A stretch of 64,000 nucleotides of DNA from Mobula hypostoma (Eukaryota). Shown piece after piece: positions 1-64,000 of this stretch; positions within the stretch are counted from its first letter, which is position 1; every line of letters begins with the position of its first letter. The DNA lies in contig NC_086097.1 in NCBI RefSeq assembly GCF_963921235.1, positions 119,042,001 to 119,106,000 of the forward strand, in the 5' to 3' direction. Position numbers and translations under genes: made by a program. The notes under the pieces are model-generated. The model saw only the letters and a program-made list of their open reading frames with translations. It was not told where the DNA came from and did not search any database.

Positions 1-790
1 CTGCCAGTTTTCTCTCATAATCTTTTTTCCCCTTCCTAATTAAGCCCTTTGTCCTCTGCTGAACTCTGAATTTCTCCCAGTCCTCAGGTGAGCCACTTTC
101 TCTGGCTAATTTGTATGCTTCTTCTTTGGAATTGATTCTATCCCTAATTTCCCTTGTCAGCCACGGGTGCACTACCTTCCTTGATTTATTCTTTTGCCAA
201 ACTGGGATGAACAATTGTTGTAGTTCATCCATGCAACCTTTAAATGCTTGCCATTGCATATCCACCGTCAATCATTTAAGTGTCATTTGCCAGTCTATCT
301 TAGTTAATTCACGTCTCATACTTTCAAAGTTACCCCTCTTTAAGTTCAGAACCTTTGTTTCTGAATTAACTATCCTTTCTGAATCTGCATCCCTAATGAT
401 TTGATACTCAGCTTGTTGGCTGTAACTAACTCCCATCACCTGCCTGCCCTTCCCAACAATCTGACTGCACACTATCTGCACTTTTTTTTACCAACCATCC
501 TTTCCTGAGTCCCTTCACTCCAGTTCCAACCCCCCTGCCTAGTTATTTTAAACCTTCCCCACCAGCTCTATCAAACCTGCCTGCGAGAATATTGGTCCCC
601 CTCGGGTTCAGGTGCAACCCATCACTTTTAAACAGGTCATGCATCCCCCAGAAGAGATCCCAATGATCCAAGAACCTGAAGCCCTGCCCCGTGCATCAGC
701 TTCTCAGCCACACATTTATCTGCCAGATCATCCTCTTTCTAACCTCACTGGTGTGTGGCTGGAAATTACTACCCGGGAGGTCCTACCTCT
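1..790 (-). mobile_element. CR1-clade LINE relic (ORF2 EN-RT linker fused to ORF1 esterase piece)
   Basis: Minus frame VLNLKRGNFESMRRELTKIDWQ (1-375); ORF1-like FLDHWDLFWG..DGLHLNPRGTNILAGRF at about 560-690. Confidence 0.8.
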
Positions 791-832
791 CAGCTTTCTC
801 CTACCCCTTGAAATGACTCTTGAATCACAGTT

Positions 833-1065
833 TGTCGTGTTTTGTAACTTCAAAACATTAAACTTATTCAAAAGAATACACAGGTCTAACTTGGAGTTTA
901 CTTTAAGTGAGGGACGCACATATCTTATGGTAGTGAGATGATGTATGCAATTCACGTATTTATACATATAACCCATACTGAATTATTTAAACAAACATAA
1001 ATGCTTAATCAGCCAATAAATGTACAAGATTACTCAAATATTATTGAAATATTAAATACACAACA
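833..1065 (-). mobile_element. Solo LTR
   Basis: TG...CA ends, near-TSD cagtt/ctgtt; reverse-complement similar to 39040-39279. Confidence 0.55.
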
Positions 1066-1179
1066 CTGTTCTATGACACTAATTTTAGTAACAGAAATAG
1101 AGCACAGATTTGAAGAGGTGACCTACTAAGATCACCATAATCGCTGGCCTCTGTCTTTTGATCACAGATCATAACCACA

Positions 1180-1437
1180 GGGTGAGCACTACACTATTAC
1201 AGCTCGGGGCATCAGAGCTTGGAGATCTGAAAGGAGTTTGTATGTTCTCCCCGTGAATGCATGAGTGTCGTCTGTATGCTCCAACTTCTTCCCAGGGTCC
1301 ATAGATTGTAAGTAGGCTAATTTCTCATTACAAATTGTCCTGTGATTAGGCTAGGGTTAAGTAGGTGGGTTGATGGACAGTGAGGCTTATTGGGCTGGAA
1401 GGGCCTGTTCTGTGGTGTATCTCTAAATAAAATAAAA
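1180..1437 (+). mobile_element. HE1-like V-SINE
   Basis: V-domain ggagtttgtatgttctccccgtg and CR1-type tail gggctggaagggcctgttctg...aaataaa. Confidence 0.7.
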
Positions 1438-1479
1438 CAATACATAACTGTCGGCTTGACCTTACTCCTTCCAATGTCA

Positions 1480-2436
1480 TATCTAACTTTGCTGAAGTCA
1501 CCACCGCTGTTGGCTTAATCAACATATTGGAATGAATCACATGTTGGAGGGAGACTGAAAATCTGGTTGAATGGTGCCATAACAACAACCGCTTACTCAA
1601 TGTCAATAAATCAAGGCACTAATTATCAACTACAGGAGGAAGAAGCTGGCGGTCCTTGAGACAATCTTCATTCAGGGATCTGAGGTGGAAAGTAACTTTA
1701 AATTCCTTGATATTATTATATCGGAGGAACTGTCCTGGGACAAGCATGTAAATGCCATCACAAGGAAGGAACAATAGTTTTTCAACTTTGTTAGAAGTTT
1801 CTGTAGATTCATGTTATCTCAAATTTTGACAAACTTCTATAGATGCACAGTGGAGAGAATCCCAACTGATTGCATCACAGCCTGGGACAGAAGCACCAAT
1901 GCCCAGGAAGGAGAAGTCTACAGAAGGTGGTAGATACAGCTCAGTCCATCACAGGCAAAAACCTCCCTACAGCTCAGCACCTTTAAATGGGGCACTGCCA
2001 CAAGAAGTCCTGATCCATACACAAGTATCTACATCACCTAGGCCAAGGGAAGAAGGCCTTGGGTCCCACACCACCATGTTCAGGAACAGTTATTATCCTT
2101 CAAACATCAGACTTCTGAACCAGTGTGGAAAACTTGACTCACCTCAACTCTGAACTGATTCTACAACCTACAAGCTCACTTTGGAGGACTCTACGACTCA
2201 TATTCTCAGTATTATTTATTTATTTGTCTAGTTATTTACTTGTTTGTGTAATTTGTCTCCTTTTACAGAATGATTTTTGTCAGTTTTTATGTATAGTTGT
2301 TTTTCATAAATTCTACTGTATTTCTTTATTTTTCCTGTAAACTGGCTGCAAGAAAATGAATCTCACGGTATTATATGGTGATATATTGTATATGTACCTT
2401 GATAATAAATTTACTTTGACTTTGACTTTGACTTTG
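1480..2436 (+). mobile_element. Rex1/Babar-like LINE 3' relic
   Basis: Degenerate FADDTT..LVEWCHNNN.LLNVNK motifs; (ctttga)n tail at 2413-2436. Confidence 0.7.
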
Positions 2437-3149
2437 CAGGTTAAAACTGCCTTTGATCCATGTGGTCAAATCTTGTGTTAATGACAGAGTCTGTTTAAAT
2501 GGTGATCGTGGTGTAGGTGTGGGAGTGGAAAGAGAAAAAAAACAGCCACAAAACTTCTCAACACCTTCAATTTTGCCATTCTTTAAAGCTGCCAATTTTT
2601 ATATTGCTTCTGAATATCTCTGCTTTCAAATATTTTAAAGAAATAAAATACACCATAATGCTTCACAACATTATAAGAAATTTCAAAAATTAAAGCAAAC
2701 TCACAATAATATTAAAACAAACACATAAACAGCTGAGGCCTACCTTATTTTAACATTTGTTCTATAGAACAGTATAATCATTATTTGAGTAAACAAGCTT
2801 CTGGATCCTGTAGCCTTATCCGCAGGCACTTCATGGAGTTATAGAGCATGAAAACAGTCCCTTCACTCTTCTGCACACCACATATTTACGGACACACCCT
2901 ATGTCTATACCATTCCATGTTTCAATATTGTGGCTAACCCAGATATTTTAATAACATCTGAATTACATTACAGATGCTGCTATCAATAGAGAAGGCCACG
3001 GGTGAAGTCATTTGGGATTTTAAACTTTCCCATTTGATGCCCCATTTAATTGCTGAAATGTTGTTTTCCTGCCTGGAATGTAACTCAGTAATATATAAAA
3101 ATTGCATCCAAGAGCTAATAGAGATGACAGACTGCTGGGTGTATTCTGG

Positions 3150-3593
3150 ACACAAGAGATGTTGCAGGTGCAGGAAATCCAGACTGACATATACCGATGC
3201 TGGAGGAACTCAGTAGCTCAGGCAGCACCTATGGATAGGAATTAAACAGTCAAAACTTCGGACTGAAACCCCTCATCAGGACTGAAAAGGAATGGGGAAG
3301 AAGCCAGAATAAAAGGTTGTGGGGAGGGAAAGAAGTTCATTCTAGAAGGTGATAGGTGAATCCAGTGTAGGCAGGTGAGTGGGGGAAGGGGAGATGAAGT
3401 GTGAAGCTGTGAGGCGATAGGTGGAAAGGTTAAAGGGCTGAAGAAGAAATAATCTGGTAAGAGAGAAGAGTGGACCATGGGAGAAAGGGAAGGAGAAGGG
3501 CTCCAGAGGAAGGTGTGAGAAGAGGCAAGAGGGAAGCCAGAATGGGGAATGGAAGAACAGGGAAGGGGGAAGGAGGGAATTTATTTACAGGGG
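3150..3593 (-). mobile_element. Old Penelope-like element 3' fragment with degenerate hammerhead
   Basis: rc cagtcctgatgaggggtttcagtccgaagttttgactg at about 3247-3284; purine-rich 3' UTR like the other PLE copies; possible TSD gtattctgg. Confidence 0.7.
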
Positions 3594-3769
3594 GTATTCT
3601 GGGACAGGTTCCCATAGCTCAGTTCAGGAAACTAAGGAGTGTGAAATCAAAGGGAAGGTGCAATTGTAACATTAATGGTTATTAATGTTTTAGATTAAAG
3701 TTAAGACCACTCAAAAGCAAAGGCACCGGAGTAAATAAAAGCTTACTTGATTAGTTATCTAATGGCTAA

Positions 3770-4165
3770 CCTCATTGGAGTGAAGGAGGATAAAAGGTGA
3801 CTTGATAGTGGTGTACAAGATAATTAGAGGCATAGATTGAGTTATAGCCAGAGACTTTTTCCCAGGGCAGAGATGACTAATGCAAGGGTGCATCGTTTTA
3901 ACATGATTGGAGGAAAGAAGGGGATATCAAAAGTAATTTTTCTTTCACACTGGTGGGTGAGAATGTCCTATCAGGTGTAGTGGGGTAGGCAGATACATTA
4001 GGGACAGTTAAGGAACTCTTAGATGGATACACGGATGATAAGAAATGGAGGGCAATGTTGGAAGGAAGGTTTATATTGATCTGAGAGTAGGTTATATGGT
4101 CAGCACAACATTGCGAGCTGAAGGGCCTGGAATGTATTGTATTGTTCTATGTTCTATATTCTACG
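3770..4165 (+). mobile_element. CR1 LINE 3' end
   Basis: GDLIVVYKIIRGID motif; gaagggcctg...(gttctat)n tail. Confidence 0.75.
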
Positions 4166-4409
4166 AACTCTTTTTCTGTTGTTATCTATTAAATACACAT
4201 TATTGGCGTTCACAGAAAATTCACAGACACCTTTGTGAACCCAGGAATACATGGAGGATGTGGTAAAATACAATACTATACAAAAGTCTTAGACACATGA
4301 AAAAAAGTTCTGTAAAGCAAAGATACTTCCAAAAATAAAAAAAAATTAAAGTTTCTAAATATCAAAAAATTACTATAAAGAGCAGAGAACAGTGAAATAG
4401 ATCTAAATC

Positions 4410-4640
4410 TAATCAAATTCGGTGTGATCACACTTTGCCTTTAAAATGCTTCAATTCTCTTAGGAATACTGTTATGCAGTTTTTTTAAAGAAAATCAGCT
4501 GGTAGGTTGTTCCAAGCATCTTGGAGAACTTACTACGGTTCTTCTGCAGATTTTGACTTTCTCACTTGTTTCTGTCTCTCCAGCTAATCCCAGAGAGCTT
4601 CATTGATGTTGAGATCAAGGCTCTGTGGAGGCCATATCAT
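4410..4640 (-). mobile_element. Tc1 transposase C-terminal relic
   Basis: rc translates WPPQSLDLNINEALWD...LQDAWNNLP, the Tc1 WPxQSPDLNxIE motif, with stops. Confidence 0.75.
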
Positions 4641-4659
4641 CTAAAGCCATATAAAGAAT

Positions 4660-7600
4660 ATAGCTTGCAAAGTACTGTATATAAACCATAGCAGATGACA
4701 AGTCCACCCGACACTTCAACAACAGCAATGCCTCCCTTCCTGATAGGCTGAATGCCTTCTATGCATGATTTGATGCAACGAATGCCGTGACATCGAGGAA
4801 ATCCCCCTCTCCATTGATGAAAAGGCACCTAGTCTGGCTGCAACTAAGGTGCAGAGTATCCTAACCAATGTAAACCCAATGTAAATCTGTGAGTTCAGAA
4901 AGCCTGGTCATGTACTAAGGGACTGTGTGCTAACAGAGGAATTAAAAGACATCTTTAACATCTCTTTGAAACAATCTACTGTCCCTGCAGGCTACAAGGC
5001 AGCCACCATCATTCCGGTGCCCAAGTGAGAGAGAGAGAGAGAGAGAGAGAGTAAATGGCCTAAAAGATTACTGCCCTGTGGTCCTGACTTCAAAAATCAT
5101 GAGTGCTTTGAACAACTGGTAATGGATTGTCTAGAATCTTACCTACCACTCAAATTGGTCCACTGGTGATGCCGTAGCCTCAACTCCATATTCTGTCCTC
5201 TCCTACTTGGAAAGCAAAGCCTCATACACCAAGATGTTGTTCATTGACTTCAGCATTGCCTTTATCATGATCATTCTTCAGAGGCTAGTGGGTAAGCTGT
5301 CCTCACTGGGACTCAACGCCGCTCTCTGTATGTTCAGGCCCTGCTGACTTTTATCCAGATGGCGCTTCCGTCTTTAAACATGGCGGTCAGTCAGACCATG
5401 TGAGGAGATCAGATATTTTGTTTTGGTGGGGTTTTTCAGTCAGACTAAATCACACTTACATAACCCTGCATTGTCTTCCCTTTGTTAGTTGATTCAATTC
5501 ATAAAGGAGAGCGCTATTTGAGCAATATTTTGTGTTAATATTATGTAAAAGTTTATTCCCGATTACTAGTATAGTTTTCAACCAGATGTGGTAATTTAGT
5601 GAATGCTTACATGATATTAATCCTCTCACGTACTTTAAAACTTTATTTACCAATTTTGTGTATTTTTTTGATATTTTACATGCAAGTTGAGCTTCATATA
5701 TTCCTAATTTCTTCTGAATATGTGACTTAATCGTCATGAGTTTGCTGCATTAAGGACTTAACAGTATTGTTTTTGGTACAGTCTCAGTTTTACGCTTACT
5801 CAGTTGTATGTGTACATGCTGCCCAACTAAAGCACCCGGAGCTTGGATGTTATATCCTGACACCTGTGTTCAGCTGAGTGGATTTTGGCTTACTCCAAGG
5901 TTTCAGACGGCACTTAAGTTAACAAATTACATGGCATATGCCAGTGATATTAAATCCAATTTTGATTCACTACAGAGCATGGTGGAAAGGAAGTGGAGGA
6001 AACTTTGCTGTCTGTGAACTCTTTAAACACAGAGGTTGTAACAGCAGTCTAGCCACTAAATCCTGTTCTAAGATATGCTTGGTTAAAGTGTATCCTAAAG
6101 GGCAATGAAAGAACGCTTTCAAGATTTATGCTATACTCAATGATGCCAGAGCAACAGTTCAGTCAGAGTTCCTTGATCTGTTTGGCATCCATGGTGATTC
6201 ATCATCTGACATCTCGAAGAACTGTGCTGGAGTAATAGAAAGATCAGGTCGAAGAGTGACAGCTTATCATACTGAAGCATGGAATACTGACATTACACTG
6301 ATACTTCTAACACTAAATAAGTGTAATGACATCCAGAAAATCACGAAAAAACACCAACTCCTGAGGATGCTCTCTATCACACTCACCTCAAGTGACTTGC
6401 TGAACAGATCCCACCTCCCAGATGATAAAGCCCAAATCCTAATTCTGCCTTGGAAAAATATCTTTATCAATAGCCAAGGCTGCACTTGGGACTTTAATCC
6501 ACCACAGTCCTCGCATACAGGCAGCACGTGGGATCGTGTGTTGGAGTGTGGAGGAGAATCTTAGACTCTATGCTGATGAACACAGGATCTTTCAGCTTGA
6601 GTCACAAGGTTCTGTGCACTCCCATGGCAGAGGTAATGGCAATTATAAACTCGAAGCCATCGGTTTCAGTCTCTGCAGATGCAGACTCAGCTTTGATTCT
6701 TACTCCTGCTCTGCTTCTCACACAGTGTACGGGCCCCAACTAGAAATTTAACAGAAAAGGAACTCTGTAAACAGCAATGGTGTCAAGTACAGAATTTAGC
6801 TGATCAGTTCTGGAAGCAATGGAAACAAGAATATATGCAGACACTGCACATTTGCTACAAATGGCAAGAGTCAGGCTTTAGCATTGAAGAACGGGAGCTG
6901 TGCTTCTGAAGGACAGTAGAATAGCCCGAAATGACTGGCCCATAACATTAGTAACACTCACCTTTCCAAGTAAAGATGGAAGAGTTCACTAAGTAGAGAT
7001 CAAGGTGACAAAGCAAGAGTCAAGCAAGAAGTTCTTCAGACCTGTTTCTGACATAGTTCTCCTTCTGAGAAAGTAATACTGAGCTTTGCAACCTGTTTGA
7101 TTAACTGTTTGCGACATCTTTATAGATGGCAAGCAGGGAGTGTTCAGGCTTTTACTTTGAAATTTAGCCTTGCTGACTTATATTCCAATGGAGCTTCCAC
7201 CTTTAAACTTGAAAATCAGTTGGAACACATGAGGACAGCAGCTACTTTATTTTGTCAGGGTTTTTCAGTCAAACTAAAGCACACTTACACAATCCTGTGT
7301 TGTCTTTCGTTTGTTAGCACCATCGTAAATCATCATCTGTAAGTGTTGCTTTAGTTCATAAGGAGAGTGCTATCTGAGCAATATTGTTATAATTACGTAA
7401 AGCGTATTCTTAATTATTGGTATAGCGATCAACCAGCCATGGTACGTAATGAATGGTATTAATCTTCTCACATACTTTAAAACTTTAGTTACATATTTTG
7501 CATATAATTTTGGATAGTTATATATATATATATATATACATCTAGCTTCATATATTGCAAATTTCTTATGAATGTGCAACTTTTGACATACGTTTGCTAC

Positions 7601-8818
7601 ATTAAATACTTATGGTATGTTTCTGATTTGTTCTCAGTTTTACTCTTACTCAGTTGCATTTGTCTGTGCTGCCCAGATAAAGCACCCGGAGCTTGGATGC
7701 TATATCCTGACTCCTGTGTTCGGTTGAGTGGAGTTTAGTTTATTGTTGAATTGTGAACTTCCTACTTCACACACAAGGGGAGCAGTACACTGTAACTGGA
7801 TCTTGGGCTTCCTGACAGAAAGACGACTGCCAGTTCAAGTTGGCAGCGACATCTCGGGCTCCATCATGCTGAGCACTGGTGCCCATAAGGTTGTGTGCTC
7901 AGCTCACTGCTGTTCACGCTGCTGACTCATGACTGCACTGCTAGAGACAAACCACATCATCAAGTGGGCTGATGATACGTCAGCAACAAAGGTGAATCAG
8001 CATACAGAAAGGAGATAGAAAGGCTTGTCGAATGGTGTGAGAGTAACTACCTCAGTTCCTACATGAACAAGGCAAAAGAGATGAGTGTGGACTTCAGAAA
8101 GGCTCCGGGCTATCATTCTTCATTGCATATTAATGGCTCTGCCATGCAGAGAGTGAAGAGCACAGATCTCCTCACTGTGCACATAATAGATGATCTAACC
8201 TGGGCCCACAACTCCTCCTCATAGACAAGAAAACACTGCTGCATCTACACTTTCTGAGGAAATTGAGGCATGCATTCCTCCCCACCCCCATTGTAATAAC
8301 TTTCTACAAGAGCACCATCCAGTGCGTGCTGTCTGGCTGCATCATTGTCTGATACAGAAACTTTAAGACATAAGAATACAAGACCCTACTGATCATAGAA
8401 AAAACTGCAAGGGGATCACCAGTCTCCCTGCCCTCTATTTGTGACATTTACCGGGAACATTGTAAACAAAAAGCCTGAAGTATTGTTCAGGATTCCTACA
8501 CCCATCCCATATTCTCCTAGACCCACTACCATCAGGAAGGAGGTACAGGAGGGCATCAGGACTAGGACTGGTTAACAGCTTCTACCCTCAGCCTGCCACC
8601 ACCAAGGTCTCGTCACTAGGATAGCAAGATTTTTTTTGTTCACCCGTATTGCACACTACAGGCATTTTTGAATTATATTTTAGTAATTTTTTTATGGTAA
8701 TATTTTGTTTTATGTGCTGTGTGTGATATATATTCTGTGATGCTACATTTTCCGGAGGAACATTGTTTCGATCGGTTGTATAAGCTTACAGTCAAATGAC
8801 AATAAACTTGACTTGAAT
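4660..8818 (+). mobile_element. Rex1-like LINE relic split by a BEL element
   Basis: RT motifs continue across the insertion (ctctgta|...|ctgtaactggatc); tail aataaacttgacttga. Confidence 0.7.
5331..7789 (+). mobile_element. Internally deleted BEL/Pao LTR retrotransposon
   Basis: LTRs start tgttcagg at 5331 and 7141; purine tract before the 3' LTR; ends in CA; 5-bp TSD ctgta (5326-5330/7790-7794); SCSKICLVKVYP, WDFNPPQSSH and LADQFWKQWKQEY motifs. Confidence 0.88.
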
Positions 8819-8874
8819 TTTGCATAACTGGTGAAAGAAAACTCCATCTCAGCTTGTGAGTAGAACAGGAGGTT

Positions 8875-9155
8875 TGTGTGTTTGAGTATGTGTATGTGTG
8901 TGTCTATGTGTGTGAGTCTGTGTGAGTGTGAGTGCGAGTGTGTGAGTGCAAGTCTGTGCACCAGTGCGAGTGTGAGTGTGTGTCTGTGAGTGGGAGTGTG
9001 TGTGTGTGTGTGTGCGTGAGTATGAGTACGAGTATGTATGTGTGTGTGAGGCTGTGTGAGTGTGAGTGCGAGTGTGTGTGCGTGTGTGCATGTGTGCGGG
9101 CATGTGAGTGCAAGTCTGTGCACCAGTGTGAGTGTGAGTGTGTGTCTGTGAGTGG

Positions 9156-9196
<41 letters not shown>

Positions 9197-9280
9197 AGTG
9201 CAAGTATGTATGTGAGTGTGAGTCTGTGTGAGTGTGAGTACGAGTGCCTGTGTATGTGTGCATGTGTAGGGGGTGTGTAA
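8875..9280. repeat. Compound (TG)n/(TGAGTG)n microsatellite with internal duplication
   Basis: TG-rich tract; block tgtgagtgcaagtctgtgcaccagtg at about 8941 and 9103. Confidence 0.92.
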
Positions 9281-9519
9281 TGACACTGACCCTGTGCAGA
9301 TTTCCCAGCAGAACTGCTGCAGAATTCGAGCAAAACTTGTTCTGTGAAATGGAACCCTATAGCAGAGGGCAGGTGAAAAACTGCCATGATATTTGACCAA
9401 ATAAATGAAAATTTTGCAATTGTTCAGAGTCTCAAAACTTGCAAGCACCACCAATTTAACAATAACATATTTTGCTCATTATTTTGTGGAATTAACTAGC
9501 AAGAATAGCTCCTTGATAT

Positions 9520-10628
9520 CGTGGTTTCCCTTCTGCTGTCATCAATGATGCCCTCACCCGCAGCTCCTCCATTTCCTGCACTTCGGCCCTCACCCCATCC
9601 TCCCGCCACCACAACAGGGACAGAGTTCCCCTTGTCCTCACCTACCACCTCACCAGCCTCCGGATCCAGTACGTTATCCTCCGCAACTTCCGCCACCTTC
9701 AACAGGACCCCACTACTAAGCACATCTTTCCCTCTCCACCCCTCTCCACTTTCCGCAGGGATCGGTCCCTCCGCGACTCCCTGATCCACACGTCTTTCAC
9801 CACTGATCTCCCACCCGGCACTTATCCCTGTAAAAGCAAGTGCTACACCTGTCCCTACACCTCCTCTCTTGCCACCATTCAGGGCCCCAAACAGTCCTTC
9901 CAAGTGAGGCAACACTTCACTCGTGAGTCTTTTGGGGTCATCTATTGAATCCGGTGCTCCCAGTGCGGCCTCCTCTACATTGGTGAAACCCGACGCAGAT
10001 TGGGAGACTGCTTCGTCGAGCACCTCCACTCCATTCGCCACAACAGACAGGACCTCCCAGTAGCCACTCACATCAGCTCTGCTTCCCACTCCCATTCAGA
10101 TATGTCCATACATGGCCTCCTCTACTGCCATGATGAGGCTAAACTCAGTTTGGAGGAGCAACACCTCATATACCGTCTAGGTAGTCTCCAGCCCCTTGGT
10201 ATGAACATAGAATTCTTCAACTTCCGGTAATTCCCTCCCCCTCCCTTCCCCTATCCCTATGTCACTTTGCCTCCTCCCCCAGCTGCCTACCACCTCCCTC
10301 TTGGTTCCGCCTCCTTCTACTACCCATTGTGTTTTCCCCTATTCCTTCTTCACCTTTCCTGCTTATCGCCTCGCTGCTACCCCTCCCCCACCACTTTATC
10401 TTTCCCCTTACTGGTTTTTCGCTGGGAACCTACCAGCCTTCTCCTTCCCACCCTCCCCCTACCTTCTTTATAGGGCCTCTGCCCCTTCCCCCTACAGTCC
10501 TGACGAAGGGTTCTGGCCCGAAATGTTGACTGATCGTTTCCACGGATGCTGCCCGACCTGCTGAGTTCCTCCAGCATGTTGTGAGTGTTGCTTTGACCCC
10601 AGCATCTGCAGATTATTTTCTGTTTTAA
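9520..10628 (+). mobile_element. 5'-truncated Penelope-like element (linker + GIY-YIG + 3' UTR)
   Basis: RGFP...GVIY*IRCSQCGLLYIGETRRRLGD...GMNIEFFNFR; 13-bp TSD agctccttgatat (9507-9519/10629-10641). Confidence 0.92.
10495..10532 (+). ncRNA. Minimal hammerhead ribozyme motif (decayed)
   Basis: cagtc CTGACGA agggttctggccc GAAATGTT gactg. Confidence 0.65.
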
Positions 10629-10829
10629 AGCTCCTTGATATTTCTGACTGACATCTGATTTAGAGGATAGAACAAAGGAATGTATGAACTGAATCAGGAT
10701 GGTGCCAGAAAACCACAGTGACTCTGCGGACTGCTTATAAAACTTCTAAATATACTGCTTTTGAACTACTCTCACTGCTATCTGCAGCATGTAACTTCCC
10801 TTAAAGCAGTATACTTTGGAACTGACTTA

Positions 10830-11180
10830 ATGAACTACAAGACCTTGGCCTCAATACCTCCTTGTGCAATTGGATCCTCGATTTCCTCATTTGCAGACCC
10901 CAGTCAGTTCGATTGGCAGCATTTCCTGCACGATCTCTATCAGCACAGGTGCACCACAAGGCTGTATGCTTAGCCCTTTATTCTACTCGCTTTACACGTA
11001 TGGCTGTGTGGCTAAGCACTGCTCCAATGCCATACTTAGACTTGCTGATGACACCACTGTTGTAGGCCAAATCAGAGGTGGTGACAAATCAGCATGTAGG
11101 AGCTGAGTGGTACCACAGCAACAACCATCAGCAAGACCAAGGAGCTGATCATTGACTTCAGGAGGATGAAACTGAGAGTC
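10830..11180 (+). mobile_element. Rex1-like RT fragment
   Basis: [19 protein letters not shown]...ADDTTVVG. Confidence 0.85.
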
Positions 11181-12084
11181 TCCTCAAAATTAACCATGAT
11201 CAATTCAAAGCTAAAGACTTGTAATCTTTATCCATACTTGGCCCAATCCAGATGCATTTGCGGAAAAGGGGAAAAAGAACTTTGTCCGCTGTAATTGTAT
11301 TTTTATTGTTCCCAAACAGAGGGGCAATAACAACAAAATCATCCTGACTTCAGTAAATACTGAATCAGGGTGGTATGCCTAAGTTAACCCAAATCCAAAC
11401 GTTCTGTCAGAAGTTATACCCAATCTGACTGAAATCCAAATCTCTACTCCCTCTCTGTACTCCCTGCCAAATAAGTACAGAGCAAGTTGGAGAAAGTAAA
11501 GCGCTCTCTAGCCTGTGTCATCAATGGGTATAAACCCTTGGCAAGAGACCCACATTCTGCTGTTTGACCACATTTAGAACTCTACTCCATGACTTAATAT
11601 TAAATCTGAGAAAAGAATTGATCTACTTATACTCTCCTGCACTGGAAAACCGTCCTGCGTTTACCATAAGGAATTGCTTTCTGTGGAATGACAAATACAT
11701 TTGTCTGTTCTGTGACTAATGATGTGCAGGTTTCTATTCTCGGTTGTTACAACAGGTTGGGTGTTTGTAGAGCCCAGACCCTGGGTTTATTGATGCTGTT
11801 TTGTTCTTTGGGTCGGACTGGCTGAATAACTAGGCAAGTTTGAAATCTTTACACATAGAAACATTATCCACTTTCATAATGAAACATAATGAGTAATTAT
11901 GTTCAGTTTATGTTTAAGTTATGTTTTCCTTTTGAATATTGTGTCGCTGATGCTATGTGATACTGCTGCAAGTAAGGTTTTCATTAAGCCAATGAGTACA
12001 TCTACATTGCATATAACAATTAATTCAACCCTGACTTCGAGTGAAACTACTTCTTTGGCCACCTTATACTAAAATAAATAGTTC

Positions 12085-12345
12085 AATAGTTTCATTTAAT
12101 ATCAGAGAATGTGTACAATACACAACCTGATAGTTTTGTTCTTCTCAGACATCCACAAAAACAGAAGAGTGCTCCCAGACTGAGTGACAGTAAAACGTTG
12201 GATCCCCAAAGCCCCCTTGCTCACTCCCAGGCAAGCAACAACAAACCGACGACCCTCCCTCTCTCCCACCCCCACTTATTTCAGCAAAAAAAAAGCATCA
12301 GCACCCTCCATCCTCCAAGCAAGCAATAACAAGGCCCCAATAGAA
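12085..12345 (-). mobile_element. 3' part of non-autonomous retroelement, same family as 49171 and 55081
   Basis: Shares atccac.aaaacaga.gagtgc.cc....gaatgacagt block with those copies. Confidence 0.6.
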
Positions 12346-12589
12346 TCAATAGAAAGTGCATATTCATTTATTTTCCACTTCTTACTATAGTAGAAGCAAG
12401 TTATCCTCAATCTGGTGTATCTGACAATTGGGAGGGAAAAGAGAAGGAAGTGTGCTGCATCACTTCTAAGTTCAAAGTGAATTTATTGTCAAAGTACGTA
12501 CTGTATATATCCATATACTATCCTGAGTTTCATTTTGTTGGAGGAATTTGCAGTTGAGTAAAGAAATACAATAGAGTCAATGAAATGCT

Positions 12590-12995
12590 GTTGCAGCATC
12601 CATCATCAGAGATCCCCATCACCCAGGTCATGCTCTCTTCTCGCTGCTGCCATCAGGTAGAAAGTACAAGAGCCTCAGGACTTGCAGCACCAGCCTCAAG
12701 GAACAGTAGCTACACTCTTGAATAAAAGGGGATAACAATACTCATGCCCCATCATTGAAGACTTCCCACAACCAATGATCTCAATTTAAGGACGCTTTAT
12801 CTCATTACCTCACTTTCCCATTATTTAGTGCTGTTTATTTATATTTGTATTTACACAGATTGTTGTCTTCTGAACTCTGGTTGATCTTTCACTGATGCTG
12901 TTATCATTACTATTCTGTGGATTTGCTGAGTATGCCCACAAGGAAATAAATCTCAAGGTTGTATATGGTGACATAGATGCACATTGAACTTTGAA
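12590..12995 (+). mobile_element. Rex1-like LINE 3' end
   Basis: IIRDPHHPGHALFSLLPSGRKYKSLRT; ttgaactttgaa tail. Confidence 0.75.
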
Positions 12996-14074
12996 TATCT
13001 ACACACAACGACTGACAACCAATATGCAAAAGAAGAAAAGGTGTGAGAATACAAAACAAACCTGCAAACAAACAGACAAACAAACAAGTAATACAAAGTG
13101 TAAGAGTTGTGGAGTCCTTGAAAGTGAGTCTCTAGTCACTATCCGGCCTATAGGCTGAAAATAGACAAAATGTAAGCCATAGCTTTGAGTCTTATATAAA
13201 GCAAATAAAAAGTATGGCTCTGGAAACAATAAGAAGTCATATGATGAAAGCAGTCTGCTGAGTAATATTGAGTAAACTTGAGTGATATGAATGTTGAATT
13301 TTATCCTTATAGAAACGTTGAAGGAAAGAAGAGAAAAATAAATAAGAAATAGTCTGCCTTTACTGTGTACACCAAGTATGTGAAAGATGGTTGCCATGTG
13401 TGATCAATTCCAGTCCAAAATGAACTGGAAAGTCAACTATCCATTGCTAATAAAAGGAAATCAGACTGAAGGAACAGCCGCCACGTGTTATGAAGATTAA
13501 TGGTAAGCCGGTGCAGAGAACAGACATGCATTGAAAGCTAGGAAAATGGGGAAAATATAGATGGACACTTGATGGTCAGCAGAGACGTGGGACTCATGGG
13601 CCTGTCTTTGTGCTGAATGAACAGAGGATTATGATTGTTTATGAAAACCAAAAAGCCAGAAATTATGGAAATAAAGAAAGAAAAAATAAATAACCTAAAA
13701 TCAGACAGGAAGGATGGACACAAGAATGGGAACATAGTTAAATGGCAAACATTCTGAATAATATTTTCAATTTTTCTTCATGGTGGATGAACCAAAAAAT
13801 AACATTCTTTATAGATGATAAAAAAAAATTGCAGGGAAAGAGAACCTTAAAACAATCTCTATAATTAGGAGAAAAAGCTCTTAGTAAACTAGTCAAGCTA
13901 AAGTTGAACAAGTCCCATTCAACTGATAGCATGCATCCTTTGAGTGTAGCAATACAGAACACAGTATTGGGAATCAGTCAGGATTCACAAGACATTGGAG
14001 TTACAAAAGGAGTGTGCAGAAGAGCATCTCTTGTTAACTGGAGAGGTCAGAGGAGAATTGGCAGACTGGTTGAA

Positions 14075-14252
14075 TAGGGCAGGCAGGCAACAGTAACTCA
14101 AATAACCATGCGTTACAACAGTGGTGTTCAAAAGAGCATCTCTGAAAGCACCACACATCGAACTTTGAAGTGGATAGGCTACAGCAGCATATATTCAGTG
14201 GCCCTCCTTAACTAGGTACAGGATGTACCAAATAAAGTGGCCACTAAGTGTA
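14075..14252 (+). mobile_element. Tc1-type non-autonomous element, right end
   Basis: ATVTQIT..YNSGVQKSISE.TT.RTLKWIGYSS HTH relic; terminus aataaagtggccactaagtg followed by TA. Confidence 0.6.
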
Positions 14253-14258
14253 GTTCAC

Positions 14259-15840
14259 GTTGGCATGTGGCCAAATTGGTTAAGGCGTTCATCTAGTGAT
14301 CTGAAGGTCGCCAGTTTGAACCTTGCTGAGGTAGCATGTGGGTCCTTGAGCAAGGCACTTAAGCACACATTGCTCCGTGACGACACCGGTGCCAAGCTGT
14401 ATGGGTCCTAATGCCCTTCCCTTGGACAACATTGGTGACGAGGAGAGGGGAGACTTGCAGCATGGGCAACTGCTGGACTTTACTTTATACTTTATTGTCG
14501 CCAAACAATTGGTACTAGAACGTACAATCATCACAGAGATATTTGATTCTGCGCTTCACACTCCCTGGATTACAAATATTAAATATTAAAGATATTTAAA
14601 ATAGTTAAAATTAGTAAATATTAAAAATTTAAATTATAAATCATAAATAGAAAATAGAAAAATGAGAAGTAAGGTAGTGCAAAAAAAACCGAGAGGCAGG
14701 TCCAGATATTTGGAGGGTACGGCCCAGATCCGGGTCAGGACCCGTTCAGTGGTCTTATCGCAGTTGGAAAGAAGCTGTTCCCAAATCTGGCCGCATGAGT
14801 CTTCAAGCTCCTGAACCTTCTCCCAGAGGGAAGAGGGACGAAAAGTCTGTTGGCTGGGTGGGTTGTGTCCTTAATTATCCTGGCAGCACTGCTCCGACAG
14901 CGTGCGGTGTAAAGTGAGTTCACGGACGGAAGATTGGTTTGTGTGATGTGCTGCGCCATGTTCACGATCTTCTGCAGCTTCTTTCGGTCTTGGACAGGAC
15001 AACTTCCATACCAGGTTGTGATGCACCCCAGAAGAATGCTTTCTGCGGTGCATCTATAAAAATTAGTGAGGGTTTTAGGGGACAGGCCAAATTTCTTTAG
15101 TTTTCTCAGGAAATAAAGGCGCTGGTGGGCCTTCTTGGCAGTGAACTCTGCTTGACAAAGTCAGGTCATTTGTGATATTGACCCCGAGGAACTTGAAACT
15201 TTTGACCTGTTCCACTTGCGCACCACCAATGTAAATTCGGTTGTGCAGTCCACTACTCCTGAAGTCAACAACCAATTCCTTCGTCTTGCTGACGTTGAGA
15301 GATAGGTTATTGTCTTCGCAGCATGCCACCAGGTTCTTAATTTCCTCTCTGTACTCAAACTCATCATTACCCGAGATACGGCCTACAATTGATGTGTCAT
15401 CAGCAAACTTATATATTGAGTTTGGCTACACAATCATGGGTGTACAGTGAGTACAGCAGGGTGCTGAGTACACAGCCTTGTGGGGCACCAGTGCTCAGAG
15501 TGATGGTAGAGGAGAGCTTGTCCCCTATTTTTACAGCCTGGGTCCTGTCTGTGAGGAAGTTGAAGATCCAGCTGCAGATCTGAGTGCTAAGGCCCAGATT
15601 CCGGAGCTTAGGAATCAGTTTATTTGGAATGATGGTATTAAAAGCAGAGCTGTAGTCAATGAAAAGGAGCCTCACATATGCGTCTTTATTCTCCAGGTGT
15701 TCTAAGGAGGAATGTAGGGCCAGAGAGATGGCATCTGCCGTTGACCTGTTGCTCCATACAACCTTGCCCAGGCCTGCGCCCTGGAAACCTTCCAAGGCAC
15801 AAATCCATGGTCTCATGAGACTAATGGATGCCTAAAAAAA
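14259..15840 (+). mobile_element. tRNA-derived SINE with RTE-like tail, split by a Rex1 insertion
   Basis: A-box-like tggccaaattgg, core ccttgagcaaggcacttaa; resumes at about 15753 and ends atccatggtctcatgagactaatggatgcct(A)n. Confidence 0.65.
14478..15752 (-). mobile_element. Rex1-like LINE, 5'-truncated
   Basis: [13 protein letters not shown]...[11 protein letters not shown]...GAPQGCVLS and LPSGRRFRSL in ORFs 15409-15816 and 14735-14965. Confidence 0.92.
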
Positions 15841-18242
15841 AAGTGTAGTTCACCATTGTGATTTCACACACACACTGTCTGAGAAAATACAGTATCATAC
15901 AGGCTCCAGTTCAAAAAGTTAGGAGATCCATATTAAAATACAGAGGCAGATGAAAACCTAAACCTTGCCATCATCATATCTCAAGATCGATATGGAATCA
16001 CAAGCTGAACTAATCAATGGCAGAATGTACAAGTCAAGTTTTCTAAGTAAAATATATCCTCTAAAGAAAAAAGCAAGACAGTGACTAAGTGATAGACAAA
16101 TAACAAAAAGCAATCTGATAGCAACTTTGGTGACCCTTTGTTATAGTTGGAGCAAGGTCATACAATATGTTATCAAAAGTGAGTGGGGGTTGGCAGTGAG
16201 ATAGAACAGAATTATTTCTAGATTATAGTAGAACTGATAAAACAGGAATAACAACATCAACATTTCTAACATCAACAGCAGAAATACCAAACATCGGCTC
16301 TTTACAAGAGGAGTAACACACACCAGTCTTCATACTGAGTGCTATGTATTCAAGGGACATATTTTCAGGTGATTGGAAGGAAGCACAGGGAGATGTCAAG
16401 GTAAGCGTTTTTTACACAGAGGATGATGGGTGCATGGAACACACTTCCACTGGTGGTTCTGGAGGTAGACCCATTAAGGACATTTAAGAGTCTCTTTGTC
16501 AGGCCTGTACAGGCAGGTGCCTCCCAGTCTCCACGCAGCTAACAGGAGTCATCGGCCACTTGTTTTCAACTCGTCACCTGCAGCATATTTAAACCCAGCT
16601 CCCACCCACAGCTCTTTGTTCACCCGTTGAATCGGCCAACCTCAATCAGTAATCTTGTTGCCTGTCTTGTCTGATAACTGTTCTCTCTTGTTTTGTGACC
16701 CCTCATGGCTTGTTATTTTGCAGTTTAATAGTAAAGGATCATTTACTGCTAAGCCATCTCTGCTGCTCCACTTTTGGGTTAAACCTACTCTACATTTCCT
16801 GACAGGATGGGTGAACCAATATCTGATGCAGCAAAGTATGCTCACCTAAAGGAAGTTGTCCATCGATAGGAGCACACAATCCCAAAGCAACAGGAAATCA
16901 TTTACCACCTACTCACCATTCTCAACCAACTCACTGTCTCGATACAGCAACCATGTGTCAGTCAGCCTCCTCCCTCTAAGCTCTGGGTTTTAGTGCCTGA
17001 AGGCTTTGATGGATGCCCAATCTGATGCTATAACTTCCTGTCCCTGGGCATCTTACACTTCAAGCTCCAGCCATCTCTGTATTCTGCAGACCAAACCAAG
17101 ATTGGCTTTCTCAACTCGCTCCTGACTGGGCAAGCTGTAACCTGGGCCACCACCAGCTGCAATAAAACCATCATTTGAACCATAGAATCATAGAACCGTA
17201 GAACACCACAGCACAGAAACACAAAACATTTACTGTAAAGATATGCCAGGTTTCTGACTATTCAGGATGTGGAAGAAGGACTGCAGATCGGATACTATGC
17301 CTTGATCAAGTCTCATACTTGGTGCTGAGTCACACCGTGGAATTCAAGACTCTCTCAGCAGAGTGCAACTGGAATGTGAAAGAATCTTATGGAATGACCT
17401 CCCCCCCGCCCCCCCCCCCCCGTCCCGGTCATCAGCCAGAACCCCAGTTCAGTTCCTAGAATCATTTCAGGCTTTAGGACCCTCATCATTAACACCTCCA
17501 GTACCACTGTAGGTAGGGAGAGGTCACCAAGAGTGTGAGAGATGGTGGAGAAACAAAAAGTGTGCTTACTACAGTGCCACTGATCACTCACACACCAAAT
17601 ACCCACTGTGTCTGGCAAGCGACACCGCTAGGCAGAGACAAGGGGCCTTCTATCAGTTGTTGGCATCTCATTCCAGAATTATAGCCTGACTCACTCTCTC
17701 TATCCTCCATACCCCGAATGCTCTACACATTCAGGAAGTTCTAGCGAATTCCACTGCAGCTGGCAGCCTCCTGGACAGGGCACTGTATGTGTGGCTTGGA
17801 CTCCCAACCAAGCCTATCTCTAACTCCACTCCTTCTGCATCATGGCCATTGATGGACGTCCCTTGGGGTCCGGGATGATTGGTGTGTGCACACGGCCAGT
17901 GCACATGAGCATTGGAAAGTACCGGGAGTCCCTCCAATTCCTCCTTATTGACTCACCCAACACTTCTCTTCTCTTGAGTTACACTTTGCTCTCCACTCAT
18001 GAGCCTCACTTCGTCTAGTCTTCCAGTTCACTGCTGAGTTGGGGACCCACCTCCTGGACCTCCTACCTGCACCTTCAGCTGACTTCGCCCCATGAATGCA
18101 TGGAGACAGAGGAAACACTCAGCCTCACCAAACTCTCTTAGGAATACCACGATCTAGCCCTTACCTTCAGTAATAAGGTTGTCATCACCCTACTATCTGC
18201 TACTGTTGACCACCTCCCAGGCACCAATCCTCACTGACATCT

Positions 18243-18287
18243 GTGTTCGTCCATTGTCAACGTTGATGAGGACCTCAACACCATAAT
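18243..18287 (-). mobile_element. 45-bp 3' tip of the 31087-31646 family
   Basis: rc matches 31606-31646; 10-bp TSD actgacatct (18233-18242/18288-18297). Confidence 0.7.
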
Positions 18288-18303
18288 ACTGACATCTAAA
18301 TAA

Positions 18304-19351
18304 CACTGGACAACAAAGATTTTGCTTCATGAATACTTTTGGTTGTATCTCATCGATTTTGGGCTGCTGATCAAGATAATCACCATGAAATTTCCCTATT
18401 ACACACTGTTATTTTGGAATCACTTATATCTGTTATTTCAATTCGTAATTCAAGTCAAATAAAATGTTACCCACAATGTAAGCTGAAAAGTTTCTATCTT
18501 GTCCAGGCAAGCCTCAGCATGCTTTGGGTTGCCAACATGACCCACAACAATGGCATATTTTTATTGTTAAGCCTGAAAGCTGTGTTGCTACACACACAAC
18601 AAAGATATTTTTACATCCTCTTCATATAAAACTGGGGCTTTTGAAAAAGTAATGAACAAGGAAGGTGAGGGTTTTGATATTTGAGACAGATGTTTCCCAG
18701 AATAACTGATGCCAAGATTTATGGAAGTCAGTTTTGATGGTCCACAAATCCAACAGGTCATCAATGACAGGCAATTCAAAGAACTTCTTGTGGGATCAGA
18801 GAAAATCGTATGGAAGACATTCAAGGATGTTGTTGAACATTATCTTGGTAACTACAGAGCAGCAAACTATGTACAGCTAGTTGACAACATGCTTCAAGCC
18901 ACAAAACTATGATGTGCAACATATTACTGAAGATTCATTTCTTGCATTTCCACTTAGACTTCTTTCCTGGAAATCTTAGCACTGTCAGTGATGGACATGG
19001 TGAAAGGTTTCACCAGGATATTGTGGTCATGGAGAAACAGTATCAGGACAACTGGAATCCATCAATTCTGGCAGATCATTGCTGGACACTTAAGTGAAAT
19101 GACCAAGACACTGAGTACAAGTGAAAATCTTCAAAACATTTTTAACTTAGTTGCATGATTGCAAATTGTTAGCATTGCTATACAAGTAAATGTATTATAT
19201 TCAATACAAGTTAATTTCTTGTTTCTTTAACTTCCTACATAGTACAAGTAGTCTGAAATTATATTTGTGTTCAACTTCAAGTGGTCTCTAATAACCACAA
19301 AAAAAAAATTGAGGACGCGAAACCTTTGAAATAAAAAATTGCTGCCCAGTG
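18304..19351 (+). mobile_element. Chapaev3-like (CMC) DNA transposon deletion derivative
   Basis: Termini cactggacaacaa/ttgctgcccagtg; GPQI...LGNY...LKIHFLHFHLDFFPGNLSTVSDGHGERFHQDI..ME..YQ..W...LADHCW. Confidence 0.8.
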
Positions 19352-21372
19352 ACTACATTGCTGAAGTGCTACAGCACACTTCATTTGGCCATCCAGCAAA
19401 ATCATTAAGAACCAGTACTCTCTGCCCTTGATGGATAGTGCATTCAAAACACACAACAGGACCCAGATCTTCACCAAACTAGATCTATGGAGTGCATCCG
19501 CCAGGAAGATGAGTGCAAGATGGCGCACATAACACCTACTGGACACTACAAGTATTTGCTGATGTCTTTCCGACCTTTCAACAGTACAACTGTTTTCCAA
19601 CCCTTCATCAATGATATTATCTGAGACATGCTACACAGGTACGCATTAATTGACCTTGATGATCTCCTCATCTCCTCTAAGGATCCCCAAGATCACATTT
19701 GTCATGTCTGTTCAGTCCTTCAGCATCTCCTCAAAAACCAGATGTACTGCAAGATAGAAAATTGCCAGATCCACACCCTAGTCATTTCCTTTTTGGGTTA
19801 CGTCCTGTCAGTCCAGTGTATTACCATAGACTTGGAGAAAGTGCCAAGAGTGGACCAGACCACGCTCCCACAAACAGCTGCAGTGTTTCCTGGACTTCTC
19901 CAACTTCCTATTCTGTTTCATCAGAAACTACAGCCAAATCGCTATTCCTCTCATCTACCTCACCAAATCACCTGACGACTAACATGGTATGCTGCTGTGG
20001 ATCGTGCTTTCGTGGAGCTCCAGAGACACTTCACCACCGCTCTTATTCTCTGCCATCTGAACCCCTCTGGCCCTTTTTATGGTAGATGTGCACACATCTG
20101 ATGTAAGCACGAGAGCCAGCCTTCCCCGTGAGGACCAGACAGGAAGGCACACCCTTGTGTCTTATTCTCCTGCAAGTTCAACTCTGCACAGTGCCATTAT
20201 GATGTAGGAGACATGGAGCTAGTTGCCATTAAATGGATCTTGGAAGAATGTAGACATTGGCTGCTGGAATACACCGAGCCCTTCGTAATCTGGACTGACC
20301 ACCATAGCCTTATAATCATACATCAGACCTGCCAATTCAAGCCACATCAGGTTTGCTGGGCCCTCTTCTTAGAGCATTTCAATGTTGCAGTCTCCTACTG
20401 ACCTGGTTCCAAACACACTGATGTAGAAGCCCTGTAACAGCAGTTTGATCCAGCTGAAACAGCTATTCTTCCGTCCTTGCAGATCATTGCCCTGGTCACT
20501 TGGGATTTTGAGAACCAGATCCATCAGGCCCTGCAGCATGAGCCTACTCCAGCCAACCCACCTGACGACTGCATCAACATGCTGGTGGCCATGCGATCTG
20601 AGGTACTCCGGTGGGCACTCTACTCACACCTCTTCAGCCATCCAGATGCCCAATGCACTCTGGATTTTCTGCGATGCCATTACCTCAGATATATATGTCA
20701 GTTTGTCACTGCCTGCCCTCAGGAGGGGGTGTCCTATCAGGCCTGCACAGGAATGCACCTCCCAGTCTTCACCCAGCTAACAGGAGTCACCTGCCACTCA
20801 TTTCCAACTCATCACCTGCAGCCTATTTAAACCCAGCTCACATACACAGTCCTTGTTCACCCATAAAATCAGCCAGACTCAACCAGTTGCTCATAGCCTT
20901 CAGTTACCTTATAGCCTGTTGTGCTTACTATCTGTTCTCTCTTGTTTTGTGGCCCCTTATGGCTTGTTATTTTGCAGTTTATTAATAAAATATTGTTTAC
21001 TGCGAATTCATTTCAGCTGCACTGCTTTTGGGTCAAGCATGCTCTACAATTCCTAACACTCTACTTGAGATATGCACGTGGATTTTAGTAAAATACCGGG
21101 CTATGTAGGAGGGTAGGGTTAGATTGATTTTAGGATAGGTTAAAAGGTCGACACAACAACGTAGCCCAAAGGGCCTGTTCTGTTCTATGTTCTGTTCCTT
21201 TCTATATTCTGCAGCACATGAAAGAAAATGAATAAAGCCCATTTAGTATTATTCCAAGCTTTGCCCTATAGGCATCATTGAAACTTGTTGCATAGGCTCA
21301 TGACGAAAATATCCTGTTAAATACCCACATCACATGGTTTATGAGACACCATAGTCAGTAGGCTCTTCTTCA

Positions 21373-21600
21373 GCAACTCAGCAGGTCAAGCAGCATCTAT
21401 GGAGGAGAGTGAACAGTTGACCTATTGGATTCAAATCCTTCATCAGAACAGCAAAGAAAGGGGAAAGAAGCCAGAATAGGAAGGTGGAAGTGGGGGGGTG
21501 GAGAAGGAGTACAAGCTGGCGTATGATTATTGAGACCAGGTGGGTGGGTGGGTGGCAGAAGGGGATGAAATAGGAAGATGCGAGGTGATAGGTGGAAGAA
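21373..21600 (-). mobile_element. Old PLE 3' fragment
   Basis: aactcagcaggtcaagcagcatctatgg plus degenerate hammerhead; near-TSD ggctcttcttca/ggcccttcttca. Confidence 0.6.
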
Positions 21601-21949
21601 GGCCCTTCTTCAATAAGAAGTTTGACTTACATGAGAGACGTTTTTGAAAGGAGATTAGTTATTACCTTTGTGGGTTCATTTTGGATGGAAATACTGTTAT
21701 AGATTATAACAAAAGCAAAAAAGGGAGAGACTACAGTTTTATGTAGAACCAGATCTTTAAAATTAGAATATTTGATTGAATTGAAGGTAAAGAAAAGTGA
21801 AGAGCAGAAAGTGAGGTTGAGATGAGCATAAACGCTTGTGTATTTGATGGCGCAGTGGATAACTATTCATAAAATTAGTTTTCATGCAAGAACTTTAGCT
21901 GAAGCTACCTGTAATGATGAAACTCGAAATGCTAGTCTGATTATCATTT

Positions 21950-22677
21950 AGAAACATAGAAACATAGAAAATAGGTGCAGGAGTAGGCCATTCGGCCCTT
22001 CGAGCCTGCACCGCCATTTATTATGATCATGTCTGATCATCCAACTCAGAACCCAGCCTTCCCTCCATACCCCCTGACCCCTGTAGCCACAAGGGCCATA
22101 TCTAACTTCCTTTTAAACATAGCTAATGAACTGGCCTCAACAGTTTGCTGTGGCAGAGAATTCCACAGATTCACCACTCTCTGTGTGAAGAAGTTTTTCC
22201 TAACCTCGGTCCTAAAAGGCTTCCCCTCTATCCTCAAACTGTGACCCCTCGTTCTAGACCTCCCCAACATCGGGAACAATCTTCCCGCATCTAGCCTGTC
22301 CAATCCCTTTAGGATCTTATACGTTTCAATCAGATCCCCCCTCAATCTTCTAAATTCCAACGAGTACAAGCCCAGTTCATCCAGTCTTTCTTCATATGAA
22401 AGACCTGCCATCCCAGGAATCAATCTGGTGAACCTTCTTTGTACTCCCTCTATGGCAAAGATGTCTTTCCTCAGATTAGGGGACCAAAACTGCACACAAT
22501 ACTCCAGGTGTGGTCTCACCAAGGCCTTGTACAACTGCAGTAGTACCTCCCTGCTCCTGTACTCGAATCCTCTCGCTATAAATGCCAGCATACCGTTCGC
22601 CTTTTTCACCGCCTGCTGTACCTGCATGCCCACTTTCAATGACTGGTGTATAATGACACCCAGGTCTCGTTGCACCT
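21950..22677 (-). mobile_element. Young 5'-truncated CR1 LINE
   Basis: Open 209-aa ORF with [19 protein letters not shown]...RRLRGDLIETYK...FFTQRVVNLWNSLP; (atgtttct)n tail. Confidence 0.95.
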
Positions 22678-23138
22678 AGGACAGTTTTGATAAACTGGAG
22701 ATGGACGATAGGGTTGAGCAGACATATTTTACATGAATTGCTCAATTCAATAATGGGAGACTCAAGACAACAAACACAACAGAACAAGCCATGTGCTATC
22801 AAATGTTTGCATTAGAAGCAGTGTGTTGCTCGGGGACAAAATGAAGTTGAGTTTGGATGATAGGAACTCAAGGGAAATCAATGGTAAAGTCTGGGGTTAG
22901 GTTTGAAAGTAGAGAGGTAAATAGATAGCCCCCACACCTCTACTATATTTGGAAGCAAAGGCTTGAATTTGGCAGATATGTTGCTTTAAGTTTGCCAAAA
23001 CCAATCTGAGAACATGGTGTTATTTAAGGGCATTGCAAGAAAAGTTTGGACAGTAATATCCAAATGCTACTGGGTATTCTTAGCCTCTGTATTTGAAACC
23101 CCCTGTGAACAGATGACCCAAAACCAACTTGCTGACCT

Positions 23139-23264
23139 GACGAAGGGTCTCGGCCTGAAACGTCGACTGTACCTCTTCCTAGAGATGCTGCTTGGCCTGC
23201 TGCGTTCACCAGGAACTTTGATGTGTGTTGCTTGAATTTCCAGCATCTACAGAATTCCTGTTGT
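23139..23264 (+). mobile_element. 126-bp PLE 3' tip starting in the hammerhead core
   Basis: gacgaagggtctcggcctgaaacgtcgact...cctgttgt; 10-bp TSD ttgctgacct (23129-23138/23265-23274). Confidence 0.85.
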
Positions 23265-23414
23265 TTGCTGACCTTCACAACTCGTGCAATAAATACTGGT
23301 TTTGATAAAGCTATACAGGTTGTTTTTGTTTATTATTTGATATTTCATATGGTTTCCATATTTAAATGCTGATGTACTATCTGCTCCAATGATTCTTGGC
23401 AAAACAGTTGGGCC

Positions 23415-23645
23415 TTTTATATTTATTGACATGCAATATGGAGTAGGCTCTTTCAGCCCTTCGACCCACGCCAGCCAGAAATCTCACAACATAATCCTAG
23501 CCAAATCATGAGACTCGAGACAATTGTCACGAGACAATTTATAATGACCAATTAACCTACCAACCAGGTACATCTTTGTAATGTGGAAGGAAACACTCCC
23601 CGTCATGGGGAGAAAATACAAATTCCTTACAGGCAGTGTGGGATT
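23415..23645 (-). mobile_element. HE1-like V-SINE
   Basis: rc of V-domain and CR1-type tail, as at 1180. Confidence 0.6.
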
Positions 23646-23976
23646 AAGCAATGTAATAACACTGGTGAGATAGCAACTGGGCCATCACTGGTACAAGTGG
23701 ACAACTGCTAAATGAAGTGAGAAGGAACCTGGAAAATGGAAACAGGTACAGCGTCAGGGTGATGGATGGTGCCATTTCTATTTGGAGTTTGGATTCATGC
23801 ATAAATTGTTAAGGCATAGCTCTGTGCATGTGATGCCAACAGAGTAATGAAAGAAAATAAACAACCATGTGTGATTTCAAACAACAGGAATTCTGCAGAT
23901 GCTGGAAATTCAAGCAACACACATCAAAGTTGCTGGTGAACGCAGCAGGCCAAGCAGCATCTATAGGAAGAGGCGC

Positions 23977-24012
23977 AGTCGACGTTTCAGGCCGAGACCC
24001 TTCGTCAGGACT
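23977..24012 (-). ncRNA. Minimal type I hammerhead ribozyme (PLE)
   Basis: rc agtc CTGACGA agggtctcggcct GAAACGTC gact; stem I agtc/gact; palindromic ACGT stem III. Confidence 0.8.
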
Positions 24013-24305
24013 AACTGAAGGAAGAGTGAGTAAGGGATTTGAAAGCTGGAGGGGGAGGGGGAGATGCAAAATGATAGGAGAAGACAGGAGGGGGAGGGAT
24101 AGAGCCGAGAGCTGGACAGGTGATAGGCAAAAGGGGATACGACAGGATCATGGGACAGGAAGTCCGGGAAGAAAGACGGGGGGGGGTTGACCCAGAGGAT
24201 GGGCAAGAGGTATATTCAGAGGGACAGAGGGAGAAAAAGGAGAGTGAGAGGAAGAATGTGTGCATAAAAATGAGTAACAGATGGGGTACGAGGGGGAGGT
24301 GGGGC

Positions 24306-26388
24306 CTAGCGGAAGTTAGAGAAGTCAATGTTCATGCCATCAGGTTGGAGGCTACCCAGACGGAATATAAGGTGTTGTTCCTCCAACCTGAGTGTGGCTT
24401 CATCTTTACAGTAGAGGAGGCCGTGGATAGACATGTCAGAATGGGAATGGGATGTGGAATTAAAATGTGTGGCCACTGGGAGATCCTGCTTTCTCTGGCG
24501 GACAGAGCGTAGATGTTCAGCAAAGCGGTCTCCCAGTCTGCGTCGGGTCTCACCAATATATAAAAGGCCACATCGGGAGCACCGGACGCAGTATATCACC
24601 CCAGTCGACTCACAGGTGAAGTGATGCCTCACCTGGAAGGACTGTCTGGGGCCCTGAATGGTGGTAAGGGAGGAAGTGTAAGGGCATGTGTAGCACTTGT
24701 TCCGCTTACACGGATAAGTGCCAGGAGGGAGATCAGTGGGGAGGGATGGGGGGGACGAATGGACAAGGGAGTTGTGTAGGGAGCGATCCCTGCGGAATGC
24801 AGAGAGAGGGGGGAGGGAAAGATGTGCTTAGTGGTGGGATCCCGTTGGAGGTGGCGGAAGTTACGGAGAATAATATGTTGGACCCGGAGGCTGGTGGGGT
24901 GGTAGGTGAGGACCAGGGGAACCCTATTCCTAGTTGGGTGGTGGGAGGATGGAGTGAGAGCAGATGTACGTGAAATGGGGGAGATGCGTTTAAGAGCAGA
25001 GTTGATAGTGGAGGAGGGGAAGCCCCTTTTTTAAAAAATGAAGACATCTCCCTCGTCCTAGAATGAAAAGCCTCATCCTGAGAGCAGATGCGACGGAGAC
25101 GGAGGAATTGCGAGAAGGGGATGGCGTTTTTGCAAGAGACAGGGTGAGAAGAGGAATAGTCCAGATAGCTGTGAGAGTCAGTAGGCTTATAGTAGACATC
25201 AGTGGATAAGCTGTCTCCAGAGACAGAGACAGAAAGATCTAGAAAGGGGAGGGAGGTGTCGGAAATGGACCAGGTAAACTTGAGGGCAGGGTGAAAGTTG
25301 GAGGCAAAGTTAATAAAGTCAACGAGTTCTGCATGCGTGCAGGAAGCAGCGCCAATGCAGTCGTCGATGTAGCGAAGGAAAAGTGGGGGACAGATACCAG
25401 AATAGGCACGGAACATAGATTGTTCCACAAACCCAACAAAAAGGCAGGCATAGCTAGGACCCATACGGGTGCCCATAGCTACACCTTTAGTTTGGAGGAA
25501 ATGGGAGGAGCAAAAGGAGAAATTATTAAGAGTAAGGACTAATTCTGCTAGACGGAGCAGAGTGGTGGTAGAGGGGAACTGATTAGGTCTGGAATCCAAA
25601 AAGAAGCGTAGAGCTTTGAGACCTTCCTGATGGGGGATGGAAGTATATAGGGACTGGACATCCATGGTGAAAATAAAGCGGTGGGGGCCAGGGAACTTAA
25701 AATCATCGAAAAGTTTAAGAGCGTGAGAAGTGTCACGAACATAGGTCGGAAGGGATTGAACAAGGGGTGATAAAACAGTGTCGAGGTATGCAGAAACGAG
25801 TTCGGTGGGGCAGGAGCAAGCTGAGACAATAGGTCGGCCAGGATAGGCAGGTTTGTGGATCTTGGGTAGGAGGTAGAAACGGGAAGTGCGGGGTGTGGGA
25901 ACTATAAGGTTGGTAGCAGTGGATGGGAGATCCCCTGAGCGGATAAAGTCGTTGATAGTGTGGGAGACAATGGCCTGGTGCTCCTTAGTGGGGTCACGAT
26001 CGAGGGTAAATAAGAGGAGGTATCCGCGAGTTGTCGCTGTGCCTCGGCAAGGTAGAGGTCAGTACGCCAGACTACAACAGCACCCCCCTTATCGGCGGGT
26101 TTAATAGTAAGGTTAGGATTAGTGCAGAGGAAGTGGAGAGCAGAGCGTTCCGAAGGAGTGAGGTTGGAATGGGGACAAGGTGCGGTGAAGTCGAGACGGT
26201 TGATGTCCCGTCGGCAGTTAGCGATAAAGAGATCCAGAGCAGGCAGAAGACCAGAGCGGGGTGTCCATGAAGAAGAGGAGGGTTGAAGACGGGAGAAGGG
26301 GTCATCGGTGGGGGTGGAAGAGTCCTTGCCGAAGAAGTAGGCTCGGAGACGGAGACGGCGGAAGAAAAGTTCCGCATCGTGGCGAACA
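24306..26388 (-). pseudogene. PLE reverse transcriptase + GIY-YIG endonuclease, frameshifted, 5'-truncated
   Basis: KPADKGGAVVV, FYLLPKIHK, GRPIVS, MDVQSLYTSIP, GVAMG, RYIDD, FLDL, GVIYCVRC..CGLLYIGET; three 1-nt deletions (about 26005, 25030, 24810). Confidence 0.93.
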
Positions 26389-26422
26389 ATCGCAAGATCC
26401 TACATCTACGGACTTATTTACC

Positions 26423-28122
26423 CTCGATCGTGACCCCACTAAGGAGCACCAGGCCATTGTCTCCCACACTATCAACGACTTTATCCGCTCAGGGGATCTC
26501 CCATCCACTGCTACCAACCTTATAGTTCCCACACCCCGCACTTCCCGTTTCTACCTCCTACCCAAGATCCACAAACCTGCCTATCCTGGCCGACCTATTG
26601 TCTCAGCTTGCTCCTGCCCCACCGAACTCGTTTCTGCATACCTCGACACTGTTTTATCACCCCTTGTTCAATCCCTTCCGACCTATGTTCGTGACACTTC
26701 TCACGCTCTTAAACTTTTCGATGATTTTAAGTTCCCTGGCCCCCACCGCTTTATTTTCACCATGGATGTCCAGTCCCTATATACTTCCATCCCCCATCAG
26801 GAAGGTCTCAAAGCTCTACGCTTCTTTTTGGATTCCAGACCTAATCAGTTCCCCTCTACCACCACTCTGCTCCGTCTAGCAGAATTAGTCCTTACTCTTA
26901 ATAATTTCTCCTTTTGCTCCTCCCATTTCCTCCAAACTAAAGGTGTAGCTATGGGCACCCGTATGGGTCCTAGCTATGCCTGCCTTTTTGTTGGGTTTGT
27001 GGAACAATCTATGTTCCGTGCCTATTCTGGTATCTGTCCCCCACTTTTCCTTCGCTACATCGACGACTGCATTGGCGCTGCTTCCTGCACGCATGCAGAA
27101 CTCGTTGACTTTATTAACTTTGCCTCCAACTTTCACCCTGCCCTCAAGTTTACCTGGTCCATTTCCGACACCTCCCTCCCCTTTCTAGATCTTTCTGTCT
27201 CTGTCTCTGGAGACAGCTTATCCACTGATGTCTACTATAAGCCTACTGACTCTCACAGCTATCTGGACTATTCCTCTTCTCACCCTGTCTCTTGCAAAAA
27301 CGCCATCCCCTTCTCGCAATTCCTCCGTCTCCGTCGCATCTGCTCTCAGGATGAGGCTTTTCATTCTAGGACGAGGGAGATGTCTTCATTTTTTAAAAAA
27401 GGGGCTTCCCCTCCTCCACTATCAACTCTGCTCTTAAACGCATCTCCCCCATTTCACGTACATCTGCTCTCACTCCATCCTCCCACCACCCAACTAGGAA
27501 TAGGGTTCCCCTGGTCCTCACCTACCACCCCACCAGCCTCCGGGTCCAACATATTATTCTCCGTAACTTCCGCCACCTCCAACGGGATCCCACCACTAAG
27601 CACATCTTTCCCTCCCCCCCTCTCTCTGCATTCCGCAGGGATCGCTCCCTACACAACTCCCTTGTCCATTCGTCCCCCCCATCCCTCCCCACTGATCTCC
27701 CTCCTGGCACTTATCCGTGTAAGCGGAACAAGTGCTACACATGCCCTTACACTTCCTCCCTTACCACCATTCAGGGCCCCAGACAGTCCTTCCAGGTGAG
27801 GCATCACTTCACCTGTGAGTCGACTGGGGTGATATACTGCGTCCGGTGCTCCCGATGTGGCCTTTTATATATTGGTGAGACCCGACGCAGACTGGGAGAC
27901 CGCTTTGCTGAACATCTACGCTCTGTCCGCCAGAGAAAGCAGGATCTCCCAGTGGCCACACATTTTAATTCCACATCCCATTCCCATTCTGACATGTCTA
28001 TCCACGGCCTCCTCTACTGTAAAGATGAAGCCACACTCAGGTTGGAGGAACAACACCTTATATTCCGTCTGGGTAGCCTCCAACCTGATGGCATGAACAT
28101 TGACTTCTCTAACTTCCGCTAG
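26423..28122 (+). pseudogene. PLE reverse transcriptase + GIY-YIG endonuclease, one internal frameshift
   Basis: LDRDPTKEH...RYIDD...FFKK, frameshift at about 27400, then RGFP frame to GIY-YIG...GMNIDFSNFR*. Confidence 0.93.
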
Positions 28123-28414
28123 GCCCCACCTCCCCCTCGTACCCCAGCTGTTACTCATTTTTATGCACACATTCTTCCTCTCACTCTCCTTTTTCTCCCT
28201 CTGTCCCTCTGAATATACCTCTTGCCCATCCTCTGGGTCAACCCCCCCCGTCTTTCTTCCCGGACTTCCTGTCCCATGATCCTGTCGTATCCCCTTTTGC
28301 CTATCACCTGTCCAGCTCTCGGCTCTATCCCTCCCCCTCCTGTCTTCTCCTATCATTTTGCATCTCCCCCTCCCCCTCCAGCTTTCAAATCCCTTACTCA
28401 CTCTTCCTTCAGTT

Positions 28415-28450
28415 AGTCCTGACGAAGGGTCTCGGCCTGAAACGTCGACT
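28415..28450 (+). ncRNA. Minimal type I hammerhead ribozyme (PLE)
   Basis: agtc CTGACGA agggtctcggcct GAAACGTC gact; predicted cleavage 3' of C28446. Confidence 0.8.
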
Positions 28451-28661
28451 GCGCCTCTTCCTATAGATGCTGCTTGGCCTGCTGCGTTCACCAGCAACTT
28501 TGATGTGTGATGTGTGATTTCAACTTTGATGTCTATAGTACTGTATAGTAAGTCAAAGAGTAGGCTATTTGGTTATATTCTGTTAAGCCTTCCAATTAAA
28601 GAAGTTAACTTTCTTTTTTTTAAATATTGATACTTTCTACCCTATCCCCTTCATGTTGTGT

Positions 28662-28895
28662 TGGGCACATGGCCAAGTGGTTAAGGCGTTCGTCTAGTTA
28701 TCTCAAGGTCGCTAGTTTGAGACTCAGCTGTGGCAGTGTGTTTGTGCCCTTGAGCAAGGCACTTAATCACACATTGCTGTAGTCTGTGCGAGGAGTGGCG
28801 GCCCACACAGACTTCCAATCTGCGCCTTGTAAGGCATGAAAATGCCCGACGCAGGCCTCTCATGGTCTGAGTCGATGTTCCCTCCCCTCCCTCCA
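28662..28895 (+). mobile_element. tRNA-derived SINE, same head as 14259 but different tail
   Basis: tggccaagtggttaaggcg...ccttgagcaaggcacttaa; ends ggtctgagtcgatgttccctccc. Confidence 0.65.
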
Positions 28896-29724
28896 CTCCT
28901 CCCTTTCATGTCTCAATCGTTACTTTTCTCACTGTAAAATGCTTAAATTTTTAAATAAATCGCATTGCTGTTTAAAAGAATACATTGACATAATTAGCTG
29001 CACACCTTATTCATACTATCAGTGTTTCTGATGACTGCAGGCTGTTTACATTCATCCAAATCCTATGAGGAGAGTTGAAGGCCACACCACAGGGCCTACC
29101 TAACTTTGTAGAAAATTAGCTTGTTGCTGCTCCTTTGCCTCTGATGAGAAACCTCGGACAAGTATATCTGTTCAACACTTCACTGTGCAGTAGTTGTTGG
29201 AGATTTTTCAAGAAAGATTGATGGCAATATTTAATTGTAAAATCTGTCATCAAGAAAGAGAGAGAAAATGAAATATTGATCCAAATAGGAAAAAAAAACC
29301 TCAATGCTTATTCTAGTTTGTCTCCATTTGACCTGTCTGTAAAACATACACAGTTGCAACACATGCAAAGATCTCTCATACTAAAGACTTTACAATGTTA
29401 CATATCCACACCTTTTTTCGTTATTATCAAGGAAAGTGCAAATTTGCTTTTCATTAGTTGGAAAAGGCCTGGCACCTTCTGTGCATGTTCTCAATGATCT
29501 AGTATCAATGGGATTTATCATCCCAGTTTTTTTTATATAATATTATAAATGGCCTTTGCAGAGAGGTTAATGTCATTGCTGGCATGTTGACTTATAAAGA
29601 AGTCAACCAAAAAGACAGTAGTATAAAATATTGTAATTGTTTTATATTTAGTATTATATCACAATAGTTATTCTTCTAATATGAGTGGAAGTCTTTTAAT
29701 TTAAAGGATATAATACAACAGAAA

Positions 29725-30388
29725 AAAGATAAAGATAAAGATTAGCTTTACTTGTCACTTGTATATCAAAACATACAGTGAACTGTATCAGTTGCCATTT
29801 AATCAAATCAACGAGGATTGTGCTGGGCAGCCTGCCAGTGTTGCCACACTCTTAGCACAAACATAGTCTACCTGCAAATCGCTAACCCTAACCTATGTGT
29901 CTTTTGAACGTGGGAGGAAAGGGGAGCACCTGGAGTAAACCCACATGGTCATGTAGTGAATGTACCAATTCCATATGGACAGCAGCAAGAATCAAACTGC
30001 AAGCTTGCAGCCAGTGCTGTAAGACATTGCGCTCAATGCTATGCTACTGTTTTGCCCCACTCTGCTACCATGTCACCCGATAAAGATTAATGTTACTTGT
30101 CCTATGTACGTTAAAACATGTCATTAGCATCAACTCAAATCAGCGAGGATTGTGTGAGGCAGCCCACAAGTGTCATCATGCTTACAGCGCCAAAGTAGCA
30201 TGCCCGTAGCTCACCTAACAATACATCTTTGGAATGTAAGGGGACACCGGAGCACCCAAAAGAAATCCAGGTGATCATGGGTAGAATGTACAAACACCTT
30301 ACAAACAGTAGCAGGAATTGATCCTTGATAGCTGATTGCTGGTGCTGTAAAGCATTATGCTAATTGCTACACTACCGTGTTTCCCCCA
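29725..30388 (-). mobile_element. Two tandem V-SINEs with (atcttt)n tail
   Basis: Repeated gaggattgtg..ggcagcc..c.agtgt and V-domain; related copies near 34294, 38705, 58860, 60270, 63120. Confidence 0.7.
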
Positions 30389-31086
30389 AGGTACAAATTG
30401 AGAACTGGATCAGCTGTAGCATTGTAGATGCTTACTTTTGATTTTTCTGTTATCCAGTTTGTTATTAATTTAGTGAAGTTTAGTAATTTATAAACTTCTC
30501 AAGTATAAGAGCCCCCTAGCATGAAACAAAATACATTCCTTATTAATCAGCTCTAATTTAGGATTAATAGATTCATAGAAACATAGAAAACCTACAGCAC
30601 AATACAGGCCCTTCGGCCCACAGAGCTATGCCGAACATGTCCTTACCTTAGAAATTACTTAAGGTGACTCATAGACCTCTATTTTTCTAAGCTCCATGTA
30701 ACTATCCAGTAGTCTCTTAAAAGACCCTATTGTATCCGCCTCCACCACCGTCACCGGCAGCCCATTCCACGCACTCACCACTCTCTACGTAAAAAACTTA
30801 ACCCAACATCTCCTCTGTACCTACTTCCAAGCACCTTAAAGCTGTGCTGTCTCGTACTAGCCATTCCAGCCCTGGGAAAAAGCCTCTGACTATCCACATG
30901 ATCAATGCCTCTCATCATCTTATACACCTCTATCAGGTCTCCTGTCATCCTCCGTCGCTCCAAGGAGAAAAGGCCAAGTTCACTCAACCTATTCTCATAA
31001 GGTATGCTCCCCAATCCAGGCAACATCCTTGTAAGTCTCCTCTGCACCCTTTCTATGGTTTCCACATCCTTCCTATAGTGAGGCGA

Positions 31087-31279
31087 GGGGTGTTTGGGGT
31101 GTCAGGGAGGGGTAACACCTCTGGTGAGGGAACATGTCGCATCCTTTTCAAGGCGGTTAGTCCACCTTTGGTCCCCACCTGGTACTCAGCTCTTACCTGT
31201 GGCTCCCCGTAGCTGTTTGCATGCGACAGCAGCCACACCCCGGGCAACAGCTTTGACAAGCCGGCTAAACCAGGTGAGG
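31087..31279 (+). ncRNA. HDV-like self-cleaving ribozyme with long J1/2 and L3 insertion
   Basis: P1 GGGGTGT/ACACCCC (31235-31241); P2 31191-31200/31269-31279; P3 GGC/GCC; L3 TCCCCGT; P1.1 GG followed by GCAACA; P4 gctt-tgac-aagc; J4/2 GCTAA. Confidence 0.75.
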
Positions 31280-31646
31280 GTAGCTGACGGATCTCAAACC
31301 CTCGGTGAGATAGTGAGTCGTCTATCCCAGTGTGTGAAGACAGACTCCGGCGGATTGAGCTTACGAGATCAATGGAAGGTCCAACAGTCAAGAAGGCAGT
31401 CTCTGCAAGCATTGTGGAATGTGTAGAGCAGGACTAGACACAGAAGACGTCCTGGTCATCCACTGCGCCTAGTCTCATCTCCAGCCGGCTCAACTCTGTC
31501 TTGCCACTGGATCCAGATGGGAATTGGAAAGAGCGAGTGAGGCTGACACTGCGCAACTCTCCCTCACTTAAATTCAAATTACGCGCTAGTCTTGACACTA
31601 TCAAATGGTGTCGAGGTCCTCATCCATGTCGACGATGGACGAACAC
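31087..31646 (+). mobile_element. Non-coding ribozyme-headed retroelement (RTE-like non-autonomous, inferred)
   Basis: Interrupts CR1; 12-bp TSD atagtgaggcga (31075-31086/31647-31658); no tRNA head and no recognisable protein. Confidence 0.85.
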
Positions 31647-34293
31647 ATAGTGAGGCGACCAGAACTGAGCACAGTACTCCAAGTGGGGTCTGACCAGGGT
31701 CCTATATAGCTGCAACATTACCTCTTGACCTCTAAACTCAACCCAAGATTAATAAAGGCCAATGCACCATATGCCTTCTTAACCATAGAGTCAACCTGCG
31801 CAGCGGCTTTGAGTGTCCTATGGACTCGGACCCTAAGATCCCTCTGATCCTCCACACTGCTAAGAGTCTTACTATTAATGCTATATTCTGCCATCATATT
31901 TGACCTACCAAAATGAAACACTTTACACTTATCTGGGTTGAACTTCATCTGCCATTTCTCATCATATCAATGTCCCGTTTTGCATCCTATCAATGTTCCC
32001 CTGAAATCTCTGACAGCCCTCCACACTATTCATAACGCCCCCAGCCTTTGTGTCATCGGTAAATTTACTAACCCATCCCTTCACTTCTTCATCCAGGTCA
32101 TTTATAAAAATCACAAAGAGTAGGGATCCCAGAACAGATCCCTGAGGCACACCGCTGGTCACCGACCTCCATGCAGAATATGACCCATCTACAACCACTC
32201 TTTGCCTTCTGTGGGCAAGCCAGTTCTGGATCCACAAAGCAATGTCCCCTTGGATCCCATGCCTTCTTACTTTCTCAAAGCCTTTCATGGGGTACCTTAT
32301 CAAATGTCTTGCTGAAATCCATATACACTACAGCGACTGCTCTACCTTCATCAACGTGTTTAGTCACATCCTCAAAAATTTCAATCAGGCTCGTAAAGCA
32401 CGACCTGCCTTTCACAAATTCATGCTGACTATTCCTAATCATATTATCCTTCTCCAAATGTTCATAAATCCTACCTCTCAGGATATGTTCCATCAACTTA
32501 CCAACAACTGAAGTAAGACTCACTGGTCTATAATTTCCTAGGCTATCTCTACTCCCTTTGTTGAATAATGGAACAAGACCTGCAACCCTCCAATCCTCTG
32601 GAACCTCTCCTGTCTCCATTGATGATGCAAAGATCATCGCCAGAGGCTCAGCAGTCTCCTCCCTTGCCTCCCACAGTAGCCTGGGGTATATCTCGTCTGG
32701 TCCCGGTGACTTATCCAACTTCTTGCTTTCCAAAAGCTCCAGCACATCCTCTTTCTTAATATCTACATGCTCAAGCTTTTCAGTCCACTGTAAGTCATCC
32801 CTACAATTGCCAAGATCCTTTTCCATAGTGAATATTGAAGGAAAGTACTCATTAAGTACTTCTGCTTCCTCTTCCGGTTCCCTACACATTTTTCCACTCT
32901 CACACTTGATTGGTCCTATTCTCTCACATCTTATCCTCTTGGTCTTCACATACTTGTAGTATGCCTTGGGGTTTTTGTTAATCCTGTCCACCAAGGCCTT
33001 CTTATGGCCCCTTCTGGCTCTCCTAATTTCTTTCTTAAGCTCCTTCCTGCTTGCCTTATAATCTTCTAGATTTCTATCATTACCTAGTTTGTTGAACCTT
33101 TTGTAAGCTCCCCTCTATCATTACCTAGTTTTTTGAACCTTTCTTAAGCTGAAAATAATTAACAGTATTAGCTGACTAGATGTTACTTGTAAATTTTCCA
33201 TATTCCTATAACCAGCTTAAAATTCTTTCTTTTTGCTTTAATACTTATTGTTTACACTTAGACAAAGTTCCTTGTTTCTCTCTGGATTGATTCTGTTGGT
33301 ACTCTGCACTCACTCTGCCTCCAATTTAGACCACAAGATTATAAGACATAGGAGCAGAATTATTCCATTTGGCCCATCAAGTGCTCTACTATTCAATCAT
33401 GAATTATTTATTTTCCTTCCCAGCCCCATTCTCCTGCCTTCTCCCCATAACCTTTGAATCCCTTCCTAATCAAGAACCTATCAACCTCTGTTTTAAATAC
33501 ACCCAACTTGGCCTCCACAGTCGCCTGTGGCATGATTTCCACTGATTCATTACTGGTTTGGTTCATTTCTTCAAAGATGTTGTGCCACGTGTAAATATGG
33601 AGTTGGCTCTGGGTTTTGTTCAGTTTTCAGCCTGGTGATAACTTAGATCCAAGTTCAATGTACAGGGGCAACAAAATACTGCATTCTGGTATCAGCTAGG
33701 GGAGCAGATGATAACTGGTTGGGGATCTGGAAGAACTTGCAGACTGAGTTTTTGTAACATTTTGTAGCAACAAGTTAATATATATTTGGACATATACATG
33801 TTTGGGCAAAAACTAGCAGGTTGAAAAGTCTGCATTTGATTTTTGAAATTCTGTTCCATGGTAATTCGAAAATATATAACTGCTCCTTCATGATTGTTAC
33901 ATAAAGATGCTGGAATTCACAACCCGACAGCTCCACAGAAATGCCAACACCAGAAGGACAGCAGAAAACCAAGTGAGCTTCTCACCTTCAACTCCTCAAG
34001 GGCAGCTTGGGAAGGGCAATAGATACCAGTCACCGAATGATAGACAGGTCATACAAGTAATAAAAGCAAACAGCTATGCTCACAAGATTGCAATTCATAT
34101 ATCTCATAGGAGGAATTATGTAAATAGATATACAAGCAAGTGACAGAAATGTGTAAGAGCAATAAGAGATAATAATGGTGGAGTTTAACTTTGCTAATAC
34201 TAGTTGGGATTGCCTCAGTACAAGGAGCTCAAATGTGGCAGATTTTCGAGAAAGGTTTTGAAACAATGTGTAAAGAGGTGTTATATGTAAAGT

Positions 34294-34632
34294 AGGGCAG
34301 CACAGTGGTGTAGCGATTAGCACAACAGTTTCCAATGCCAGCAACCACCATCGGAGTTCAATTCTTCCTGTTGACCGTAAGGAGTTTGTATACTCTTTCT
34401 CCAGAACATTTGTCTTTCCTCCAGGTAATCTAGTTTCCTCTCACATTCCAAAAGGTGTAGGGTTAGTGAGTTGTAAGCATGCTACGTTAGAGCCAGAAGT
34501 GTGACAACACTTACAGGCCAACCCCAGTGCAATCTTTGGACTGTGTTGGCAAATGAAGCATTTTGCTCTGTGTTCCGACATTTCAATACACCAGTGACAA
34601 ATAAAACTAACCTTTATCTTTAATCTTTATCT
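34294..34632 (+). mobile_element. V-SINE with (atcttt)n tail
   Basis: gggcagcacagtggtgtagcg head, ggagtttgtatactct V-domain, gtgacaaataaa tail. Confidence 0.7.
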
Positions 34633-37189
34633 TAAAATGTCTCCCTAAAGGCAGGGCTGCGCTCAGACTTATCCTAATTAAACTAAACAGATTATGGATG
34701 CTTTGGTAACTATGACCATAATTCTCTAGCTTTGGAAAGCATTAATGTAGATCCTCAGGTTTTGGTCTCGAGTTGGGGGAAGGCTGACTTAAGGTAGGAC
34801 CTAGTGAAAGTAGATCGGGAGCAGATGCTAATGGGTAAAATAACAGCTGACAAGTGGGAGTCTTTAGAAAGAAAATTAATAAAGATTCAGGGCCAGCATG
34901 TTCCATACGGATAAAAGGCAAAATTGGCAAGATTAGGGAAACTTGAATGCCAAAAGATATTGAAGGGTTGATCTGAAAGAAACAGGGACATATGGCTGGT
35001 ATAAACTATTGAGATTGCAGGAGTCCCTTGGGCATACAGGGGAGAACTTAAGAAAGAAATTAGAATAACAAGTGGCCATGAAACAGACTTTTTATATAGT
35101 ATTAAAGAGATATCTAGGTAATTCTATAATTGTATCAGGACCAAAGATGTATCCAAGGAAAGAATGGTTTCCTTAGAATTCAGGAGATGTGGGTGAGGTC
35201 CCGATTGTGTAGTTAACATCTGTGTTGAGCAAGAAGGACAGAGAAGATAATGAGTTCAGAAAGGAAGTGTGTGGATTATCTGAGCAGACCACAATTAAGA
35301 AGAAGGGGCTGTTAGATGTCACATGATACTTAAGGTTTGATTAATAGTGGGGGATTTGCTTTTGACAGCGTATGACATTCATGACTTTACATCAAGGGAT
35401 GGGCAAGCACAAGTTTTAAAGAGATTAGTGGAATTTCTTAGTTTAAAGACAGATGGAAGATCATGACCACCCATTCATACGATATCGCAAATGATGATGA
35501 TGATGATGTTGTCGAAAGAATTTGTCTTATCTGTTGATTGGAGGCCACTCCTCTGCGCTAGCTAGGGATTGGTCCATTTAAGGAGCATTGTAACCCTTAC
35601 ACGGGCTGCCGCTTGGTGTCGTGGCACAGACTGATGATGTCACAGCAGCAATATTATATAAACCTAGCATATTGAAAGAATTAGGTCTTTTGCTTTGGGG
35701 GCTCCCCAATGGACTGGGTCACGACCAGTGACACAGGAACAGTGGAAGGGTGCTGCAGTAAGAGAAGGCTTGAGCACACACTGTAGATAAGTATTTGTAA
35801 CAGGGAGTAACAAAGAGTTTACTGAATGTTTAATGTGTCATCTCCTGTAAATAAATAATTAACTTACTTACTAGAAGTTAGTGTCTCCTTTCTCCAATCA
35901 CCAAACCTGTGAACCCGATTTCTTGTAACAGGGGTCCAATTAAGATCTATCCCAGGTGCTCTGGGAAGCAAAAGGGAAGATAGCTAGGATCCTGAAGGCA
36001 ATACTTTTAGCATCTCTATTACACAACATATATTAATTTATTTTTATCTCAAATAACACAAGTAATATTTATTTTATATTTGCACAGGTTATCTTCTTTT
36101 GCACTTTGGTTGTTAGCCTTTCTGTGGAGCTTTTTGCTTTACTCTGAATGCTTGCATGAAAATGAATCTCAGTTGTATATGCTGTTATATACATACATTG
36201 ATTAAAAAAAATACTTTGACCTTTGAACTGTGAACAAGTAAGGTGTTAGAAGAATGGAGGATAACTAATATTGTTCCTTTATCTAAGAAGGGTAGCACGG
36301 ATAAGGAAGGCAACAGAAAGCTGATGAACTTTATGTCAGTGGTAGGCTAATCATTGGAAAAAATCCCAGGGAACATGAATTAGATATATTTGGAAAGGCA
36401 CGTTGATAATCAGAGATAGTCAGCATGGCTTTGTGAGAGGGATATCCAGCTCTCTCTAATTTGATTGAGATTTTTGAGGAGGTAACTGAGAAGACTGATG
36501 AAAGCATGGCGGTAAATAGCATCTATATGCACTGTAGACATAAACCGTTTAAAGTGCAGAGATTTAAGCACGTAGGATCCAAAGTGAGATGACTAATTGG
36601 ATCTGAAATAGGTTTGGTGGTAAGAAGAGGAAAAATATTTTCTCTGATCGAAAGTCCATGACTAATGGCGTACCACAGTGACTGGCCATGGGAACTTTCT
36701 TGTCTGTAATGAGTAACAATGACTTTCATATCAATGTAGGAGGTGTGATTGTTGGGATTATGGATAATGCAGAAGTTGGTGGTGTTGAGGATAGCAAAAG
36801 AGGTTGTCTCTGGCTGCAGCAGGGTAGAGATCAGATAGAAAGTTGATCAGACTGTTGGCAGATGGAATTTATTTCCAACAAATGTGAGGAAATGCATTTT
36901 TGAGAAGCTAAGTGGAGATACAACATATTTAATGTTAAGTAATGTTACAAGGTATATGATTGTGCTGGTGAAACACAGCGATGTCTTGCTGGCAGCAAAA
37001 AAAAATACAACTAACCACTTTCTTAATCATACTTTTTCCGGAAAATGTTTACTGAAATCAATAGCCTGTAATTTCCTTTTTTGAGTAGTGCTTTTGAACC
37101 TCATGTATGACCTGGCATTTTTGCAGTGTGAATTGAAACCTCAAAGGTGCAGAATGGTTCTTGTGTGGTGTGTCTGGGTTGAGTCAAAG

Positions 37190-37910
37190 CGTTGGGCTCA
37201 GGCCCCAGACCGAGGAATAAGCCAACATTTGTGCATTACTGAAGCAGTCTCGGAGCCAGTACAAAGCAGCAGTTCGAAGGCAAGCAGAATGGAGGAGAGG
37301 CAGAGTTGAGGTGGCAGAGCCCAGTCCTGAGAGCAAGGACCCAGTCGATGTTTGACTAATTTAAGCACCGGGCTGGATTGGAAAGGGCAGGTGCAGGCTG
37401 AATCAAGGGTGTAGGGCCCAGGTCTGAGAGTGTATTCATTAACAACATCCAAGACTGAGAGCAAGGAACAGCCCAATGATTGGCCAATTTAAGCACCAGA
37501 CCAGATTGAAAAGGTTATGTTGTAGGGCCCGAGGTAAGGGATAGGCCAGTGTTCAGCTTGCTGCTCTGTGAGGTTTACCCATCTCCGCAGTGAACTGAGG
37601 CTGTGGCAGAAAGTTATCTACTTACTTCTTTTTTTTTTACACTGCTTTGCTCTGAACTGAGGCAGAGGCTGAGGTCTGCTGTGGGTGCTCCAGGCTTCGT
37701 GTCTGTGGACTCAATTTCATTCTGAATGCTATTTGCTTACTTTTATTGTTTGAACAATTTGCTTTTTATTTCCCTATGAACATTGGGTGCTTGACAGTTT
37801 TCTTTTTTTAATGGGTTCTATTGAGTCTCTTTGTTTTATGGCTGTCTGTAAGGAGATGAATCCCAAGGTTGCATATGGTTGATAATAAAATTACCTTGAA
37901 CTTTGAACGT
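37190..37910 (+). mobile_element. Non-autonomous element with internal repeats and Rex1-type tail
   Basis: gagagcaagga...aatttaagcacc...gattg.aaagg occurs twice; tail ttgaactttgaac. Confidence 0.5.
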
Positions 37911-39039
37911 TATTGAACAGAATGACCTTGGCATTCAAACCTATAGTTCTCAGAAAGTAGCAACATAGGAAGACAGTGCGAAGGAAAGCTTCAGAAATAG
38001 AATATAAACTACAAGATATCAGGTTGCAACTTTACAAGTCATTGGTAGACCGAAACTTGGTCATCTCATTATAGGAAGAATGTGGACGAGTTGGAGAGAG
38101 TGCAGATGAGATTCACCAGGAAGTCATCTGAGAAGGACAACATTAGTTATGAAGAAAGAGTGGGTAGGCTGAGTTTGTTTCCCTTATGGTGACAGAAGCT
38201 GAGGTGGGCACATAACATAATAAAGGGTAGCCTTTTGGAAAGCACTATAAGGGTATTAAAACAAAAACTTCACATCATCTTAAAAGTTTCTTCCTCACAG
38301 AATTTTTATAATGCTGTTTACATTATAAATGCATGCTGGTATTTATGTATTTTTGCACTTCTAATTTCAGATCCATTCTTTAACCTCTGACTTTATTTTT
38401 ATGTAATTCTTTACAAATGTTGAATGTTGTTTTTATTGCATGTCAAAATATCACACCACAACATACACCTAATGCATGTCAATGTATATGGCAAATAGAG
38501 TTGATCTTTGAACCTTGATCTGTGGTGAAACAGATTATGCTAATTCAAACATAAATTATCATTGTGGACTCCTGTCTTTATGAAGTATTAAACACAATCC
38601 TGCTTGATTAATCAGGAAGTTCCAATGTCATTTGTTTTCTCACTCAAGATTACTGTGATAGCAAATATGGGGGATGGTTGCATGGGAGGATGGTTGTGGG
38701 GATAAAGATCAGCTTTATTTGTTTTACGTGAATTAATATTTTTGAAACATACATGGAAATGTATTACTTGTGTCAATGACCAGCACAGTATGCAGATTAT
38801 GCTGGTGGCTTCCTGAAAATGCCACCACACTCTTGGCACCAATGTACCATGGCAAAGCTCTAACCCTAACCCTATGTCTTTGGAAAGTGGAAGGAAACGG
38901 GAGCAGCTGGAGCAAAGTCATGGGGAAAACTTACACATTGTTATTAACAGCAGCGGGAATTGAGCTGGTGATCACTGGGGCTGTAAAGCATTGCACTCAT
39001 CATTATGCTACAGTGCGGCCCCCAGTTGGGCATAGTAAC

Positions 39040-39279
39040 TGTTGTGGAGTTAATATTTCAGTAATATTGTAAATATGTTGTTTGATTAAGCATCCTTTTG
39101 TTGTTTACATAATTTGTTATGGGGTATATGCAAAAGTGCGTGAATGGCATATGTTATTACGCAACCACGTTCGAAAGTGCGCTCCTCACTGAAGTAAAAA
39201 CAAAACCTACACAAGTTACCCCCAGCTCCATGTTTTTCTTTCAATTAGTTTTATGTTTTGGGAGTTACAAAACATAGCA
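39040..39279 (+). mobile_element. Solo LTR related to 833-1065
   Basis: TG...CA ends; similarity to rc of 833-1065. Confidence 0.55.
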
Positions 39280-40554
39280 GTTATGGCACTGGAGGATCCA
39301 AATGGATGCCCCTTCTGATACCTGCAGCAGTATTATTCAAGCAGCATTACTGGGTGGATCTATGACCTGACGATATAAACCTTGGATGCTTAGAGGTGTA
39401 CACAGGGTTGCCTGCAGGGTGATTTTCAATGCATTGAACTGGCTGGTGGCAGGGTTAGGCTGGTGAGGGTTTATGTAAAAGATTCTCCAGAAGGAACACC
39501 GAGAGTCAGGCAACATTCATTAATTGCAGCATGATGCACTCCTGATTAAATGTGGACTCAACTTCATCTGTCTATTAGTGCATAAATCACACAAAAATGT
39601 ATGTCTTGCACTCATCAGGAAAAAATAAGTTTCCGTCACAATGAATAATTTCACCATTCTATTCCATGCATGTTATGACATCATCAACGTGTCATTACTG
39701 GATCAATATATCCAGGAAGATATAGCATAAAACAGAACATCAGAGCATAATACAGACCCTTTGACCCATGATGTTGTGCTCGATGTTTAGCCTACTCTGA
39801 AGTCAATCTAATCCTTTTCTTCCATGTAGACCTTTAGCCCATGATGTTGTGCTGGATGTTGGGCCTACTCTAAGGTCAATCTAATCCTTTTCTTCCATGT
39901 AGACCTCTATTTTTCTATCATCCATTTGCCTAAGAGTGTCTTAAATGTCTCTTATGTATCTGCCTCTACTACTAAGCCTGGCAGGACATTCCATGCACCC
40001 ACCACTCTCTGTATATAAAAATACCTTTGACATGACCACTGCACTTTCCTACAATCACCTTAAAATGTTGTTCCCTTATATTAGCCATTTCTGTCCAGGG
40101 AAAATGTCTCCGGCTATCCCTCTATCTACACTTCTTATCATCTTGTACACCTTTATCAGGTCATCTCTCATCTTCCTTTGCTCCAAAGTGAAAAACACTA
40201 TCGTTCTCAACCTAGACTCATAAGACATGCTCTCTAATCTATTCAACATCCTTGTAAATCTCTTGTGTACCATTTTGAAAGCTTCCACATCCTTCCTATA
40301 ACAAAAGGAAAAGAACTGAATGCAATACTCCAAGTGTAGTCTACTTAGAGTTTCTTAGATCTGCAACATTGCCTCATGGCTCTTGAACTCAATCCCACAA
40401 CTAATCAATGCACCGTATGCCTTCCTAATAATCTTATCAACTTGCACAGCAACTTTTAGGGATCTATGGACGTGCACCCAAGATCTCCTTGTTCATCCAC
40501 ACTGCTAAGAAACCTGCCATTAACCCTGTACCTTATCTTCATATTCAGACTTCC

Positions 40555-41936
40555 TCTTTCCAATATTTTAATTTGACAGAGTACAGGAAAACATATATAT
40601 GTCACTACATTAAACTAAATCGCACATAAAGACTCCTTACCCTATATTGGTACAAGTCAATTAGTTCATAACATTGAAACATAATAATTTTATTATATAA
40701 AAAAATCTAACCCACTACCAAGACCAAAGCTGATTAGTAGAAAAAAAAGAAAAAAGATTGTTAGTCATTATCTGTGCTTTCATTCCACCGAGATGCAACA
40801 CAGAGCGTCATAGGAAGTCATTCCTGCCTGTGGCCATCAAACTTTACAACTCCTCCCTTGGAGGGTCAAATATCCTCAGCCAATAGGCTGGTCCTGGACT
40901 TATTTCATAATTTACTGGCATAATTTACATATTACTATTTAACTATTTATGGTTCTATTACTATTTATTATTTATGGTGCAACTGTAACGAAAACCAATT
41001 TCCTCCGGGATTACTAAAGTATGACTATGACTATGATTATGACTAACAGCAAATCAAAGGTTTTGAAAATAATTCAGAAAAGGTCCACAGAATGTTTGGA
41101 AATCTTAATTAGATTCAAAGTTTGAACATCGAATGGTGTCTAAATTTAAACATGATATTACATCACTTAACCATTGGGAGTGAATAGGAGGGGCCACATC
41201 TTTCCATTTAAGCAAAAGCATCCTTCTGGCCATAAGAGACATAAAAGCCAAAATGTGCAAATCAGATGGCTCCAAAATAATATCCTTTCCTCCAACAATA
41301 CCAAATAAAGCAGTCAAAGGACTAGGCTTGAAATTTACTTTAAAAAGTATCGAAAAGGTTTGAAATACTTCTTTCCAACATATTTTCCAACACTCAGATA
41401 TGTCCAAAACATATGAATGAGTGACGCATCTCCATTATTACATTTATCACAATATAGAAATATATCTAAATAAAAATGAGACAACAAAAGAATGGGATAG
41501 ATTAGGTATTAAATGCTTTCAGGATTGTTTGTAGAGGAAAGTCTTTTTTCGTTTGAACAATGGTCAACTAAATATAGTTTACCCAAAACACATTTTTTTT
41601 GATATCTACAAATACAAGACTTTTTACGGTCTCAAATAAGTACATTTCCCAAAAGTCCTGATAAGAATCTATTAGATGTAATCTTTAATCTGAAACCTTT
41701 TTATAATTGATCTATATCTAATATTTATGATATGCTGTTGGGAATGAGAAATGTTCCTTGAGATGAAATTAAAAATCTTTGGGAACAAGACTTATAGACT
41801 TCAATTTCTGAGGAAACTTGGAATCAAATTTTTGAATTGGTCAGCACTTCATCGTTATGTGCCCATCACTCTCTCCTTCAATTTAAAGTGGTCCATAGGG
41901 CCCATATGACTAAGGATAAGTTGTCTTGATTTTTTT
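40555..41936 (-). mobile_element. L1-clade LINE with 5' inversion
   Basis: Minus part CDKC...LIHMFW...LLKWK; plus part (41484-41936) EWDRLGIK...LQFKVVHR; 14-bp TSD atattcagacttcc (40541-40554/41937-41950). Confidence 0.85.
40781..41044 (+). mobile_element. Rex1-like 3' tip nested in the L1 3' UTR
   Basis: PRCNTERHRKSFLPVAIKLYN; (atgact)n tail. Confidence 0.75.
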
Positions 41937-42339
41937 ATATTCAGACTTCCAAAACATGTCACTTCACACTTTTCCAGATTGAAACCCATCTGCAACTTCT
42001 CATCAAAGTTGCTGGTGAATGCAGCAGGCCAGGCAGCATCTCTAGGAAGAGATACAGTCGACGTTTCAGGCCGAGACCCTACATCAGGACTAACTGAAGG
42101 AAGAGTTAGTAAGAGATTTGAAAGTGGGAGACGGAGGGGGAGATCCAAAATGATAGGAGAAGACAGGAGGGGGAGGGATGGAGCCAAGAGCTGGACAGGT
42201 GATTGGCAAAGGGGATATGAGAGGGTCATGGGACAGGAGGCCCAGGGAGAAGGAAAAAGGGGAGGGGGGAAAAATCCAGAGGATGGGCAAGGCGTATAGT
42301 CAGAGGGACAGAGTTCCTCCAACCCGAGACGAACTGATT

Positions 42340-42649
42340 TCCAAAAAGGCATAAAGTTAAAGATGACACGTTTCTTTAATATTTTAAGGAAGAAAACTTT
42401 TTTTTGTTTCGATCTTTTACAGTTTCAAAATAACAAAAAAGGAAAAGAGCCTGAAGCAAAAGTTTGGAATCCCTGCATGGTCAGTAGTTAGTAACACCCC
42501 CTTTGGCAAGTATCACAGCTTGTAAATGCTTTTTATAGCTAGCTAAGAGTCTTTCAGTTCTTGTTTGGGGGATTTTTGTCCATTCTTCCTTGCAAAAGGC
42601 TTCTAGTTCTGTGAGATTCTTGGGCCGTCTTGCATGCACTGCTCTTTTG
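42340..42649 (-). mobile_element. Tc1 transposase C-terminus and 3' flank, no termini
   Basis: KRAVHARRPKNLTELEAFCKEEWTKIP...LQAVILAKGGVTNY*. Confidence 0.85.
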
Positions 42650-43131
42650 CGGGGATCAGTGTTGAGAATGCTTCTTTTTAATGTTTCCATTCTGATGTCC
42701 CATTCTGACATGTCTATCCACGGCCTCCTCTACTGTAAAGATGAAGCCACACTCAAGTTGGAGGAACAACACCTTATATTCCGTCTGGGTAGCCTCCAAC
42801 CTGATGGCATGAACATTGACTTCTCTAACTTCCGCTAATGCCCCACCTCCCCCTCATACCCCATCCGTTATTTATTTTTATACACACATTCTTTCTCTCA
42901 CTCTCCTTTTTCTCCCTCTGTCCCCCTGACTATACTTCTTGCCCATCCTCTGAGTTCCCTCCCGCTTGTCTTTCTCCCTGGGCCTCCTGTCCCATGATCC
43001 TTTCATATCCCTTTTGCCAATCACCTGTCGAGCTCTTGGCTCCATCCCTCCCCTTCCTGTCTTCTCCTATCATTTTGGATCTCCCCCTCCCCCTCCCACT
43101 TTCAAATCTCTTACTAACTCTTCCTTCAGTT

Positions 43132-43167
43132 AGTCCTGACGAAGGTTCTCAGCCTGAAACGTCGACT
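43132..43167 (+). ncRNA. Minimal hammerhead ribozyme motif (PLE)
   Basis: agtc CTGACGA aggttctcagcct GAAACGTC gact; mirror copy at 42056-42091 has a mutated core. Confidence 0.7.
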
Positions 43168-43896
43168 GTACCTCTTCCTAGAGATGCTGCCTGGCCTGCT
43201 GCGTTCACCAGCAACTTTGATGTGTGTTGCTTGAATTTCCAGCATCTGCAGAATTCCTGTTGTTTGCCACTTCACAACTCAGTTCCGCATCCTATCAATT
43301 TCCTATGGTAACCTACAACATCCTTCTAGACTATTCAGAACATCACCAACCTTTGAGTGATCTTCAAACTTGCTAGCCCATCCGTCCACTTCCCCAACCA
43401 AGTTATTTATAAAATATCACAAAGAGCAGGGGTACCAGAACAGATCCCTGAAGAACACTACTGATCTCTGAACTCCAGGCAGAATATGCTGGATCTACTA
43501 CGACCCTCTTCTCCTGTGGACAAGCCAATTCTGAATCCACGCAGCCAAGTTTCCCTGGAACACATGCGTCCTGACTACCTGTGTGTGAGTAGCATGTACT
43601 GTAGCTGTACGTTCATCCCCCTTGTACCTGGTACTTTACGCATTAAAATAGACACATTTCAACCTATTCACTGACTGCAGTTATGCACTTTCTACAGCTT
43701 ATCTTTCTTCACTCAGCATACTACCATTATAGCAACTGCTGCATCCTCTGCCTTATAACTCTAGTTGCTATCCCCCTGTCCAACCAGTTTAATCTCTCTC
43801 CTACAACTCCAGCAAACATATCTGCAATAATATTTGCCCCTCTTGAGTAAGGTGTCAGGTTGTTACCTTTTGTAGAGATCACACCTTCCCCAGAAG

Positions 43897-44708
43897 CAAT
43901 GTTCCCTCTAAGATGTGCGCACACACACCTCTTTTGCTACTAACACACAAAGGAATTTAAACTGCGCACAAAAGATTGCCACCCTTTACCTCACTGGCAC
44001 GTTAAGTATAATTCACAATCGTACACAATCACATTTCCCTTTCTGTTTTCTGATGCGGACAGTGTTGATAACATGGACTTTGCGATAATTTGTCAGCAGA
44101 TTGAAGAAATTATTAACTCACTGTGTCAAATTTCAAAGAAGCAAAAGCTGTGAAGCACAAAAGAACTGCTAGTTCATTTAAAGCAGAGTGGCTGAATGAA
44201 AAAGTAGAAACTGCTATACTAAAAGCTCTTGAGGTCAGGAACGTGCAGCTACAAGAAATAATTATGTACAATACAGAAACTGCTGTTACCTACATGTATT
44301 GTTGCAATGTAAAAGTTGCTGGAGAATTTGCAAGTAGGAAGAAGTGGATCGATATTTGGAAACTTGACTTTTTAAAGTGTCATTTAGTAAGCAAAGCACA
44401 TGTGAACAGTGTGGAAAATGTCTGGCGAGAAAATCCTGCAGGCCTGCTACATATGTTTTGTGAGAATGCAGATGAATGAGAGCAAAAACGTTCACACCCA
44501 GAGGAGATCAAGGTTCTTATTGATAGTTATTTTATTTCTTTTGAACAATGAACAAGAAATTAGACTTGGTAGTTTATTATCCTTAGAATAGCTTAAGGTT
44601 TACTTCCACTTAAAGATTCAGTGTGCACACAGTGATATCACTGGGAAAGACATTGCACAGCACAAAATTTGAGTGCACACTGGTCTTTACAAATTAGAGG
44701 GAACATTT
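43897..44708 (+). mobile_element. hAT (Tip100-like) deletion derivative
   Basis: TIR caatgttccctctaa/ttagagggaacattt; 8-bp near-TSD cccagaag/gccagaag; ORF 44123-44479 with SFKAEWL..C..LKCHLVSKAH zinc-finger-like N-terminus. Confidence 0.8.
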
Positions 44709-45026
44709 GCCAGAAGAGATAGTAATGATCCACAGATCTAAATCCTGCCCCCTGCACCAGTTACTCAACCATACATTCAACTGCCATGCAATTCTTATCC
44801 TCATTGGAAGCTGGCACAGGTAGCAATCCAGAGGATATTACCCTTGAAATCCGGCTTACCAGCTTCCTATTTAGCATTATATATTCTCTCTTCAGAATCT
44901 CATTGCTTTCCCTACTTATGCCATTGGTAATCATATGTACCATGACTACTGGCTGCTCATGCTCCCCTTTATGAATGTTGTTGAGCCAATCTGAGATGTC
45001 CTTGGCCCTGGCATCTGAGAGGAAAC

Positions 45027-46680
45027 CTAAGACATAGGAACAGAATTAGGCCATTCGGCCCATTGAGTCTGCTCCGCTGTTTCATCATGACTGATCCATT
45101 CTTGTTCAGCACCAATCTCTTGCCTTCTTCCTTAATCCCCTTATGCCCTGATCAATCAAGAACCTATTAACCTCTGCCTTAAATATACATAAAGACTTGG
45201 ACTCCATAGCTCAAAGATAGAATCATTTCTGTGAACATCCTTGGAACCCTTTCCAGTTTTGGCACACCCTTTCCAAGATAAGGGGCTCAGCCCTGCATAC
45301 AATATTCCAAGTGAGGAGTTGCCAGTGTTTTATAAAGTTTCAACATTACATCCTTGTTTTTATAATCTAGTCTTCTTGAAATGAATACAAACATCACATT
45401 TGCCTTCCTCACCACAGACTCAACCTTCAGATTAACCTTTAGGAAATTGTGCACAAACACTCTGAGTTGCTTTGCACTTCCGTTTTTCTGTATTCTCTCT
45501 CCTTTTAGAAAAATAGTCAACCCTTTCATTTCTTCTATCAAAGTGCAAGACCATACACATTTTGAGACAGTATTCCATCAGCCACTTCCTTGTCCATTCT
45601 CCTAATCTGTCTAGGTCCTTCAGTAACTTCTGTACTTTCTCAAAACAACCTACCCCTCCACCTGTCTTTGTATCACCTGCAGACTTTGCAACAAAGCCGT
45701 CAATTCCATCATCCAAATCATTAACATGTAATGTTAAAAAAAAATAGGTCCCCGCACAAACCCCTGTGGAACACCACTACTCACTGGCAGCCAACCAGAA
45801 AAGACTCCCTTTATTCCTCCTACCAGTCAGCCACAGTTTTATCTATGCTAGAATCCACGGGCTCATAGCTTGTTAAGCAACGTCATGTGTGGCAGCTTGT
45901 CAAGGCCTTTGGAAAATCTAAATACATAACATCAGCTGATTCTCCTTTGTCTATCTGCTTGTTTTTTTCTTCAAAGAATTCCAACAGATTTGTCAGGCAA
46001 GATTTTCTCTTGTGGAAACCGTACTGACTATGGATTATTTCATCGTGTGCCTCCCAGTACCCCAAAACCACGTCCTTAACAATCAACTCCAACATCCTCC
46101 CAATCACTGAGGTCAGACTAACTGGCCTATAATTTCCTTTCTTCTGCCTCTCTCTCTTCTTGATGAGTGGTGTGACATTAACAATTTTCCAGTCTTGCAG
46201 AACTATTTCAGAATCTAGTGCTTCTTGAAAGATCATCACTAATGCCTCCACAATCTTTTCAGCCATCTCTTTCAGAACCCTCAGGTGTAGACGATCTGGT
46301 CCAGGTTATTTATCTATCTTCATACCTTTGTACCATCTGAGAGTGTCTTTCAGGTCTACAGAATCTCCTGTTAGTTCTGCTAACTGTTGAATCCCCCGTC
46401 ACCACCATGTTCCTGTTCTCCCAGTTCCCATTTTCTTTTCTGAGACACAGAGCTCCTCTGGTAGGTTAATTCCTCTCCCCCCACTCCCCAGAAGTATCCA
46501 AAGCAGGACACTTGTTGTTGAAGGAGCGACCATAGGGGTACTCTACAGTATCTGCCTATTTCCTTTCCCTCTCCTGACAGTCTCCCAGGTAATTGCCTCC
46601 TGCGATTTAGGTACCACTTCCTCACTGTAACTGCTGTCTGTCAACTCTTCATTCTCTCCAATGAGTCGTCCAGCTCCCGC
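45027..46680 (-). mobile_element. CR1 LINE relic
   Basis: NYRPVSLTSVIGR...SCLTNLLEFFE; LYKTLATPHLEYC. Confidence 0.88.
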
Positions 46681-46689
46681 TTCAGTTCT

Positions 46690-47012
46690 CTCAGAGGACC
46701 TTTTCAGTAGTGGGAGAATCTAGGGCCAAAAGGCACAGCTTCAAAATAAAATGATGTCTCTTTAAAACAGTGATGAGGAGGAATTTCTTTAGCCAGAAGA
46801 TGTTGACTATATGGAATTCATTGCCACAGATCAGTTTGGAGGCTATCATAGGATGAAGGAAGATAGGTTCTTGATTGATAAAGGTGTCGAAAATTATAGG
46901 GAGTAAGTAGCTGGATAGGTTGAAAGGGAATAATAAATCAGCCATGCTTGAATGGCAGAGTAGAGCTAATAGGCTGACTGACTTAATTCAGCTCCTACGT
47001 CTTATGGTCTTA
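46690..47012 (+). mobile_element. CR1 3' end
   Basis: RRNFFSQ...WNSLP; cttatggtctta tail. Confidence 0.75.
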
Positions 47013-47214
47013 AGGTCCAATTTGGTGTTTGGGCATTTGGCATACCAAAAATAAGTGAAAACAAATGATTGTGACCAAAAGTGCTAGGTCTAACTTCTGC
47101 ATTGTTTGGAAATCAACAGTAGATAAGGATAAGACATCTCTGTTGTGTTTCTTGTGCATGAAACTCGGGTGCTAATGGATCCAAATATTTAGCATATGTA
47201 GCAGTAATCATAGT

Positions 47215-47697
47215 AGTGTGATCACTCGAGTCAAGTATGACATTCTCTTAAGGTTCTCTATTGCTGGGTCTTCAGGTGGCTGTAGAGGCCAATGCAGGAT
47301 CTATTAAGTTCTTAGGGAGAGTTCCCTGAATGGATTACAGATGTGCTTGACTTTGTTTAATATGGGAAGACAAATCCAGGGCAGCCACCGCATGGTCCTT
47401 GGCAGATCAGGATCAGGTTCCAGTTACATGCAAAGTGACTGGGGTCACTTCACATCTGCAGACCTTCCTCTACCTTCACTACCGTTGTGATGCGTCATCA
47501 TCTTCTGCAGAATGTCCACAGTTGAGGTCTTGGTTGGATTGCTCATTGTCTGGAATCTGCCCACTGACCTGACCACAAATGGGCATCCCAACCAGGAGTT
47601 AGGCCCCAGATGGCTAAACTTCAGATGGCATCACTCTCGAGATCGCAGGAACTCACCTGCCTCTTCACCACAATAAGGTGATGATCCTCAGAAAAGG
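47215..47697 (-). mobile_element. RTE-derived non-autonomous element
   Basis: rc 5' end ggatcatcaccttattgtggtgaagagg resembles the RTE/Expander/BovB-type leader; sister copy at 52140-52557. Confidence 0.6.
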
Positions 47698-49170
47698 CAT
47701 GTGTTTAATAGAGAGGAAATTGAGAATCCATTTGTGTCCATTGCAAAATAAACGGTATTCCTTTTCCACTATGGTACAGACAAAGTTAGCTCCAGTAACT
47801 CCTCATCTTGCAAACATCTCAGGTTGCATTAGATGTGGTTACCTTAATCAAGCTAAGTGTTAAGTGTACCGGTTTCTTACTCCATCATCATTCTTTTTTC
47901 TCATATCAATGAAGTATGGCCTCCCTTTGTATATGTCAGTTGTAATTATTAATACATCTGCACCAGTCAATTTCTTTCATTCTTAATTCCTGGCAGCCGT
48001 CAAGCCCAGCTTCTGTAGTCATTGTGGTAAATTGTCCTTTGTACGTTGTCGTTTTGTACAAGCAATCAGCAACTGTCCAGCAATAAAGCAAAACTTTAAG
48101 TAGCAGATTCAAGTCAGCAACACAGCTAAATTGAAACACATTTCTATATTGGCTGCCCATTACTGGTTAAAAACTTGAAACGTGCAACAGATATGAGTGC
48201 TGCTTTTCTCATCACTGAACAGTTGATTCGGTTGTAACGAAGGCATATGCGATGTTAGCATTCATTTCGAGAGGTCTTGAGTGTAAAATCAAGGATGTAA
48301 TGCTGAGACTTTAAAAGGCATTGGTCAGACCACACTTTGAGGATTGTGAGGAGTTTTGGGCTCCTTATCCAATAAATGATTTGCTGGTATTGGCGATGAT
48401 CCAGAGAAAATTCACAAGAATTCACAGGGCATGAAAGGGTTAAACTTCCGTAAGATGGAGGTGCATTCAGATGCATCAGCCTGTTGGGAGCTAACCGAAG
48501 GTGTTTTTGTCTTTTTTAAACATTTTATGTACGATTGTAGGACAATGATGGACATAAAGAAAACTTCAGGTACTGCAGATCTACCCCATCAGCGAGTTGC
48601 TCATTGTCAGAGGAGCTGGACTTGGTGTGGACTGAGTTATTGCACAAGAAGGCATTAGAGTCAGTGTCTGAAGGCGGTGGGCAGTCTAACAGCAAGTGAT
48701 TGACTTGAACAGTTCTCTTGTGATCTCAAGACCTTGTTTGACATTGATAATGTAAAATCCTGCAAGCCTGTTTCCCTTGTTTATTGGCAAGACAGATGGA
48801 AAGGGAGTTGTATGGCCTTGGGTGTAGTGAAGACTAAGCCTGAAACCATGGGCTTACCTGCTACAGGAAAACAGGAGAGAAGATATCAGAAGTGGTGTAG
48901 CAGGTTATCCATGCTGGGTTGGGGGCTGGCCCCGTTCCTGTAAGTGCTGCCCCCAGTGTTCAATTGTGGAATGACAAGCTGGATTGCATATGTTCATCTG
49001 CAGATTGTAGAGAACTGCTTGTTCTTGCTGACCATATCCACATACAGGTCAACCTTCTATAATCTGGCACCATTGGGACCTGAGGAGTGCCAGATTAGTG
49101 AAAATGCCGAATTACAGAAGGATCACATTGAGCAATAGCTAACTGCCTCATCATACCTTTAAAATATTAA

Positions 49171-49488
49171 AGGATTCAAAGGTTCATTTAATGTCGGAGA
49201 AATGTACACAATATACATCCTGAAATGCTTTTTCTTCGCAACCATCCACGAAAACAGAGGAGTGCCCCAAAGAATGAATGACAGTTAAATGTTAGAGCCC
49301 CTAAGTTTCCCCCAGCTCCCCTCCCTCCCACGCGTAAGTGGTAGCGAGCAACAATCCCCCCTCCCCACCGGCAAAAAATGAAGTGCACCCACTGCCGGCA
49401 ATCAAGCGTGAGCTAAGCCATAGCAAAGATACAGACTTGCAGTTACCCCAAAGACTACACTGCACTCACAGTTACTGAGGGAATCCTC

Positions 49489-49529
<41 letters not shown>

Positions 49530-49697
49530 ATGGGTCACTACGCCTGATCTGAGGTCTTAGGCAGAAGAGAATGGAGCGCCGGCCGGGCGATACCGGAGGG
49601 CAGTGTGCGACTGCTGGCAGGTGGGCGAGAAGGCGGACCGACCCAGCACGCGCCAGCTCCCCGCCGTTGGCAGGTGCCGAGCAGCTGCGCCTCACGC
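49171..49697 (-). mobile_element. Chimeric retrocopy: ITS2-28S pre-rRNA joined to a retroelement 3' end
   Basis: 9-bp TSD aaatattaa (49162-49170/49698-49706); 49171-49462 matches the 55081 family. Confidence 0.8.
49463..49556 (-). rRNA. 28S rRNA 5'-terminal fragment (dispersed pseudogenic copy)
   Basis: rc gacctcagatcaggcgt...gaatttaagcatattactaagcggaggaaaagaaactaacgaggattccctcagtaac is the conserved LSU 5' end. Confidence 0.93.
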
Positions 49698-52139
49698 AAA
49701 TATTAATAAATGCAGGAAAACAAGCAGGAATCGCCTGTCTGTGCTTACAAGAGCCAGCCAACACGTGAACAGAACTAGCACAACCAAAACAATGCACAGC
49801 ATATTGGTACGGTGACCTGGAAAATTTGAAATTACAGTTGCGCGGAAAATTTGAAATCAATGCGGATTATCGAAGGAACCGGATTACAGGTAGTCAGATT
49901 AGTGAAGGTCGACGTGTACCATCAAGTTACTGGATATGTCACTCAAGGTCTTGGGCTATATAAATTTTATTGCCTGACCGTATTTTTACTTGCTATCTTA
50001 TATGTGGTATATGTACTTTGTGCTGTGTATGACTGCTGGTACTGTGTTTTGAGCCTTGACCTTGGAGGAACACTGTTTCGTTTGGCTGTATTCATGGATA
50101 TCATGTCTGGTTGAATGACAATTGAACTTGAACTTGTATAAAAAGCATCTGATGGCTCTAGGACTGTACCTGCTGGAGTTTAGAATAATGAGGGGGTTCT
50201 CATTGAAACATATTGAATATTGAAATGTCTAGATAGAAAGGGACATGGAGAGATAGTTTCCTGGAGTGGGGCAGTTTAGCAACAGAGGGATGCCCCTTTA
50301 GAACAAAGATGAGGAGAAACTTCTATAGCCAGAAGGTGAGGAATCTGTGAATTAATTCCTACAGATGGCTGTTGAGGCATTGGGTATATTTAAAGTGAAG
50401 GTTGATTAGTTCTTGATTAGAAAGGGCTTCAAAGGTTATGTGGAGAAGGCCGAAGAATGGGTTTGAGAATGATAATAAATCAACTAAATTGGAATGGTGG
50501 AGCAGATTCATTGGGCTGAATGGCCTAATTCTGCTCCTATGTCTTATGGTCTTTACTTCATTCCTAATCCTCCAAAAAAATTATCCTCCAGTTTTTTTCC
50601 AGGATCTTGCCACACTCTATATGTCTTCTGCAGCTTCTCCTTGGCACATTTTATTTCTAATGCCTCTTATTTGGCAGAAACTGGCTTTCACAATAGTCTA
50701 AAGTCATCAAAATGTTCTTGAATATCTGGCAGATAATTTCCTGCAGACGTTCAAAATTTGAAGCTATTCTACAAGCAAATCACTATCAAATGAACTGTAA
50801 GTTTAAAAATATATAATTTTTAAACTCATAATTTAATCTGGGTACAGTTGGCAATGCCAAAAGTTGTTGCCCCCTTTTCAAATTGCCTTTGAGAAATTGG
50901 TGATGAAGAATGTTCTTTAACTGCTTCAGTTATGCTGGTGAAAGTATTCCCACATGGGAGGGAATTCCATGATTTCAATCCAGCTACATTTCTGAATCAG
51001 TACCACATGCAATGAAGGATATCCTACATCTCGTGGTATTCTTGCTTCCTGCTTCCCTAGTCCTTTTTGCTAGTAGACTTTGTGAATTTTAGAGGAATCG
51101 CTAAGTCAGTGGCTGGTGGGGAGGGTCAGTGGTAGGGGTCGGGTAAATTACAACAGTGTATTTTATAGACTTTAGACATTGGTGAAAGGAATGTATGTTC
51201 TGAGTCATGGTGTGTCAATGGTTATTACATTTCAATCATCAGGCTCCTAAGCCATGTGGATAACTTGACTCACCTCAATACTGAACTGATTCTACTACCT
51301 ATGAACTCATTTGCAAGTAATCGCTCATGTTCTCAACACGTATGCAAATATTTCTTAGTTTGTTTTTGTGTGTTTTTTTTATAGTGCACAGATTGTCTTC
51401 TTGGCACATTGGTTGTTTGTCAGTCTTCATGTATCATTTGTTATTGATTCAATTGTAGTACCTTGTTCTACTGTGAATGTCAACAAGAAATTGAATCTCA
51501 GGGTAGTATATGGTGCCATATATGTTCTTTGATAATACATTTACTTTGAATTTTGCACTGTAAACGTTGTTGAATGTGTTGTTGAAGACCTATTCATACA
51601 AAAAAAAGTACAGAGTGTTCCATTAAGCTTTGAAGATGATGGAAAAATCTTGGGGTATCAGGTGAGACACTTGCTACTGGATACTCAGCTTCTGATCTCC
51701 TCTTGGAGCCACAGTATTTATATGAATTGTCCATATAGGTTTGAATGGACTTCATGCTGTTCATGGTATGGGACTCAGTAATGGTAATACTATGAAATAT
51801 TTGGGACAGGTAGTAAGATTTTTTTCTTCTTGGAGATGGTTTTTGCCTAATACTTTCATGGCAGGAACAGTGCCTGCTATTTATCAGCAAGCATCTGAAT
51901 GTTATCTCCCTTGTGCTGAAGGCGAGCATGGACACTTTCACTTGCTGATGGGTTGTGAATGAAATTGAACATTGTGCAATCATCAGTCCACATCCCCAGT
52001 CTGATATTATGAGGGTAGGAAGATCATTGATGAAAGAGTTTGTATCTGGGGTGAGAATTGTATCCTAAGGAAAACCTGTGATGATGTCCTAGGACAGGGA
52101 TGAATGACAAGCCTCCACCCTGCTCACCTCAAAACAAAA

Positions 52140-52557
52140 CCACACGATCACTTGAGTCGAGTATAATGTTCTCCTAAGGAGTTTCCCTCAATGGAAAATG
52201 CCTGTGCATGACTTTGTTTAATGTGGGGAGGCTGATGCATGGGAAGCCACCACATGGTCCTTTACAGATAGTGGTCAAGACCCGATGGCATGGAATGCAA
52301 GTCAACTGGGGAACTTTCACTGTTGCATCCTTCCTAAGCCCTCAGTGCTGTTGCAATGTGTCATCATCTTCTGCCAGCTCCACCACTGAGGGCTCAGTTG
52401 GATTACTCCTTGTCTGGAACCTTCCCCTTGACCTTACTGCCATGGGCGATCCCTCCACACCTCAAGATAAAGTGGCTAAACTCCAGACAGCATCACTCCT
52501 GTGGTCTCAGGAACTCATAGTCTTCTCCATCATGACAAGGTGATGACCCTAAAAGAA
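52140..52557 (-). mobile_element. RTE-derived non-autonomous element
   Basis: Colinear with 47215-47697. Confidence 0.6.
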
Positions 52558-53097
52558 GCTATGAGGAAATATGACTACAACCACTGAGATATTTACTCTT
52601 TGATACCATTTACTTCAATTTTACCAGAATGTCCTGATACAACACTTGACTAAATCTGCCTTGAATCAAGGCCATCACTCTGACCTGTCCTTTGAGAGTT
52701 GTTTTTTTGTGGCATGTTTGGATCAATGCTATCATGAGGTCTGAAGAGAAGTGGTCTGATGAAAATTCAAACTAAGCAAAGATAAGTAGACTATTGTGAA
52801 TAAGTTTCTCTTGATAGCACAGTCATTGTCATTTTCTATCATTTAGCAGATAATTAAATGTGAAGTATGTGGTAGCAACTAATTACATTCATTTTATTCT
52901 GCTTTTGGTGAGTGGGAAAAGCTTAGGCAATTTTCCTCATTCTTGGTTAAAGACAAGTGATGTAATTGTTCTGGAACTGTTTGGCTAGAAACACACCTAG
53001 TTCTGGAATACAGATCTTCTGTACTACAGCTGATATGTTGTCTTGTCTCATAGTGTTTACTGTATCCAGGGCTTCTATTCATTTCTTAATATCATTT

Positions 53098-53478
53098 AAG
53101 ACCATAAGACCATAAGACACAGGAGCAGAAATAGACCATTTGGGCCATCGAGTCTGCTCCACTGTTCTTTCATGGCTGATTTATTATCCCTTTCTACCCC
53201 ATTTTCTTGCCTTCTCTCTATAACCTTTAAAACCCTTACTAATCAAAAACCTATCAATCTCCAGTTTAAGTATTTCCAGTGACTTGGCCTCCACTCCCAT
53301 ATACAGCAATAAATTGCATGGATTCACCACCCAATGGCTAAATAAATTCCTCCTAATCTCTCCTCTAAAGGGACATTCTTCTATTCTGAGACTGTGGCCA
53401 TTGTCCCTGGGCTTCCTCACTATCTGAAACATCCTTGCCACAGACACACTCTCTAGGCCTTTCAATATTCAATAGGTT
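53098..53478 (-). mobile_element. CR1 3' end
   Basis: GHSLRIE...RRNLFSHWVVN; (cttatggt)n tail. Confidence 0.8.
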
Positions 53479-53499
53479 GGAGTGAATTGAATTGTGTTA

Positions 53500-54272
53500 A
53501 GAGTGAGTTCGCTGATAACACACCTGTTGTTGGCAGAATTTCAGATGGCAACAAGGAGATATACAGCAGTGAGATAGATTGGCTGGTTGAGATGTGTCAC
53601 AGTAACAACCTTGTACTCAATGCCAGTAAGATGAATGAAGGGATTTTGGGCTTCAGGAAGGGGAGTTGAGGAAGAGCTCATCGGGGGATCAGCAGTGGAA
53701 TGGGTAAGCAGCTTTAAGTTCCTGATGGTCAACATCCCTTGGAAATCTATCCTTAGCCCAACATACTGATGCAGTTGCAAAGAAAGCATGCCTGTAGCTG
53801 TTTTATTTGGAGTTTGAGGAGATTTGGTTGTCACCAAAGACTGTAGCAAATTTCTACAGCATTCATGATGGTTGCTTCATCAGCTGGTATGGAGGTGCCA
53901 ATGAACAGGATCAGAAAAAGTGCAGAAGATTTAAACTCAGTCTGCTACACCATGGGTACAAGGTTTCTCACCATTGAGGATATATTCAAAAGGTGATGCC
54001 TCGTCATCGTGTTGGACTCTCACCATCCAGAGCATGCCCTCTTCTCATTACTACCATCAATGAGGAGGTACAGGAGCCTAAAGACACACACTCACTCAAC
54101 ATTTTAGGAACAGCTTATTCCCATTCTGAGTGGTCCATGAATCCTGGAACAATACTTCACCATTTCGCTCTCCTTTGGCACTATTTATCCTTTCTGGTGC
54201 ATATTTTTATTGTAGCTTATCATCACTTTTTGCATTGCCAGGTACTGCTGCTGCAAAACAGCAAATTTCATG
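53500..54272 (+). mobile_element. Rex1-like relic
   Basis: FADNTPVVGRIS...SNNLVLNASK. Confidence 0.75.
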
Positions 54273-54879
54273 ACAGCCCCTGTGCTCCTCCTTGAAGCAG
54301 AATCTATCCTTAGCCTAATGCTGGTATCTGCGTGAGGCCTTTACTGAGCCTGAGATTATAGATTGTGGTAGTGGATGTTTCCACTGCCTTTGATGGCCCT
54401 CATTGCCTCATGGATGTTCAGCTTTGACCTGTTCTGAGCCTAACTCACATGAATATTTAGGCAGCATACAACATGATGGAAGGAGTCTTTAAATGAGGAC
54501 AGTTTAATGGCTATTGAAGCCATTGAAAGATCCTATCCTATCCTTATGAAATGTATGTGTACATTAGAGAAGGTATTGCCTTGTGCTTTGATCTCCAAAA
54601 TCAGTGTGTTGTTTTCAGGATTGCACACCAATTCCACAACCTATGGACTTACTTTCAAGAACTCTACAACTTATATTCCCCGCATCATTTATGTATTATT
54701 ATTACTATTTGTTTCTTTTTTGCATTTGCACAGTTTTCTTTCTTTTGCACATTGGCTGTCAGTCTTTGTGTGTCGTGCTTCAGTAGTGATAACATACACA
54801 TACTTTGATAAGAAATTTACTTTGAACTTTGATCTTTTTCTCCTTAATGTGATAGTATTACACATAAAATTCAACATTG

Positions 54880-57166
54880 CAGAAATTGCAGGGGCCATAG
54901 CAGAGATAGTTAAAACATGCCTAGCGACAGGAGAGGTACTAGAGGAGTGGAGGATAGCCAATGTTCTGCTGTTTAAAAAAGGCTCTAAACATAAACCAGA
55001 AAATTATAGTCCATTGAGTCTGACATCAGTTGTGGGAAAGTTATTGAAAGGTATTCTAAGGGAGCACATACATAAGAATTTCAAAGGTTTCAAAGGTGCA
55101 TTTCATGTCAGAGAGATATATACGATATACATCTCGAAATACTTCTTCTTCGCAACCATCCATGAAAAACAGAGAAATGCTCCCAAAGAAGGAATGACAG
55201 TTAAATATTAGGATCCCTAAGCCCCCACCAGCTCCCCTCCCTCCCACGAGTAAGTTGCAGCAAGCAACGATCCCCCCTACCCCCACCAGCAAAACAAAAC
55301 ATTGGCCACCAAGCACTCAAGCATGAGCAAGGTAACAGCAAAGACAGAGACTTGCAGTGCTCCAAAGACTGTGCGTTCACCCGGTATTCGACAAACCACA
55401 GGCTCTCTCTCTCTTTTCCTAATAAGGGATAAAGAGGTGTCTCCGTTTCACAGCGAAAGGGGAGACATAACAAACAACTCACTGGTGTATGATGTTAAAA
55501 GTTTGTTGCGTCGCTTTTTCTGGGCTCTGTGCCCAAAGATCTCAGGTTTCTGGGCACACAGCCTTTGATCTTCCCATGACACACCAATCTTCTGCCCGAC
55601 CTCCAATCCCCCTGTCTCCACAGCCAAGAAATTGGGGACCTCCAAAGGCGAGTGAAGCCCTTAGGCCACGGTCTTTGTGTGTCGAATAACGGCAAGTCGT
55701 GAAACCCTGAGAGCGGATCGCATTCCTGCAAAGAACCGTAGTCAGCATGTAACTCCAGGTCAAGGTCTTCAAAAGAACCCTGAAAGGGAAAATAGAGATA
55801 CTAAAGATGGAAATAGAGCTGTTTCTGAAGTTGCAAGCAAAGGAGTCACCGTTAGGCTCCATTGTCTCCTGGATAGACATGGGCTGATTAAGGATAATTA
55901 GCATGGCTTCATGAGGGGTAGATCATGTCCAACCAAACTTATAAAATTTTGAGGAAGTTATGAAGAAAGTGGATGAAGAAAAATAAATGTTGTCCACATG
56001 GACTTTATTAAGGCATTTGACAAGGTCCCACATGGGAGGTTGGTCAAGAAGATTCAGTCACTCGGCATTCAGGATGAGACAGTAAACTAGATTAGACATT
56101 GGCTTTTTGGGAGAAGTCAGTGAGAGGTAATAATTGGTTGCCTCTCTGACTGAAGCCCTGTGATTAGTAGTGTGCTGCAGAAATCACTGCTGGGTCCTTG
56201 TTTGTCCTCTATATCAATGATAATGTGGTTAACCGGATCAGCAAATTTGTGGATGACACCAAGACTGGGAGTGTAGTGGACAGTGAGGAAGACTATCATG
56301 GCTTGCAGAGGGATCTGTATCAGCTTGAAAACTAGGCTGAAAAATGGCAGATGGAATTTATTACAGCCAAGTGCAAGGTTTTACACACTTTTGTAGGACC
56401 AATCAGGGTAGGTCTTACACAGTAGATGGTAGGGTACTGAGGAGTGTGGTAGAACAAAGGGATCTGGGAATACAGTTCCATAATTCACTGAAAGTGGCAT
56501 GGCAGGTAGGTAGGGTCGTTAAGGAAGATTTTGGCGCATGGGCCATCAAAACTCAATCTATTGAGTACAGGAGATGGGATGTTATTTTGTAGTTGTATAA
56601 CACACTGCTGAGGTCTAATTTAGAGTCCTGTGTGAAGTTTTGGTCACCTACCTACAGTAAAGGTGCAAACGAGGTTGAAAGAGTACAGAGAAAGTTTACA
56701 AGTATGTTGCTGGGTTTGGAGAACCTGAGTTATAAGAAAAAATTGAATAGGTCAGGACTGTATTCTTTAGAATGTAGAAGATTGAGAGGAGATATGATAA
56801 AGGTATAGAAAATTTTGAGCGGCATAAATAGAGTAAATGCAAGCAGGCTTTTTCCACTGAGGTTGGGTGGAATGACAGCCAGAGGTCTTGGGTTAAGGGT
56901 GAAAGGTGAGAAGATTACGGTGAACCTGAGGGGAAACTGATTCACTCAGAGAGGCATGGGAGTGGGGAGCATGTTGCCATCACAAGGGGTGCATGCGAGC
57001 TTGATTTCAACATTTAAGATAAGTTTAGATGGGTACATGGATAGTAGGGTCATGAAAGGCTATGGTCCCAGTGAAGGTCGATGGAAATAGGCAGCTTAAA
57101 TGGTTTTGGCATTGACTAGATGGTCAAGAGTCCTGTTTATGTGTTGTACTTCTCTATGACTCTATG
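54880..57166 (+). mobile_element. CR1 LINE relic split by 55081-55870
   Basis: NYSPLSLTSVVGKLL, AFDKVPH, FVDDTK, RRLRGDMIKV; (tctatgac) tail. Confidence 0.9.
55081..55870 (-). mobile_element. Apparently full-length non-autonomous retroelement with (cctttgaaa) tail
   Basis: Cleanly interrupts CR1; 3' part is shared with 12085 and 49171. Confidence 0.7.
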
Positions 57167-57874
57167 TATTATGCCAACAATGGAGCATTGATTAACCAGC
57201 AAAGAGAAAATTTGACTGCATGTCTTAACTCTATGGGTGCTTGCCATCTTTGGGAAGCCTGCTATTTTATCTAAAGCCCTAACCTCAAACCAAACAGGTG
57301 AGCACACATTTTGATGGATGGAATCTCAAATTACTGTATTTCTGTGGGTGAGTAAATCAGCCAGTCTATGTCCAGCTATGATAATCACACATTGACACAT
57401 AAGTGTGCAAATAATGAGGCATTTGCATTTCTAAGATGGATATTAGCACAGAAAGCCAGCAGGAGATCTTGTTTCCAATAGGAACTAGATATAATTGGGA
57501 AAATCACTTTGGCCAGAATCTTAGAACTGCTCATTACAATGTGCTATCTCACTCACAATGAGCACAGTCAAAAACTGGCCCTGTGGATTAATGACCAGCT
57601 GGCCAAGCTCAATCTTTATCATCAAAGGTATGAAAAGAATCCTAAAGCGAGGAAAGCAATAAGCTCAAACACTGTCAAAATAGCAATGGTAATTGAAAGA
57701 TGTTCAAAATCAGTAGAAACGTAAATAAATTGTGTTTAAAATGTGATGCTGGGATTGTGACGCATGATTTACCGTCTCTTTGACCCACTACTATCAACAT
57801 GCAAACTTCATGCTGTCTACTCATTAATTCATTTACCGCTAGCTGTGCTGCTAAATTGATTAGCCTTTTCTTCC

Positions 57875-58400
57875 TAAAGATAAACTTTATTCATAAAAAT
57901 TATGCATGAAAAATTCAAAAAACAGTGCATTGTTACCTTTACATTGATAGAGTCCTTCGGTTTATGCATTCATAATTTCATTCAATTTATACGTTTATAA
58001 CTTTAGTACCTTCTGTGTGCAGAGCACCCTCGCAACTCCTGTGGCCCTCTTGGTTGATAAAGAGACTTGAAGTGTTTAAGGGACTTTCACATTGGGCCTA
58101 GCCCCGTAATGTCTGGTGCTACAGCACCTCAGACTGCTGTCCTTCCAAACAAAGCCTTTAATTTGGCTGCAACTACCAGTAGTGCTTCCCTCAGCATGCA
58201 CTTCTGCAGCCTCAAATGTGCCTGTCGGCAGCATTTCCTTACAGACGTCTTGGGGTACTGGAAAACCAACGATTTTTGGGCAGACCATGCTACATCTTCC
58301 ACTGAGTTGTTAATCTCCCAGCAGCATTTGATGTTTGTCTTGGTATGCATCCCTGGGAACAGCCCATCGACTCTAGTCTTCTGAGCTGTTCTTGAAGACA
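57875..58400 (-). mobile_element. Tx1/L1-clade 3' relic
   Basis: GLFPGMHT.TNIKCCW..INSV....WSA...LVFQ....SV..CCR.AH.RLQ C-terminal motif; aataaag near the end. Confidence 0.7.
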
Positions 58401-58859
58401 CATACTCAATATTTTAGGAACAGCTTCTCCCCATCTGCCATCAGATTTCTGAATGGACAATGAACCCATTAACACTAGATCGCTATTTTTGCACTACTTA
58501 TTTAATACATATTATTGAAGAGCCAAATTAGATATGATTCTTTTAAGTAGCTCACAGCTTGGGACAGCCCAATATAAAAGCTGTATAGAAGTTTATGGTG
58601 GTCTGAAAAACCCTGAAAAAAAAATTGTTAACAGCAGGGAGTGTAGGGTAATAGGAACCAATGCCCTGAGATTCTTGGATGCACTAGAGATGATACACAT
58701 TCTACAAAACATTTGCAACTTCTCTCCAAGATTATTAGACACCAAACAATTTAATGAGCAGGTATAGGGTGATGCGAAGGGGCATATCAATGCTATTACA
58801 GTTGTCCACAATGCAAGAAAATGTTAGGCTCTCATTTCACCCGTTCTGGACCTGAGCCA

Positions 58860-59190
58860 AAGAGATTCAAGAGATTAGCTTTTTTGTCCCATGCACTGTG
58901 CATCGAAACATTAAAACATATAGTGATATGCATTGCTTGTGTCAAATCAAATATGCAAGAATTGTGCTGGGGCAGCCTGCAAGTGTCGCCATGCTTCAGG
59001 TGCCAATGTATCACGTCCACAACTTGCTAACCCTAACCTGTACATCTTTGGAAGGTGGGAGGTAACTGGGCATGTAGAGGAAACCCATGCAGTCTCGGAG
59101 GGAATGTAGAAATTCCTTACAGATAGGGGCAGAATTGAACACTGAATGGTGCTGTACTGCAATTGTGCTAAATGATGCACCATCCTACCC
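58860..59190 (-). mobile_element. V-SINE
   Basis: Same body as 29725 copies. Confidence 0.65.
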
Positions 59191-60207
59191 TTTTCTTGAT
59201 AATGCAATATATCCATTCCTTTTATCTCAGTGTCTCCCCATGCACCCACATTCCTTCAACCATTAATGTCTGCTTAGTCACTTACAGTTCTGTTGCTTCT
59301 TCTAGCAGAAAATGTCAAGCTGCTTCTTTCATTCTCTGAGCTGTTAATCAGGGCATTAATTCCTTTCCTTCCTTCATGCAGGAGCTTGGACACAGCAGGA
59401 GACAGCGTACAGGAACCAGGGGAGGCCTTCCTCTGTGATACCAAAGGGAAAGGTCACCAACAGCATCATTGGCACAGGGAGTTCTCACAGCATCGGTGGT
59501 GGCCAGGCTGCAGGCCAGGCGTGCCAGGGTGACTGAACAACTTCCCTTCCTTGACTTCTATTTAATTCTTTGATTCACCTATTCTTGGAACGATAAGCCA
59601 ATGCTGTGTTATCCTTTCACTCGCTCTTGCAAGCTGTTGAGCTGTGCGTGAACTCTTTCTCTCGGTCCATCAGATGTCTCAGAGAGTGTGGTGAGAGGTT
59701 CGAAAGACAGAAACACCCAGAAGAGGCAACATATTTGCAGATAGCCTTCCAATCACTGGCATAGATATTGGCAATATGAGGTACTGAGTTTGAGGCCCCT
59801 GCACTCGGTGAGTCACTGAGAGATTTGCATAAGAGAAAGTGTGAGCACCAACTCAGAAGCAGCTCAGCAGATCTGGCTCTGGTGAAGAGAACAGAGATAG
59901 AGATATAGGAGCTCTGGCCATTAAAGGGAAAGATGATTGCTGTGTTTTAGTGATTTAGTAAATAAACTGGACTCTTGCCTCAACAGATTACCAACCATCT
60001 TATGATAATATGATTGCTTTAAGATTATCTTTGAGCTTGTTCATTGTCACATTCTCTCTGAAAACTCCACTTTCTTGGGATACCTGTGGTTTGGGCTGAC
60101 ATTTCGCTCAAACTTAACAGCTGATAGAGGAGAATTGATATTTAAATCTGAACTTCCAATTCCCAGCATAAACTGTGGTGAATCTCCTGATATTTAGGCA
60201 CAAAAGG

Positions 60208-61108
60208 TGGGCAGCACAGTAGTGCAGCAATTAGTGTAATGTTTTACACTGCCAACGATTAGAAGATCAGGTTAACTTGTATATTGAAACATACATTTAT
60301 TTCAAGTCAAATCAATGAGAGCTGTGCTGGGCAACCTGCAAATGACGCCACACTTCCAGTAGCAACATAACATACCCAGAACTTGCTAACTCTTACTGTA
60401 CAACTTTGGAATATGGGAGGAAACTGTAGCGCCCTAAAAAATTCCTTGTAGATTATGGTTGGAATTGAAGTCCAATCTTTCAGCTGGCCCTAGCCGCAAT
60501 GCTATAGTCCCACGCTAACTGGGGTAGATCACTGTCTGTAAAGAGTTTGTACATTCTCCCCGTGATCCTGGGTGCTCCAGTTTCCTCCAACATTCCGAAT
60601 TTATATCGTACATGTTAGGATTAGTGAGTTGCGGTCATGCTATGCTGGTGCCAGAAGCATGACGGCTCTTACAGCCTGTCACCAGCACATTCGTGGACTG
60701 CGTTGATCATGGATGTGTCACTGGATGGCCCGATAACATAGTGGTTAGCACAGCACTTTACAGTACCAGCGATCCGGGGTCAATTCCTACTGTTGCTTCT
60801 AAGAAGTTTGTATGTTCGCCCTATGACCGTGTGGGTTTCCCCCCGGTGCTTTGGTTTCCACCCAGAGTCCGAACACATACATACCAGTTGATAGCTTAGT
60901 TGGTCATTGCAAATTGTCCTGTGATTAGGCTAGGAGTAAATCAGGGGATTGCTGGGCAGCACGGCTCAAAGGGCTGGAAGGGCCTATTCCACACTGTATC
61001 TCAATAAATCAATAAATTAATAAATTGATGCAAACAACTCATGTCACTGTATGTTTCCAAAATTCAATGTAACTGTAACAAATGTAACAGACAAAGCTAA
61101 TCTTTTTT
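60208..61108. mobile_element. Cluster of nested V-SINEs, including an HE1-like copy at about 60725-61025
   Basis: Several heads and V-domains in both orientations; HE1 tail gggctggaagggcctattcc...(aataa)n. Confidence 0.65.
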
Positions 61109-62340
61109 TAGACATGCGTCACTACAGTTTTGTTTTATAATGTCTCCAATAACTGACTCCTTTCATTTATCGATTAATCAAGCCAAACAAGGTGTAAAGC
61201 AGTCAACTTAACAAATTTATATGTTTAATGTTGGTGATGTAATTCAGAGTCTGCACTAAACATGAATTAGGTTCTGCACAGCATATCCTATATCTTAACA
61301 GAAATTGTTTTAACTGTGATGATATTGAGTTCACTGTCTGCAAAGCTCTAAACTCAAAAGGAGATTTAAAGCCCTAACAAATGTAGGTATCTATGGGTAC
61401 CCTCATTATAGGGAGGTAATATTATATCAACCTACTCTTCAAAGACTAGCTTACTTCCCTGTTGACGCTCTGCAGTGAGCTCTATATGATGTTTTTAGAT
61501 ACCTTTACTCATCAATGTGATTCACACAGATGACTACAAGCTTCTGGGGACCGAGATCCCAGGCACCAAAATTTAATGCTGTGAGGGCTAACTCTCAATT
61601 ATCCCAACTATCGATTGACCAACTATTCCTGTGACCATGTTTAATGTGCTTAGTGACAAAATCAGTCTGATCTGCAAGCTTCCTTGAAGTTCAGTCACAC
61701 CGGTGAAAGCAACTCAGCCTTTGATGTAGGCCAATTAACTTAACCCCATTGTCTTACATTGATTCAACTTGAGCCCACAAGACCTCACTCATTACTTGCT
61801 TACAGCAAGAATCTGAGCAAGGAGTATCGGATAGAAGTTTAACTTTTTCAAAAATCATTCTGAACCTTTGGAAAGGTCATGCTGCTGTGCTAGAAAGCTG
61901 AGACTATCAATAAGCCTCTTGGCCCCTGGAAGTGAATATCCATCACATAACATGTTCAAGATCACTTAGGTTTATCACTGAAGGATCTCTGAAAGGATCA
62001 TTACCAGTTAGGGATATCTACTGATGTGTTAAAATATTGAGATCTTCAAGTCAGATTTATTTGTCAAACCTTCTTAGAGTTATTCTTCATTTGCTGCATT
62101 TTCTTTCGCAACAGAAGGGGAAAAAAGAATAGGAATTCCATGTAATGAACCCCAGATTCCTTAATGTGATGATGGAAATTTTTGGGTGAGGACAACAGAT
62201 GATGCCCAGATCTTTGAACACTACAGCACAGTAATAGATACTTTGGCCCATTTGTCCATGGCAAATGATAATTCTGCCTTGACCCATTGACCTACACCTG
62301 GACCATACTCCTCCATTCATCTCCCATCCATGTATCTATG

Positions 62341-62491
62341 CACACAACATGCTGGAGAAACAAAGCATTTATGGAAAAGAGTAAACAGTTGACATTTTGG
62401 GCTGACACCCTTTATCAGGACTGGAAAAAAAAAAGATGAGAAGTCAGACTACAAATGTTGGGGGAGGAAAATCTACAGATTTTCTCCTGTT
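62341..62491. mobile_element. Miniature old head-to-head PLE insertion in a CR1 3' UTR
   Basis: Minus arm with degenerate hammerhead (about 62385-62423), then plus tail atctacagattttctcctgtt. Confidence 0.5.
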
Positions 62492-62539
62492 CGGGTATTT
62501 ATCAAAACTTCCCTAAAGTGTCTCAACCAGATTCACCAC

Positions 62540-62900
62540 TGTCTAGTACGGGAATTACAAGGCATCTGACTGCAAGATCCTAAAAAGGATTGTGAGAACT
62601 GCTGAGAAGATCATTGGAGTCTTTCTTCCACCCATCCATGATATTCATCAGAACTATATGACCCCCTTATCAGTACCACAAATCCTTTGACTCATTACTA
62701 TCAGGCATGAGGTACTATAGCATTAGGACAAGGATTGTTAAGATGGGAAACAGCTTCTTCCCCTAGGCTGTGAGACTACTGAACTCCCTGCCACCGCCAA
62801 GATCACATCACATAAGAGAGGCCAATACTGTACAGTGATTTCATTTTTTTAACACGCTGTAAATGCATCTTATTATTTGTTAATTTATTGTTGACAATAT
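62540..62900 (+). mobile_element. Rex1-like 3' relic
   Basis: LKRIVRTAEKIIG...LLSGMRY.SIRTR..MGNSFFP. Confidence 0.7.
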
Positions 62901-63119
62901 TTGCCACCCTTTGAATGAAGAAGTTAACCCAATACATGACCTCTAGTTCAAGTCTCAACCAAGATCAGTGGAAAAAGTCTGCTCGTATTTACCTTACGTA
63001 TACCCTCATAATTTTATCAAATATCCCCTCATCCTCCTACACTTCCCTCTGATTGAAAAACAGTGAGAGCAATGCTAAGCATGCAGGCTGCTTTGCTTTG
63101 TATGATGTTGATCTTAAAA

Positions 63120-63430
63120 GAGTATCATAATTTGTCACATATACCTGTACAGTGAAACATGCAGCAAAAAGCATTGCTTGCATCAAATCAAATCAGCGAG
63201 GATTGTGCTGGGCAGCTTGTAAGAGTCCCCATGCTTCCAGTGCTAACAAAGCATGCCCACAACTCACTATAACCATGACTCTATGTCTTTTGAATATGGG
63301 AGAAAACCGGAGTACCTGGAGGAAATCTATGTGGTCATGGGGAGAACGACAGACTCCTGACACACAGAGGTGGGAATTGAACCCAGATCTTATAGCTAGT
63401 ATTAAGATAATGACTACCATGCTGCCCCAT
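63120..63430 (-). mobile_element. V-SINE
   Basis: Same body as 29725 copies. Confidence 0.65.
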
Positions 63431-64000
63431 CTATGCAACAGCGCTGTCCCATCTTAAGTCCTAAGTGCCTTACTAGCTGCCTTCACCCAAGCAAGTACAC
63501 ATTAACCAATCACTACAGAGACATGTGCCTTCCTAATGATGGAAAACCTTTGGTGTGTGTGGAGATGCTTCAAGATGTCATTTTCCACAAGATACCTGTC
63601 CTCTTAACAGCTCTTGTATTTACTGCATTCGTGTGGCCAGCAAGTTGAGCTGCTAGTTAGTGGTGACCCATTATGTTGATAGAGTGGAACTCAGCAAAGC
63701 TAATGATAGAAAATTTTAAAGGGTAGGTGGTTTCAAACTCGCTTGTCGAAGATGATTGTTGCCTCACACTTTTGTAGGATGAATATAACCTGCTGTTTAT
63801 TAGTCAATATCTGGACTTTGTCCCATACTTGCTGCATGAGAGAGTTGGTAGGTTCATAATCCTAGGTGTTAGCATTTTGAGTGACCTGCCCTGGGCAAGA
63901 AGTAATTATAGATAATACATAGACATAATCATTAAGAAGGCTGCCATCTACTTTCTTAGAAGCTTAAGGAGATTTGGCATGTCTCCAAACAGTACCCAGA

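Follow-up and report, generated by a model that had tools for sequence, protein, structure and literature searches.

The closest described systems to the insertion considered here are Pen2a_Av and Pen2_Av of Adineta vaga (PMC3846280) and the general scheme in Fig. 2 of PMC8557442. As far as the available portions of these papers go, the two copies of such an insertion lie head-to-head with their 3' ends outward, a tail of 30-40 nt is present at one end only, and a short target-site duplication (TSD) encloses the whole unit; the tail occurs at either end of insertions (PMC8557442, same portion). A lizard element, Poseidon of Anolis carolinensis (PAc, PMC11167929), cut and extended both target strands in vitro, two reverse transcription start sites bounded its tail, and it was predicted to be a dimer. 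How Penelope-like elements form inverted structures and one-sided tails is called open in PMC11167929 and in the available text of PMC8557442.

A head-to-head Penelope pair spans 23867-28523 of a 64,000-nt window, the whole stretch of Mobula hypostoma DNA that was analysed (NC_086097.1). Two 5'-truncated copies of one donor sequence, with their 3' ends outward, were enclosed by a single 14-bp TSD (Table 1), and the 14-mer ATGTGTGATTTCAA was present exactly twice in the window, both times on the + strand. Re-measurement upheld the architecture given in the preliminary description: inverted arms of 2097 bp, a 398-bp spacer (26015-26412), a 24-nt filler, a one-sided tail and one TSD. The boundary between element and filler within the spacer was set at 26388/26389 because protein similarity to the closest homologue extends to 26387, and the left copy was truncated about 200 codons into a full-length homologue. 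The novelty implied by that description did not survive, since an inverted truncated copy with a one-sided tail and a TSD enclosing everything is the textbook norm for Penelope-like elements in the available parts of PMC3846280 and PMC8557442. Differences from the Adineta vaga copies, as these are presented there, are the 2.1-kb arms, where those copies have a pLTR of about 0.2 kb, the lack of a full-length arm, and an apex with no palindrome, where 374 nt of unpaired element plus filler were found instead.

Table 1. Positions of the features of the insertion within the window.
Feature	Positions	Strand	Basis
TSD, left copy, 14 bp; final 3 nt also fit the element's tail end	23867..23880	+	
Element tail, 37 nt, left arm only	23881..23917	-	
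Left arm, part mirrored in the right arm: RT core, linker zinc finger, GIY-YIG, 3' UTR, hammerhead motif	23918..26014	-	
Predicted minimal hammerhead-ribozyme motif, left arm	23981..24008	-	motif scan, pattern from the available part of PMC4209133
Left copy's unpaired run toward the element 5' end, with DKG motif	26015..26388	-	
Filler at head-to-head junction, 24 nt	26389..26412	.	
Right arm, 5'-truncated tail-less copy	26413..28509	+	
Predicted minimal hammerhead-ribozyme motif, right arm	28419..28446	+	motif scan
Period-7 tract across the tail-less junction; 7-mer of element end/TSD start twice	28501..28518	+	
TSD, right copy, 14 bp	28510..28523	+	
12-nt target word equal to the element's end (28495-28506), apparently native to the target	28521..28532	+	

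The inserted element is a high-copy, endonuclease-bearing, frame-broken Penelope-like element of the Neptune/Nematis type. Its Penelope-type identity, already proposed from inspection, was borne out by domain profiles and homologue similarity. The translation matched RVT_1 at E 1.4e-05, short of the curated cut-off, and GIY-YIG at E 1.2e-04, where the score of 22.7 bits compares with a cut-off of 22.6, and the order of RT followed by a C-terminal GIY-YIG was colinear with single homologues of 889 and 904 aa across the frame breaks. The DKG motif reads ADKGG, and VIYCVRCSRCGLLYIG provided the two cysteines, between GIY and YIG, of a predicted CCHH zinc finger; both motifs are described, in the available text of PMC8557442, as features of endonuclease-bearing Penelope-like elements. 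The linker between RT and endonuclease reads CKRNKCYTC, within the CX2-5CxxC definition that marks the Neptune and Nematis clades in the same text. Judged by this motif, the element probably belongs to one of these two clades, taken together here; the matching homologues carry no clade names. PAc, of the Poseidon clade, lacks the linker zinc finger, and the target of the present insertion is not a (TA)n microsatellite, unlike the clade description in that part of PMC8557442. The predicted hammerhead core motif, with palindromic 15.2-16.2 positions, occurs in both arms, and an Rfam search over 22500-29500 returned no hammerhead, its sole match being a chance sR40. Pattern searches for relatives drew a blank in metagenome contigs (two patterns, 0 matches) and in viral contigs (0 confirmed relatives), and the 7 matches among prokaryote genomes fell in records titled as unrelated bacteria.

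The two arms differed by one substitution (24281/28147), at which family contigs read T as the left arm does, and by a one-base indel in each of two C/G runs, near 24186/28241 and near 24813/27614. The comparison with read contigs covered 4 of 23 listed runs (two each of two samples) and one arm, 26015-30000. At 4 of the 16 listed arm positions (26583, 27334, 27492 and 28284), at least 98.9% of the family depth in run X1 corresponded to another letter, and there both arms agreed on the rare allele. Two frame breaks were also common to both arms. Given these shared alleles and breaks, the template was a single RNA or else RNAs from one and the same defective donor locus; the copying protein would then have been supplied in trans. 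Contig depth indicated that the family is very abundant, the summed depth not being taken as a copy number. Abundance lends some credit to two independent insertions at the same site, which is nevertheless the least probable explanation considered: there is one TSD only, with none at the centre, and the identity of the arms at rare alleles contradicts it.

Two 440-nt contigs of a related organism (organism B, one sample) aligned free of gaps from exactly 28510 to 28690, and the 259 nt that precede 28510 in them lie off the element. The site in organism B is thus apparently empty, and we infer that the 259 nt represent the left flank; extrapolated into that flank, they would end at 23608, within a repeat. 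A repeat is a place where a contig would break. The flanks of organisms A and B differed by about 2.8% (23 in about 820 nt; 26 in 928), compared with substitutions at 1/2097 sites between the arms. The inverted-arm structure within one TSD and the apparently empty site in the relative make it well supported that the insertion is young and single, and the one insertion event of the preliminary description stands on the same grounds. Structurally the locus brings nothing new; what it offers is a very young insertion with long arms, whose junctions can be read and whose site is apparently empty in a relative.

Near-perfect long palindromes are a familiar artefact of long-read assembly, produced for instance by a fold-back chimeric read or by polishing that makes the arms alike. 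Errors in the consensus could account for the two homopolymer differences, and among the contigs listed none of organism A bridged the central or the right junction, although that list was filtered and proves nothing either way. An artefact is very improbable here, considering the unique flanks on both sides with their TSD, the alignment of the related organism's contigs starting exactly at the TSD, the family-typical tail asymmetry, the unpaired element and filler at the apex, and one true substitution between the arms. Joints labelled as opposite strand at 26015/26421 were rejected as support for the central junction and were read as ordinary family contigs leaving the end of the compared stretch.

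A second, older two-armed insertion of the family was found at 41991-43278. Long palindromes can undergo gene conversion as well as excision between short direct repeats. The palindrome might accordingly have been made or homogenised at the DNA level after a simpler insertion, either by inverted duplication at a break or by arm-to-arm conversion in an older structure, since excised between the 14-mers in the relative. Shared rare alleles are compatible with conversion; however, the independent older insertion shows the tail asymmetry at a fixed position too, its arms differ at 21/307 sites and so were not kept alike, and there is no inverted duplication of target DNA. We consider this origin very improbable, if a shade less so than an artefact.

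The 3' junctions of the young insertion bear on how copying began. The reported tail length of 37 nt was correct, with the qualification that a further 3 nt belong equally to the TSD: element identity on the tail side runs to 23878, i.e. into the TSD. The continuation TTG was seen at all three tail-bearing ends of the family within the window, and in the two of these with a clean TSD it forms the first TSD letters on the element's strand. Family contigs extend beyond 28509 into the same tail sequence. As had been described, the final 7 nt of the tail-less arm are identical to the first 7 nt of the TSD, and the 7-mer is doubled at this junction, whereas the 3-nt word at the tail end stands once. 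If 7 nt anneal and are then extended, a single 7-mer results; the second copy calls for an additional 7-nt slip, and microhomology priming at the tail-less end does not hold in the form first proposed. In the older, diverged pair, the word in common with the target at the junction is about 5 nt long and present once, and the tail-less end lies no more than 4 nt from the same element position. Duplex energies for these pairings, computed with RNA parameters for DNA-RNA pairs, serve as a rough guide.

We favour, with a probability of roughly 0.55, priming of cDNA by both target strands at a pair of fixed start sites, one at either boundary of the tail. The GIY-YIG domain would place its nicks in the two target strands at a distance of 14 nt; one 3'-OH would prime reverse transcription at the tail end through 3-nt pairing, and the other would prime at an inner start site about 40 nt upstream through 7-nt pairing, followed by one 7-nt slip that doubles the 7-mer. 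Both cDNAs would halt early, after about 2.5 and 2.1 kb, and their ends would be joined, with 24 nt of filler between them. Several observations argue for this reading, 1) the tail-less end lies at nearly the same place in the older insertion and the tail-bearing ends all run into TTG, 2) the tail has been found at either end of insertions, which is hard for a strict fold-back from a tail-bearing cDNA (PMC8557442, available portion), and 3) in PAc, likewise, two 3' end positions bound the tail downstream of a hammerhead motif and both target strands are extendable in vitro (PMC11167929). In PAc, however, synthesis starts with no homology to the cut DNA, at RNA positions that do not match the primer, which counts against microhomology pairing; the Mobula hypostoma junctions show overlaps of 3-7 nt. 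Two-strand priming, as first put forward, is therefore plausible and has an in vitro precedent (PMC11167929), yet it is not distinguished from fold-back of one cDNA.

In the main rival course, which we consider less probable, a single cDNA folds back on itself; this too is one insertion event. The top strand would be primed at the tail end and reverse transcription would proceed to 26388; filler would be added and the cDNA would re-prime on itself about 375 nt back, be copied toward the 3' end, be stopped or cut at the tail boundary (e.g. by the element's endonuclease), and be joined to the other target end via the 7-nt match and one slip. Arm identity at rare alleles and frame breaks is automatic under such a course, and from two primings it demands one donor. 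In both two-armed insertions of the window it is the longer arm that bears the tail, as fold-back requires, which likewise speaks against two primings, as does the added slip behind the doubled 7-mer. In their available parts, PMC3846280 favours self-priming for inverted junctions and PMC8557442 credits the tail to endonuclease resolution of an intermediate. An imperfect inverted match of 6-7 nt at the turn also fits, although it is weak and was chosen post hoc: 82/2000 filler shuffles equalled its score with 7 nt of the long arm's end included, and 685/2000 did so for the filler alone, which is thus untemplated. A templated filler was rejected, the best matches to the element (9 nt; equalled by 182/1000 shuffles) and near the breakpoints (8 nt; 218/1000) being at shuffle level. 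The untemplated filler, the absence of a palindrome at the apex, the tail boundary being a reverse transcription start site in vitro (PMC11167929) and the published occurrence of the tail at either end weigh against fold-back.

The 12-nt word at the target, overlooked at first, consists of the last 3 nt of the TSD and the next 9 nt of the right flank. Among random window stretches of the same size a 12-nt match was found in 0/4000 and an 11-nt match in 5/4000, and the gap-free alignment of the related organism's contigs over 28510-28690 suggests that the word is native. The target was also considered as an older stump insertion of the same family, with element-like words on both sides, and this was rejected: no flanking duplication was visible by eye and the 7-nt match was at chance level. 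An unlikely extension of two-strand priming is that Neptune-type elements engage targets by pairing of RNA with DNA next to the two start sites. Priming would begin at the inner site, with one telomerase-like round of copying and realignment; the tail would be the part of that same RNA still free afterwards, used by the second target strand, which displaces the first cDNA, and the 12-nt match would be a trace of homology-assisted target choice. If true, a single step would account for the head-to-head arrangement and identity of the arms as well as for the tail being one-sided. The value of the locus is modest, a clean junction record with hints at the start of copying; given the abundance of the family, a junction census could choose between two-strand priming and fold-back, and the same census could test target resemblance to the element's end.

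In L1 twin priming, the second primer starts internally, giving a 5' inversion of non-overlapping parts and one poly(A) end. The process is mentioned in the available text of bioRxiv 10.1101/2024.12.14.628481; that of PMC9977147 makes no mention of inverted insertions. The likeness lies in cDNA priming by both target ends, which at this locus is the favoured reading, and in one TSD enclosing an internally inverted insert. The contrast drawn in the preliminary description was sound: no non-overlapping inverted 5' segment with a single poly(A) end was found at this locus, where both arms share the 3' end, overlap over 2097 nt and are without poly(A). Near-perfect multi-kilobase palindromes born at insertion may cause local instability.

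When the left part of the locus was reverse-complemented and aligned to the right part, the two arms of the Penelope-like element differed by a single substitution (24281/28147) and by two indels of one base each, both in homopolymer runs, the near-identity given in the preliminary description. The 14-mer ATGTGTGATTTCAA occurred twice in the 64 kb, immediately outside both ends of the insertion, as expected of a single target-site duplication (TSD) round the whole. A further 37 nt were present on the left end and absent from the right end. Family contigs in all four runs (two each from organism A and the related organism B) continued beyond 28509 into these 37 nt (403, 394, 274 and 324 loose ends). 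The tail therefore belongs to the element and is carried, as described earlier, by one arm only. Similarity to a homologous protein extended to 26387, which places the filler and agrees with the earlier division of the spacer into element sequence and about 24 nt of filler. No template for the filler was detected in filler comparisons and shuffles. An imperfect inverted match at the centre, between the end of the long arm and the sequence just beyond the start of the short arm, was borderline (82 of 2000 shuffles).

Positions of the features in the window
Feature	Position	Remark
Left arm	23918-26014	tail-bearing; the longer copy, continuing unpaired to about 26388
Right arm	26413-28509	shorter, tail-less
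TSD copies	23867-23880; 28510-28523	14 bp
Tail	23881-23917	37 nt
Filler	about 26389-26412	24 nt
Target word	28521-28532	12 nt
Older pair	41991-43278
Older pair, tail-less inverted arm	42001-42313
Older pair, tail-bearing arm	42698-43266
Whole copy of interrupted repeat	31896-32078
Solo stump	23136-23268	133 nt, with tail and 10-bp duplication (23126-23277 including duplication)
Shared 11-nt word	23273-23283; 43270-43280
Related Penelope copy	9520-10625	older
CA-rich tandem array	8853-9290	8-14-nt spacing
LINE-like ORF fragments	22046-22675; 32275-33114; 54477-55211
rRNA fragment	49455-49534	minus strand, 80 nt

The locus is a real, young, single insertion, with one donor and 3' ends at two fixed positions. 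Among the 40 of 267 variable positions listed, 16 lay in the arm, and at four of these (26583, 27334, 27492 and 28284) at least 98.9% of the family depth in run X1 carried the other letter. Both arms agree at these four alleles that are rare in the family and therefore came from one donor sequence; two separate insertions, one for each arm, are unlikely. The arms of the older pair, a second two-armed insertion of the family, showed 21 differences over 307 sites and so had not been homogenised by conversion. Youth is therefore the simpler reading of one substitution in 2097 nt between the focal arms, and a duplication at the DNA level is an unlikely source of the second arm.

The flanks in organism B differed by about 2.8% (23 of about 820 letters and 26 of 928). 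In one organism B sample, two 440-nt contigs aligned gap-free from exactly 28510, the first base of the TSD, to 28690 with 4 differences, and the 259 nt before 28510 matched nowhere on the element. Counted back from the left TSD, 259 nt lead to 23608, within a dispersed repeat, and the right contig end is also in a repeat (28664 onward); these repeats are where such contigs break. The contigs were read as the empty site for which the preliminary description had proposed a search, the identity of their 259 nt with the left flank being extrapolated from position. The TSD round the whole, the one donor sequence and this apparent empty site uphold a single insertion event. Counting against it, no organism A contig among the filtered contigs listed, which were aligned to the right arm only, bridged the centre or the right junction; that the palindrome is an artefact of assembly is unlikely.

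The arms encode a reverse transcriptase (Pfam RVT_1, weak match) followed by a GIY-YIG domain, and were colinear with single proteins of 889 and 904 aa. Among the 120 of 663 matches listed, the top homologue was a Chiloscyllium punctatum protein (76% identity) and the remaining named ones were from marine invertebrates, the others being unlabelled. The translations contained the DKG motif, the CX4CxxC linker and CxxC within the GIY-YIG motif, features given for the Neptune and Nematis clades in PMC8557442. A candidate minimal hammerhead motif, as defined in PMC4209133, was found near the 3' end of each arm. The long arm begins about 200 codons into the full-length homologue, two frame breaks are common to both arms (near 26010/26421 and near 25035/27390) and a third is near 24812 in the left arm; judged from these reading frames, neither copy could make the protein. 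The depth of family contigs was about tenfold higher at the 3' than at the 5' end of the arm, as is typical of an abundant family with 5' truncation. The window also contains an older copy of a related Penelope family (about 78% identity), which has a tail and a variant hammerhead-like motif of its own, and a CA-rich tandem array just upstream of it.

The older pair encloses about 380 nt of other sequence between its arms, possibly a Tc1-type fragment. It interrupts a repeat of which the window holds a whole copy, and both flanks align to that copy; their overlap at 31950-31964 marks a decayed TSD of about 15 nt. On the element, the tail-less end of this pair and that of the focal insertion are no more than 4 nt apart. 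The solo stump, of the same family, starts at the boundary of the hammerhead core. The window has one 11-nt word in two places only, in each case at most 10 nt behind the tail of one of these two copies, and the focal target shares 5 nt of the word, similarly placed; a target preference is possible, from three sites only.

In the preferred reading, with a probability of roughly 0.55, both nicked target strands primed cDNA synthesis. One nicked strand would prime at the tail end and the other at an inner start site, and the two truncated cDNAs would be joined end to end. In PMC11167929, a lizard element has both strands cut and extended and a tail bounded by two RT start sites, and a dimer is predicted; the primer and start site lack homology, an argument, at least for that clade, against a need for microhomology. 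The two-strand priming proposed earlier is plausible. The main rival, a less probable one, is a single cDNA that folded back and was resolved at the tail boundary. Arm identity would then come for free, and fold-back also fits the finding that in both two-armed insertions of the window the longer arm bore the tail; self-priming and endonuclease resolution are ideas found in PMC3846280 and PMC8557442. One locus cannot decide between fold-back and two-strand priming.

At the tail end, the match to the element reached 3 nt inside the TSD. The window has three tail-bearing ends of this family, and each runs on into TTG, a pattern consistent with pairing of the primer over 3 nt or with a preference in cutting. 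At the tail-less end, the last letters of the element and the first letters of the TSD are both ATGTGTG, as noted previously, and form an 18-nt period-7 tract. Outside this junction the word occupied 18 of 118,400 positions in the window, which makes a chance match unlikely. Annealing followed by extension would, however, yield a single copy, and the observed junction is that product plus one 7-nt duplication; therefore microhomology and a slip, which may have occurred during initiation or repair, are needed here. Priming by microhomology, as first proposed, accounts for the match but not for its doubling. At the tail-less end of the older pair, about 5 nt common to element and target were present once, at a diverged site.

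The TSD resembles the tail boundary of the element minus 8 nt, and by rough energies the best duplex pairs 12 of 14 nt round such a loop. In addition, the 12-nt target word, apparently present in organism B too, is identical to the element's end; none of 4000 random stretches reached 12 nt, in a test chosen after the match was seen. A joint reading, in which homology-assisted targeting is combined with a telomerase-like slip and the second strand makes use of the tail as the free end of the RNA, is rather improbable.

PMC3846280 describes elements with inverted pLTRs at their ends, 9- and 10-bp TSDs and a 31-bp tail on one end, head-to-head being the commonest arrangement. Against these, the focal locus is of a known kind, distinctive only in arm length and freshness; its architecture is ordinary and the preferred mechanism plausible. 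An explicit two-strand-priming model for inverted Penelope structures was not found in the literature searched, a weak negative, since this covered few subscription papers and older Penelope reviews fell outside it. The distinction from L1 twin priming, made at the outset, is correct; twin priming is mentioned in bioRxiv 10.1101/2024.12.14.628481.

Three LINE-like ORF fragments also lie in the window; the domain scan gave an RVT_1 match in the one at 32275 and none in the one at 22046. These fragments are presumably CR1-like. The rRNA fragment, from the 5' end of a eukaryotic large-subunit rRNA (Rfam RF02543, 57.4 bits), is possibly a retroposed piece.

Follow-up and report, generated by a model that had tools for sequence, protein, structure and literature searches.

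A bipartite non-autonomous RTE element in Mobula hypostoma with a predicted HDV-like ribozyme at its 5' end and a candidate helix joining its two parts

The 560-bp insert at positions 31087-31646 of the 64,000-nt stretch of Mobula hypostoma DNA analyzed here (the window) is a bipartite non-autonomous RTE element. It consists of the first ~517 nt of the 5'UTR of a parent RTE (94% identity) fused to the parent's last ~45 nt, which belong to the 3'UTR, and the two parts join inside an 11-bp hairpin. The identification is based on ends shared with the parent copies L117, L116 and L118 and on a UTR match to the element RTE-11_PSi. The best explanation of the whole, which we regard as probable, is a bipartite RTE that would be copied in trans, with an HDV-like ribozyme at its 5' end and an end-to-end helix acting as a composite signal. 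The element type has already been published; the present case comes from a vertebrate, and its parent can be traced.

A CR1-type ORF on the minus strand hosts the insert, which is flanked by an exact 12-bp target site duplication (TSD), ATAGTGAGGCGA. The left copy (31075-31086) comes from the host CR1 ORF and the right copy lies at 31647-31658; TSD and insert features are given on the plus strand. The host ORF is split at its SPHY codons (...FWSPHY|RKD...), and the duplicated bases are those codons. A preliminary description of this DNA had reported the insert, its perfect TSD and the lack of a tRNA head or recognizable protein, and all of these coordinates were verified. No tRNA gene was found in the insert, A and B boxes were absent by regular expressions, and six-frame translation gave no portion of the parent ORF. 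The insert does not have the tRNA, 5S or 7SL head and A/B boxes of a Pol III SINE. A 45-bp 3' tip of the same family, also described earlier as having its own TSD, was confirmed as a 5'-truncated copy on the minus strand (18243-18287), ending in the loop of the junction helix, between exact 10-bp repeats (18233-18242 and 18288-18297). The full-length window copy is decayed, with 4.7% non-CpG divergence from the consensus vs. 0.2-2.3% in 29 other copies, which are best matches and for that reason biased toward the consensus. Its P4 carries an A-C mismatch at 31249. Elsewhere in the window, a 2.1-kb inverted duplication (23907-28520; 99.7% identical) contains RT-like ORFs of Penelope-like appearance, and further copies of its end occur at 23136-23283 and 42001-43280. 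CA-rich low-complexity repeats at 8743-9475 give rise to spurious His/Thr-rich ORFs.

To the family of the insert (family A) we assign roughly 2,000 copies. A search of the 3.48-Gb assembly gave 5230 first-look candidates, 40 of which were scored; exact degenerate patterns detected 1890 ribozyme cores and 2418 3' tips genome-wide, with 0 matches in reversed controls. Sixty loci (L001-L060) were examined, of which 57 were distinct. The match started exactly at the P1 G (consensus 1) in 46 of the 57 and at positions 2-5 in the other 11, so that the proposed check, that full-length copies start at the P1 G, gave agreement to within 4 nt at every locus. The upstream flanks were unrelated apart from an excess of T at -1 (37/57 loci vs. 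17-25 at -2 to -10). This T was rejected as element sequence because it falls mostly inside the TSDs where these are clear; it may reflect a second-strand nick or priming preference. Half of the sampled loci had been chosen by the 5' 220 nt alone, and 27 of these 30 continued unbroken to the tip region, with no long element among them. Tails were CAA or CCAA repeats. In 24 of 30 loci, a simple search detected exact repeats of 7-13 bp on both sides of the element; these and the 12-bp TSD of the window copy lie within the 7-15 bp reported for RTE (PMC6007223). At G000:C5:123817687-124174516, at least 10 matches of one junction variant recur at intervals of 20-55 kb; a tandem segmental array is a more probable source than independent insertions. 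An exact-pattern scan of metagenome contigs gave 0 matches, and the viral contigs contained no relative.

The preliminary description had proposed that the element borrows the RT of a LINE, probably an RTE, and had suggested a search for an autonomous LINE sharing both ends. That search led to a decayed RTE of the same genome that matches both ends and from which the element derives. A pattern that required the end of the 5' part and disallowed the tip behind it gave 136 matches, of which 20 were fetched: 16 were short-element variants and four ran into a shared longer sequence, three of which were read further. L117 begins at the P1 G and is 94.3% identical to consensus 1-521; past this point it continues with ~330 nt more UTR and then an APE endonuclease ORF. 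The Pfam domains Exo_endo_phos (PF03372) and RVT_1 (PF00078) were identified in two of the four L116 segments scanned. A C2H2-like motif, the stop codon and then the element's tip (consensus 518-563) were present in 14/14 ORF-end loci, chosen by the C-terminal part of the ORF, and in L118, the continuation of L116. The two parent ends were read from separate copies (L117 lacks the 3' end; L116 and L118 are contiguous with a rearranged 5' end), and all parent copies read were broken or rearranged. Full-length protein homologues of the parent ORF are ~1060 aa, and the closest named relative by identity is from a shark (73%). The parent probably belongs to the RTE clade, as judged from UTR identity with named Repbase RTEs and from domain order; a single ORF with APE and RT domains, as in that clade, is indicated by the Pfam domains and the full-length homologues, the genomic copies read being broken. 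The element itself combines an RTE 5' part with the 3'UTR and microsatellite tail of the same RTE and has neither an ORF nor a small-RNA head, as is the case for bipartite RTEs.

Several side observations concern RTE copies of this genome and their relatives. A candidate intact parent lies near C1:28.40 Mb. In L115 (1-546) and L116 (1-96), reverse-oriented ORF sequence is joined to the 5'UTR, which resembles inversion at insertion. The ~330 nt of 5'UTR missing from the short element (L117 580-930) is 67-86% conserved in dozens of relatives (many of L133-L212), and this stretch before the parent ORF is possibly a translation element. A DUF6451 search for the parent gave 20 loci; these belong to different RTE families, carry different tails and do not match the element. 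Among loci L061-L080 there are three or more further RTE families, whose tails are of GAA or CTAA type, and L069 lies within a 1018-aa open frame.

As far as the available text of Kojima (2018; PMC5786205) and its supplement goes, the element resembles MAR4_MD, RTESINE1/2, WALLSI3 and RTE-N2_Lch, which likewise have an RTE 5' part and a 3' tip but no ORF and no small-RNA head. MAR4_MD is similar in length and homologous in the printed region. The family described here is new and has a different parent. That text links bipartite RTE elements with intact 5' ends to predicted ribozymes and leaves unknown why few clades form them; the accessible portion describes neither a ribozyme structure nor pairing between the two parts. 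RTE-11_PSi and RTE-2_CPB are listed among the RTE LINEs in the supplement, and the comparison is restricted to the printed stretch, with the ribozyme region outside it. Over that stretch, 370-519 of the turtle RTE-11_PSi shares 139 of 150 bases with the family consensus, as counted by eye, and is roughly collinear with it from the 5' end. The 93% identity to a turtle RTE is suggestive of horizontal transfer, which we do not claim because even distant relatives show 70-83% conservation of this region. Five motifs sought in the AviRTE supplements gave no relevant match that would indicate identity with AviRTE.

The first ~195 nt of the element are predicted to fold into an HDV-like nested double pseudoknot (P1, P1.1, P2, P3 and P4) in which P2 is long, J1/2 is structured and L3 contains an additional hairpin; the fold is supported by descriptor search and covariation. 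The P1 5' strand (31087-31093) pairs with 31235-31241, and cleavage is predicted just 5' of 31087, the family 5' end according to copy starts and folding. The J1/2 (P1.2-like) domain spans 31097-31187, with an outer helix of 31097-31106 with 31178-31187 in minimum-energy folds of five family representatives. The 5' strands of P2 (up to 12 pairs) and P3 (31201-31203) occupy 31189-31203 and are followed by the L3 core (31204-31211) with the P1.1 C residues 31205-31206. Alignment, folding and the descriptor place the P3 3' strand (31232-31234), the P1 3' strand and the P1.1 GG (31242-31243) in 31232-31243, P4 (31248-31252 with 31259-31263) and J4/2 (31264-31268, with the putative catalytic C31265) in 31248-31268, and the P2 3' strand at 31269-31281. 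The pairings named in the preliminary description (P1, P2 as 31191-31200/31269-31279, the GG and J4/2 with C31265) were found where it had put them. Its statement that the HDV elements follow in order was right in that all segments are present, but it missed a 20-nt hairpin insertion in L3: a descriptor with L3 of up to 9 nt found no match in the element, and the fold found by the descriptor has a P1 of 7 bp, a P2 of 12 bp and an L3 of 28 nt. An Rfam scan of 30500-32300 (E up to 10) returned three chance-level matches and no HDV family.

A chance origin of the fold is argued against by dinucleotide shuffles of the element, since the descriptor matched only 4 of 3000, none with P2 of at least 10 bp and none with P1 within the first 3 nt. 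The remainder of the window gave two weak descriptor matches on the minus strand, and a strict-descriptor match in L149 looks like chance. The strict descriptor was intact in only 31 of the 57 sampled copies. In an alignment of eight related sequences from about four lineages, 95.3% of 191 cells were base paired, with two-sided changes at one pair of P2 and three pairs of P4; L134 and L161 show two-sided changes in P1. The covariation check proposed earlier thus gave a positive result for P1, P2 and P4 across families. The J1/2 closing helix folded in 5/5 representatives, all of which also keep the L3 core, the GG and GCTAA, so that J4/2 with the putative catalytic C is conserved as had been anticipated. 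The second GGGGTGT (31096-31102) was set aside as an alternative P1 because it is predicted within the J1/2 helix and L117, L134 and L161 have a single P1 candidate. It is quite likely that the mobile ancestor carried an active ribozyme.

Loose ends of contigs from four sequencing runs revealed a sister family B, with 208 pattern matches and 14 copies read (L101-L114, e.g., G000:C18:163696587-163697330). Family B is ~520 nt long, older and RTE-derived; it shares the 5' start and the ribozyme with family A and differs in body and tip. Its ribozyme keeps the fold, with P4 and L3 altered. In L113 (G000:C80:9153182-9153920) a family A copy lies in reverse inside a family B copy, indicating that family A was active later than that B copy.

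The L3 of canonical HDV-like ribozymes is short (7-8 nt). Here 20 extra nt, a 5-bp hairpin (31212-31216 with 31226-31230, 9-nt loop) plus one base, are predicted between the L3 core and the P3 3' strand (31212-31231). All five base pairs are kept in all five representatives. The variation consists of two one-sided changes, both from U-A to U-G wobbles, and no two-sided change; the support for this hairpin is weaker for that reason. We found 80 metagenomic relatives by protein similarity and scanned 62 and 73 upstream regions with descriptors, in addition to a model search. Two relatives (L134 and L161) have the long L3. Nine have an L3 of 7-8 nt: L137, L150, L162, L168, L171, L185, L187, L200 and, weakly, L179; the first eight (L137 at 10-88) show canonical HDV-like motifs upstream of RTE ORFs. 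The remaining relatives gave no ribozyme match in the upstream regions scanned or in the model search. Lacking the hairpin, the close homologue L137 provides a natural control. An 8-bp match between J1/2 and the loop of the L3 hairpin in families A and B would form a third pseudoknot, which we do not claim because by eye the match was not seen in L134 and was doubtful in L161.

The insertion could also be accommodated by a different fold, in which P3 closes with its first three bases to leave an L3 of 8 nt and the other 20 nt fall between P3 and P1. Canonical L137 has GCT right after its 7-nt L3, where the insertion starts, and the insertion may have arisen by duplication of that strand. This fold has a nested energy of -19.1 vs. 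-24.2 kcal/mol for the hairpin model and leaves unexplained the invariant second GCC and the 5/5 hairpin pairs of every representative; we consider it quite improbable. A further possibility is that an internal RNA polymerase II promoter sets the 5' end and that the HDV-like fold, which the L3 insertion would have slowed or made inactive, is retained for a role in translation or protein binding. L3 is described as part of the active site in the accessible text of PMC4908430, and LINE 5' ends can drive transcription according to that of PMC5786205. Against a promoter, the first 7 nt covary with the P1 3' strand, and the L3 core, P1.1 and J4/2 are conserved beside the insertion in separate lineages; the long P2 and structured J1/2 also resemble those of the fast drz-Agam-2 type as given in the former source. 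The promoter explanation appears unlikely, and an active ribozyme with an L3 hairpin is preferred.

The predicted fold can be compared with known ribozymes as far as the accessible parts of the sources allow. HDV-like ribozymes of RTE elements were described by Ruminski (2011), as cited in PMC6765202 and PMC5786205, and in drz-Agam-2-1 a 12-bp P2 and a structured J1/2 make the ribozyme fast (PMC4908430). The element shares with these the double pseudoknot, a cut at the first P1 base (predicted here), the 12-bp P2 and the structured P1.2 domain, and differs from them in the 20 extra nt of the L3 hairpin and in having no Rfam match. The SIDE ribozymes of Drosophila R2 self-cleave in vitro (Eickbush and Eickbush, 2012; PMC3414825). 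R2 SIDEs are likewise short and internally deleted, and they combine an HDV-like ribozyme at the 5' end with the 3' end of their parent; cleavage was seen in R2 SIDEs, and in the present element it is predicted. R2 SIDEs are site-specific in 28S rDNA and R2/R1-driven, whereas the present element is dispersed in ~2,000 copies and would be RTE-driven. In Perere-3, of the RTE clade, 5' twister T-variants set the 5' end of a dispersed RTE and the TSDs adjoin the cut site (PMC8501958), but twister is a ribozyme class different from the HDV-like fold here.

We also analyzed the junction of the two parts. The deletion joins an 11-nt arm from the last part of the parent 5'UTR included (31591-31601) to its exact complement at the parent stop codon (31605-31615), the first base of the 3' arm being the last of the stop codon. 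The tip from the parent 3'UTR (31605-31646) contains a terminal hairpin and the start of the CAA-type tail. The arms are an estimated ~3.5 kb apart in the parent, from UTR and ORF lengths. The short-element junction was seen in 1755 of the 2418 tips and the stop context of the parent in 113. Loop lengths of 1-10 nt among the 100 junctions listed and a parent-type base in several tips suggest more than one deletion event, both arms having been kept each time.

The pairing was evaluated in relatives by a helix test anchored at a conserved RTE 5'UTR motif (31536-31571; a possible hairpin of 31536-31542 with 31562-31568, followed by TAA). From 41 metagenomic loci with a full-length ORF match, six with less than 450 nt upstream and five with no stop in reach were removed and the parent of our own genome was added, giving 31; removal of two without the 5'UTR anchor and one with a short 3' end, and merging of eight near-duplicates, left 20 representatives. 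(A first test with a narrow anchor had nine representatives, with the own-genome element merged with L135, and was rerun with the wider anchor.) The 30-nt window behind the anchor was folded against the own or a swapped stop region, and these windows were fixed after the first results had been seen. Own arms averaged -17.7 kcal/mol vs. -10.2 for swapped arms, a difference reached in 0 of 200,000 permutations. With windows shifted by 50-150 nt the differences were at most 1.3 kcal/mol (p 0.02-0.73). Perfect helices of at least 7 bp were present in 12/20 own vs. 10/380 swapped pairs, and a direct-repeat control showed no excess. Own pairing was the best against all cross pairs in 6/20 only, and four of the 20 (L135, L155, L161 and L177) showed no clear helix at the anchored window; L135 pairs at another anchor. 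In the printed sequences of the PMC5786205 supplement we found by eye perfect 9-bp matches in RTE-3_AMi (282-290 with 3855-3863) and RTE-1_PSi (177-185 with 3726-3734). The two helices differ by a compensatory change and are independent of the choice of window. In the same source, a junction hairpin was also recognized by eye in MAR4_MD. It is very likely that the helix forms in RTE RNA.

We give an even chance to a requirement of the helix in recognition, as against a role in translation or stability. A serious competitor, to which we attach somewhat lower probability, holds that the helix is real but serves translation or RNA stability of the parent, and that short elements break there when the reverse transcriptase jumps across the stem base. 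Many families have their 3' arm at the stop codon, the 45-bp window copy stops in the helix loop as a polymerase stall predicts (one case), and sister family B has no obvious junction hairpin by eye. However, RTE-derived SINEs without a ribozyme retain the 5'UTR stretch up to the arm as well as the 3' tip in the WALLSI alignments, which suggests a need in trans and counts against this alternative.

In the mechanism that we prefer, the element's transcript would arise by read-through, and the ribozyme would cut before G1, releasing the RNA from the read-through transcript and setting the exact 5' end. The RTE protein would then copy the element in trans by target-primed reverse transcription, as the TSDs, CAA tails and shared ends suggest. 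In the parent RNA, the complementary 11-nt 5'UTR segment would pair with the stop-codon region and leave the remaining UTR and the entire ORF in a loop; the short element would correspond to the parent minus this loop. The helix most likely places the conserved 5'UTR domain beside the 3' hairpin, and the two could form a composite signal for the RTE protein.

A full-text literature search, with the founding RTE/HDV-ribozyme papers, Repbase reports and patents outside its scope, gave no report of a hairpin in L3 of HDV-like ribozymes or of a 5'UTR-stop helix in RTE, which is weak evidence that these two structural traits have not been described. All parts may hold together: RTE RNAs would be looped by a conserved, covarying 5'UTR-stop helix that gives the RTE protein a recognition element in two parts and explains the repeated origin of bipartite elements and SINE tails from RTEs, one lineage would carry an active HDV-like ribozyme with an L3 hairpin, and both would be undescribed. 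We put this full combination forward tentatively and consider it rather doubtful as a whole.

If the L3 insertion is functional, the range of the HDV-like fold is broader, and ribozymes of this kind escape standard searches. The helix bears on template design for RTE-based gene insertion, in which both UTRs flank the payload and, according to the available part of PMC13708176, UTRs have been improved by empirical screening. The end-to-end helix may explain why RTEs give rise to bipartite short elements, and it offers a testable answer to the question raised in the accessible text of PMC5786205, why few LINE clades yield internally deleted derivatives.
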